A stretch of 63,230 nt of DNA, filler included, from Octopus bimaculoides (taxonomy: Eukaryota): NCBI RefSeq assembly GCF_001194135.2. It is 6 parts of 5 records of this genome, joined end to end, with 100 filler letters (N's around TTAATTAATTAA, not from the genome) between each part and the next. Parts side by side here need not be neighbours in the genome. Positions count along the whole stretch, not along the records: positions 1 to 29,421 come from NC_068984.1; 5 more parts are not named here. One strand, given 5' to 3'. The position numbers were made by a program, and so were the translations under genes. Numbering within the stretch: the first letter of the stretch is position 1; every line of letters starts with the position of its first letter. The notes under the pieces were generated by a model that saw nothing but the letters and a program-made list of their open reading frames with translations, was not told the origin of the DNA and did not search any database. This document shows positions 1 through 63,230 of this stretch, one piece after another.

Positions 1-33
<33 letters not shown>

Positions 34-91
34 CATTATATATATTTATATTCATTTTATATGTATATATATATACACATTATATATATCT

Positions 92-150
92 CTTTTACTC
101 TTTTACACTTTTACTTGTTTCAGTCATTTGACTGCGGCCATGCTGGGGCT
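92..150 (-). mobile_element. SINE 3' tail fragment
   Basis: Reverse complement reads CCCCAGCATGGCCGCAGTCAAATGACTGAAACAAGTAAAA, the same tail as the SINE copies at 32120-32170 and 54710-54755. Confidence 0.7.
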
Positions 151-294
151 CCGCTTATATATACACATTATATATATATATTCATTATATGTATATATAC
201 ATTATATATATTTATATGTATATATGTTATATATATATATATATGTATGTATGTGTACATTATATATATATGCACATATATATGCACATATATC

Positions 295-329
<35 letters not shown>

Positions 330-335
330 TATACG

Positions 336-372
<37 letters not shown>

Positions 373-583
373 TCATGTAATGTGTGGTGATTTTATGGAA
401 AGAAGTCCCATAAGACTCATCAGTTTAGTTAAGAATTGAGAAGACAAGTTGTGAAGTATTATTTTCATATCTTCGCAAATTTACGCCTGTTAACTACCAG
501 CAAAATTTGAAGACTCAACATTAGCAATCTTTTTTGGAAACCTCCAAATTGAAGGAGGAATTTACATTCAACCTTTTTACACC

Positions 584-616
<33 letters not shown>

Positions 617-689
617 ATATACATACACACATACATTTTATACATTATGTATACACATACATTTTATATATTATACATATATATACAAT

Positions 690-2627
690 CTTTTACTCAT
701 TTACTCATTTCAGCCATGCAGCCATGGTCATGCTGGAGCACTGCCATGGTCTTGCTGACTTCCTCGGTCTGGGTGTTTTACATCACCACTTCTGTATGTG
801 CCTTTGTCCCAGCTGTTGGCACATTTGGTGTGTAATGGAGTTTGATTCTGCTGTCCTCGTCTGTACCTCATGTTGGGCTGTTGGTTCATCTGGTATTGTG
901 GAGAGGAGGATGTCTAGTTGAAGACATCTGCTTCTACCTTATGCAACTTTCTTAATTTTTGTGGCAGGGCATTGAAGATCTGTGGGCCTTTGAACCCTAG
1001 ACTATTGCAATACCTGCTCCTGAATCTAGATGTAGTGGGTGATACTTTTGGTACAATACAATGGCAGCCAGTTCTGGAATTTGTATAACACTCAATGCCA
1101 AAGTTAGGTACTAGCCCTTCTAGGATTTTCCATATGTATATTATTGCATATCTCTCATGTCTTCACTCCAGGAAGTAAAGCTGTAGTTTTTTCAGCCTGT
1201 CTCTTTAGCTCATCCACTGCACTGTTTCAATCTTTTTAGTGTAGTGGCATTGGACTGCTTCAAGCTCCACTGTTAGTTTGGTACTACGTGGTGACCATAA
1301 CTGGGAGCAGTAGTCCAGGCAGCTGAGAACAAAGGTTCTCCACAGGGTCAACATAGTTTCTTGGTCTCTTGTCTTGAAGGATCTCAGTATCCCTCCTGCC
1401 AGTTGTCTGCACTTTGCTGCCATCTTGCTTATGTGCATATGAAATGATGCGTGATTGTACATACTGATCCCCAAGTCTCCCACTGCCTGTGACTCTGGGA
1501 TTGTAGTGCCTTCAGTTCCTGTAAATGTAGATTGTACTGTACTTGTGAGTTGATAGTGCACTGCTTGAAAATTTACAGCATTAAACTGCATGTTTATTTT
1601 GGCCCGCTTGTATATTGAGTTTAAGTCCTGTTGTAAGCTTGTGACATCATCTTGGTTTTTTTATTGCCTGTGATAATTTTGTATCATCAGCATAACTAGT
1701 GACAGTGGTTGTCCGAGTGACTGTGGGCATGTGTAAGAGGGCTATTATGAACAGTAATAGCCCCAGAACAGTTCCCTGGGAACACCACTTAGGATTTGAG
1801 TTTCCTCAGAAAGGGCGCCATTAGCTGCAACTACCTGACTTCTGTTTTTAAGGAAGTCATGCAGCTACTTTCCCAGTTTACCAACAATGCTAAGGTCTCA
1901 TAGCTTATGACTTATTATGCCATGATCTACCTTACCAAATGCCTTTGTGTAGTCAAGGTATATCATGCTGACATCTGAATGATCCAGCTGTTGTCTCATA
2001 GTGCTGTAGGAGCTGTGTGAGGCAGCTTCTTCCTGGATGGAAGCCATGCTGAGTATTGTTCAGTAGGTCATTATCATCATTATCAACTTCTTTCTGATGA
2101 TTTGCTCCATGACTTTACTGATATGTGAAGTCAGAGAGATTAGCCTGTATTTTTTGGCCTCTGTTCTGCTTCCACCTATGTGGATAGGGCATATAATACC
2201 TTCTTTCAGCTTTTTAGGAAGTATACCACTTGCAAGGAAACTTTGGAAAAGTATCTGAAGTGGTTTTGCTAAAGCCTGCTTACATGACTTTAGGAGAATA
2301 GCTGGGAAGCCATCAGGAACAGTGGCAGAGCATGAGCTCATTTCATCTATGGCTGCTCTTACATCTGTTTTCTCGGTGTTGATGTAATCAATGGCTGGCA
2401 CTTCCTTTTTTAGAGCTGAATTCAACTGGATTACTTATCGGCATGTGTCTAAGTGGGGAAGTGAAGACACTTTTAAATTGTTTACTGAGTATCTCACTCA
2501 TCCTTCCTGGGTCTTCCATCAGTGAGTCATTCCCTTGGAACAAGGGTCCTATTTTATATTGTATTGTGGCTGTTTCCTTTGCAAATTTATAGAAAGCTTT
2601 GGGATTTGTTTTTATGCTTTCCACAGC

Positions 2628-2668
<41 letters not shown>

Positions 2669-2840
2669 TTTCATGAGAGAGTTTGATCTTGCTTTCAGTT
2701 TCTAGGAGCATCCGTGTTAAGATAGACTTCTCTCTATCCTTCAGTTGCCTATTCAGCCGCTTTGAGATCTTTGACCTGCATCTCATAAGGATTTTTCTGT
2801 CCCTGGGAATCTAGTTTGGCAGTGCACTGGCCTTTCTTTC
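690..2840 (-). mobile_element. Decayed CR1/L2-like LINE (RT domain to 3' end), 5'-truncated
   Basis: Minus-strand ORF pieces: PDGFPAILLK...YRLISLTSHISKVME (RT N-terminus), LTLWRTFVLSCLDYCSQLWSP and LDILLSTIPDEP (RT C-terminus). Multiple stops and frameshifts; a (GA)n expansion at ~2632-2662. Confidence 0.9.
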
Positions 2841-3176
2841 TGAGATGTATTTAGTGCATATAGCTTGCACTGTTGACATAAACTGGCTAAGTTTCAGATA
2901 TTGTATATATAGATATATTCATATATNNNNNNNNNNNNNNNNNNNNNNNNNNNNNNNNNNNNNNNNNNNNNNNNNNNNNNNNNNNNNNNNNNNNNNNNNN
3001 NNNNNNNNNNNNNNNNNNNNNNNNNNNNNNNNNNNNNNNNNNNNNNNNNNNNNNNNNNNNNNNNNNNNNNNNNNNNNNNNNNNNNNNNNNNNNNNNNNNN
3101 NNNNNNNNNNNNNNNNNNNNNNNNNNNNNNNNNNNNNNNNNNNNNNNNNNNNNNNNNNNNNNNNNNNNNNNNNNNN

Positions 3177-3211
<35 letters not shown>

Positions 3212-3989
3212 TATGTATGTATATCTGCCTGTATGGAATATGTGAAATGTACCCATGTATACAAATATCATAAGGATAAATATACGTACATGTAGATGAA
3301 TGTAATGGTTAGTGGAAAATGCATATGTTTGCGAATATGCTTGTGTGTGTATGTGTGTGTGTGTATATATGCATGTGAGGGTGAGTGTATATACACATAT
3401 ATGTGTGAATGTGTGTGTGTGTATATATGTACACACATACACATACACACATATATACATACATATATATTATATCTACATACACATATTTATATATATA
3501 TATGTGTGTGTGTGTGTACATATAGACATATATTCATACATATACATGTATATATGATCCCGTGCTCCTTGTTTGTATCCAAACAAAATCTACACAGAAA
3601 CAATCATATTTATACCTCTTCTCCACCACCACTACCATCACCAAATTGAATCTTGTTGCTTCTGTCTTTATATGCAGTAGTGATGCAAGCATTTGTTCAC
3701 GCAGCATACTTAAACATTGTTTTGAACTCTTCCATTTCATAGAACTGTATAAAACCTTACCTACTCCCCGACTATGGAGCTATGGTAATCAATTCGTCAT
3801 CATCATCATCATCTACGTCATCATTATTGTTGTTGTTTTTGTTATTATTATTATTATTATTAAATCTGCTGCAGGAATCATTACTGCTATGTAGTATGTT
3901 TTTTTGTTTCAAGTTTTCAGCTCTGTTTTATCCTTGGGTGGAACAAGACAAATAAAAACAACAACAAAAACAAAGTAAACTTGTTGGGT

Positions 3990-4270
3990 TTTTTGTGTTT
4001 TGTGTTTTTGGCAGGGTGGGATTTGTCTTTGATCTGAAGGAAGTGGTTATAACCAGAGCCTTCATAGACCTTTTGGTAACATAAGTATATCAATATCAAT
4101 GAGGTCAGCATTTCTTTTAAACATCTGCAACTTAGCAGCTTCTGTAAAGGCGTCTACTGAAAGGGAATTCCAGAGGGTGATGTTCTGTGGAGGAAGAACT
4201 AAATATAACGCTTTGTGCCTAGCCTGAGGTAGTGAGAAAAGTATTTGGGAGAGGATGAGTGTGTTAAGCA
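3990..4270 (-). mobile_element. LINE 3'-end fragment (CR1/L2-like)
   Basis: Translation PQNITLWNSLSVDAFTEAAKLQMFKR resembles the C-terminal LWNSLP...SFK motif of CR1/L2 ORF2. Confidence 0.55.
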
Positions 4271-6224
4271 TAATAATAGCTGTAGAAAAAGCAGAGAGTA
4301 CAACACATAGAGTGGAGCATTTTGATGAGTAACTGTTTGCCAGTCAGTTGAATGTCTGGTTGGGGGGGGGGGGCAATAGCACTTTCCAAGATGTGATGCT
4401 GGACAGTGGCTCTTTCTTGTGGCTCTCACTTGAGATTTTTCAAGAGTTAATTGTTGAAGACAACTATTTTCTGGCTCTTAAAAGGAAGGTCAGTGTACTG
4501 TATAAAATCTCATAAATATATAATATTTGGGTTTTCCTTACGCTCTCTAAAGAAATTGCAGATAAAACAGAGGTTAACATTTTGACAGTTCACAAGGAAG
4601 TGCTATTTACAGGGGTTTTTTTCTCTTCTTAGAAATGAAAATTTTTTAACCAGGTAAAATAATTATATTTTAAACAAATTTAAAAACATTTCTTGTTGGT
4701 GTTAAAATATAAATATAAATATAAATATAAATATAAATACAAATATTCAAAAAGGGAGCATATTCTGATAAAATATCGCTTGAGCCATAAATGGATTGAG
4801 AGCTACTGATATTAAAAGTCAGAATTTTATTTTATTATTCTACACACTGAGGAAATGCTTAATATTTTTTTTTTAAATCGTTTCTTTGTTGTTGTTTAAT
4901 TTCAGGTTAGTCCCGATTGGTGAGGCAGTATAGTTAAAAGTGACCATACTGTTTTAGCATGAATCACATTGTCCGATGTATATTTCTTTATTTAAGGCAC
5001 CAGGGCTGATCTGAGTGAGATTTAAACTGTTGTTTCTAACAAGTCGAGTTTAGTAGAATTTTATACATGATCCCATAAAGTTTTTTTTTTCTTTTTTTCA
5101 TTAAGTGAGTCTATTGTTAAAGTCTCTGTTGCAGATTTTTATTAGAAAATCAATCTTAACTTAAAGGAAAGCTCATATCTATTTATACCTTTTAAAATTG
5201 TTTACCAGCGATTATCAGTTTATATTTTCTCAATAATGAAACTGGAGTTTGTAGTTTCCAGGGAGGTAATTAATTTTGCATAAATAGCTGATAGTTATTT
5301 CCCTTTGATTATAATTTTTTTTTTTTCGTTTTCCTTAAGTTAGTCACCATTTCATTTTTACAGATACCTGAAGAATGCATTAAATTTTGTGCACAATCTG
5401 ATTTTCCTAATATTGCATTTCTTCATCTGACAAGAGATTGTAAATGTCTGTCTCCTATACAAAGACAAAGAGAAAGCATTTTTGGAAAGGTTTCACTGGA
5501 ATTTGTAACTAACATCATATCACAACACTTTATTCAAACAGTACCTTTCATACCACCTATTGCTATTCTTCTTTATAGAAGTCTCTCTTGTTTCCCTTCC
5601 ACACATTACCTGTATGGGTTTGTTACCTGATCGTTCTCAGATATTGCCACTTTTTAGTTCAATCTTAGCAACAATGTAACCATGTGTACAAATCAAACAC
5701 AAGGTTTATATCTTTAGATTCTCTCCTGAAATATTTTCTTCAAACTGGCTGCAAAAAATATATCATTCCCTGGTTACTGTTCTGTTAGAATTATGTATGT
5801 CTTAAACTTGATGGCCATCTAATGGACAAGAAGTATGGAGCACTTCTTTTCAATGAATTTTTTTCTCTTATTCCTATAAGAATGGAAAAGTTTGTAGATA
5901 CTGTAAAATACTGACTACACTTGTAATTGCCTACATCCAGTTTTGAGAACAAATCCTGTGTGGATCAAATTTGTCTTTTATCCCATCAAATCAATAAAAT
6001 ATGTATTTATAATATATTGGTTGTTGATTCAATCTTATAAATTTGTGGTCTGTTGCCAATTTTAGTATCATTCCCTAACAAAGACCTGGGAAATAATACT
6101 TGTGGTAGATGTCAAGATTGCGTACTAGAAATATATTTTTAAATGTATTTTGTTTTGTTTTTAGTTTAAAGGAAAGGGTTGTACCTTTTCAGAGTTCTTG
6201 AGTTTTGGTGAAATTGACACATTA

Positions 6225-6450
6225 GTATTCTTGGTGAACTGTCAATGACCACAGAGTTAGGGTTCCAGAGAACTGATGTTGGGAGAAAGAACTAGGCATA
6301 GTGAGTAGTGTGGAGCCCAGGGAACTGGAGATGGTAAAGATGAAAAGAGGAAGTAAGATGCGTGAATCAAATGTGTCTGAGTGCAGATAGCATGAGATCA
6401 GCCAGCTCTGAGGAGTGCAAGCTACTGTAGCAGTGGTGGAACAATAGAAA
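6225..6450 (-). mobile_element. Old LINE 3'-end fragment
   Basis: Minus frame LFHHCYSSLHSSELADLM...FFLPTSVLWN resembles a LINE ORF2 C-terminus; interrupted by stops. Confidence 0.45.
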
Positions 6451-7335
6451 AGATTAAAATGTATTTTGTCTTTGTATATTAATTCTGTTGTTTCTTTTCT
6501 TTGCATTATTAATACAGTGCAAAACAATTAATTATTGAAATCTGTTTGATAATTTGGGTAATCACTTTACTTTGTTAATATTATCTGATTATATGTCCTC
6601 TTTAGATTACTGGATGATTTGCTGCTATTTAAAGTCTGCTCAATGTGTATGTGTTTGCACTCCATATTTTATTTTTAATATACAGAGGTACACACACATA
6701 CACAGAAAATGACTGTCACATCAGAAAAGATACATAAAGAGAGTAATATATACTAGACGAGCAAATCATCCAGTTATCTGAAAGAGATAAACACTGGGAC
6801 ATTTAATAGAATAATATAAATGAAGCAATCTGATTACCCATTTAGATTTCAAATAATTTTTTTTTACACTGTATTGCTAATACAAAGAAAAGAAACAACA
6901 GAATTAATATGAAGACAATATATATATTTTTATAGAGCAAGATGATGGAACAGCATATGTTACAATCAAATAAAAGAAAAATTAAGTACAGAGAACAGGT
7001 AAAATGTATCAGCCAAGAAAGAAAGTAAACAGGATTATCAATCTCTTCTCATTAGCTGTTGACTGAAGATCATAAAGATTTCAGCACATTTTAATGAGAT
7101 TGCTGTGTGTGTATGACTGTCTTTGTGTGACTGAGTTCATATTTTCTTGTTAAAGCATGATCATTTACTGATTGTAAACAGTGGCTTTGCTAATGGTGTT
7201 ATTTGCTTGCATTCTACCATGAAAGCATGTTTGTAGTGAAACTACCTACCGCCATTAGATACAAAACTGTTATCACCATTCTTCTCATTTAAATATAAAC
7301 AAACGCAAACGTAGGGGAAAACATTAACCTTGTCA

Positions 7336-7512
7336 TCACGTGACTGATCATTATTCGAATCGGCAACTTCTTCGAACCGTTCCCGCCAGAACGCAAACTG
7401 ACCAATCACGGCCCCTAATAAGGTCACGTGATAGAGTATATTTCTACCATCTGGTGAGCCAATAATTTGTTATAAATAGCTTTAACTCGGCGGCCAAATT
7501 GGTCTCGGTCCA
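7336..7512 (+). promoter_or_regulatory. Pol II promoter of unit A
   Basis: TCACGTGA at 7336-7343 and 7424-7431; CCAAT at 7402-7406 and 7459-7463; TATAAATA at 7471-7478; initiator-like CCAGTT at 7510-7515. Locally CpG-rich in an AT-rich background. Motif order is conserved with the inverted unit at 25580-25760. Confidence 0.7.
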
Positions 7513-7638
7513 GTTTCTCTTTGAGAACTGTTCCGTGTACCACACGACAGCAGCAGCAGCCAGCGACCACTTCAGCAGCTTCGTCCAGCCACGATGACCT
7601 CCGCCGTCGCCATATCAGCAACAAGAGTCTACGACTAC
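7500..7638 (+). other. Putative first exon of unit A (runs into a gap); first ATG at 7594 (MTSAVAISATRVYDY...)
   Basis: GC-richer sequence directly downstream of the promoter, with CCACG-ATG-A at 7594. The rest is hidden by N at 7639-7991, so coding status is unknown. Confidence 0.4.
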
Positions 7639-8294
7639 NNNNNNNNNNNNNNNNNNNNNNNNNNNNNNNNNNNNNNNNNNNNNNNNNNNNNNNNNNNNNN
7701 NNNNNNNNNNNNNNNNNNNNNNNNNNNNNNNNNNNNNNNNNNNNNNNNNNNNNNNNNNNNNNNNNNNNNNNNNNNNNNNNNNNNNNNNNNNNNNNNNNNN
7801 NNNNNNNNNNNNNNNNNNNNNNNNNNNNNNNNNNNNNNNNNNNNNNNNNNNNNNNNNNNNNNNNNNNNNNNNNNNNNNNNNNNNNNNNNNNNNNNNNNNN
7901 NNNNNNNNNNNNNNNNNNNNNNNNNNNNNNNNNNNNNNNNNNNNNNNNNNNNNNNNNNNNNNNNNNNNNNNNNNNNNNNNNNNNNNNNNNNCACATACAG
8001 AACTTTTCCTATAGTGTACTAACGATCTGGTATAATTGCTCACGTGTTATTGACTCTCTTCCTATCTGCTGTAATATTTCTCATACACACATGTATCACT
8101 CACATACACACTTTTCTTTGTATGACGGCCTGTCTTTGATTATGTTCTTATATGTCGCATTCACACTCTCACACAGACATACATCTTTAACGCCACAATA
8201 AATATCTCTGTTATTCATCTTATACGGTTGTGGTCTTTCATTGCTGGTCATCTATGTTATCGTCGCATAACATATCATCTATATCATCTTCGAT

Positions 8295-8400
8295 ATATAA
8301 TTGTGTGTTCGACCGTGTGACACATTTAAATAAAAGGAGTCCTCTGTTTTTCCATTCGTCACCATTGCTCCTTTTTGAGTTCGCACGGTCGTCCCTTACA
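8295..8400 (+). ncRNA. Conserved hairpin of unit A (candidate structured RNA element)
   Basis: CGACCGTGTGA (8310-8320) pairs with TCGCACGGTCG (8381-8391), with one G-U pair. AAAAGGAG (8332-8339) pairs with CTCCTTTT (8368-8375). Homologous to 24706-24803 on the minus strand. Confidence 0.45.
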
Positions 8401-10777
8401 TGTTCAAGCATTTTGACTCACTTTGACATGTTTCACTATCTTTGTAAACAAGGGGATCATTCATCCAGTGATTTGTTTCCAATTCTCCTCATAAATATGC
8501 CCAAGCTATTTGTTGGTTGAGAGACTGGGAGATTATCTCATTTGGAAACATGTGCTGTAGGCTGTAAAAGCTTCCTCTAGCTTGGCTTCTGGTTTTTCTG
8601 CATCTTGCTGGGCTTTGCTCAGCTTTAAGTGTAGAGCCAACACCATTCTCTATAAATACAATGGCATAAAACTTGCCACATCACAATCAGCCTCATTTTT
8701 GTCACCCTTGTTGCAGCATCTCCCTCACCACTAAATAGTTTTATCGCTTCCTTGCCCAACATATTTTCTTGGTTAAAATGGCTTGAGTGGAAATAGGTGA
8801 ACAGCAGAAAATTATTTAATCCTTTCCTTAGCCATGGTTCTTCAACATCAAGACTCTATGGAGCTTGTGTAGAAGAAAGCACAGGGTTCCATCATGAACA
8901 AGTGGATTAAATGGACGTCTATCTACAGTTATGGAAAAATCACTCTGCCTGCCTTACTCATGTGAATTTACGCCTTCCAGTTCAAAGGTACTTTCTGCAA
9001 ACCTCCTCCAACAGCTACTTCTGTTCATCATCCTAGCTGGCTACCTCCACTTGCTATCTCAGCTCACAACATCACTGACTGAACCATATCTGGAGTTGCT
9101 TGCCAAATTGGTTCTTGTGCTAGTTTTCTTCTTCTCATCACATGGGTAATTATAACTTTAATTGAAATTTTGGAGTTTTTGCCCCTATGTGTCCTAAACA
9201 GATTCAACCATTGAGACAGTGCTTTCTTTTCACTTCAACAAGAGGCTTGATTAATTAAAAGATTCTGCTCACTAATTTAACTATGATTACACTTTCAGTA
9301 TTCAACAGTTGCTTTCACTCCTCTGTATGACAAATGTAAACAGAGAGACAAAATACATATAGACATAATCTTTATTCATAATCCACACTGTCTTGGTACT
9401 CATATAATTGCAGAGCCATATGTATTCTATTTATTATGTAAATTAATTGTGTCAAGAACAGTTTCTTTTCTGTTTTAATAAATAACCTTCAAATACTTCA
9501 TTTCAAACATTTTGTGGAAAGGAAGTAAACAAGCCCTTGCGAGCAATAGAGACATGAAACTGACTCATCCCAAATGCCAAAAAGGCCCTTATGTGTCTAA
9601 TTTTTCAGGGAAAATAAATACATATGGATACAGCTACTTCTATTTATTTATTTATAATCTACAGCTTGATTCTAATTGATTTCATAAAGTAAAAATGAAA
9701 TTCCTTTTAATTTTTCTTTTTATATAAATTATTGAATGACTCTGGAATAAGAAGATTATTAAGAAATACTCTATAAACTTTGTCAAAATATTCACCTAGG
9801 TTACTCTCAATATTACTTTGTTTCAGTATTTCCTGGTTTTGAGTTGAAATAGTTTGCTTCCAATATTGTATCAATTTGTTTAAACAATTATCTCAAATAC
9901 TTAGTTTTTATATCATTTATCATAGATGTCAGACTAAGTTAACTTTGCAATATTACTGAATATAATCACTGCCATGATGTTTTATCTGTATATTCATTAT
10001 TTCTTTAAATACATGTACAGTAGTTAACATTATATCATGTTTCAAAACAATACATTATGAATAAGTAAAATCATGTTTAAATAATATACAACAGATTAAA
10101 ATATAGAGTACAATTCCTTAATTTCCAATTCTGAAATAACTACACAATGACTTAATTTAGTTAAACATCTATATTTATCCAACACCCTATTGGAAAAATT
10201 ATATATCATACCAAAGAGCTTATACATTAATCCTTTGTAAGAAAACCTAGCATTGCTCTAAAATATTTTTGAGAGTTATAGCTCCTAGAAAAACAGTTGT
10301 TGTAACAGCTGAAGAACTGTGATCTAGATCTACCTAGATCCCATTCTACTGATATATTTTTGATATTAATTGATGTATATAATCTGAGAGAGTATGTTTC
10401 ATATTGGTGGGATTTGAACTCTGAATGTAAGTGAAATAACTATTATTGCAAAGCATTTTGTTCATAATGTTTGCCAATCTGAAATATATTACTCTATAAT
10501 TACTTTGATTAGATGTCAATAACTTAATTATAATTTTCAAAAGAAAGGATACAGAGACAATTACTTAATTTCATTTTTAATATGAAACAATTTTGATAAA
10601 ATCTACATTTAACTTTTATTACATACAATTTAAGAAACTTTGTAAAAGAAAGAAAACTTGAAGATAATGTAATATATGAGAAAGGTTTATTTATTCCAAT
10701 ATTTCTATTGTCCAGATAAATAAAATATAATTACAATATTCCATAGAATATCATCCTTACCATTACAAAAATATAAT

Positions 10778-11098
10778 TTAAAAGATAATGTCAAGCTGTT
10801 CATCATGACCTACAGGATTCCCACAGTGATCACAACAAACTCCATTTTGACAATGAGTTTTGCTCAAATGATGCAGAGGAATAGGGTAAAGACGACACTC
10901 AGGTAAACATGAGGTACATATTAATGCCATTCTAATCTCTTCTGGACGATATATTTCACCACAATAGCCACAGACATAAAGTGAGAATGTCAAATGCTCA
11001 TCACTGCTTCTGACTCTGTAACACCTTGTACAAAATTCTCGTTGATGCATTGACAGCAAACCTGGAGGACGACAACACCTAAGAGAATAATCTTCCAT
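10778..11098 (-). CDS. Uncharacterised 106-aa Cys/His-rich protein with four CxxC motifs (probable zinc-binding), in a terminal exon
   Basis: Intact ATG-to-TAA ORF with TCAAA-ATG context; 13 Cys and 7 His; CxxC at residues 23-26, 43-46, 61-64 and 89-92. Upstream acceptor has a CTAAC branch point (11180-11184), a T-rich tract and TAG, so the exon starts at 11151. AATAAA on the minus strand at 10686-10695. Confidence 0.6.
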   Translation of the reverse strand: MEDYSLRCCRPPGLLSMHQREFCTRCYRVRSSDEHLTFSLYVCGYCGEIYRPEEIRMALICTSCLPECRLYPIPLHHLSKTHCQNGVCCDHCGNPVGHDEQLDIIF

Positions 11099-12516
11099 TT
11101 TGAGAGGTTTTTCCTACTATTGATTTCAGTTTGGGATGCAAAAGTTACAACCTATCAAATATTAAAATATAAAGAGTGAGTTAGCATTTTATATTTATGT
11201 ATAACCTATAGAGTGTATAAATGTATATCTCAAGGACATGCTATCTGAATAGGCAAGGTAGTTATTTAAGTATAAAAAGTAAGTGAATTTCAATTCATTC
11301 TAAAGATGCAAATTCATTATATGAATTCAGTGTATATTTCCATAAATGGCTAATATTTTATTATCAGAAAGACACAATTTTTTTCTACCTTCTAAATTAA
11401 ATTAATATACAAGGCATAACACATGTATAATTGCTATGAGCCAGAAATAAACGAGCATGTGTGTTTACATTATATTTACCTGTGTAAATTTATGAGGGAC
11501 ATTTTTATTCCATTAGAGCATACAAAATAGTAATAAGGAATATGTGTATGCAAGCATGTATTGCATCATATAAATGTGAGAACTTAAATCCCATTGATGA
11601 GTGAAAATATTTACTTCATAGAGGATACAACACAACATAGATATAGTAAGCTACTATTCCTTTCATTTATGTTCTTAAGTTATTTGAAGCTCAAGAAACC
11701 TAGTTTCAAACACTTCAGACTTGACTGAAAACAAAAGTAATATGAAAAAAAGATAAGGGAAAATGAAGTTATACTGATTATATAATGAAAGAGCTTCCCA
11801 CTGATACTATTTTCAATATAGCTTTCTTCTAATAGTATCAGCTTTTGAGCATACATATACAAGTATATGAGCTTGAGCTGGTATATATCACTTTTCTATC
11901 TGTCTGACTTTAATGTGAATATAACAAATACCTGACATTATATTGGTTTGGAGTTTTAGATATGTAGAAAGATTGTTTACAAAAAGATGGTTGTTATATA
12001 CACAGCCAATATCCACACCTTAACTCAATCTTTCAATTTAACAAATTTAAAACTTTATCTTATCCAACTATCTATCTAGCTATTGGGCTGTAAATGTGTG
12101 TTATTCATTGTTTGTATATGCCTGTTTCAGTTGCTGAAGATAAGCAGGATAATTGCTACGGTTATCTTATTGAGGCAGAAATGTGTTCACTACTCTCCTC
12201 TTGCCTCAAGACTCACATTTTTGGAATTCTTGATTCCCTTACTCATTTAGAGTTGGTACCAACTGCCACCAAATAATAAAGTTCGTGTTCTCTAGAAGCA
12301 GACTTAATTTCAATAAATTAAGAATTTATTGGGTAGGTAATTTAATATAACATTATTTGTCTTTGTTATTCAAATACATGTCACTGCCCATTCTGAGTTG
12401 TTTTTTACATACATATTTATACAAATATATACACAAATATACATACATACATACATATATATACACACACACACGTATAAAGAGAGAGAAAGCAATCATA
12501 TATTATATTATATTAT

Positions 12517-12975
12517 TGGCACCTGTACCAGTGGAGCACTAAGAGCACCGTCTGAGCATGTTCATTGCCAGAGCAGCTGTCTGGATTCTGTCCCAGCGGC
12601 ACATAAATAGTACCATTTGAGCGTGATCATTACCAGTGTCACCTTACTGGCACTTGTGCCGGTGGCACATGAAAAAACATTCAAGCAAGGTCGTTGCCAG
12701 TGCCACTGGACTGGCTCCTATGCAGGTGGCACATAAAATACACCATTTTGAGCGTGGCCATTGCCAGTACCGCCTGACTGGCCTTCGTGCCGGTGGCATG
12801 TAAAAGCACCCACTACACTCTCGGAGTGGTTGGCTTTAGGAAGGGCATTCAGCTATAGAAACTCTGCCAAATCAGATTGGAGCCTGGTGTAGCCATCTGG
12901 TTCGCCAGCCCTCAATCAAATCATCCAACCCATGCTAGCATGGAAGGCAGACGTTAAACAATGATAATGATGATG
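12517..12975 (+). mobile_element. Abundant interspersed repeat with RTE-like tail ending in (GAT)n
   Basis: Shares the core GCACCCACTACACTCTCGGAGTGGTTGGC...AGGAAGGGCA...CCAACCCATGCTAGCATGGAA...ACGTTAAAC with the copies at 22781, 29522, 35395 and 39310. Confidence 0.85.
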
Positions 12976-13818
12976 CTGATTATATTATATTATGTGTAGT
13001 CAAGTAGGATATCCCAAAGTATAACAATATCTGTTTCAACACGATTTCACATCAAGAATATTGCAAAACAAATACATAAACATGTGTGTGTATACTGTCT
13101 GTCTGTCATCATCATCATCATCATCATCATCATTTAACATCCGCCCTTCATGCTGGTAGGATTTTTACAACTGGATACCCTTCCTAACACAAACCACCAA
13201 ACAGAGTGGACTTAGAGCTTTTTACATGGCACAAGTACAAGTGAGGTCGGTTTTGGTAAGGTTTTTACAGCTGGATGCCCTTCCAAATGCCAACCACTTT
13301 ACAGAATGGACTATATGCTTTTTAAGGGAAACTGAAATTCTTATATAATATTAAAATTGTAATGGCTGGAGAAATGCATGCTTTTAGTAAAGAATGATAA
13401 ATTCACTTACGAGTCTAGAAAATTAATTATAGTTTACTTAAAAGAAATATTACAAATATATAATGCAAGACAATTTTAACATGGCCTATTCTAATTTTTA
13501 TTTCAACCCTCATAGATTAATAAAAATTAGACCAATATTGATTTGTAACATAGACACAATGCCTGTATCTATTAAATTAATCCAAATACTTATTTTATCT
13601 ACCCAAGGAGGATGAAAAGCTCTTGATGGGATTTGAACTCAGTATATAAAATGATAATAAATAAGGAACTTATTGTACACAAAGCTTAGGTTCACCACAT
13701 ATTGCTCTATCTATTTTGTCAACATCCAAATCACATTCACTTTTCAAATAAACATTACACCAAAAAGTTTGGAGGAATGGATCAGTTGATTATATTAATC
13801 CCAGGATTGGACTAGTAT

Positions 13819-13833
13819 ATAATAATAATAATG

Positions 13834-13873
<40 letters not shown>

Positions 13874-13885
13874 TAATTATAATAA
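13819..13885 (+). repeat. (AAT)n microsatellite, probable R4/Dong target site
   Basis: Direct AAT repeats abutting a 5'-truncated R4-like copy. Confidence 0.85.
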
Positions 13886-14290
13886 TTGGTGGTGGACAAG
13901 GTGCACCACATATGCTATTTAGTTGATATTGCATGCCCCTTTGACTCATGAATAGTCAAGAAGGAAGGTGCAAAGATAGATAAATACAACCCTCTTAAAT
14001 ACGAAATAATCCGGCTATGGAAAATGAAGGTGAAGATAGTGTAAATTATTGTTGGGTCCTTGGGAACAGTATCAGAAGGCATCAAGGGGAATATAAAGGA
14101 AATTGGAATAGAGTGTCCAGTAGAACTGTTACAAAAAGTTTGCCTCTTTGGCATGGCCAGAATAATCTGGAAAGTATTAGATAGCTGAAAAGAACAGATA
14201 GCATGGTACCGTAGGCTGCAGGTAGCAAGCCTGCTATGCATGCAAGACTCCAGGAGCTCCAACAAAACCTGTGATAAAGAGAAATAATAA
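13886..14290 (+). mobile_element. R4/Dong-like non-LTR retrotransposon, 3' end (RLE domain and 3' UTR)
   Basis: Plus frame LVDIACPFDS*IVKKEGAKIDKYNPLKYEIIRLWKMKVKIV*IIVGSLGTV...LLQKVCLFGMARIIWKVL, ending in AATAATAAT. Confidence 0.85.
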
Positions 14291-14294
14291 TGTT

Positions 14295-15310
14295 AATTAT
14301 TAGAATCTGATAGAATACTAACTATAGAAATGAAAAGGAAAATTGAGAAATAGTACATCAGAAGGGTGAGGAAGCTAATGAAGTCAGAGCTAAATAGTCT
14401 GAATCTAGTGAAGGCTACAATTCTTGGGAAGTGTCATTACTTAGATTCTCAGCAGCTTTTGTAGATTGGACAAAAACTGAATTACCAAAGCTAGACAGAA
14501 GAACTAGGAAGGAATTCAATATGAATGGAGGACTCCACACAAGGTCAGGATTATACTTACCAAGATTATACTTACCTAGTAAGATTATACTTACCTAGAA
14601 AGGAAGGCGGAAGAGGGTTAATATCAGTAGAAGACTGTGTGGAGTTAGCTAGAGTAGATATAGACTCCTATGTAGGTAATAGTGAAGAAAATTTATTAAA
14701 AGCTGCTAGAGACATAGGGAAGCCAAAAACCAAATGAGGTTAAAAACCAGAAAAAAGAACAGAAGTTATCTGACTAGCAGAAGAAGGCTTTGCACGATAT
14801 ATTCCCAAATACAGTTGCAGCAAATAGTAGTAGTGAGACATGGATATGGTTGCAGAAAAGAAGGCTGTAAAGGGAGACAGAAAGTTTGTTAGTAGCAGCA
14901 TAAGATCAAGTATTAAGGACTAATTGGATAAAAGCCAAGATAGACAAAAAACAAGCAGATTCCCAATGTAGGCTATGCAAATCAAAAGAGGAATGCATTA
15001 CTCATATAGTAAGTGAATGTAGCATGCTGGCACAGAAAGAATATAAGAAAAGACATGACAACCTAGAGAGAGTAATCCACTGGGAGTTATGTAGAAAGCT
15101 AGGATACTGATAAATGGTATGAACATGAACTTAGTAAAGTACTAGAAAATAAGAAATATAAGATGTTGTGAGACTTTAACATTCAGACTGACAGAGTAAT
15201 AGAAAGGCAGTGCCAGATAGATGACTTTACAGCCCCAAATGATGAAAAAATCAATATGAGAGGTATAGTAAAAATAGCAAAGTACCAGGACCTAGCTATT
15301 GAATTACAGG
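14295..15310 (+). mobile_element. Second R4/Dong-like copy (RT C-terminus, CCHC finger, start of RLE)
   Basis: RLYLPRKEGGRGLISVED, CRLCKSKEECITHIVSEC...KRHD, DFNIQTDRVIE and AKYQDLAIELQ motifs, with stops. Confidence 0.85.
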
Positions 15311-16060
15311 GGTTTTTAAAGCATTTGTATGGTACTGATACTTCAAATGCAGCCCAGATTGAATTGAGGATGTTCTGAAGTGCAGTATTGACATCCCCAG
15401 AATTGTAAAATTCAGACCAATTTGGGTGTTGTAACTCTGTATGGTAACAGTTCCAGTCTGCTTTTTTCCAATCTAAGAGAGCAGTTTTGGAGGTGATGAG
15501 GCTTCCTGTTTCTGCCCATAAGATTGGCAATGATCATAGCATGATCAGACTCACATAAAGGTTCCTTGGTAGTGACACCGATAACCATTTCTGGAGTAGT
15601 GGTAAAGAGCATGTCCAAAGGTTTGTTACCTCTTGTGAGGGAGGTGACTACTTGGGTCCAGCTTGAATCTAGCACTACATCAAGGAAATCATTAGCACTT
15701 TGCAGTCAACAAAATATTTCCCAATGAAAACATAAGTGGCTGTTTTTCTAGATGTAGCTTTGAGGATGTCAAAACGCTGTGTGTCTTGATAATTTGGTAG
15801 GCAGTAAACAACTCCAAGTACCAGTGGTGACATATTTATGCATATATCACAATAAAATAACTCTTGTAATTGATTCAAATTATCACAAGGAATTGCTGAA
15901 AAGTATGATGGAATATAGGCCTTCACACCACCCCCACAACAATTAACTCAATCTTTGCGAAACAGGTTGTAACCAGCTAAAAACACCATCGCAAAGTAAA
16001 GAGTGCACCCATGTTTCTGTGACTGTGATGAAATCATGTTTGAAAGTTTTGATGTAAGAG
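15311..16060 (-). mobile_element. LINE AP-endonuclease region remnant (CR1/L2-like)
   Basis: Minus-strand motifs DFITVTETW, GYNLFRKD (after a frameshift), LGVVYCLPN and TRGNKPLDMLFT...SDHAMI. Confidence 0.8.
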
Positions 16061-16061
16061 T

Positions 16062-16420
16062 TGTAGTGGCATGAAATTATGGCCGCCATTTTAGGAAGTG
16101 CGATCTACGCATGCGCAAGGGACTTGCCTTCCCGGAAGCCCCTCGAGTGCGCATGCGTAATAAACCAGTATTTAAAGCCTTTTGCGTGTTTATTCGACAA
16201 CTCTCTCACTTTGCCTCAGAGCTGTGGTAGACTCAACAACTTGGTGAGATCCACTCCGTCAACTCTACTGGGATGACTTAACCAACCTTTTGACTTCACC
16301 TATGCTGACTACACACCAACCCAGAGGCGACCCTGCTAGCAGATACCACATTATGTAAAGCCAAACAACCAAAAGAATAAAATTTATTTATTATGATGTT
16401 ATTCGTTAACCTTGGCATTT
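16062..16420 (+). promoter_or_regulatory. Promoter-motif cluster, possibly a solo LTR
   Basis: GGCCGCCATTTT (YY1-like, 16081-16092); TACGCATGCGCA (16106-16117) and its inverse TGCGCATGCGTA (16148-16159), both NRF1-like; CCGGAAG at 16132-16138; TATTTAAAG near 16169; AATAAA near 16376; begins TGTAGT. Confidence 0.45.
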
Positions 16421-16769
16421 GTTCTTTTTTTCATCATAGATTTATTTGTATGGGATAGAGAAAGACTAATGTCTCTGTCACTATTACGATTACACCGAGA
16501 CCTATAACATTATAGAGTCAAAGAGGTGGATCTTGATGCATAAACTTCAGGCATTTAAGGACAGTAATTTGAATCTGGATTTAAGCCTATCATGATGATA
16601 TATAGGGGATGGTGGATTGTTCTTGTTTAGTTTCCCAGAGTTTTTTCATTGTAGCCTATTGTGGAGATACTATCCACAGACAAGCTAGTATTTCACAAGA
16701 CTTAAATTTCAATTTTAGTCTGTTATTGTGGATGAAAGACAATATCATACTTATAACGTCACAGACTTT

Positions 16770-16975
16770 TACCAAAATACTCTCTCTCTCTCTCTCTCTC
16801 TCACTCTCTCACTCACTCACTCACTCACTCACTCACACACACACACACACACACACAGAGGAGGTGGAGTTCTTTTAATTTCTGTCTACGAAATCCACTC
16901 GCAAGGTTTTGTTCGACCCAGGGCTTTAGTTAAAGACACCTTTCCAAGGTGTCACACAGTGAAACTGAACTTCAA
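16770..16975 (-). mobile_element. SINE fragment (family of the 31850 copy) with CT/CA microsatellite
   Basis: Reverse complement matches CTTGG...GTCTT...CCAAAGCCTTGTGAGTG...GTAGACGGAAA of the 31850 copy. Confidence 0.6.
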
Positions 16976-17789
16976 ATTTTCAAAATTACTTTATAAATTT
17001 TAGTTTATATTTTTTTACTGAAATATTTACCTCATAACAAGAGAAATACGCATTCAAAGAACTTTTCTGAGCAAAGTAAAACAGAAAATGATGGAGAAGA
17101 AGGAAATTATTTGAAACATGAAAAAAATATTACTTTTGCCGACATAATCGCAATCTAGACCAACTTATCTTTATCCAAAGATAAATTAATCTTTAGATTA
17201 TTTCATTTCAAAAATATGCATTTTTAATGAAGTTACGAGGAAATAAATTCAAGTAGGTGTAAACACGTCCGAACTTTGATGCTCTAACGATATTGAAATA
17301 TAAGAGATGTTTACATTTTAATAAAAAATGTTTGAATTAAAAAAAAAAAACGTTTTTATAAAAGGTACTCAAAGCGAAACGGGAAAATGAAAATGTTATC
17401 TTTTCATTCTCTTATGCATGTTTTCTCTATATCAGCATCGTCGTTCAATTCTAGGTTTTTTAGTAATCAATCTAATTTAATTAACATAATACTAAATGAA
17501 AGGAAAGAATTTTATTACACAAATATAGACATGTTTCAGAAGTTTACCCAGACTTTGATTTTAAAATATCATACAATGTAATATATATTAGTAATCTTTA
17601 CAAGAAAAATATTAGATACCTCACACTTCTTTTGGAAATATTCTTAATGTCAAGAATACGAAATACGTAAATTTTAAATCATGTAACTGGATTCAAGATT
17701 AAAAAGAAATTTGGGTTAGATAAAAAAAAAACATCTGCTCGATTAACAGTAATAAGTAATACTTGATAGTTGTAAAAAAAAATGTTAAG

Positions 17790-18026
17790 ACAAGCTTTGA
17801 AGTAAAATATGGGCAGGTTTTATGACGTCAAAATCCTGTAATAAATAATTGGAAAGATCTAAGAAACAGTTTGTCATAATCTTATCTTATCCAATAATGT
17901 CCTATCAAAGTAATTCGTTTAATGATCTTTATTACCGCTAAAATAATTTTCTCGGGTATGTTGTTATGCATGCTAAAATATTCGGAGCGCATCAGAAAAA
18001 AACTACGTTCAGAATCGGAGGTGCAC
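17790..18026 (+). mobile_element. Helitron Rep-region remnant, left part
   Basis: Translation NSFNDL...MHAKI...RKKLRSESEVH resembles the Helitron segment YAKIESERL...QKKLRSEEY(I)HL. It continues after the nested insertions at 19870. Confidence 0.55.
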
Positions 18027-18199
18027 TTATTTATTTATTGCCCACAAGGGACTAAACATAGAGAGGACAAACAAGGACAGACAAAGGGATTAAGTCGATT
18101 ACATCGACCTCAGTACTTAATTTATCGACTCCGAAAAGATGAAAGGCAAAGTCGACCTCGGCGGAATTTGAACTCAGAACGTAACGGCAGACGAAATAC
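18027..18199 (-). mobile_element. tRNA-derived SINE, 3' part (split by the insertion at 18200-19818)
   Basis: Minus strand has a B-box-like GTTCTGAGTTCAAATTCCGCC, core GAGGTCGACTTTGCCTTTCATC and a tail ending CAATAAATAAATAA. The 5' part is at 19819-19869. Confidence 0.85.
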
Positions 18200-19818
18200 C
18201 GATTTCTTTATTGTCCACCAGGGGCCAACATAGACGGTACAAACAATATTGAGGAACTAAAATTATAAAACGGAGGCATAAAGAAAGAAATAAAATTAAA
18301 AGAAACGAATGAATCATGAAAAAGATGATATAATGAGGTGGAATGCCCACTCGACCCCCGAAGTCGAGTGGTTACATTGAAACCGTTTTGCCGTTCAGTC
18401 ATATATATCTAAAATCCAGCAGTTCAATACCATAGTCTTTTTTTAATTCGGTATAACAAGTCTGTTTTGGCAATTTCTGTCTATCCCCGATCACCTTCCA
18501 CAACTCAATACCTTTATCATTCTTTTTAACTATTTCCATTTGTGCCTTATTTAACAATTAGCATATCATAGTCTCACCATCTTCACCCCAGAATTCCAGT
18601 TCAACCACATCCTTCCACTCGTTCACCCGGTTTACAATCCTTCACGTCCACATACAGAACGCAAGCAAAACAAACAGGGGGAGGGGGAACCATATCTACA
18701 TCATGTGTGCTTGCATTTCTTTTCTGTTTTGTTGTTGGAGGGGAATAGGTAGGTTTGGTGTCTGCATGGGGAGGGTGTGGTGAAAAGGGAGAGGGTGGGT
18801 TGGGGTTCACAAGTACTTTCCTTTTTTTCTTCTTTTTTTTTTCTCCTCCGGGCTATTTCCCATTCCCTATCTTCTAATACTGGAGTTTCTTTTTCTACTT
18901 CTTGTATCCTCTCTTCTGGTGTTGGCTGTCGCTCTTCTACCATTTTGGGTGGTGGAGGGCAGTTCACTCTTATGTGGCCTTTCTGGCCACATTTAAAACA
19001 GCGAGGAATCCTGCCCTCCACCCACACTTTTAAGCTCAAATCACCAATCCATAGGTTTTCTGCTAATCCTTCCAACATCTTCATACTAGCCTGCACAGTC
19101 ATTTCAATAATCTTTCCTTTCCATACTGTACCATCTGTCACTTCAGCTTGTAAAACCGTGACTTCCTTCACCTTTTCTATGAGGAGGGCCGCCACAACCC
19201 AAGCCTCATCAATTTCTGGTAGAACCCCTTCAACTTTTATTTTTGCTATCCTCTTACCCATATAAGACTGTCTTATCAGTTTTTTTAATATTTTGGCTGC
19301 ATTGGCTACTGCTTTACTGTTCTATAATGCACATTTCCAGTTCCATATTTGCTTCCTCTGGCCAGATAGATGATATCTGGCCAGACCACCACTAGTGCCT
19401 TATCAATCTCACTTTCCTCCACATGATCCACTCTCCTTTTCTCTACGGAGTATACCTGGTATACTACCGTCTTCCTTTGCATCTCCTCCATTTTAGCCTG
19501 AGGTGGGGAAAGCCTTACGTCATTCCCCACCCTTACTGCCATTTTACAGTCCTCTTTTAAGTTCATTAAATTCACTGACCTTTGCTGCCTCTGCAAAGCT
19601 TTTTCTTTTAAATTTTCATCCATCCTTTTGATAGCCCTGACCTGTTCCTCCTCTAAAGAGGACAATTCTGTTTCACTGGGGTCCAAACATATATGACTTC
19701 CACTCGCTATCTCTCAGTATCACTGAGAGACAGCACAGCAACTCAAAAACCGCTGCAAACACAGCACAAACAAATACACAATATAGTCAAACAAACAAGC
19801 TTGTACAACTCACAGAGG
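18200..19818 (-). mobile_element. ORF1-only (gag-like, CCHC knuckle) L1/Tx1-type non-autonomous retroelement
   Basis: ORF pieces 19306-19686 and 18701-19261, including VWVEGRIPRCFKCGQKGHIRVNCP. No endonuclease or RT between ORF1 and the tail. Flanked by a CGAAATAC direct repeat (18192-18199 and 19819-19826). Confidence 0.75.
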
Positions 19819-19869
19819 CGAAATACTGCCAAGTATTTCGCCTGACGTGCTAACGTTTCTGCCAGCTCG
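19819..19869 (-). mobile_element. tRNA-derived SINE, 5' part
   Basis: Reverse complement CGAGCTGGCAGAAACGTTAGCACGTCAGGCGAAATACTTGG is an A-box-containing head that joins the 18027-18199 part. Confidence 0.8.
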
Positions 19870-20045
19870 AAATTATATTAATAATGATACAACTGGGATA
19901 GAGCTTGGGCAGCTTTGTATTTTCCCATCCAGTTTTACAAGAAAACCAAGATATACGTATAAGAAAATACACGATACCATGACTTGCCTGTAATTATGGA
20001 CGTCCTGCTATTTTCATCACTTTTACTTGCAATGCTAAAGGAAAC
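19870..20045 (+). mobile_element. Helitron Rep-region remnant, right part
   Basis: INNDTTGIELGQLCIFPSSFTRKPRY...NYGRPAIFITFTCN matches the Helitron Rep motif ILPSSFTGSPRYM...YGRPDLFITFTCN. Confidence 0.8.
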
Positions 20046-20239
20046 GGAAACATATATGAAATTTTTATTTTCATATATAACATAAACATCTACATCTTTT
20101 AGAACATTGTTATTTTATAAAATTTTGCTGGCAAATTTTTAAATTAACGTAAACATTTATTTACATGAAAGAATATTACAGGAGAACTTCCGTCTTATTC
20201 TTCCAAATCTTTCTCTTAAAACTGTATTGAAACCATTTG

Positions 20240-21300
20240 TGGGTTTTTTTTTTTATCACAGCAACTTGTCGCACACCACAAGGTTTAACAGAACCTTCTG
20301 AAGCAAGCCAGCACACTCGCAACATTGCCATGGGCGATGGTGAGGCTAAGGTGTTGGGAAAGCCAAGCACCCTCACAGGCATCGCCTGACACCTCGGTTA
20401 GTGGCCCAGTCCCTCCAAACATCTCCAACGCCACAGGTTGGAAGAGATAGTTCACTGTCAGGTTCTGATACTTCAGGGTTTTCTTCCGTTGGGCTACAGA
20501 AGCATTAACTGAAGCATCCAGGGTGTGGGAGGGAGCAAAGGAGTTGCAGACTGTGGTATCCCAAATGAAGCCCCTACCTCTAACCCAGGGACAGAGGATA
20601 AGACCAACTGGTCTCTTTGCATCACTTCTGGATAACCCTGATGGCTCCAGAACTGAGGGGATATTAATCCGAGCCAGTGTCTGCTTAATGATTAGGTTTA
20701 GCTCGGTGTGGTGAGTGAAGCAACCAGAATTTAGGTGGCAACACAGACTGTGAAGACCTGTGGGGTCAAGAGGCCTACTACAGTGGCATCTCAGTCCCCT
20801 GCAGACGTCAGCTCCCACTTTGAGTGCGATGGAGGTGCAGAGTTCATCTAGACTGAGTAGACTTCCAATGTTGGCCACAAACAGTCCCCTGAGAATTTTG
20901 CACTAGCTGAAAGTAGGCAACACCTTGAAAATTGATCAGATTGATCAAGGAGAGAGTTGAAAGTGGCATCTGAACATAGATTGTCCTATACTCTCTGTTT
21001 CCGTCTGTCCTCCACTGTAACTGGAATTGACAAACCCATCTCTCTCCACTGTGATAGAGCTTCATCCATCTCCCTGTTGGAATTAGTCCATGTTGGAGAA
21101 GAGAGGATGTTGCCTACCAAGCATAGATGGAGGAAAGAAAACAGGGAAGAGGTAAAGGCAAGCACTTGTGCAGACTTAGATCCCAAACCATTTGAGCAAA
21201 GCAGCTTGGTCACGGGAGTCTGGGGAGAGTTTGACATTGACCAAATATTCAAGTTTCCTGAAGATTAGGTCATCAAAGTATTGGAGGGATGACAGGAATC
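20240..21300 (-). mobile_element. CRE-clade non-LTR retrotransposon 3' part (RT thumb, zinc finger, RLE)
   Basis: ORF 20285-20878 contains CHCSRPLDPTGLHSLCC...HHTELN and KRPVGLILCPWVRGRGFIWDTTV...FQPVALEMFG. Confidence 0.85.
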
Positions 21301-21569
21301 TGTAAGAGGGACTAACTCTCAGAAAATACAATAGCTTAGGAATTGACAAGTAATTCCTAAGTATAAAAAACCTTGGTGGGGCTCAACTACCTCAAGGTTT
21401 TTTAAAAGTTGTTCAAGGTTAGCCATTTTGTATCTAAAGATGGACTCAAAAGTTAAGTCAGTAATTGGGGCTCTAATGGAGCACCACGCTGATGAAGGCG
21501 GAATCACGATTGAGGGAAGGGAGTCAATAAATAGTTTAGTAGTCTGCTCATGCAAAGCTGGGTGGTTAA

Positions 21570-22050
21570 GGAGTCAGAGCTCACATTTGGGATGTGGGAG
21601 GGAGCAAAGGAGTTGCAGACTGTGGCATCCCAAATGAGGCACTTACCTCTAACCTAGGGACAGAGGGTAAGAACATCTGGTCTCTTTCCATCACTTCTGG
21701 ATAACCCCCGATGGCTTCAGAACTGAGGGGATACTGAGCCAGGGTCTGCTTAATGATTAAGTTTAGCTTGGTAGGCAACGTCCTCTCCTCTCCAGCATGG
21801 ACTTATTCCAACAGGGAGATGGATGAAGCTCTATCACAGTAGAGAGAGCTGGGTTTGTCAGTTCCAGTTACAGTGGAGGACAGGCGGAAACAGAGAGTAT
21901 GGGACAATCTGTGTTCAGGTGCCACTTTCAACTCTCTCCTTGATTTAGGACTGTTAACACTACGACCTCTATGACCAAGTTCCTTGATCATTAGCTTCAC
22001 AGTTGCAAGCACCTTGTCAGGAGGGCCTCCCAAAAAAAGCATCATTGAGG
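21570..22050 (-). mobile_element. Rearranged second CRE-like copy with an internally inverted segment
   Basis: 21595-21770 duplicates 20520-20705. 21770-21945 is the reverse complement of 20945-21120. 21945-22050 encodes RT-like LGGPPDKVLATVK on the minus strand. Confidence 0.75.
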
Positions 22051-22139
22051 TACCAGATATTTATGTCAGCTACCATCTAGGTGGAACTTTTTAAAACACA
22101 ATGACACACTGACAGACATAAATAAATTGCAAGAGTTTT

Positions 22140-22390
22140 TCATTTCAGTAGTGGATCTTGCAGGCATGATGTAGATTTGATCCTAGATAACCAAATTTAA
22201 ATTAACACTTCAAAAGCACTTTTCTCATGGTAAAACAATAGTTTTTCTATGACAGCAGTTTACATTTGCCAAATGCCTTAGCTAAGCGAAATAATGTTTT
22301 TGCCACTTGACCCTCCTATCCTCTTGTATTTCACCAAAAGCTAGAATTAAGATAACAAGTACCACAAACGAAATCTATTGTTCTCAACGA
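22140..22390 (-). mobile_element. Possible Helitron PIF1-helicase remnant
   Basis: Degenerate minus-strand reading CKLLS*KNYCFTMRKVLLK / HEKSAFEVL resembles CKLIVWDECTMSHKSAFEAL. Confidence 0.35.
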
Positions 22391-22392
22391 TA

Positions 22393-22780
22393 TGTCTATC
22401 CTTCTGGATAGTTATAAAAGCAAGAACCCCCACGCAAAAGTCAGTCAGTTAGTGACAACTCGAGTTAGTGAGAACCGGAGTTAGAGAGAGCAACCATCAG
22501 TTAGTGAACGGACCACTAGAATCATGGCCACAAGCAGGCAGCCACTAAAGACAAATGGCCTGAGGGAAAAAGAACGTTACAATCCGCGACTATGCGAGAC
22601 AACTTCCCTTGACTCTCTCACTATCACTAGCTCAGCTCGCTTTCTTCTTAGAACTTTACTCCATCTCTATTTGTAATTACTACTACACGGTGACAAGAAC
22701 ACAAACTATCTATGATATCTACCTTTACTTTGCATGCTTTACGATTTTATCACCTGCCCGTCGAGGCAAGGTATTTTACA
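22393..22780 (+). mobile_element. Possible solo LTR
   Basis: Starts TG and ends TTTTACA; TATAAAAG at 22413-22420 followed by AGTCAGTCAGTT and repeated AGTTAGTGA units. No TSD could be verified. Confidence 0.35.
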
Positions 22781-23290
22781 ATCATCATCATCATCATCAT
22801 CATCGTTTAACATCCATCTTCCATGCTAGCATGGGTTGGACGATTTGACTGAGGACTGGCGAACCAGATGGCTGCACCAGGCTCCAATCTGAACTGGCAG
22901 AGTTTCTACAGCTGGATGCCCTTCCTAACGCCAACCACTCTGAGAGTGTAGTGGGTGCTTTACATGCCACCGGTACGAGGGCCAGTCAGGTGGTACTGGC
23001 AACGGCCACGCTCAAAATAATGTTTTTTACATGCCACCTGCATAGGAGCCAGTTCAGCGGCACTGGCAACGACCTCGCTCGAATGTCTTTTCATGTGCCA
23101 CCGGCACAAGTGCCAGTAAGGTGACGCTGGTAATGGTCACGCTCAAACGGTNNNNNNNNNNGTGCCAGTAAGGTGACGCTGGTAATGGTCACGCTCAAAC
23201 GGTGCTATTTACATGCCACTGGCATGGAAGCCAGACAGCTGCTCTGGCAATGATCACAAGCGCTCCACTGGCACAGTTGCCAGTCATCGA
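22781..23290 (-). mobile_element. Interspersed repeat with RTE-like tail (same family as 12517)
   Basis: (CAT)n tail at ~22782-22803, then the reverse complement of the family core. Contains a 10-N gap with duplicated flanks. Confidence 0.85.
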
Positions 23291-24705
23291 ATTTGGTTCA
23301 ATCACAATTTTTATTTCAATGTAACAGTAAAATAAATATTTTCTTTACAACTTCAATCACTGTTATTTCATCTTTACAATCAACAAAGAACTAATCCTTA
23401 CAAACTGATTACGACTCCAACGTTCCATATTATTGTTTACAAATTAACATCAACCGTTACAAATTGGTGACTCAACTGTTAAACTAATTAACTTCTATCA
23501 TTTCAGACCCTATAACTTAGTCTCATATATCTTCCCCTAACTCTAGATATTTATATATCTATCCTTTGCCATGATTGTTAGCTTATGTCTATTCTCATAT
23601 TATGACCTTTTCTCTACCTCTCATCTTTTAAGCTTTTCTCTACACCTCACTCCTAGCAGACCAAAACTCCTTCTAATACTCTTCCCCCATTCTCCCTCTG
23701 ATGCTGGAATAGATCACTACCTTAATGATGTTGGTTAGTGTCTTGTAGATCAGTAACATTTAAAATAAATTTAGTTAAATATGTTTTTATAGTCATGTAA
23801 AATTTTATTAAATTTCCACTACTTTTATATTTCTCCCTTGAAACTACTTTTTAAGAAATTCATTGCCATTTAGTGGTGTGTCTATGGCAGTAGCTTCTAA
23901 ACATATTGCCCTTCTCTTCTAACAACACATTTATTTTAGAAAACATTTTGACTGTAGGAAGACAAAAAATATATTCTATTATAGCATATAGATTTTTTTT
24001 TACTGATATATATCTTTTTTGAAATGTTTGCAATAATATCCAGTCCTTTTTCGGTTGATCTGAACAACAACTGTTCTAACTGGGTCAAAATTTGTCTCCA
24101 AAATTTTATCACACTAAGTCTTCTACCTATTCAAAGTTGGTTTTTTTTTTTTTTTTGTTGGTCTAAGTATGAGAGACATCTTTAGCTGTGTAGGTATAAA
24201 GTCTCCCTTGGTTTACTATGGAATCTTGCATACCATTATATTAGCATGTGTTGTGTGTTCACTCATGGAATTAATACAAGAAATAAACTTTAAAATAACA
24301 GCAAGACTTTATTCCTCTGCTACAGTGGACAAAATAAATATATGGATTCTGATGATTGTATAGTTCATCTATCATTTGTATAATTCAACTCTGGCCGTCA
24401 TTGGTTACATGTGCTTCATTATAATGGCAGGAAAATAACATGACTCGCCTTCATGAAAATCTCTCACCCCTCTGTCATAGGTGTTTTGTTAACTCAATAT
24501 AAATGCAGAGGTAGGCTCCAGCATAGATTCAGGTTAGTTGTTTTAGAATGTATGATGCACAACATGATTGGATTCTCAATCCAATCCCATGCGATACTTG
24601 ACCAACCAAAGTACAGTACTCAACCAATGTTCCAAACTCAAATGATAGGTCAGATGACCAACCATTACAGATAATGTGTGGAGCCTATAAAAGGTTAGTT
24701 TACTC

Positions 24706-24803
24706 TGTAATACTTCAACTGTGCGAACCAAAGGAGATGGCGACGTAAACGGGAAAGGCTCCTTTTTACCATGTCGCACGGTCGAACACAAAATACATTA
24801 TAT
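24706..24803 (-). ncRNA. Conserved hairpin of unit B (candidate structured RNA element)
   Basis: Minus sense TTCGACCGTGCGA...AAAGGAG...CTCCTTT...TCGCACAGTTGAA (24786 to 24714), preceded by ATATAA and followed by TTACA, as in the unit A copy. Confidence 0.45.
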
Positions 24804-25270
24804 AATAGTTGGCTCATCGTGAAGAGATACGAGCCAAGTGCCAGTAAAGAAACAGATTAGGACAGACAACCACTATGATTTATAATGAGAGTAAGTTTAT
24901 TAACATAGTGAAACTGTTTGTGTCTGTGTGTGCGTGCATGCGGCATATATAATTAACACAGTAGATAAGTCAGGCCTTCGTGTACAAGAGAAGGTATACA
25001 ACAATGTGAAGTGACAGACAGTCATATAAGCAATAGTGTGTGTACAATATGTGAGAGTACAAGTGTGCGTGTGAATGAGAGGAAACACAGAACATAGAAA
25101 GAGTGTCTGTAACATAGACTACAAGTCTCAAACACTGAGATAGAGAAATACCAGTTCGTATTAGAGTTGCACAAGGAGATAGGATGTTCATACGCAGGAA
25201 GTTGTGGCCAAGTAGCAGAGCTGTGGAATCACACTGTGTGTGTTGAGCGTCGAATGCTGTGACCATTTAC

Positions 25271-25600
25271 CTGATACGGAATATTCTCGCTGGTTAGTTC
25301 TGACTGTTGCTCGTGGTGGAAACATCCACTCAAACAGGGTCGAGATAAAACCGAGTGTGTNNNNNNNNNNGTTAGTTCTGACTGTTGCTCGTGGTGGAAA
25401 CATCCACTCAAACAGGGTCGAGATAAAACCGAGTGTGTTGATATTGGTGTGTACCTGGTGGTGGGTTTGCTGGCGCACAACATTGTGGTAGACAGTACAT
25501 TGGTGGTGAAGACGTCAGCGCTGGAACTGGCTGTAGCTGTGTTCTGTATGTGTGGTCAGCGACCAGACCTGTGAGAGATCTGAAATCGAAGACAATTGCC
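25271..25600 (-). other. Putative first exon of unit B with three ATGs in three frames
   Basis: Lies downstream of promoter B and ends in the consensus donor TATCAG|GTAAAT (exon end 25271). ATGs at 25500, 25483 and one in the region duplicated by assembly. The frame from 25483 is open to the donor (MLCASKPTTRYTP...ENIPYQ). Confidence 0.5.
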
Positions 25601-25760
25601 GTCGTTGGATCAGGCTTATTTGTAGGCAAAAAAGGGCTCACCGGAAACCCAGTAAAACTCCTTCTCACGTGATCTTATTTGAAGCCATCGATTGGATGTA
25701 ATGCCCCCTTAGCAATCAGAACATGGGGACAATTGTCGCGCGAATAAGAACCAATCAGGA
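25580..25760 (-). promoter_or_regulatory. Pol II promoter of unit B
   Basis: Minus sense: ATTGG (25751-25755), CCAAT (25691-25695), TCACGTGA (25665-25672), GGTGAGCC, TACAAATA (25617-25624), CAATTG and TCAGAT. Colinear with promoter A. Confidence 0.7.
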
Positions 25761-26879
25761 TGTAGGACAGCTTCGTTATCATTTATGATTGAATGCCCGA
25801 GAGAGAGGTTTCACTACAACTCCAATATGCCATAATAGAAATTGGTCTCACTACACAACTCTCATAAAATCTTCTAAACTCTTTCTTCACTTTTCAATGT
25901 TGTTGCTATTTTGTTTTTGTTTTCTCAGCAAAGCCCTTGCAACTTGAACTACAAATTAAATGCTTTCATTGTTTGTATTTGTAACTAGGTTTTGCTCTAT
26001 TTTAATGTCCATAACTAGAATTTATTTGTTGAAAAGGCTCTATCTATTTCTCCAAAATCATTTTTAAAGAATTGTTTTATTTATTTATTCCAGGCAGTGT
26101 TCTTTGCAACAAAATTAAGTTTCTAAAGTCAACAAAAATGCAAAGAATTCTTTCAATTGTTGGTAGCATATGTAAAAATTTGGTTTTACCATTTTGTAAA
26201 AGCTTTTTGTTTTCCACTCAAGCAATGTGACAAAATTCTTTTAGCTGTGTTACATGCATCAAAATTTTCACAAGAAATGATTTGATATCAGTTAGTAATG
26301 TAGACAGTTATGCACAGTGTGTGCACCACAGACAGTGCTAACAAAGTCCCTTCCAATCTAGGTTTTTAGTTAGTTAAAAATGATCTATTCATGAAACATG
26401 AAAAAATTAACTGTTATTCAATTCAAAAGTCTACATTCATAATTGTGTGTGGATACACACACACACATGTGTACGCACGCATATATATATAGTAAAATAT
26501 AAAGTGAATACTCATAAGGGACCAATTGTTTGTTCCTGTAAATGTCTGTGTGAGGAAAAAGAAAAACTGAATTTTGTTCTCAACAATCCAGCATTGATAT
26601 GTGGCTTTCTCAGTTTGGATGAGATAGAGTAAAAGACAACAATAAAAAAAAAGACAATAAAGGTGAGAGATGATGTTTCAGTTACTTGTCAATAGTGTCT
26701 TGTAAACACTGCTCAAAGAATCTTTGGGATAAGTAAGAAAAACATACAGCCTAATTTTAACAGTTATTAATATGCAAACAGTTTCCACAGTAAATTGACT
26801 TCTGAGCCCATAATCTGCATAACCTTTCACAATGTAGAATGTCAGATTTAGTTAAAGACGTTTTTTTATAATCAATGAA

Positions 26880-27620
26880 TGCTATGTATAGTGGCTTTCT
26901 CCATGAGGATCCTGATGTTAAAAATCTGGTCTCTTGTGCCTACCTCTTTACAAAGTCCCTGCTATACCTCTGTGAACTGTTCTATCATCAGCAGCAGAAT
27001 TCTCAGCAAGATCTTAGCCTGTAACTTTGAGCAGTGCAATGAAGACTACTCACATCTAATCTACAGGCTTTTTATTGTCTCACAAATCTTGATATTCATC
27101 TTAGTAAGAACCTTTGACATGATGTTACTTTCAGTGACTCTGAACTGCATCCACCTGAAGTCACTCGATTCAATATGAAGAGACTATGCTCCCAGCAAAA
27201 GTACCAAGTTGAAATTTCTAAAAACCTTACCAGTAAAATTCTATGGATGTGAAGCATGGAACCTAAGGATAATAAACACCAAATGACTGAAGGCTTTCAA
27301 GATGTGCATTGGTAAGCACTGCAGATCAGTTGGGTGGTTTGTAAAATAACTGATTCAGTCCTGGATGAAATGGGAGCCAATTCAATGCTGGTAATGATAT
27401 TTAAGCAGCAAAATCTGCAATATTTTGGTTACATTATGAGGGCTCAGAATTTCTGTGATCACACCCTTGGGAACTGGGTGGATGGCAATTGGGACCCTGG
27501 AAAACAAAAGCATATACAGAGTGATGTAATCCAGAACTGAATGGAGAAAACATTGCAAAGTGTATGGCTGTAGCAGAAGACTTCAGTGTATGGTAAGGAG
27601 TTGTGGTTGAGTCTGAAGCC
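26880..27620. mobile_element. RTE-clade LINE remnant with 5' inversion
   Basis: 26880-27100 minus strand: KILLRIL...GTRDQIFNIRILMEKA. 27180-27620 plus strand: FYGCEAWNL...QNLQYFGYIMR (RTE C-terminus). Confidence 0.75.
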
Positions 27621-28047
27621 TCCAGCCCTCAGCCATGAAGGCAGACATGCTTGTCATTCATCAACACACAGAATGGTCAGAGAACTCCAGTGATTCTTTT
27701 GGCTCAGAAAATTTTCCTATTGCCAGCTGGTTTTCTAAAGGACATATTTTTACAAAAACCACTTTCTTTTTTTTTTCCTTTTTGCAGTAGAACAATTCTG
27801 TATAGAGCTTTTTTTTATGTGAATGAATTGGAAGGTTTTAGTTCAAAATTCAGGTGGATTCCTATTACTAGTATTTCGTATTTCATAACCTAGCGTTATT
27901 ACTGTCGAAAAACTAAAAAAATAAAAATTAGAGATTTAAAAAAAATAAACAAACAAAATTATAAACCAACCGGGACAACATTGCTAAACCATTTTAATTT
28001 GAAGGGAGTTTAACTGGTTTTAATTTGTTGCTATCAAACGACTAGGC

Positions 28048-28186
28048 CAGGGGTCTCCAAAGTGGTCGATAAATGCACATCTACTTAATTATTATTCATT
28101 TATTTTTCTTGTACATGCCTGGCTGTAGATGAGGGGTCAAGGATTTCATGATGGGGTCGATGGTCTAAAAAGTTTGGGGACGCCTC
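28048..28186. mobile_element. hAT-type MITE (139 bp)
   Basis: Termini CAGGGGTCTCCAAA and TTTGGGGACGCCTC are imperfect TIRs. The 8-bp flanks GACTAGGC (28040-28047) and GACTAGAC (28187-28194) form a TSD with one mismatch. Confidence 0.75.
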
Positions 28187-28481
28187 GACTAGACTGAGAC
28201 ACTACTGTTGGTTCCTTATTTCATTAATGGTCAGGTATTTCATGTATCGAGGTGTTTAGATAGAATTTCAAAGTAGCAAATATATTTCACTTATAAAACT
28301 TAAATCACAGTAATAAAATTTGCAACATTAATTTCCTGTCGTTTTTATTTTTTCTCCTATTCGTAAATAAAACATTGATTCTATGATTGGCTCAGCATGT
28401 CTAAAATACGAAACTAAAGTATATACAACTCCTTCACAGCTTTTCAAAGCCATACGAAACGTCGACATTTCACTTGTCATC

Positions 28482-28557
28482 ATGTCCACTGCACCTAACA
28501 AACCTGATTTAGGGATACTAGAAGAGGATGATGAATTTGAGGAATTTCCAGCAGAAG
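28482..28557 (+). CDS. SEM1: 26S proteasome lid subunit SEM1/DSS1, first coding exon
   Basis: MSTAPNKPDLGILEEDDEFEEFPAE matches the SEM1/DSS1 signature DLGLLEEDDEFEEFPAE. The 76-nt coding exon ends in phase 1 at donor AG|GTAACA, the intron position I recall for vertebrate SEM1. ATTGG box at ~28386. Confidence 0.95.
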
Positions 28558-28832
28558 GTAACATTTTTTCCCGAAATGGTGTTGAGTAATATATATATAT
28601 GTAGATATCTACGAACAGGTTTATCCATTCATTTCTGTCCACATTCATTCCAATTCAATTCACTGTAAAATCTCTTCATAGCTGACAAATCAATTTAATA
28701 TTCAATTCTCATCCTCTGGGTTTCTTTTCACTTTACTTTGTATTTTAATGGTTGCTGTTAATTCAACGATTTCGTACATTACTGGAAATATTTTTATTAA
28801 TATACATTGAAAGCATATCTATATTATTGCAG

Positions 28833-28919
28833 CGGAGATAAGGAACACGTACACCACTGGTTTGCGGCATAACAAAAATCCTAACCTTAACCACCGGGTG
28901 TACGTATTCTTTACCTTCG
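28833..28919. mobile_element. Small palindromic MITE-like element with CCTAACCTTAACC core
   Basis: AAGGAACACGTACACC (28840-28855) and GGTGTACGTATTCTTT (28897-28912) are imperfect inverted repeats. Confidence 0.5.
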
Positions 28920-29465
28920 CCATTATTGGCATATAGGGGATATATTCTCCCGATAAATTTGTACTCCTAGTTATTTTAAGGAATTTACAACACATTTTAA
29001 CAAACTTTGGGTTATGGACGTAAAAAGCTTCATGAAAGAGAATTCCAAAAGTGAATGATTTTCATTAACTCTAAAGAGGATGAAACACTCCGCTTGTTAT
29101 TTTGTATATTAACCTGATAAAGTACTATCATTTACTTTGAATCATTCAATTTAGTAAATCCTGTGAAATCAGGACAAATAATCTAGAAAATATGCGAATG
29201 AATACATCGGGGTTTGTTTTGATACAAATTTGATGATGATAAGTAGCAAATATTTTGCAGTACAAAGGGAAAACATGAAACAAAGTGGATGATACGACGT
29301 TTGAAAAACTTTTTAGACAATTTTTCTTTTGTATATTACACGTAAAAATGTGGTGATCGTATTTGCGAAATAATGTTTTGTAGTGGATCAACATAAAGAC
29401 CTTCACCCGGGAACAAAAAAANNNNNNNNNNNNNNNNNNNNNNNNNNNNNNNNNNNNNNNNNNNN

Positions 29466-29477
29466 TTAATTAATTAA
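29466..29477. other. Artificial scaffold linker (N44-TTAATTAATTAA-N44); identical linkers at 42763-42774, 56890-56901, 59367-59378 and 61798-61809
   Basis: All five are the same 12-mer (stop codons in all six frames) centred in exactly 100-bp blocks. Confidence 0.95.
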
Positions 29478-29521
29478 NNNNNNNNNNNNNNNNNNNNNNN
29501 NNNNNNNNNNNNNNNNNNNNN

Positions 29522-29798
29522 GAGCGAGATCGTTGCCAGTGCCCCTGGACTGGCTTGTGCGGGTGGCACATAAAAGACACCATTTCGAGCGTGGCCGTTT
29601 TCGTGCGGGTGACACGTAAAAGCACCCACTACACTCTCTGAGTGGTTGGCGTTAGGAAGGGCATCCAGCTGTAGAAACTCTGCCAAATCAGACTGGAGCC
29701 TGGTGTTGCCATCCGGTTTCACCAGTCCTCAGTCAAATCGTCCAACCCATGCTAGCATGGAAAGCGGACGTTAAACGATGATGATGATGATGATGATG
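29522..29798 (+). mobile_element. Interspersed repeat with RTE-like tail (same family as 12517)
   Basis: Family core followed by a (GAT)n tail. Confidence 0.85.
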
Positions 29799-31849
29799 AG
29801 ACAGGCAAGCTGGAATGCCTTTGATCACAGATCTGCTACATTAGAGTTAACCTGGGCTTAAACAATAACAATAGCAGATAATTTTAATTATAGTTTGGTT
29901 CAAAGCCTCTCCTGGCCAAAGGCATTCTTGCAATTAAAATGATGAAAGGCATTCTTGAAATTACAATCATATTTGTTTTTATTTTTATTAGATTTAACAT
30001 ATTTTGAATCTTATTATATTATCTGCTACATTCTTCCCTCTTTTAAGATGTTAAGGTGTGAGCTGAAAGTAATTTGGTTGCTATTTCTTGCAGTTCAAGT
30101 ATTGGATCATGCATAGAGATTTGGGCTTTGTTGTTGATTCTACAGTATTATTTCTAAATGTGAATTTGTAAAATTTTTACATTTTGTTGTTTACTTTCTT
30201 TCCTTAGAAGTGAGCAAATTTTTTTCCAGTATTCTCAGTAACAAATAAAGTAAATTTTTAGATTTTCTTTCCATTCCTAGTTTTTAAGCAGGAAAGATCA
30301 ATTCATTGTTTGCTATCTTGGAAAGAAAATTTGTACATCTAGATTTTAGATTAGATTGGTTGAACATTATAAATAACACATAGTAAGTAGTTTCACTGTT
30401 TTATGCATCAGTTAAAGGTTTTATAGTTCATAGTTTTCACTAGAGTTATTAGGTGATGGGAAAGAATATTTTCTTAGTCATAAAACACAAGAGAATCTTC
30501 TTTTTGCTCTATATTCTCGCCTTGACAGAATGACAGCAAACTTATGCTTTGCCCTCTTCCCAACCAAAACTCATTAGCAACACCCTAAAACAGAATCAAT
30601 TGTTTGTCCACTTCTCTCACATTTAAGTTGTCTTAAAGTACAAAACACATTTAAGATGAATGAGCAGTTGGTTTGCTGAATCTCCTTTTCAGCCAGTTTC
30701 CCATACAAAGTATGTTTATTTATCTATTTTTTTGTGTGTTTTTTACTTTAGAAACATTATTCACTTGTACCAGGTGTGATATACTAAAGAAAATTTAATT
30801 CTGGAACATGTTTTCTCTTTTTTCCAGCATGATTTACATAAATTTTACTTTTATTTACGTTGTGTATGAAACAAATTTTTCTGTTTATGAATAACTATCA
30901 ATTTCACACCTGTACTTCATGACCTTTGAAAGTACAAATTTGATGTAACTACTTTGAATTTTAGCAAAACTACTCAAGAAGTGGTCTTCACTTTGAAGGT
31001 GTGTAGAAGAAAATAAGAGAAGTCTTATAATTAAATTATTGTTATCACTGTCCATACTTACATTTTTCTATATCAAATTAAAATGTAGTATGGAATATAA
31101 TTTCTAAAACCATTTCTTAGCTTTAACTATCTTTCATCTATCCTCTATTAGATATAGAGATTGTAGCTATAAGGCTGCATAGGAATCGTCACATCTTTAA
31201 AGACATGTTCTATTTTTATGTAAATACCCAGAGTATTTAGGAAGCAACTAAATAATAAACTATTTGAACCATTCTAATGAGCTGTGTAAAAGTTGTCCTT
31301 TCTCTGTGTATTATTGTTGGTCTGCAAACTAGCATAGGTTCATCGAGACTGTTACTAATCTTGTGTATCTAATTCTTATGTTCCTGTAAACTCGATGGGG
31401 GAAATAATGGTTTCAGAGTGTGCTTCAGTATTGTTTCTAGGATGCTGTACACATTCCTGCATATCTGAAGGTAATTATGCATGTACTGCCATTGGCTTTG
31501 AGAAATGAAAAGACCAAACTATTTCCTTTGGATTTTCAGGTGATTTTTTTCATTTTGAGCATTTTTTCGTTTTTTCAGTAGGTGCTCTCTGGATCAGGTC
31601 TGGATGCAACCAGTGATAATGGGAAATGTGTCTTTGTATTTGTAGTTTATTGTGGGGCAATTTCAGTCTCTAACTGAATTCACATTGGTTTTGATGCATT
31701 TTTTATGTGCTAATATTGTTTCTTTATGATGACCTCATGTGATACTTAAAATGTATATGAATGGCACTATTTTCTTTGTTATGCATTTTATATATGCACT
31801 GTGAATAATGTGAATAGTGCTATATACATAAAATTAGTATTTCTTTTTT

Positions 31850-31943
31850 TTGCTTGGCACCTTGGGCAAGTGTCTTCTACTATAGCTTCAGGCCAACCAA
31901 AGCCTTGTGAGTGAATTGGTAGACGGAAACTGAAAGAAGCCCG

Positions 31944-31988
<45 letters not shown>

Positions 31989-32170
31989 CAGCATCGCTTG
32001 ACAACCGATGGTGGTGTGTTTACATCCCCGTAACTTTGCAGTTCGGTAAAAGGCACCGATAGAATAAGTACTAGGCTTACAGAGAATAAATCCTGGGGTC
32101 GATTTGCTCGAGTAAAGGTGGTGCTCCAGCATGGCCGCAATCAAATGACTGTAACAAGTAAAAGAGTATA
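31850..32170 (+). mobile_element. SINE with internal (GT)n, 5' head missing
   Basis: GGCACCTTGGGCAAGTGTCTTC...(GT)n...GGTGCTCCAGCATGGCCGCAATCAAATGACTGTAACAAGTAAAAGAG. Confidence 0.8.
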
Positions 32171-33895
32171 TGAAATGATATGAAAGAGTATATGAAAGAG
32201 TATATGAAATGATTTAGCCCTAGATGTGTGTCTGAGTAAAAGATGAAATAAAGATGACAAGAAGCTTTTTGACGATTGATCTGCTTCATCAGCTATGACT
32301 TGGATCTAAACAGCAAGAAATATCATTAAAGAAACATCCCAGGAGATTTTAGACTTGTTTGAGCAATAATGTTTAAGTATTTCTAGGTCTTATATTGATT
32401 GATAAGGTTTGGGGTTTTATTGATGCCACAGAGATGTGAATTGATAAAATAAAGTATTGTCATCATTATCATCAACATCATTGTTGTCATCATCATGTGT
32501 CATTGTCCTTATCATTTTAACACCCATTTGTTTATGCTTGCCTGTAATTCATTGAGGCAGATTTTCTATTGTTTGATGCCCTTCTTCGTGCTAATCTTCA
32601 TCTGTTTCCCAGCAAAGTAATACTTTCTCATGACTAAACAGGTTTTCATGAAAGATTGGAAACAAAAGACATTGTTTGTGTGAAAGTGACACTTGTTTCA
32701 CTACTAACATGTGATGTCAAGACAGGGACACTCAATCACATACACGTACATACACACACACAAAACTACCACCACCACCACCACCACTGCCACCACATAC
32801 ATTAATCCCATATATCAGCATCCTTTCAGTTTTTGCCAACCAAATTCATTTGTCCGCCTGAAGTTATATTAGAAGACACTTACTGTTGGTTCCACAGAGT
32901 GAGAGAGAATGTGAAACAATGTGGCTGGGAAGAAATTTCTTAACCACACAGTCATGCTGTCAGTATACAGATACATAGAGAAAAAGCATTAGAGAAATCT
33001 TGATAGAATTCAAGTTGAAAGCCTCATGAAAATAATGGTTTCAAATGTGTGCATGAGGCCAGAAATATTTAGGAGAGAGTGTATAATTATTTATATCAAC
33101 CTTAGTATTTGACAGGCAATTATTTTATCAACATAGGAAGATAAAGATGAAATGAGCAAGATTTGAAAGTCAAAACAGTGATTTCATATATTGCCACCAT
33201 AAAGCAATTTGTCTGACTCTAACAATCTTGGTATAGAATGATTAAACAAAAATGGTCGGGATAATTTTCCAAGGTTTCATTAAACAACTTCAAAAAAATT
33301 CCTCCCCTCCACTCCCAAACTGAAACATCAGAATTCACTTCCAGTGCTTGAAAAGAAGCCGCTGTCTAACAAGAATTTATTTTTCATTATGATAAAAATG
33401 TTCAAAAAAATGAAAAAGAGTTGCATGCATTTGAGACAAAAGTAAAACTTGCACTCATAGACCTGAGTAAAAATATTGTTTGCTAATATTGATAAATATT
33501 CACTAATAAAAACATAGTTTACTTTGGTAGGATTTGAATAGAGAATGAAGTGTTGAACATAAATACTACAAGGCAATTTGTCTGACACTCTAATGACAGC
33601 AAAGTCATTATCAGTTTGGTTTATCATTGTTATCACCATCACCATTGGCTTGTTGCAGTCATCATCATTAGAATTGCATTAACTTCTTCCATGCTTGCTT
33701 GGTTCAGGCAGGAATTTTTGAGGTATCATATTATGCCTGGATGCTCTTCTTTACACCATCTCTTATCTGTTTCGAAGTAAGTTTCTTTGTTGTACGTTCT
33801 TACACATTAAACTACCAAGTTGTTTGATATATTTTTTATTTAAAGTGAACTTAAATACACCTTTGCAACCCAAGCTATCTATCTGTGTGTATGTG

Positions 33896-34279
33896 CATAA
33901 GGTCTGATCAAAAAAGTATTGGAGCTGTTGCTATAGTACTTGAATTCAGGACTGTTGTAGAGTACTTAAATTCTGTCAACTATACAGTCTAAGTTATAAC
34001 GATCTCACATACTTCTGTTGTTTATAGCAGTGCTTGGAAATGAAGTGTGTAGAGTGTGGTCATTGCAAAAAGATAAATGGGCTTCAGCTGTACAGGATCT
34101 CTTTGATCATATTGAAAAAGACAAACACTTTTTGAAAACAGTCATGCTTCTATCAATGGTAACAATGCTAGATAAAGTGTGTGACTTCAGAAGAGGGACT
34201 ACTTCAAAGGAGATTAACTGCCAAATTGTAGTTTTCTTTTTATAACACCAGTCCCAATACGTTTTGGTCAGACCTTGTA
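33896..34279 (+). mobile_element. Internally deleted mariner-type element
   Basis: TIRs AAGGTCTGATCAAAAAAGTATTGGAGCTG and CAGTCCCAATACGTTTTGGTCAGACCTT; internal KCVTSEGTTSKE resembles a mariner transposase C-terminus. Confidence 0.7.
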
Positions 34280-35394
34280 TAAATGCATATGATGAGTTTC
34301 TGAGTAGTCTCTGGCCATCAATTTTCACTCACAATGCATCTGTCATATCAGAGCTGTAGTGGAAAACACTTCACCAAAACATCATGCAGTGCAGTCAAAC
34401 CTACCAACGAACCTGCAAAAAGAACCTCTTAACAATACTGCCATTCAGCTCATCTGACTCCCTTCAAATAGAGCAGCTTTCCCTATTCAAGAGAAACACA
34501 TGAATCTCATATTTTGGATAGCTTGTGAAGGCAATGAATAGTCTCTTTCACTAGATCAAGAATATTAAATATTAGATTTTTCAATTCACAAAACTAATAC
34601 GGAGTATGTTGTATGACAATAAGTTTGGAACGTATATTTAATGTGAATTATAGCTTACAGTTTTGGTATGATATTAAGCAGGTGTTCATTCTAAATTAAT
34701 GAAATTACAGTACAATTAGTCATAGATTAATGACCATGAGCTAATTGAAGGGTTTATGGTAGATGACAGACAATACTTTTTCTGTTACATAAACAAATTA
34801 AGTTTTGTGAGGAGAGAGATAAGGATTGTAAATTTTTACTGATTCACTTCAGATCAACTTGAATTAAACAGATCTATGATCAGAAGAACACCAAATCTTT
34901 TTTTTACCTCTGGGGATACACTGTGCAATGTTTCGTATTTCTTATGGTAGTAAGGTATGATCAAAAATGATATGGTTGCTATTTCTAGCAGACTGAACAA
35001 CCATGCAGAGGCACCTAGTGTTGATGGTTAGAGTTATAGAACAGGTGATTCTGAAATTGCTTCTTTCAATGATAGAGAATGCCATCATGGTGACATGCAC
35101 CAGAAGTTAAGTAAATTATTACAGAACAAATCAATTGTTTCATATGCATACACATACATACAACACATGCACATATTATCATCAGTAGCAGAAGTAGTAC
35201 CATCATTATCAATATCAATTCTTGGGGATCTTTACTCTCTAATTTCAAATCCTGCTGAAGTCAACATTGTTTTTCTTCTTTTTAGGTTCAGTCCTGTGCT
35301 TGAGTAGATTCCTGTCTTTGTAATTCTTTCTTCTTTAATCTGTCTCTTCCTAAGACATACTACAAGTCACAACAATATCCCTACGACACCATGA

Positions 35395-35922
35395 AACTGA
35401 GAACCCACAGCATGGCATTCGGCTTGCAAAAACCTGTTGGGGCAAGTGAAAGCAAAATCGTGATGGCACCTGTACCAGTGGAGCGCTAAGAGCACCATCA
35501 GAGCGTGATCGTTGCCAGAGCAGCTGTCTGGCTTCCATGCCAGTGGCACGTAAATAACACCATTTGAGCATAATCGTTACCAGCGTCGCCTTCCTGGCAC
35601 TTGTGCCAGTGGAACATGAAAAGACATTTGAGCGAGGTCGTTGCCAGTGCTGCCGGACTGGCTCCTGTGCAGGTGGCACATAAAATACACCATTTTGAGC
35701 ATGGCCGTTGCCAGTACTGCCTAACTGGCCCTCATGCCAGTGGCACGTAAAAGCACCCACTACACTCTCGGAGTAGTTGGCATTAGGAAGGACATCCAGC
35801 TGTAGAAACTCTGCCAAATCTGATTGGATCCTGGCGTAGTCATCTGGTTTTCCAGTCCTCAGTCAAATCTTCCAGCCCATGCTAGCATGGAAAGCCGACG
35901 TTAAACAATGAGGATGATGATA
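35395..35922 (+). mobile_element. Interspersed repeat with RTE-like tail (longest copy)
   Basis: Same core as the 12517 copy with extra 5' sequence; ends in GATGATGAT. Confidence 0.85.
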
Positions 35923-36289
35923 CATATATGTTGAAAGAACAAAACTTTATTTTAAACAAAATTGCATAATATCTTTATTTTCATGGCTCAAATATATTCT
36001 TAAATCCTGTAAAACAAATCTGTTTTTTTCATCTTTTTTTCTTTAAAATATACTTCATCTAGTGACAGATAAATATAATTCAATGTATACTGTATTAAAA
36101 TAGGAGCTACTTATAGTTTCTTGCCATTAAGACACATGGATAAGTAGGTTTTTAAAAATATGTCATGTTTCTCCGAACAATATTCAAACTGCGAGCACAT
36201 GGATTGTTCTATTTGAATATCAAGACTTTGGTACATGAGAAAGAATGAGAAGGGTGTACTATAGTGATTAATCCCAAAATATGTCACAT

Positions 36290-36950
36290 CCAACTCAATG
36301 AGCTCAAAAACTTCCTAACAAAGCAGAAATACCCCTTAGGATTAATAAATGAGGGAATTGACACTTAAGGAAAAAATTAATGAACACACAATTCCATTTT
36401 ATGTAATGTACACAGTCCTGGGGTAGCCAGCTTCTTTCATACCATAAAATCAAACTTACCCACACATCTACAAATCCCCAAAATGAAAACCCTTTACAAA
36501 ACAGTACACACCAACCAAAAAATCTCAAAAGCACCTCACAGAGAATGAATCAGAATTTTCTGTAAAAGAATGGGGAGATAGCAGATGTAGAACATACAAC
36601 AACTTTAAATACTTAGAAAGTGGTTCCCACATAAAATTTCAGAGTGGATTCTTGTTCAAAGTAAATGCAAGATACAGAATCTCATATACTGTATTACTTG
36701 TCCCATCAGCAAGAAAAATTACATTGGCAAAACAACAATTCCCTCTGCCGATATGCAAAACTCCACAACCAACTCACCCAACAAGAGGAATTGTGCAAGA
36801 TTCAGCTGAGTGAGCATCTAGAAATATGCGGTGAAGGAAAGTTCAAAATCTTACCCTTTTACAAATGTTCAAGAGATGACCCAAAATTCTGAAAAGCAAT
36901 GGAGCTACACTTCATCAAAAAATTCTCTCCAAAATTAAATGTTTGAAAGA
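36290..36950 (+). mobile_element. Penelope-like element remnant (RT C-terminus to GIY-YIG end)
   Basis: ELKNFLTKQKYPLGLINEGI and ICGEGKFKILPFYKC...ELHFIKKFSPKLN motifs. Confidence 0.6.
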
Positions 36951-39309
36951 GAAGCAGGGGAACTACATCATTATCATTATAATAATTATTATTATTTCAA
37001 TTTTTTTTTAATAGTAATGATAATGAATGTAGAGAAAACATTTATATTACAGTGTTACTGTTGTTTCTGAATGTGGCTCCAATGTCAATAACATGATACT
37101 CATCACTATAAATGATCAAATATATATATAATATTGGGATATTTTTTTGACAACTGTTGATCTTATAGAACTTACATATACCCAAGAAAGAATACTTGAA
37201 CCATCTTACCACTGAGTAGGAAAGATACCTAATGTAGCTATTTAGCAGAGTAATTCATAAAAAAGATTTCTTTTGAATTATCCTATCCAAACAAGCAAGA
37301 AAAAGAAATCCTAAAAAAAGGATGAAAGATACTCAAAAAGATATATTTAAGCAGGCCTTGCTTTATTATATAATTTATATCCTACAGAGTGGCTTCCAGC
37401 TAAATACACAATATATGTACAAAACTCATTTATGATGTTTGATTAAATGTAGATAGGGAATAGATTGAATTATAAACAGTACCAAATTATTTCTTATATT
37501 CTGACTTTATTTTCCTAATTTATGAATATTGTACTAATGTTTAATGTTTTTTCATGCAAAACATGGAATTACACAGAATATGGGACTTTACTATACAAGA
37601 GTAAAGGAATATACATTTTCATAGGACTTTGAACTTTTATTCATATTTCAGTGATGACTGCACCCTTCCCTCTTTTTCATATCTTTTCTATCCTACTTTC
37701 TATTTTTCCTATCCTACTTTCACCAGCCCCTGTGATAAAATATGTTCATTTACAAATATGTTGATAGGTATACAAGGGAAAGAATAAAAGAAAAGAGAAA
37801 GAGAAAAGAAAAATGCTTTGTAATGAAATTTCAATGAATTGACCACATCAAATTGAAAAGAAACCTCTCTGTCTATTCCCTCTCTTAGCTTTTATTTCTC
37901 TCTCTCTCTCTCTCTCTCTCCCTCTCACCCTTTTTTCAAAAACAGAACAAAAACAATATTCTCTTCCTAAAGCAAAAAAGCATCCAGTTCATATAAATGA
38001 ACAATGAAACATTCTGTTTTCATCATGCTGATTCTGATTTTGTTTTGACGAATTCAAAAAAAATGAATGGAAACGCTAATACAGTATTATCCAAATTTCT
38101 GATTGCCTCCTTTTTCTCAATATGCAATATTTGTACACCACTTCAAACACTCTATACATACATATATATTTTCTTCCTCCGTCTTCCCTTCTTTGGACTT
38201 TCCTATATTTCCGATGAAGAGGTTTGCTTGAAACATCAAATTCTCTTTCTTTCCTTTCCTGAGTGTCCAGTAATACAATATCTGTATCACGTCCTCACGT
38301 TGTTGTTTTTCTGCCGTTTTTCTTGTTTGAACTCACTATATATATATATATATNNNNNNNNNNNNNNNNNNNNNNNNNNNNNNNNNNNNNNNNNNNNNNN
38401 NNNNNNNNNNNNNNNNNNNNNNNNNNNNNNNNNNNNNNNNNNNNNNNNNNNNNNNNNNNNNNNNNNNNNNNNNNNNNNNNNNNNNNNNNNNNNNNNNNNN
38501 NNNNNNNNNNNNNNNNNNNNNNNNNNNNNNNNNNNNNNNNNNNTTTTGTAAGTAGATGCAGATAAATTTAAATTTATTTATTTCTAAATTGGAACTTATC
38601 AATGCACTGCAACTTTGGATAAAACTACATGGTCATTTGAAACATTTAGGAACTATATAAACGATCAACTTTACTTTTCTTTTTCTAAAAAATAAATGGT
38701 GGAGAAAAGATGTGAGAGAAAGGGAGCATTAAAAGCTCATGAGTCACTTACAATTGAGATTACCATTAACATTATACAGAGTACGATCGATATATTCTAT
38801 TTCTTTTACTTTTAATAGTGAAGGAAAGTTTGATTGATTGAAAGTCTTTCAAGGGTCTTTTTTATTTCTCCCATTTATCATTGTTTTTATGCGTGTATGT
38901 GAGAGTGCGTGTGTATGTATGCACGTACGTATGTGTGTGTGTGTGTGTGTAAGTACATTCGCAATGTAGTAATAAGCATTTATTAATTTTTAAGCCCAAC
39001 TCATTTCTGATTGGATAGATTTCTGATCAAAAATGTTTTAGCTATGATAATCACTTCCTGTTTTTATTTTCCCTGGCGTTGTATCTAAGATTACTTTAAC
39101 CAGCAAGTCTTTCTTTTTTAAGTTAGCATAGTATGGTGTATAAATTTGTCAGTTAAGAGAGCATATGCACTAACTGGTGCAAGATTCACTGGAAAATGAT
39201 AAGGATAAGGTTGTTATTTCTGAGACAGAAAATCGACAGAATAATCATGGCAATGATGAAATTTTCAGTGGTTTCATGATAATCCATTTTTAAACTAATG
39301 ACAAGTGAC

Positions 39310-39570
39310 CGAGACATTTGGCAATATGCTGTGCTTGAGAAGACTCGTCAAGTCAAGTGTAATCATAGACATGGCCATTGTCAGTGTCATGTAAATGGCA
39401 CTAGTGCCAGTGGCCCGTAAAAAGCACCCCTTACACTCTTGGAGTGGTTGGTATTAGGAAGTGCATCCAGCTGTAGAAAACAAGCCAAATCAGACTGGAA
39501 CCTGGTACAGCTCTCTGGCTTGCCAGTTCCAGTCAAACTAGCATGGAAAGTGGACGTTCAAAGATGATGA
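39310..39570 (+). mobile_element. Diverged copy of the RTE-tailed repeat followed by GGA/GAT-rich low-complexity sequence
   Basis: AAAAGCACCC...GGAGTGGTTGGTATTAGGAAG...CTAGCATGGAAAGTGGACGTT. Confidence 0.75.
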
Positions 39571-41049
39571 GGAGGAGGAGGTGGCGGGGAGGAGGAGGTG
39601 GCAGGAAGAGGAGGAGGTAGCAGGGAGGAGGGTGAAGAGGAGGAGAATGATGACTGCAACAATAATGATGACGACGATGATGGTGGTGGTGGTGGTTGTA
39701 GTGATGATAATGATGATGATGATGATGATGATGAAGATGGTGGTGATGATGAAGAAGAGGTGGAGAAAGGGGTGATAAAATAATAGTGGTGTTCCTAGTA
39801 CTTTTTCATTTACTATAAAAAAGAAAACATTAAGATTAATCATAAACAGGACATGTCCAAATAGTTCTTGACTTAGACTTACTCTATCCCAAAGGACATT
39901 TCCTTTGCTTGAATTCAGAAAAAAAAACAAACTAATAATAACAACAACAACCACATCAGAGTGTTTCTAAAAGGAAAATTTACTTCCGTCATATACTGCA
40001 ACATTTTTAGGCTCAGGAAATAACTGTACTTGAAAAACCAAAATAGAATAAATTACTTTTTGTCACTGGTTTTGAAAGCTTTATTGCCCTGTTTCACTAA
40101 TTATCATATTATACAGCTAAAATTTCTCTCTCTAAGTGAAAAAATCATTGACACATCAGAAAATATCAATGAGAACCAATTGATTCTTGGTAGTATCTTC
40201 ACTTAGTCATTGAAACATTCATCCATATAGTTATTTTTGTTTAGCCCTAAATTGTTTAGCTCCTTATTCAAACAGATGGTCCAGCCATGATAGTTTTCAT
40301 TTTTTATGTATAGTTTATCACAGATTATTTTATCTAATGTTCTCTCAGGTTTTTCAATTTAAAAGCTAGACAGTGTTATTTGAGAGGGATTTGGCTGCTA
40401 TGTTGAACAGGTTGAACTACTTTATAGAGGCTATCTCATTGACTCAATCTATTTTAATGTGCTTTTATACTTGACTTATATAATTCTTATTGTCTCATTT
40501 GAAATTACAATGCAATTTGCTATGTCACCACTTATAAAAATATCAAGCACCATACATACAACACAGCTATAAGATAAATTTCTCATTAAAACAGTTTATT
40601 TACTACAACTGTGCTAAATGAAAAAAAAATGCAAACGAATACAATTTTCAATTTGACAAAATAGGAGAAAAAACATTGTCAAGGCAATTAAATTCAGAGA
40701 AAATTAGATTGAACATCATATGTCTTTCCCAACATCCTGACAAATTTCTAAAACATACCATAACATGAATCCAAAAACAAAAAAAAATAATGCTGCAATG
40801 ATTGCATACTAAAGTTTTCTGTAATATTAAGATTGCAGAATAGAGTAGTAAGTTTCTATCACACTGATATTGCAACACAATTTCAGTGTCAGGGATGCAG
40901 CCATTTTTTTAAACCTAAACTGCTAAGGCAGTCAGGAAAAGCATAACCATCATTACTGTCCATGACATTACATTATACATCTGTGATTGTTGCCATGAAA
41001 ATGAAATACTGACTGTGGCTGCTTACGAGATCTAATCAAATGTGTAAGC

Positions 41050-41290
41050 ATTGGTGTCCTAAAGTGAAAACAACAACACACATCAATTCAGCGTTTAATC
41101 TCCTTTGAAGTAGTCTCCTTCTGAAGTAGCCACACACTTTATCCAGTGTTGTTTCTATTGACGGAAGCATTCTTAGAAGACTTTTTTTTAGGATACTCAG
41201 CAGTTGTTTCATTGCATTATCTTGGATTTTCATGGTGTTTTTACTAGTGGGGTTTGATTTTTGCCTTGGTTTTAGGTTCATAACCATGTC
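41050..41290 (-). mobile_element. Mariner transposase C-terminal remnant
   Basis: Minus reading CFRQ*KQHWIKCVATSEGDYFKGD. Confidence 0.5.
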
Positions 41291-41329
41291 TACCCTATTT
41301 TAATGTAAGAAGTGGGGTGCATGATCTAT

Positions 41330-41690
41330 GACACCAGGAATGAGAAGGTGCTTGAAGGGCTGTGAGATGTGGTTCTTAAGGAGAATATTGTGGATAGTAT
41401 GGAGAAAATGTCCATACTATCCACAGTATTCTCCCTTCTATCCATAATATCCAGGCTGCAGTAAATAGGAAACTGCTTTGAGAAATAAAGGCCAAGCAAA
41501 TGAGATTCCTTGGTTGTGTGATGGGGAAAGAGAACCTAGAGAATTTAGAGATGACTAGGAAGATTGAAGGAAAAAGAAGCAGAGGAAAGGGAAGGATGAT
41601 ATGGATGTCAAGCTTGATGAACTAGTTGAAAGAAAGTGGCATTAAACGCCACTTTACTATATCTTATCAGTGACAATAAAACCATGTATG
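41330..41690 (+). mobile_element. RTE-clade LINE 3' remnant
   Basis: EMWFLRRIL...KQMRFLGCVMGKENLENLEMTRKIEGKRSRGKGRMIWM. Confidence 0.7.
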
Positions 41691-42338
41691 TATGTATGTA
41701 TGTCATTTCTTTTAGTTTTATTCAAGTTTGTCTTAAGAGATTTCAAGCTGGTTGCTGATAAAGCAACAAGACTTTTTGCATTAAGAGAGTTCCTGGCATT
41801 TGTAAATACGTGGTTGAATTAATGTGTTAGTTGATCTGTTGATGAACACACCCAATTGTGTACATCTATTCATCTAAATAATCTCTTACAAACTTTCTCT
41901 GTTCCTCTAATACGGAGGATTTCAAGAAATGAGCAGCAGTTTCTTATGCTCTTTCTTCAAAAAACCAACCTTGTACTTGTATGTATGTATGTATGTATGC
42001 ATGCATGCATGCGTGTGTGTGTATGCATATAACTGTATATAATATATGCATGTAAGTAGTATACATGTTTGTAAGCTAAATAACTAACCAGATAAACATT
42101 TCTTTCTTTCCTTGGTTCTGAGTTACGAAAACAAATAGCTTCTCTAAATAATTAACCCCAATCATTATTTTGCATCCAAGGTAAATCACAAGCAAAAGCA
42201 GTGACAAAAACAATAAATAAAAGAGATGTACCAGGTCTATGTAATTACATTGTGAAGGAAAAATCAAGCAACATTAGCATTTTGGATAGGTGCCTTTTGG
42301 CAAATCAGATGAAAGGATAAGAAAAAGGAAACTAATGC

Positions 42339-42373
<35 letters not shown>

Positions 42374-42925
42374 TATGTATATGCATAACTACCAGCAATT
42401 ATAAAGTCTACCAAAGAAAATCTACCACAACCTCCGTGGATATCAGAAATAAATGAAAGAAATCTGGAAAATGAAGCCCACCGAAAAAGAAAAGAAATTT
42501 GGCAGACATGGAAGAAATCTCTCAATATGAGAAAACAAAACTTCTGGAAAGCATATAAATGCTAAAAATATGCCGAAACACACTCAGAATGGATTTCCTT
42601 AACGGCACCCATACTTCCTCGGAAGTACCTAATTAAAGAAATTAGAGGAGAACCAGAGGAAGAAACAAAACTCCGATGGGATCTCGCATTAACAAAATTC
42701 AGGACCGACATTTCTATCNNNNNNNNNNNNNNNNNNNNNNNNNNNNNNNNNNNNNNNNNNNNTTAATTAATTAANNNNNNNNNNNNNNNNNNNNNNNNNN
42801 NNNNNNNNNNNNNNNNNNACTATCTACATAACAACCCACTAATTATTCTACTCCACCTATGTAAACTGTGGGTATGGGGGTATGATATCTACTATGTATA
42901 TTTTCTATTTAGTATTGGGGAAGTT

Positions 42926-43285
42926 TCATTTATGAAACACCCGTATTTGTCTGAGTATTGGGTCCTTTGGGTGCTTGGATAAGATGCGGATATCAAGTTG
43001 ACCCAGGTTGCCTCCATGTTGGACCTTGGCATATTGGTAGAGTATGGAGGACTGTCGTTTGTCGTTATATTGTCTCAAATATTTATTTAGCCGTTCCGCA
43101 ATGCTCCTAGATGTCTCCCCTATATATGTCATGTTCGTGTCTTTAAAAGCATATTCTATGCATTTTATACTGTAAACTACATTTCCAGTTCTATGGTTAA
43201 TGCCAGAGCTAATGCTACATGCCGTGTAGTTATCATTTGTGCATTTGGTATTCTCTTTAGAAAACATATATATTAGCGCTTTCAT
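42926..43285 (-). mobile_element. Penelope-like GIY-YIG endonuclease remnant
   Basis: NVVYSIKCIEY...YIGETSRSIAERLNKY matches the VVY-x-I-x-C...YIGET-x-R motif of Penelope-like elements. Confidence 0.8.
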
Positions 43286-45904
43286 CTACTCAAATAGATT
43301 CTTCAGATCTGAAGAATCTATTAGAGCAGATGAAAGCGCTTATATATGATTTATAAAAACATGTGACATATTAATAAAAATATGTAATTGTACAGCCATC
43401 CAGATCTCTGAGTATCTTATTTTTTCTAATATATAACACCTGTACATCACCTCCAAGCATTCTAATATATATATACTGTATTGAAAAGTAGCAAAAATGT
43501 CACAAAAACTGTTACTCAAAGTTTCACATTCCCGTTCGTCGGACAAGTTTTGTGATACTTTTGCTGCTTTTCAACAAAGCATATTACTTTACCTCTGGTA
43601 TTCGAATACTATTTTTTCATCTCGTTTCGCATTTATGTGCTTACTCCGNNNNNNNNNNNNNNNNNNNNNNNNNNNNNNNNNNNNNNNNNNNNNNNNNNNN
43701 NNNNNNNNNNNNNNNNNNNNNNNNNNNNNNNNNNNNNNNNNNNNNNNNNNNNNNNNNNNNNNNNNNNNNNNNNNNNNNNNNNNNNNNNNNNNNNNNNNNN
43801 NNNNNNNNNNNNNNNNNNNNNNNNNNNNNNNNNNNNNNNNNNNNNNNNNNNNNNNNNNNNNNNNNNNNNNNNNNNNNNNNNNNNNNNNNNNNNNNNNNNN
43901 NNNNNNNNNNNNNNNNNNNNNNNNNNNNNNNNNNNNNNNNNNNNNNNNNNNNNNNNNNNNNNNNNNNNNNNNNNNNNNNNNNNNNNNNNNNNNNNNNNNN
44001 NNNNNNNNNNNNNNNNNNNNNNNNNNNNNNNNNNNNNNNNNNNNNNNNNNNNNNNNNNNNNNNNNNNNNNNNNNNNNNNNNNNNNNNNNNNNNNNNNNNN
44101 NNNNNNNNNNNNNNNNNNNNNNNNNNNNNNNNNNNNNNNNNNNNNNNNNNNNNNNNNNNNNNNNNNNNNNNNNNNNNNNNNNNNNNNNNNNNNNNNNNNN
44201 NNNNNNNNNNNNNNNNNNNNNNNNNNNNNNNNNNNNNNNNNNNNNNNNNNNNNNNNNNNNNNNNNNNNNNNNNNNNNNNNNNNNNNNNNNNNNNNNNNNN
44301 NNNNNNNNNATATATATATATATAAGTAAAATACTTTTTCATGTATATCATATTATTTTCACCAAAGAAATGCATTTATTATTACTCAATATTTCACCAT
44401 TTAGAAAATTAGTTCCTCACTTCTATCTAGATGCTACCATTCAAAAGAGAAATACTTCCTTTCTTACTTTCTTTCTTCCCTTCTTCCTTTCTTTTCACTC
44501 TTCGTTTTACGTATTGTGCGTATGTGTGCGTGCGCGCGTGGATGTGTGAACATATATATTTGCATATACACCGATCACTATGCATACACAGGCACATATT
44601 TCTTATGCATTGGCATATACGTATGTGTTGGTGTGTGAGTATATATATATATATATATATATGCATATACATGTCAGTTCATATATATATAAATGCTCGA
44701 GTAGATATATATATACGTATGTATATATGAGCGTATTCATGTATATATGCATTCACTTTCTCCTATATTCTTCAGTTTAGCTTCTGGGATGGAATTGCTT
44801 ATCAGAAAAATTCAATGAAATACCAAGGTAAACGTAACTAAAAACTAATGTTTATCAGGCAAACTTCTCAAGAAAGCATATTCATTTCCAAGTGTACTTC
44901 CATGTGTCAATTAATAAAAGCTATTTTGTTTTCATAAATAGTGCAAGAAGAATGACATATTTCCCCGAGAACTAATCAACATTCAGTTACAAATGGGTAT
45001 TCCTACTGATTCTTACAATTTCATAATATACAACATCACAACAACTAAAACTAGTGTATTGAATGCAATTTCAAACCATTCTATTTGCTTATCTAAGAAT
45101 GGCATTTCTCCCCCTCCTACACCGTTCATATATTTCATAAACGAAATAGCAGTGTAATAAATAGTAGTGTTGTTAGATAATTAATTTACAGATTATGCAT
45201 ATACATATCTCAGTAGAATTTAGTGGCAATATTATATATATGTGTGTGTGTGTGTGTGTACACATACATATACTTTCTCTCTCCCACACACTTTCTCTCT
45301 CTCTCTCTCTCGATATATATATATAAAATATCTTATGTGAGCAACGAGATGTACCACTGCTATTGTTGAGTTAATGTCAGAGCTCCGTGTAGATTATCAT
45401 CATCTAGTCTGCTTCCGGTATAGCGGTTAAGTTACTAATATACTTCTTAGTATCACTGGTTATGAGATACAGAGAAAGTGCTGGAGAAATTATGATGAAC
45501 ACAAGTTTATATCATTTGTTCCCTGCGCACATTTCATCCTTTTGCTTGTTTAGAATCTCTATAGTGAATTTCCAAGTGCAAATGGACATGAAACAGTCGA
45601 TACAAAGTTTCCAAACAACCACAACAGTGAAACGTAGGTAGGGAAGAAATGATATAATACCATGCTTATCATGTGTTTATCATAATTTTTTCTACACAAA
45701 CATACACATACATGCACACATAGACACACACGCGCGCGCGGGCACACGCACATACACGCACACGCACACGCACATACACGCACACATGAACACATACGCA
45801 ATCGCACACACACACATACATGGAGACAAACAGTGAGTTGGGTATATACGCCCATTCATATAACCCGTGCGGATACACATCCACATACACGCATACATAC
45901 ATGT

Positions 45905-46672
45905 ATGGTTTTATGGGAGAAATTCGAAGAAATTCAGAAACTCCAGGATGGAAAAGCAGCTGGAAGTAACTTGATTGTTGGATAAAAGAACAAACTCCAT
46001 AAAATACAGAATAGACAACACATCAGAAAGTGATAAGTGCAGAATCTGTGGACATAATGGTGAAACTGTATGGCATATCACCAGCCAATATACGCCACTA
46101 GCCCAGAAGAAATATGAGACGCCATGACGATACAGCCAGGCTTTTCCGTTAGACACTTTGCAGCAAGTATGGACTTGACAGAGCCAAAAAATGATACGAC
46201 CACAAACCTGAAGGCATCGTCGAAAATATAAATGCAAAGATCCTATGGGATTTTATGATTCAGTGCGATCAGATAGAGAACAGGAAGCCAGACAGTCTTA
46301 TTTGAGAAAGAAAACAAACTATCCTGGATCATAGATATAGCATGCCCAGCTGACAACAAGGTATGCGATAAGGAAGACAGAAAAGTCAAGAGATATGATA
46401 GGTTAATTTGGGAAGTTAAGCAGTTGTGGTCGATGAGAAAAGTAGCAGTAGTACCAATAATTGTCGGAGCCCTGGGAACAGTGAGCAAAAATCTCGAGAA
46501 GTACATGGAACAAATAGAGGCTATAATAAGGTTGGAACACTTGCATAAAACAGCACTGCTTGGAACCGCTCGAATACTCCGGAAGGTGCTCGAAAAATAA
46601 GAGGTGTTACCTTAGTTCACTGGTAGTGAACAACTGATACCGTAGTACATCTCCAGCTGTGCAAAGGCAATG
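45905..46672 (+). mobile_element. R4/Dong-like element 3' part
   Basis: DKCRICGHNGETVWHI (CCHC finger), ILWDFMIQCD and IIDIACPADNKVCDKEDRKVKRYDRL...VVPIIVGALGTV; ends at (AAT)n. Confidence 0.85.
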
Positions 46673-46675
46673 ATG

Positions 46676-46758
<83 letters not shown>
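46673..46758 (+). repeat. (AAT)n microsatellite between two R4-like copies
   Basis: Long, nearly pure AAT tract. Confidence 0.9.
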
Positions 46759-46759
<1 letters not shown>

Positions 46760-47465
46760 TACAAACAAAATAATATATTCAAATCCAATGCCAAATCATT
46801 TTACTGGGAAACAGGGAAAGAAAAAATAACCATTGAAAATCCACCCCTAATGGAAGAAGTTGAAAACTTTTGGAAAGGGATCTGGAGTGATGGGAAACCA
46901 TACATTGAAAATGCAGACTGGATCAAACGCACCTAAGATGCCTACAGAAAACTACAAGAGCAGGTATGAGAAGAGTTCTTAATCGCCGACCTAAGGAGAG
47001 CACTAACGAAGGCTCATAAGTGGAAATACCCTGGTATTGATAAAGCACCAAATTTCTGGCTCTCATCACTCTAGTCCACACACAAAATGTTAGTAATAGT
47101 ATTTAATAGTATTATGACAGACCCGGAAAAAACTCCCCAATGGATGGCAAATTGTATTACTTACCTCCTCCCCCAAAATAACGAAACCAAAGACTACCGG
47201 CCTATAACATGTCTGTCTACTACCTATAAGATTTTGATATCTATTCTAGTGGAAAAAACATATACGTTTATGGAAGAGAATAACCTCTTTCCCACTGAAC
47301 AAAAAGGATGAAGACGAGGCTCATACGGATGCAAATATCAGCTCCAAATTAATCGCATGATCCTTGAGAACTGCCATAACAAGCGCAGAAATCTCAGCTC
47401 TTCATGGATTGATTATAAAAAAAGCCTTTGACAGCATACCACATTCGCGGATTCTGAAACAGCAA
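46759..47465 (+). mobile_element. R4/Dong-like RT region
   Basis: FWKGIWSD, KYPGIDKAPNFWL, YRPITCLSTTYKIL, EQKG*RRGSYGCKYQL and WIDYKK-AFDSIPH motifs. Confidence 0.9.
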
Positions 47466-50400
47466 TGAGATAAATGGCTATAGATGAAGAAAGAACTCAG
47501 TAAAAACGTTCTCCGATGAAACAACAAAGCCATTATATTTATACAAGTGATTACGGAATCATGCAACTGATCATTGCATCATACAGGTGACCAGTGCATC
47601 TGATCAGGAGTCAATTACTTTCAAATATGACTTGCACTGGACATAAAATAATTGATCAGGAAAAACGCAATTATGCTACAACACAGCGGTAGTGTCTGCA
47701 TAGTGTCTATAAGGAGAATTTTCTCATGAGAATATTTCTGCAGCAAAAGTTCTTCCTATATGTGAGATATATTTCATATACCGCTGCTTTGTGGGCCTCT
47801 AGTTAATTGATCCCGGCTCGACCAAGTTTTGTGCACATCTTCAAATGTAATTAATAGCCATTTAGAACCGTTCTTAGATGGCTATCAGCGACTGATTCGG
47901 TGTCTGCAACTGATAAAGCGCAAGGACGCAGAAACTCTTGCATCGTGCAATCTAAAGGCACCCTCCAAAGTGCAATGATGTATTTTCACAGTAGTACAGA
48001 AACTACTCCTGTAGCGAAATGGCTTCCTACATCCAACTGTACACGAACGTGTTTAATGTGATTGGACTCATTTATAAAACCTATTGTGCGTATACAAAAT
48101 AACGCTGATGAGAGAAGATAACTCTCTCAAGAAGAACTAAATTAATACTTACGGCTTGATGAATGTAGTATTTGCCTTGAACAATATGAAAGTACTCAAA
48201 TAATGCAGAAATAATTGCTTTAGAGAATAAAAGAGAAAGGTTTAGAGTTAGAAAAAAGGGTTATCTCAGAATAAAACTATTGAATACAACCCACAGACAT
48301 TCTAGAGAGCAATAGCACGTAAATATGGTATCCACTACAGAAATATTTTAGAAACCCATTTTCGAAAACGAGGCCAAGTCTGAAAACCAGTTGCCGATTA
48401 AAAGTGTACGTAGCAACAGTGGACATTGGAAATTAATAAATTTATAAATAAAACTATCTTAGCAAATCATTCAATATATCGTTTGAGATTTACTTTAAAC
48501 AGGCACTGGTTTCATTGAAAATGTATAATGGTTGTTTTCTCATTTGACAAAACTAAGCAATGCTCACCTGCAACATCCTGTTTACAATGCGGATCAAATT
48601 ACTAGATAGTTTCTTACCGATAACGCAACAATGATCTCTAAGACAAATATATAGCTTATGATGCATTTATCTACTTCTTCATCGTTTATTTCTAGGTAAT
48701 TTATAAGCTGTCTTCCAAGGTGCTATTCCACACAATAAATGAACATTAAAAGCAATATTCCCAGTCTGAGAGTCTTCTCTGTATTTTGAAGGATATCAGC
48801 AATGACATTAAAATGTCTTTTCAACTCGAAAAAAATGATAGGCTACAATACAGTAAGATGGATTAAGATGATGAGAAAATGAGTTGGAAAATCAGGAGTG
48901 GGAAATAATAAAAGAAACTGGACAATTCAAAATTCTACAAATACTTGAGCGTAAATAAAACCATGAGAAAGCTGTACGAACAAGAACCAAAAATAATTCC
49001 AGAAGAAAAAGAAATTAAATTAAAAAAAACTCGTTTCATTAGCAAGAATGATATCTGTGGTATTAAGAAATTTAGTGCCTCTCGTAGCATATAATTTTTA
49101 TCATTTTGGAGTAGTGAGCGACAAATTTAGACACCACACACAGTATGACGAAATACTTCAGTTCCATATAATATTTAATTTCGTCGAAGATCACACCAGT
49201 ATACTTTCTACAATGAAGTGAAAAAACAAACTCATCTACTTTTTGGAGGGATATGTTTATAAAATTTGGGTCGATAATATCTATATATCACGAGTACAGA
49301 GAAACACAACATTAAAAGTCAATCTTAATGAGATTCGAACACATAGCTTCCAGGCAAAATTTTGGCAACTCACAAATAATTTAAGCAATACTCTACATTC
49401 TTGGTCATCTTAAGCATACTTGGCTAAGGAATAAATGACCATAAAAGCCCATTTCGGCTAACCGTTAGCTTGAGTGTCTAATCAATGTGCTATTCAACGG
49501 AGCCATTCGTATAGAATTCGTTATTATTTAGTTGCAAACAGCAATTGGAAGAAAGGAAGGAAATTGAGTCGAAATCTTATTAGCGTCGTAAATTGGGGAG
49601 ATAAAAATGTAATCTACGAGTGAATTATTCTAAGAAATGAACGAGTGGGAAGAATGTCCCCACCTCTCACCATTAAATTGTGTTTATTTACTTATTTAGT
49701 TTTCATTTCTTCATTTGTTCCAATGTCTATTCAATGTTTCATGTAGTTATACACTTCCATAACTTTTGCTTTTCCTCCCACCCCTTCCCTCTCCTCCTCT
49801 CTTCGTCTCTCTTCTTCTCTCTTTCTGTCTCTCTTTCTGTCTCTCTTCTTGTCCAGAAAGCTATAAGCTATACTACAAAAAGAACCTATATACATTATAA
49901 ATACGCAGCACATATATGCATATATATACTTACATACATACATACATACGTACATACATATATANNNNNNNNNNNNNNNNNNNNNNNNNNNNNNNNNNNN
50001 NNNNNNNNNNNNNNNNNNNNNNNNNNNNNNNNNNNNNNNNNNNNNNNNNNNNNNNNNNNNNNTATATATATATATATATATATATATGCAAGTATGTATA
50101 TGTATGTATGTTTATAGATACGTATGTGTGTGTATCTCTGTGAATTATGTATGTGTATATAAATATACATATGTATATATGTATATTTAGACGCACCTGT
50201 GTGTATGCTTGTGAGAGCATGTGTGTGTATGCTGTAACGGACACAATCTCAAACACTATATAAATTAAGCCAGAAGCATTCATCTCGACAAATTAAGTAA
50301 GAAAATTCATTTCGTCAGCAGCAAATTGTAACAAGCCATTAATAGAGCAAGCAGACGGTTAGAAAGGAGGAAAGGAGGGAAGAGGTGATAGCTGACAGAG

Positions 50401-50590
50401 TAAACGAAGGCGTGGAGAAGAGAATGAGCAATGTAGATATGTAGAATCGCACATTCACATATAGATAGATAAGAGATGGATATAAACACGCATTCACACA
50501 CACACATATAGTAAACGCATAGGTAGAACAAAGAGATTAATAATGATACATGCATTGAAGGAAAATAGTGGTAGAGGAGAGAAAGAGCGG

Positions 50591-50626
<36 letters not shown>

Positions 50627-51659
50627 TAGCAATGAAAGGCTATTTAAAAGGGTGTGAGAGAGGGAGAGAGGTAAGAAATGATGCTTCGGTTGGTAGTATG
50701 GGTGTTGGTTGATAGCATGGCTTCATTAATAAATTAAGATCTGTTATCTTCTGCTATTGACAGAGCGACCAATTAAGCAGCTAAATATGCATAGATTTGC
50801 TTTTATAATCTGTTATAGTCGTTAGCGAGTTGCTAAAGCAGTAAGTAAAGTGATGTACATTTGAAGAAATTTGAAGCTAGTTTATCAAGCCGAAGCTAAT
50901 CACTGCACACATTTTATCACTACTCACACCTTCATCTCGAGTGTCATCATGAATATAATGTTTAACAGCCGAAATAGTAATGGTTGATTAGGTCGAAGTA
51001 AATTTGAATACATAACATAGAAAAGATAATAAAAACAGCAACAACAACTACACAAATAAACACTCAAGCTAAAATAAGTAAGAAATACAGAAGACAAAAG
51101 AATCCCAGGTACCATGACAAGATCTATTATCACCACTATGAAAAACCATCGCCCAACCACCAAACCTAGACAGTTATTCCTTTCTCCAATTCATGCATGT
51201 CAACTGTGAAGGAACACGTAATGAAAATTCAAATAATACAGAATATTATTTTGTGGTGTGTCCATTTCTGTTCATATGTGTGTGTGTTTGTGAGCGTGAG
51301 TCTTTGTGTATGTGTTTGTGAGCGGAGAAATAGTATGGCGCAGGAACGTTTGTTTCAGACATTCCAGGTTCTTAGAAACGAATGATTACACACACACACA
51401 CACACACACACGTAATGTTTTATCATTTCTCTTATTTTGTTTTTAGGTAACCACATGACAAATGATTTATAGATGGAGAAGATAGGGAATTTTGCATTAG
51501 ACATTCATTTTTATTTCTGGTACTCAAACCAAAAATAAAGCTAATAATAAGACCGGGGATTCCTATTTGCTAGCATTATGTTTTTATATAACAGACAGTT
51601 CATCAAAATAATTAGATGCTGAGGAAACTAATGATTGTCTATGATTGAAAATTATAATT

Positions 51660-51860
51660 ATAAACATTCATTTCTACCGTAGGTACAAGGCCTGAGATTT
51701 TTCGGGGAGGAGGCTAATCAATTACATCAAGTCCAGTGCGCAACTGGTATTAATTTTATTTACCCCAAAAGAATGTAAGTCAAAGCTGACCTCGCCGGTA
51801 TTTGAACGTAGAACGTAAGCCGAAAGAAAGGCCGCTAAACATTCAGCCAGTTGTCTACAT
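51660..51860 (-). mobile_element. Diverged SINE copy (family of 18027)
   Basis: CAAAGCTGACCTCGCCGGTATTTGAACGTAGAACGT resembles CAAAGTCGACCTCGGCGGAATTTGAACTCAGAACGT at 18148-18183. Confidence 0.65.
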
Positions 51861-52368
51861 TAATAATAACTAGGAAAACCCGTGAATATTTCGCGGAATT
51901 AATAGTAAACCTATTGGGTTATAGTTGAAAACTTCTTCCAAAAACCCTCAAAGTGTAACCTGTGTTGAGTCTGTATTAAAAACAGTCGTTCATCTGCTAC
52001 TCATTGAAAAGTGAAAGAAATTGGAATACGATGATTACATAATGCATTTTATATATACATTTTATATATTTTATGTACAAATCTATAGACTTAATACACA
52101 GCACTCATAAAATAAATATTCACTCTTATTTTTCCATTTTGCACATAAGCAAAAGGAAAAAATTTCCCGAACATATGATACAACCTTTAGTTAAATTGCA
52201 TATAATTGTCACGTAAATAAGCGTAAATGTTTCACGGAATTGTACTTATGTGCAATTTTCACTAGCCAATCACACCCACCAAAACCAGCACCAGCACCAG
52301 CACCACCAACACTACCACCAACACCACCATAGCCACTACCACCACCAGCACTATCATCATCATCATCA

Positions 52369-52400
<32 letters not shown>

Positions 52401-54065
52401 TCACTCTCACTCTCTCTCTCTCACACACACACTCTTTCTCTCTGTGCCTTTCTTTAACTTCTGCTAAAATTATATTTTCAACTCTCCTCCTCTACCTTCA
52501 ACTGAATTTTTAAAGTACATAAATATTATGTTCCCCTTATCTAACGCTTCTCTCTTCCTCTTTTTCTTTCTCCATCTTTCTGTCTTACTCTTCGCCTTAT
52601 CCTCTTTTTCTCTCCATTTTTTTCTGCCCTCTTTCTCTTCAACTAATCACGTGAAAGCTTTACAATTACATTCCCTCTACTTCACGTCATGGCCGTTTCT
52701 TTCTCCCTCTTTTTCTCCCTCCCTCTATTTCTCTCTCTCTCTCTCTTTTTCTCTCTCCCGCCTTTCTCTAATCACGTGAAAGCGTTACTGACAGGCTAAG
52801 TAACGCAATAACAAGCAGAATTATTATAAGATACTGAGTTAAAAAAATAAAACCAGTTACGATAGATTATTTTATTGTGATGTGGGTGAGAAATCTGAGC
52901 GTTTAGTCAACTAACCTTTTTAGAAGAAAAATTGTTTAATAGTAAAATTTTCATTCTTGTCTGATAAGGAGTTCTACGAGAAATCTAGTAAATATGTTTT
53001 CTCTTACCAACAGTGTTCTCTCCAAAACCTTAGTAAACAATACATGTATTAATTTCAATACATTAAAAATTAATTATAAAACATAATTCATTTCCATGCT
53101 TAATTTAAAAAAAAAATGGTTCTTGCTTGTGGGCGCGCTAATGACAGTGAACAGGTTTTGGTTTTCTTGATACTTGTCAGTAAAACATAGAATAAATCAA
53201 CGCATACCAAACTGTATGTTTGTACCAGGGGGAGCGCATTTCAACGCTAAGTTGTTTACTCAATCAAAATAATAATGAATATGTCTTAGAAATCTAAGAG
53301 AACTGATCCTTGTATCCTGTTGATATTAGAACTGACACGTTTAGATCTAATTAAGTGTAATGAAGTATTATGATCGAGGACGCATATGAAATCATGAATC
53401 ACAAGGTAACCTTCTTCTCAAGGTTACATAAGCAATTTCGACTTTTAAATAGTGCTTTGTTAGTACAACCTATGTAATAAAAACTGAAAGTTAAATTCCT
53501 TGTTATGATGTGAAAGTCAGCAAATAAGTAAACCATTTTAGTAATTCCATAGAGTATCAATGGTTAACAACGTCTCGCTCTTCGTTGAAGCACTGCCTTG
53601 GATATATAAAAAAGAAAATTACTATTCTTGAAACTAACGAATTCTGTTACTAACAATGGAGCAATTGAAAACAGATAAAACGTAAAAATAATGCTTTAAT
53701 ACTGATGATACTATCAGCTAATAACATAGAACAATTTTAATGAGAAGGTGGGAGTTACAAGATCAAGGTTGATTAATTACTTGACAAACATAAATGATCT
53801 TCAAACAGCGGATCAGTTTCAATAGAATAGTTTATTCCGAATATGATATAGATGGTGATGTTGAAACTTCTTTTTATTTTGAATTATAATAAAAACAATT
53901 TAACATTAATCTGATGTGCTACTCTACACTTTTGTAGAGTACAAATTTATAATTCTTAAACAAGAGTATTATTTACAGTGACTTAGAAGTTACGACCAGT
54001 TAAGTCATCGTAGTACTGCAGTATTGATTAATAATAATAATAATAATGATAATAATAATAATAAT

Positions 54066-54100
<35 letters not shown>

Positions 54101-54533
54101 CCTTTTGTTTTTGTCTAGTAAGAGCTAATAACTCTAGATAGTCGAATAGATAAATATAGACTTGCATATACATGTACAGACATGTAACATGTAGCTCTTA
54201 AAATTATTTGATTAAAAAAAAAATTTTTAGATAAAAGATATATGCGTATATCGCTAAATTAATATAAATAAGCACAATTTAATATACGATGAATACTTGA
54301 GGCAATATATAACAAAGACCTGTTAACTGAAATCTCTTGCAGTACTTTACTATGTCCCTTTTGTTTCTTAGTTCGGATCTGTCCAGCATCGGCTTTAACT
54401 TTTCAACCATCTTCGTCTGGTCGATAAAATAAGAACGAGCTTCAAATATTAAGGAAGTAACTTTAAAAGGAAATTCTATCCCTTCCCAAATTTGAGTGTA
54501 ATTTTCGATGAAGCTAATGAAATTTCTCCATAT

Positions 54534-54760
54534 AGGCGCGGACGTGGCTGTGTGGTAAGAAGCTTGCTTCCTAACCACATGGTTCCAGTTTGAATTCCAC
54601 TGCGTGGCACCTTGAGCAGGTGTCTTCTTCTATAAAATATTGTATAAAATATTTGTGTGTCTTCGATTGTCTTACCATCATCACTTTTGTTCGACTATAG
54701 GCGATACACCAGCATGACTGCAGTCAAATGGATGAAACAAGTAAGAGAATAAAAAATAAA
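54534..54760 (+). mobile_element. tRNA-derived SINE with A and B boxes
   Basis: Head GGCGCGGACGTGGCTGTGTGGTAAG...CAGTTTGAATTCCACTGCGTGGCACCTTG; tail CCAGCATGACTGCAGTCAAATGGATGAAACAAGTAAGAG. Confidence 0.75.
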
Positions 54761-55623
54761 AGAATATATTTAAGACAGTATAACAAAATTAGGGCTCGCT
54801 ACATTAATTATTGCATCCAGAATGCACATAAATGTACACTGTTTGTGCTCAAGGGACCCTTCAAAAATTTTGCATTACTATTATTTTCAGATACCAAATC
54901 AGTGAATTATTTCACCGACAAAATTATAGACGCCGCAGATATTATTTTGATCAAGTGGAGTTTCGACTGTGCTTCGTTGAAGAATTATATTAAGATGGAA
55001 ACAAGTCCCAAGTTGTCACCGCATGTACAAAACGATTCGATCCAGCAAAGTTTATATCCATTCATTTTTGAATCAACTGAAATTTCCTGTGTTCTCTCCT
55101 TTATCTCTTTTGAAAGAATTTTTCATTATCCCTAATATATTGCATTACAATCATTTTAATAGCTCAATATTATTCTCGGGTGGTCACATACGGCATTGAA
55201 TCCAGTTGGTAAACACACATTTATCAGTCAAGAGGCACTTAGTCAAATTTTCAAAATGACATTTGGGTTGATATTTAACGACTTTATCCTTGAAGATGAT
55301 GCCCCAGTACTAACTGAAACAAATAAAAAAATATCTATATAAAGAGCATTTAAATAGCTATTTATAAGCACAAGGAAAACAAATAATGTGTGTCTTATTC
55401 ACTACTACATTATAAATTGGTCATAAATAATGCCAAAAACTTAAAAGCTTTAAAACCAATAGCTGATTGCCTGCATGTATAAATAAATACTCATTTACAC
55501 TCACAGACCAACACAATCTCACCGACATATTGTGGTGTAAGAATGAACGTACATATGTATACATGTATATATGTGTATGTGCGTGTGTCTATATGTATAT
55601 GCACTGATACACACACAGACACA

Positions 55624-55655
<32 letters not shown>

Positions 55656-58367
55656 TATACGTATATATACATGTATGTATAGACATGCGTGTATGCATAT
55701 GTATATATATTTATGTGTGTGTCTGTGTGTGTATTTGTAAATTTATATTTACAATCGTACTCATATGTGTATATATAATTTTATAATATATGGGTATGTA
55801 TGTATAGTTGTTTATATACATGCATACGCACACACACACACGTTTACATTAACATATACGTATGTATGTGTGAATGTATCCATGTCCTTGCATATGTGTA
55901 TATTGACCTATGTCCCTAACAACCAATCTGAACAAAGACACACACATCCACATCCATAATGACTAAATTCGTGTATAAGTACGAAACATTTTATTACTCG
56001 CTAAAATACTAAAATATAAATAAGAATGAGATGAAATCGTACAGATTTCTATCTAGTTTACAAATACAGTAAGAATTTTACGGCTCCCTTTCACTTCAGT
56101 TGTTTAATTAATCGCGGCTTTATGTCTGTAGATGTGGCAAATTTTCTCGTCGTCTTGTGTAAACACGAATTCGTTGCGGACGCCATTTCTAACGCCTTCA
56201 AATCAGTTTATTTGCGTAAGACGCAGTAAATGTAAGTAAACTATACTAACATGAAGAAATACTTCCTGTAAGCTATTTAAGGTCTAGTTGAATAGTGACA
56301 GTTTGACAGTGCTTGCATTACCAATTAGAGAATATAGAAAGAAACGCAACATACACATACACGTGCGCATATAGAAAATTGCACACTCATATATAGACGT
56401 TTTAGGTACTCATATTATCATATATACGCTTTCACCTTCGCACATGCTCACTCAAAATACTAAAATATTTACACACTCTCATTCACACTGAATTAATCAA
56501 ATATTTACATACAGGATTTATTCGTCACCTGCTCACACATGCAAACACACACGAGAACATGCTAACATGCCCACACACATAATAAGTTGTTAAATCTGAA
56601 ATAGGTATAGCCATAAAATATACATCTTTGTGAGTGTGCGACTGTGCATGTATGAGTGTGTGTGCGCGTGCGTAATTACGTACATGTGTGTGTTGTGTGT
56701 GTGAGCATGTGTGTGTTGTGTGTGTATGTGTGTGTGTGTGGGGGGGGTGTTTGCATGTTAAAATAATTTTAAATTGCAAATCCATTTCAGAATGACAACT
56801 GACCGTTTATTGTTGGTGTAACTCTATACTAAAACCAGTTGTAAANNNNNNNNNNNNNNNNNNNNNNNNNNNNNNNNNNNNNNNNNNNNTTAATTAATTA
56901 ANNNNNNNNNNNNNNNNNNNNNNNNNNNNNNNNNNNNNNNNNNNNTTTTAACCATTTCGTTTTTCGTAAAATATTACTACTTTTAAAAATACCTCTGTGT
57001 GTTAAATAATTTTGCAAACAATCAAGAATTTGGAATGATTTAGTACAATGACTTTACAAAAGGTTCTTGCATCTAATTAAGATGGAAAGTTCAAATTTAA
57101 ATTTCAACTAAAATTATTAAAAACAGATTACATAAGATAGAACAAAAGACAGTCTTTAAGAAATTGGGTAAAGAAAGCAATGTTAAATTCTTTTCTAGAG
57201 AATATTTCTTAACAGTTTTCTGATTCTGAATATTTGTTAACTGTTTTATTATTCTGATATCTCTAATAAAATGTACAGACATAGAATTCTATATTTGCCA
57301 TTTCAGGTGGGCCACAAGTTAATACCATAGATTCCTCTTTGGTGTCTAAGTACCAGCAGGTCAAAGAGCAGCCACAAGTACAGTATTTCTGGAGTTACGT
57401 TGAAACATGGTCTTTGAANNNNNNNNNNNNNNNNNNNNNNNNNNNNNNNNNNNNNNNNNNNNNNNNNNNNNNNNNNNNNNNNNNNNNNNNNNNNNNNNNN
57501 NNNNNNNNNNNNNNNNNNNNNNNNNNNNNNNNNNNNNNNNNNNNNNNNNNNNNNNNNNNNNNNNNNNNNNNNNNNNNNNNNNNNNNNNNNNNNNNNNNNN
57601 NNNNNNNNNNNNNNNNNNNNNNNNNNNNNNNNNNNNNNNNNNNNNNNNNNNNNNNNNNNNNNNNNNNNNNNNNNNNNNNNNNNNNNNNNNNNNNNNNNNN
57701 NNNNNNNNNNNNNNNNNNNNNNNNNNNNNNNNNNNNNNNNNNNNNNNNNNNNNNNNNNNNNNNNNNNNNNNNNNNNNNNNNNNNNNNNNNNNNNNNNNNN
57801 NNNNNNNNNNNNNNNNNNNNNNNNNNNNNNNNNNNNNNNNNNNNNNNNNNNNNNNNNNNNNNNNNNNNNNNNNNNNNNNNNNNNNNNNNNNNNNNNNNNN
57901 NNNNNNNNNNNNNNNNNNNNNNNNNNNNNNNNNNNNNNNNNNNNNNNNNNNNNNNNNNNNNNNNNNNNNNNNNNNNNNNNNNNNNNNNNNNNNNNNNNNN
58001 NNNNNNNNNNNNNNNNNNNNNNNNNNNNNNNNNNNNNNNNNNNNNNNNNNNNNNNNNNNNNNNNNNNNNNNNNNNNNNNNNNNNNNNNNNNNNNNNNNNN
58101 NNNNNNNNNNNNNNNNNNNNNNNNNNNNNNNNNNNNNNNNNNNNNNNNNNNNNNNNNNNNNNNNNNNNNNNNNNNNNNNNNNNNNNNNNNNNNNNNNNNN
58201 NNNNNNNNNNNNNNNNNNNNNNNNNNNNNNNNNNNNNNNNNNNNNNNNNNNNNNNNNNNNNNNNNNNNNNNNNNNNNNNNNNNNNNNNNNNNNNNNNNNN
58301 NNNNNNNNNNNNNNNNNNNNNNNNNNNNNNNNNNNNNNNGTTTGTGTTTGTGTGTGTGTGTGGGCGT

Positions 58368-58403
<36 letters not shown>

Positions 58404-58504
58404 ATGCAACAGTAATATAGTTTGTGGTTGATGTAATACAGAAAATAAAATCCATTACTAAGAATATTATAATGTTGTAATATCACACAACATAACATAT
58501 AAGT

Positions 58505-59320
58505 TACATACACAAAAGTATCCGGAAACGTTCTCTGTTGGTCAAGCTCGTCGTAGTTCAGGTTTCTACCGCTAGAAGCCACTTGATGCAGCCCTCAGGT
58601 ATCAGTCTGTCGACCGGCGTCATCGAGTGGGGTCATACCGCTACGTGGTAAGTCTTTGTTTTGCAGCGCTTCTCCTCTGTTCGTCCATTTATTTTTGCAA
58701 CGGCTGAAACGAAGGAAGAGCGTGCTTCCGTGAAATTCTGTTTTCTGCTGGGGTAAACGGCGGCCGAAACAGTTGCCATGCTTTAAACGGCTTACAAGGC
58801 CGGTGCTATACGCTTTAGGACCAAGTTCAGTTAAAGCGACCATCGTCTTCCCGAAGGAATTAAAACATCGTAAAAATTCATGAAATGATCTCGGAGGAAC
58901 GTCACAGAACAATTGACGAACTTGAAGATATGACTGGTGTGCCCTGGAGTTCCTACCAACGGATTTTGAGCGACGAATTTCGAATGTAAAGAGTTGCAGC
59001 AAACTTTGTGCCTCGCTTGCTCACGGACGATCAAAAGCAGTCACGACTGAATGAGTGTTGTGAACTAAAAGAACAGTTGGAAGTTGATCCGGACCTTTCT
59101 TCGAAAGTTATCACTGGTGACCAAAGCTGATGCTATGGAATTTGCAGATGTGAAAGAGGTAAAGAAAGAATGATGGAGGCGTTAAAAGGCACCACTTTGC
59201 AAGAGTTCCAGCAATACTTCGAATAGTGGTAAACGCGTCTGGATCGATGCATTGCTTTAATTGAAGAACACTTTGAAGGCGATCAAAGTGTAAATGTGTA
59301 GAAATTGAGTGAATAAAAGA
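58505..59320 (+). mobile_element. Decayed mariner transposon with internal deletion of the catalytic region
   Basis: ERASVKFCFLLG*TAAETVAML, RVAANFVPRLLTDDQK and KVITGDQS*CYG, jumping directly to FADVKEVK...LDRCIA...FEGD. Confidence 0.9.
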
Positions 59321-59805
59321 ATNNNNNNNNNNNNNNNNNNNNNNNNNNNNNNNNNNNNNNNNNNNNTTAATTAATTAANNNNNNNNNNNNNNNNNNNNNN
59401 NNNNNNNNNNNNNNNNNNNNNNGCTGATGATGATTATGATGAGGATGATGATTATGATGAGGATGATAGTGACGGTGGATGAATATGATGGTGGTAGTGG
59501 TGGTTGGTGGAGGTGATGATGACGATGACGGTGATGACGACGACGACAATGATGATGATGATGATGATGAAGATGATGATGACAATGAAGACGATAACAC
59601 CAAAAACGACAACGACTACGATGGTGGTATTATATTGGCGGTAATAGTGACGATCATGACAACGACAACAACAACAACATTAACAATAACAATAACAACA
59701 GCATCGCCGAAGACAGTCTCCAGTGTTGTGTGTCACAAAACAACAAGTTGATGTAACAACATCTGTCTGTGTGCAGGAGTTTTCTCATGAAAGACTATTG
59801 GACCG

Positions 59806-59843
<38 letters not shown>

Positions 59844-60098
59844 AACCACAATAAGTAAAAGAAATAAGCAAACAACAAATAATATAAAAACAGCTAAACA
59901 ACAGCAACATCAACAACAACAACAACGACAATAACAACACAAAACAATAAAACAACATCCTACTCGAGACAAGATGGCGTCTTTAATAATAAAAAAACAA
60001 ACAAACTGTTCGTCTCTCTCTCTTGGAGATCTTGGAAATGGTTCCATTCCAAATTTGGTGTCGAAACCGACTATTGCCTTTTCTAGTGGTCGACATAA

Positions 60099-60137
<39 letters not shown>

Positions 60138-60165
60138 GTGTGTATATGTATATATACATACATAG

Positions 60166-60201
<36 letters not shown>

Positions 60202-61014
60202 NNNNNNNNNNNNNNNNNNNNNNNNNNNNNNNNNNNNNNNNNNNNNNNNNNNNNNNNNNNNNNNNNNNNNNNNNNNNNNNNNNNNNNNNNNNNNNNNNNN
60301 NNNNNNNNNNNNNNNNNNNNNNNNNNNNNNNNNNNNNNNNNNNNNNNNNNNNNNNNNNNNNNNNNNNNNNNNNNNNNNNNNNNNNNNNNNNNNNNNNNNN
60401 NNNNNNNNNNNNNNNNNNNNNNNNNNNNNNNNNNNNNNNNNNNNNNNNNNNNNNNNNNNNNNNNNNNNNNNNNNNNNNNNNNNNNNNNNNNNNNNNNNNN
60501 NNNNNNNNNNNNNNNNNNNNNNNNNNNNNNNNNNNNNNNNNNNNNNNNNNNNNNNNNNNNNNNNNNNNNNNNNNNNNNNNNNNNNNNNNNNNNNNNNNNN
60601 NNNNNNNNNNNNNNNNNNNNNNNNNNNNNNNNNNNNNNNNNNNNNNNNNNNNNNNNNNNNNNNNNNNNNNNNNNNNNNNNNNNNNNNNNNNNNNNNNNNN
60701 NNNNNNNNNNNNNNNNNNNNNNNNNNNNNNNNNNNNNNNNNNNNNNNNNNNNNNNNNNNNNNNNNNNNNNNNNNNNNNNNNNNNNNNNNNNNNNNNNNNN
60801 NNNNNNNNNNNNNNNNNNNNNNNNNNNNNNNNNNNNNNNNNNNNNNNNNNNNNNNNNNNNNNNNNNNNNNNNNNNNNNNNNNNNNNNNNNNNNNNNNNNN
60901 NNNNNNNNNNNNNNNNNNNNNNNNNNNNNNNNNNNNNNNNNNNNNNNNNNNNNNNNNNNNNNNNNNNNNNNNNNNNNNNNNNNNNNNNNNNNNNNNNNNN
61001 NNNNNNNNNNNNNN

Positions 61015-61081
<67 letters not shown>

Positions 61082-61144
61082 TATATATATATATGTATGT
61101 GTGTATGTATGTATGTATGTATGTATGTATACTCACATATAAAT

Positions 61145-61270
61145 TGGCGTGTCTTTAGAATGCTGGATAGAATACATCGAGGTATTTGTTTTGACTCTAT
61201 TCGTTCCCGGTTCAAATCCTGCAGAAGTCAGCTTTGCTTTCTACATCCCTTCGGGGGTCCATAAAAAACA
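61145..61270 (+). mobile_element. Diverged SINE head (family of 18027)
   Basis: GGTATTTG...CCCGGTTCAAATCCTGCAGAAGTCAGCTTTGCTTTC...CCTTCGGGGGTC. Confidence 0.6.
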
Positions 61271-62754
61271 TTACCACTCCCAAGCAGTAGATTGTTGAAA
61301 CTAAATATCAGTGTCGGAGCAGATACCTTGTGGTATTTCTTCCAACTCTTTGCTTTCAGAGTCCAAATCCCACTATGACCATCGCCTGGATTAGCACAAC
61401 CACAAGGTACTACGAGTTCCCTTAGTGGATCCCTCTCCGCTACAAACATTTGGGCCAGGTCTGCGGTTTCTTATCTTTTACTTGTTTCAATAATTACACT
61501 GCGCCAACGCTGGGGCACCACGTTGAAGAACTTTTACCACTGCTTTTTCTCTTAAAATGTGTTACTCATACTATCGGTCTCGAACTGCTAATGTATGGGG
61601 AAGTAAACAAACAAACAGCGATCGTCAAGCGGTGGTGGGAGACACAAATACAAATATACGCAGGCACAAACACACGCATACACACATACACATACACACG
61701 CACACACATGACGTTCTTCCAGTTTCCGTCTACCAAATTCCCTTAAAAGGCATNNNNNNNNNNNNNNNNNNNNNNNNNNNNNNNNNNNNNNNNNNNNTTA
61801 ATTAATTAANNNNNNNNNNNNNNNNNNNNNNNNNNNNNNNNNNNNNNNNNNNNATATATATATATATATATATATATACATGCATACATGCATATACATA
61901 CATACACACACACATATACGCATATACACATATACATATATATATATGTAATTTTTAAATCAGTAACGTTGAGTGACACAAAGTATATAATTTTATGCGT
62001 TTGTCTCTACGCTACGTTTGCGTGCATATGTATGTGTAGAAATATGCACTCATATATAGCTTATATATAAATACATATCTAGACATGCACACATTAAGAG
62101 ACTTCACATACAAACACATTTGTATACACAAACACAAACAGTCAACATTCCATACATTCAACGTCAGCGTAACATAAACGCGCTCATTCGAATTCTTATA
62201 TAAACACACATATTTAAACACACACACACACACACATACACACATTGCTACCGACATATCACCTGAAGAGACACACACACACGCACATACAACCCCCACA
62301 TATATATGTATGCATTTATATATATGTATATATGTAGGTATGTATGCTTGCATGTATGTATCCATTTATCTATCTATCTATCTATTTATATATTTATATA
62401 TATATATATGTGTANNNNNNNNNNNNNNNNNNNNNNNNNNNNNNNNNNNNNNNNNNNNNNNNNNNNNNNNNNNNNNNNNNNNNNNNNNNNNNNNNNNNNN
62501 NNNNNNNNNNNNNNNNNNNNNNNNNNATATATATTTCACTTTATATATATATACTTACGCAGCCAATATTCAATCCTCTCAAAAGCAATATATATGATTC
62601 AAGTGCCACAACTTCCCCATCAACTCCAAATACCTTGTACACATATATACATTACCGTATACACTCATACACATATATACAGACACATACATATGTGTGT
62701 GTGCGTGTGTGAATTTGTGGGTGTGTACATATCTCTCCATATATACACATAGGG

Positions 62755-62785
<31 letters not shown>

Positions 62786-62956
62786 CTTACGTATACTTGT
62801 ATATATATATATATATATATATATACTTACGTATACTTGTATATATATATATGCATACATATTTATATATGTATGAATATATGTATATACATATAAATTT
62901 TTTTACATGCACGTATATACACATATCTGTCTATGTAAGTATGTATGTATGCATCG

Positions 62957-63015
<59 letters not shown>
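62957..63015 (+). repeat. (TCTA)n tetranucleotide microsatellite; one of many AT, CA, GA, GAT and AAC tracts in the window
   Basis: Direct reading of the sequence. Confidence 0.95.
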
Positions 63016-63016
<1 letters not shown>

Positions 63017-63193
63017 GCGTATCTCCCTCTTTCTCTTCCTTACTCTCTACACAGCAATACATATACATACATACGCAGAGTGATATCTATACGTAAATGC
63101 ATTTATACATATATACGTATATACGTATATATAATTGTATAGTATATATATACATATATATGTATGTATATATACATACACATACATATACCT

Positions 63194-63230
<37 letters not shown>

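What the first reader, a model, noticed from the sequence alone, without database searches (positions are those of the whole stretch)
10778..11151. Orphan spliced terminal exon encoding a 106-aa four-CxxC protein
Seen: an intact ORF in AT-rich DNA where neighbouring ORFs are decayed. It has CTRC-x16-CGYC-x14-CTSC-x24-CDHC, an apparent internal repeat (C-T-x-C...H...C-x-x-C-G twice), a strong acceptor with branch point 53 nt upstream of the ATG, an in-frame upstream stop, and AATAAA about 85 nt after the stop. It does not match the spacing of RING, LIM, PHD, B-box, LITAF or GATA fingers as I recall them. Inference: a lineage-restricted double zinc-ribbon-like protein, possibly domesticated from a virus or Polinton-type element.
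Basis: partly seen in the sequence, partly recalled or inferred. Interest (0 to 1): 0.7.

Follow-up and report, generated by a model that had tools for sequence, protein, structure and literature searches.

The report
Octopus-only small cysteine-rich protein gene
The flagged stretch is a real, selectively maintained gene for a 106-residue cysteine/histidine-rich (probably zinc-binding) protein, found so far in only two closely related octopus genomes; it matches no known protein family and shows no sign of viral or transposon origin.

Summary
The ORF exists on the minus strand at 10778-11098.

It is more than a chance ORF. The only homologue among about 15 billion proteins is a 91%-identical protein on four short-read contigs that align colinearly with window 10401-11949. 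Against that copy, 15 of 25 coding changes are synonymous (dN/dS 0.15). In 20,000 simulations using the flanks' own mutation spectrum, none reached 15. The ORF has no indels, and GC by codon position is 0.48/0.44/0.25.

No Pfam, PDB, PHROG or viral-contig match was found. AlphaFold confidence was too low (pLDDT 43) to give a fold.

Residues 61-82 fit the pattern C-x2-C-x12-H-x4-H, and residues 45-82 resemble atypical fingers of one fly zinc-finger protein. That match was picked after the fact, and a canonical C2H2 profile scores no better than shuffled sequence.

The acceptor-like AG at 11153-11152 and the AATAAA at +83 are present but occur at about 1 per kb per strand, so splicing is unproven. 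The internal repeat is not supported, and nothing supports a Polinton or viral origin.

Verdict: a lineage-restricted orphan gene, probably zinc-binding, already present in UniRef as a predicted protein. Modest interest.

The parts
10778..11098 (-). Complete coding sequence (ATG at 11098-11096, TAA at 10780-10778) of a 106-aa Cys/His-rich protein. It has four CxxC knuckles at residues 23-26, 43-46, 61-64 and 89-92. Residues 61-82 fit C-x2-C-x12-H-x4-H.
   Evidence: ORF listed. Compared with the 91%-identical P0001, dN/dS is 0.148 with 15 synonymous and 10 non-synonymous changes and no indel. A neutral simulation gave P(>=15 synonymous) of 0/20000. GC1/2/3 is 0.48/0.44/0.25. The start context is AAAATGG.
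11099..11151 (-). Putative 5' untranslated part of the exon. It has no ATG and three in-frame stops, so the reading frame cannot be entered from upstream.
   Evidence: Sequence. The nearest upstream ATG is at -89, window 11187.
11152..11185 (-). Acceptor-like signal: CTAAC (11185-11181), an A/T-rich tract, then AG (11153-11152). It is unverified and no better than the background rate.
   Evidence: equal or better sites occur 1.0 per kb per strand. The signal is conserved in L001, but the whole neighbourhood is equally conserved.
10686..10695 (-). Two overlapping AATAAA hexamers, 83 and 87 nt after the stop. They are possible poly(A) signals.
   Evidence: AATAAA occurs 1.3 per kb per strand in the window. 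Conserved in L001.
10401..11949 (-). Block that aligns colinearly, without a splice-like gap, to the Logan contigs L001-L004 from a related genome. Flank identity is 86-89% and ORF identity is 92%.
   Evidence: The contig ends beyond the block have no counterpart anywhere in the window.

Best explanation
Window 10778-11098 (minus strand) is a single-copy, lineage-restricted ('orphan') protein-coding gene of an octopus. Its whole 106-codon reading frame lies in one exon. The product has no signal-peptide-like N-terminus, so it is presumably intracellular.

Shown:
- The ORF and its motifs.
- Restriction to two close genomes.
- Purifying selection on the protein.

Inferred:
- The eight cysteines in four CxxC knuckles, plus five more Cys and seven His, most likely hold two or three zinc ions.
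- The product is therefore a small zinc-stabilised module that works by binding another macromolecule (protein or nucleic acid), as such modules generally do.
- The most likely ligand sets are Cys4 from knuckles 1+2 (spacing x16, like a zinc ribbon or rubredoxin knuckle pair), and either Cys2His2 (C61, C64, H77, H82) or Cys4 from knuckles 3+4.

Unresolved: whether the mRNA is spliced onto an upstream non-coding exon at 11151.
For: - ORF and motif spacing.
- Homologues: only P0001 (91% identity over the full length) in 5.8 billion clusters and in an exhaustive phmmer of 1.84 billion representatives.
- Locus: P0001 lies on four identical contigs that align colinearly to window 10401-11949.
- Selection: 15 synonymous against 10 non-synonymous changes, dN 0.041, dS 0.27, dN/dS 0.148. 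Non-synonymous divergence is 4.0% against 11.9% in the flanks (Fisher p=7e-5). With the flanks' own mutation spectrum, the mean is 5.2 synonymous changes of 25, and none of 20,000 runs reached 15.
- Differences by codon position 1/2/3 are 7/4/14.
- The ORF has no indel, while I counted about 11 indel events in the flanks by eye in the alignment.
- All 13 Cys and 7 His are kept, and the amino-acid changes are conservative.
- GC1/2/3 is 0.48/0.44/0.25, against flank GC of 0.24-0.28.
- The start context is AAAATGG, and there is no upstream ATG back to 11151.
- The exact protein is already in UniRef, so a gene model exists.
- The window is octopod: a transposon-like ORF in it has its best hit in Octopus vulgaris.
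Against: - The comparison is with a single genome and rests on 25 substitutions.
- No transcript or peptide evidence could be obtained.
- Zinc binding is inferred from motifs only. No curated family matches and the AlphaFold model is unusable (pLDDT 42.7; Foldseek found nothing).
- Retention of all Cys and His is not significant on its own. By my hand estimate, 10 random replacements would miss all 20 positions about 12% of the time.
- dS (0.27) is higher than the flank distance (about 0.13), which is unexplained. It may be sampling noise.
- Both ends of the related contigs are non-homologous to the window, so orthology of the locus beyond the 1.55-kb block is not demonstrated.
Confidence: 0.6

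Rival explanations
1. The protein is a strongly diverged, shortened offshoot of the C2H2 zinc-finger gene family, which is massively expanded in octopuses. On this reading, knuckle 3 plus H77/H82 is a surviving Cys2His2 finger and the other knuckles are finger remnants that lost their histidines. This concerns origin and fold, and is compatible with the best explanation.
For: - Residues 61-82 fit C-x2-C-x12-H-x4-H.
- C61 to C89 is exactly 28 residues, the canonical finger period (read).
- Residues 45-82 align without gaps, at 32-38% identity, to three atypical N-terminal fingers of P0005, 'zinc finger protein 93-like' of the fly Eurosta solidaginis. hhalign gives probability 93%.
- The low-confidence model places strands at 58-60 and 69-71 and a helix at 75-80, which is a beta-beta-alpha order.
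- C2H2 expansion in octopods is documented (PMC7656900, PMC12513265).
Against: - Pfam zf-C2H2 and related models give no hit even at E<=10.
- An HMM built from ten canonical fingers of P0005 scores the protein at -8.7 bits, below 73-78% of shuffled versions.
- P0005 was picked as the best of 1.84 billion proteins, so its pairwise statistics are post hoc. Two of the other listed hits (P0003, E 4.8e-9; P0004, E 3e-4) are plainly spurious repeat matches.
- A profile search with the joint alignment found nothing further.
Confidence: 0.2
2. The ORF belongs to, or was captured from, a mobile or virus-like element (Polinton, other transposon or endogenous virus).
For: - The window is rich in retroelement remnants: zf-RVT at 14904-15107, and a zinc-knuckle gag-like ORF at 18701-19261.
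- The 1.55-kb block shared with L001 is bounded on both sides by sequence that does not match between the two genomes.
Against: - No relative in IMG/VR viral contigs.
- No significant PHROG match (best E 0.21).
- No homologue of any kind beyond P0001 in about 15 billion proteins.
- No second copy in the window.
- No inverted or long direct repeats around the block.
- No viral or Polinton hallmark domain in any neighbouring open frame between 4 and 16 kb.
- Purifying selection is acting on the protein.
- De Bruijn contigs are expected to end inside lineage-specific repeats, which explains the unmatched ends.
Confidence: 0.07
3. It is the last exon of a larger coding gene, entered through a different acceptor inside the ORF (for example TTCTCTTAG|G at codons 4-7). 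The ATG at 11098 would then not be the true start.
For: - An AG|G preceded by a short pyrimidine run lies at 11080-11079.
- The gene sits in a large gap-containing eukaryotic scaffold where distant upstream exons are possible.
Against: - The ATG has a good context and is the first ATG after 11151.
- The first seven codons are identical in the two genomes, and the start and stop positions are the same in both.
- The UniRef entry is exactly these 106 residues.
- A competing AG lies just upstream of the internal site.
Confidence: 0.08
4. It is a chance ORF that is not a functional gene. It stays open in two close genomes only because little time has passed.
For: - Under neutral change, the frame would still be stop-free in about 20% of simulations.
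- ORFs of this length are not rare in the window.
- There is no expression evidence.
Against: - The excess of synonymous changes was never reached in 20,000 neutral simulations.
- Non-synonymous divergence is a third of flank divergence (p=7e-5).
- Both the differences and the GC content show three-base periodicity.
Confidence: 0.05

Closest known systems
Zinc-ribbon / rubredoxin-knuckle modules (e.g. TFIIB/TFIIS-type ribbons, Pfam zinc beta-ribbon clan)
   Same: Both have pairs of CxxC knuckles 14-24 residues apart in a small protein. The first pair (C23/C26...C43/C46, x16) has the spacing typical of such ribbons. The weakest-of-noise Pfam hit is a rubredoxin domain (PknG_rubred, E=1.6).
   Different: No significant profile match. 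The protein carries five extra Cys and seven His, and no fold is confirmed.
Classical C2H2 zinc fingers, including the atypical N-terminal fingers of Eurosta solidaginis 'zinc finger protein 93-like' (XP_067634645.1, P0005)
   Same: Residues 61-82 fit C-x2-C-x12-H-x4-H. There is a gap-free 37-38-residue alignment to three P0005 repeats, and a 28-residue period between knuckles 3 and 4.
   Different: It fails the Pfam C2H2 models and a canonical-finger HMM. Knuckles 1, 2 and 4 lack the histidine pair, and the protein has no TGEKP-type linkers.
Taxonomically restricted (orphan) genes of octopods described in genome papers (PMC7656900)
   Same: No homologue outside a narrow octopus lineage, a short single-exon CDS, and a location in repeat-rich AT-rich DNA.
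   Different: Here purifying selection is demonstrated for the individual gene, and the product has a clear metal-ligand pattern instead of being featureless.

Membership tests
Zinc ribbon (zinc beta-ribbon clan) | Two CxxC (or CxxH) knuckles separated by roughly 10-30 residues | tested here: met
   C23-x2-C26-x16-C43-x2-C46 and C61-x2-C64-x24-C89-x2-C92
Zinc ribbon (zinc beta-ribbon clan) | Significant match to a curated ribbon profile | tested here: not met
   Pfam scan at E<=10 returned only PknG_rubred (E 1.6) and DUF7479 (E 4.7). PDB sequence searches were not significant.
Zinc ribbon (zinc beta-ribbon clan) | Three-stranded beta-sheet fold with knuckles facing one metal | tested here: inconclusive
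   AlphaFold2 mean pLDDT 42.7. Foldseek against PDB gave best E 3.8.
C2H2 zinc finger | C-x2-4-C-x12-H-x3-5-H ligand pattern | tested here: met
   Present once: C61, C64, H77, H82. Absent from the other three knuckles.
C2H2 zinc finger | Profile similarity beyond the ligands | tested here: not met
   No Pfam C2H2 hit. An HMM of ten canonical fingers scores -8.7 bits, below most shuffles. Only a post-hoc match to the atypical fingers of P0005 exists.
RING / LIM / PHD / B-box / GATA / LITAF fingers | Match to the family profile and ligand spacing | tested here: not met
   None of these Pfam models was reported at E<=10. By my reading of the motif spacing, no C-x-H-x2-C or H-x2-C element sits in the required places.
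Polinton / virus-derived gene | Detectable relative in viral sequence collections | tested here: not met
   IMG/VR scan found no confirmed relative. Best PHROGs E was 0.21. The exhaustive protein search found no viral hit.
Polinton / virus-derived gene | Neighbouring hallmark genes (polymerase, integrase, capsid, ATPase) or terminal inverted repeats | tested here: not met
   The open frames scanned between 4 and 16 kb give only a weak zf-RVT. There are no inverted repeats in 8-14 kb.
Transposon ORF | Multiple dispersed copies | tested here: not met
   No second copy in the window. There is one two-member cluster in about 15 billion proteins. Whole-genome copy number was not testable.
Orphan (taxonomically restricted) protein-coding gene | No homologue outside a narrow lineage | tested here: met
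   The limit is that only annotated or called proteins were searched, not cephalopod genome DNA.
Orphan (taxonomically restricted) protein-coding gene | Evidence of selection on the encoded protein | tested here: met
   dN/dS 0.148. No neutral simulation out of 20,000 reached the observed synonymous excess.
Orphan (taxonomically restricted) protein-coding gene | Transcription and translation | not testable with these tools
   The Logan contigs are colinear with the genome and their library type is unknown.

The most novel reading that the evidence does not exclude
The protein founds a previously undescribed zinc-binding fold or family that arose within the genus Octopus or its close relatives, either de novo or by divergence beyond recognition. 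It would be kept by selection for an octopus-specific role.
Probability: 0.3. Interest if true: 0.45.

Novelty: new variant of a known kind. Interest (0 to 1): 0.3.

Why it matters
Octopus genomes carry many lineage-specific genes, and it is usually unclear whether they are real. This is a compact case in which an orphan ORF can be shown, from sequence alone, to be under protein-level selection and to carry a metal-ligand pattern that fits no catalogued finger. If expression and structure confirm it, the gene would add a new small zinc module to the catalogue. It would also give a tractable example for studying how such genes arise in cephalopods. It does not bear on a long-standing open question, and the predicted protein is already in public databases as an unnamed entry.

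Tried and rejected
- Pfam, PHROGs and PDB sequence searches, with a single sequence and with a profile: nothing significant. The best PDB hit was an arterivirus nsp1-alpha zinc-finger chain, 3ifu_A, at E=0.021. The alignment is weak and I treat it as chance.
- AlphaFold2 on the two-sequence alignment: pLDDT 42.7. Foldseek against PDB gave only noise.
- Exhaustive phmmer: apart from P0001, the hits are repeat-driven artefacts (P0003, P0004) and the fly zinc-finger protein P0005.
- Joint profile of residues 38-88 with the P0005 repeats, searched against 5.8 billion clusters: no hit.
- Canonical C2H2 HMM test: no better than shuffles.
- Internal repeat test: E=6.7.
- Exact look-up of the window's own protein on assembled contigs: none on record.
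- Literature search for the SRR accessions, to learn the species and library type: nothing relevant.
I scanned a selection of the open frames of at least 55 codons instead.
- tRNA and Rfam scans of the window: empty.
- A ZAR1/RTP-type '3CxxC' resemblance recalled from memory: dropped, because Pfam reported no such family.

Full report
**1. What is there.**

On the minus strand, window 11098-10778 is an ATG-to-TAA reading frame of 106 codons. The product is MEDYSLRCCRPPGLLSMHQREFCTRCYRVRSSDEHLTFSLYVCGYCGEIYRPEEIRMALICTSCLPECRLYPIPLHHLSKTHCQNGVCCDHCGNPVGHDEQLDIIF.

In total the protein has 13 Cys and 7 His. The N-terminus is polar, so it does not look like a signal peptide. This is my reading of the sequence, not a tool result.

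Several sequence features around the ORF can be read directly:
- The 53 nt between 11151 and the ATG hold three in-frame stops and no ATG.
- The ATG context is AAAATGG.
- An AG|G lies at 11153-11152/11151, with CTAAC at 11185-11181.
- AATAAA follows the stop at +83 and +87.

**2. Is it more than chance?**

ORF length alone is not informative. The window has 31 ORFs of at least 90 aa, most made by microsatellites, assembly gaps or transposon remnants. The splice and poly(A) signals are not informative either. Acceptor-like sites at least as good occur 1.0 per kb per strand, and AATAAA occurs 1.3 per kb per strand.

The comparative evidence is decisive. The only homologue in 5.8 billion protein clusters is P0001, which is 91% identical over all 106 residues. 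It is encoded on four identical contigs assembled from sequencing runs SRR11869385, SRR11869390, SRR11869391 and SRR11869394. These contigs align colinearly to window 10401-11949.

Identity and indels differ between the flanks and the ORF:

| Region | Identity | Indels |
|---|---|---|
| Upstream flank | 89% | several |
| Downstream flank | 86% | several |
| ORF | 92% | none |

Inside the ORF, 15 of the 25 changes are synonymous. That gives dN 0.041, dS 0.27 and dN/dS 0.148. I placed 25 substitutions at random, using the substitution spectrum seen in the flanks. The mean was 5.2 synonymous changes, and none of 20,000 runs reached 15.

Further signs of coding:
- Differences fall 7/4/14 on codon positions 1/2/3.
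- GC is 0.48/0.44/0.25 on the three codon positions, against 0.24-0.28 in the flanks.
- All Cys and His are retained and the replacements are conservative.

Retention of all Cys and His would happen about 12% of the time by chance, by my hand estimate, so I do not lean on it. The conclusion is that the ORF has been kept as a protein since the two genomes split.

**3. Where it comes from.**

A transposon-like ORF elsewhere in the window (20288-20878) has its only hit in Octopus vulgaris.

The exact 106-aa protein is already in UniRef, so a gene model exists. It is not on record on any assembled contig in the look-up collection, whereas P0001 is. The four runs therefore come from a different genome, not from a paralogue in the same one.

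I could not learn their species or whether they are DNA or RNA libraries. All four contigs share the same 5' end, or are offset by 12 nt, and they end in two shared 3' positions. This points to graph breaks at repeats and not to transcript ends.

The first 144 nt and the last 205 nt of L001 have no counterpart anywhere in the window. I read these as lineage-specific repeats in which the contigs terminate, but this is an inference.

**4. What the protein is.**

No curated family matches:
- Pfam at E<=10 gives only noise: PknG_rubred at 1.6 and DUF7479 at 4.7.
- PDB sequence searches give nothing significant.
- PHROGs gives nothing significant.
- A scan of IMG/VR viral contigs gives nothing.

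An exhaustive phmmer of 1.84 billion representatives returns P0001, two repeat-driven artefacts and P0005. P0005 is 'zinc finger protein 93-like' of the fly Eurosta solidaginis.

Residues 45-82 of the octopus protein align without gaps to three atypical N-terminal fingers of P0005, at 32-38% identity. hhalign gives a probability of 93%. Residues 61-82 also fit C-x2-C-x12-H-x4-H, and knuckles 3 and 4 are 28 residues apart, which is the C2H2 period.

However, P0005 was the best of 1.84 billion proteins, so these statistics are post hoc. Rescaled to the size of the library, the best single stretch is not significant. Three further tests also failed:
- Pfam's C2H2 models do not hit.
- An HMM of ten canonical fingers from P0005 scores the protein below most shuffled versions.
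- A joint profile search found nothing more.

The AlphaFold2 model is unusable (pLDDT 42.7) and Foldseek returns noise. The claimed internal repeat is not significant (E 6.7).

**5. Mechanism I commit to.**

The product is a small intracellular protein held together by two or three zinc ions. One site is formed by knuckles 1+2 in a ribbon-like way. Another involves knuckle 3, either with H77/H82 (C2H2-like) or with knuckle 4. Such a protein would act by binding another macromolecule.

The gene and the selection on it are shown. Metal binding, ligand pairing and the binding role are inferred from general knowledge of CxxC modules.

**6. Rivals.**

- **Diverged C2H2 offshoot.** This is compatible with the above. 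I give it about 0.2.
- **Mobile-element or viral origin.** I give it about 0.07. There are no relatives and no second copy in the window. There are no terminal repeats. No hallmark domains lie nearby; the neighbours hold only retrotransposon remnants.
- **Last exon of a longer CDS, entered through an internal acceptor.** About 0.08.
- **Chance ORF.** About 0.05, given.

**7. Splicing.**

The 'spliced terminal exon' claim cannot be decided here. The in-frame stops show that the coding sequence is self-contained. Any upstream exon would be non-coding, or else the gene has its own promoter.

**8. Novelty and interest.**

Lineage-specific genes are numerous in octopods (PMC7656900), and this predicted protein is already deposited without a name. 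What is new is the evidence that it is under selection and that its Cys/His pattern fits no catalogued finger. Interest is modest (0.3). It is a new variant of a known kind, namely small CxxC zinc-binding proteins and orphan genes.

Noticed in passing
window 1205-2786 (-): Three successive ORF pieces (1205-1591, 2060-2425, 2388-2786) look, from memory, like parts of a non-LTR retrotransposon reverse transcriptase. They are split into three pieces, so the reading frame is interrupted at least twice. Pfam gave no hit at E<=0.01.
   Followed up: partly
window 14398-15947 (both strands): A cluster of short open frames lies on both strands. One of them (14904-15107, +) matches zf-RVT, the zinc-binding tail of reverse transcriptases, at E=1.1e-4, below Pfam's cut-off. 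It looks like nested, fragmentary LINE remnants about 3.8 kb from the gene.
   Followed up: partly
window 18701-20878 (-): Three consecutive ORFs lie on the minus strand. One is a 186-aa ORF with a CCHC zinc knuckle (PF00098, E=2.7e-5). Another is a 197-aa ORF whose only database relative is a hypothetical protein of Octopus vulgaris (68% identity over 39% of its length). This is probably a retroelement remnant, and it identifies the window as octopod.
   Followed up: partly
window 12605-12805: Three tandem copies of a 64-70-nt unit, 69-74% alike, each with an internal GC-rich palindrome-like core (CCAGTG...CACTGG / GGTGGCAC). Nature unknown.
   Followed up: no
window 10404-10430 and 13623-13649: A 27-nt direct repeat (85% identity) that reads on the minus strand like a degenerate tRNA 3' end (GAGTTCAAATCCCACCA). 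The homology between the window and contig L001 stops exactly at its end, at 10401. ARAGORN finds no tRNA.
   Followed up: partly
L001 1-144 and 1758-1962: Both ends of the related contig lack any counterpart in the 29-kb window. The 5' piece ends in ...GTTGAGAACCACTGC, which is reminiscent of a SINE. These are presumably lineage-specific repeat insertions where the assembly graph breaks.
   Followed up: partly
window 61-439, 3296-3649, 12341-12610, 16606-17000: TA/CA-type microsatellite-like arrays produce long spurious ORFs rich in Y, I, H, T and C. Assembly gaps (runs of N) lie at 2927-3176, 7639-7991, 23152-23161 and 25361-25370.
   Followed up: yes
window 10778-11098 vs flanks: Synonymous divergence inside the ORF (dS 0.27, transitions:transversions 20:6) is about twice the flank divergence (about 0.13, ts:tv 71:74). 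This may be sampling noise on 65 sites, or it may reflect constraint or alignment effects in the flanks. It is unexplained.
   Followed up: no
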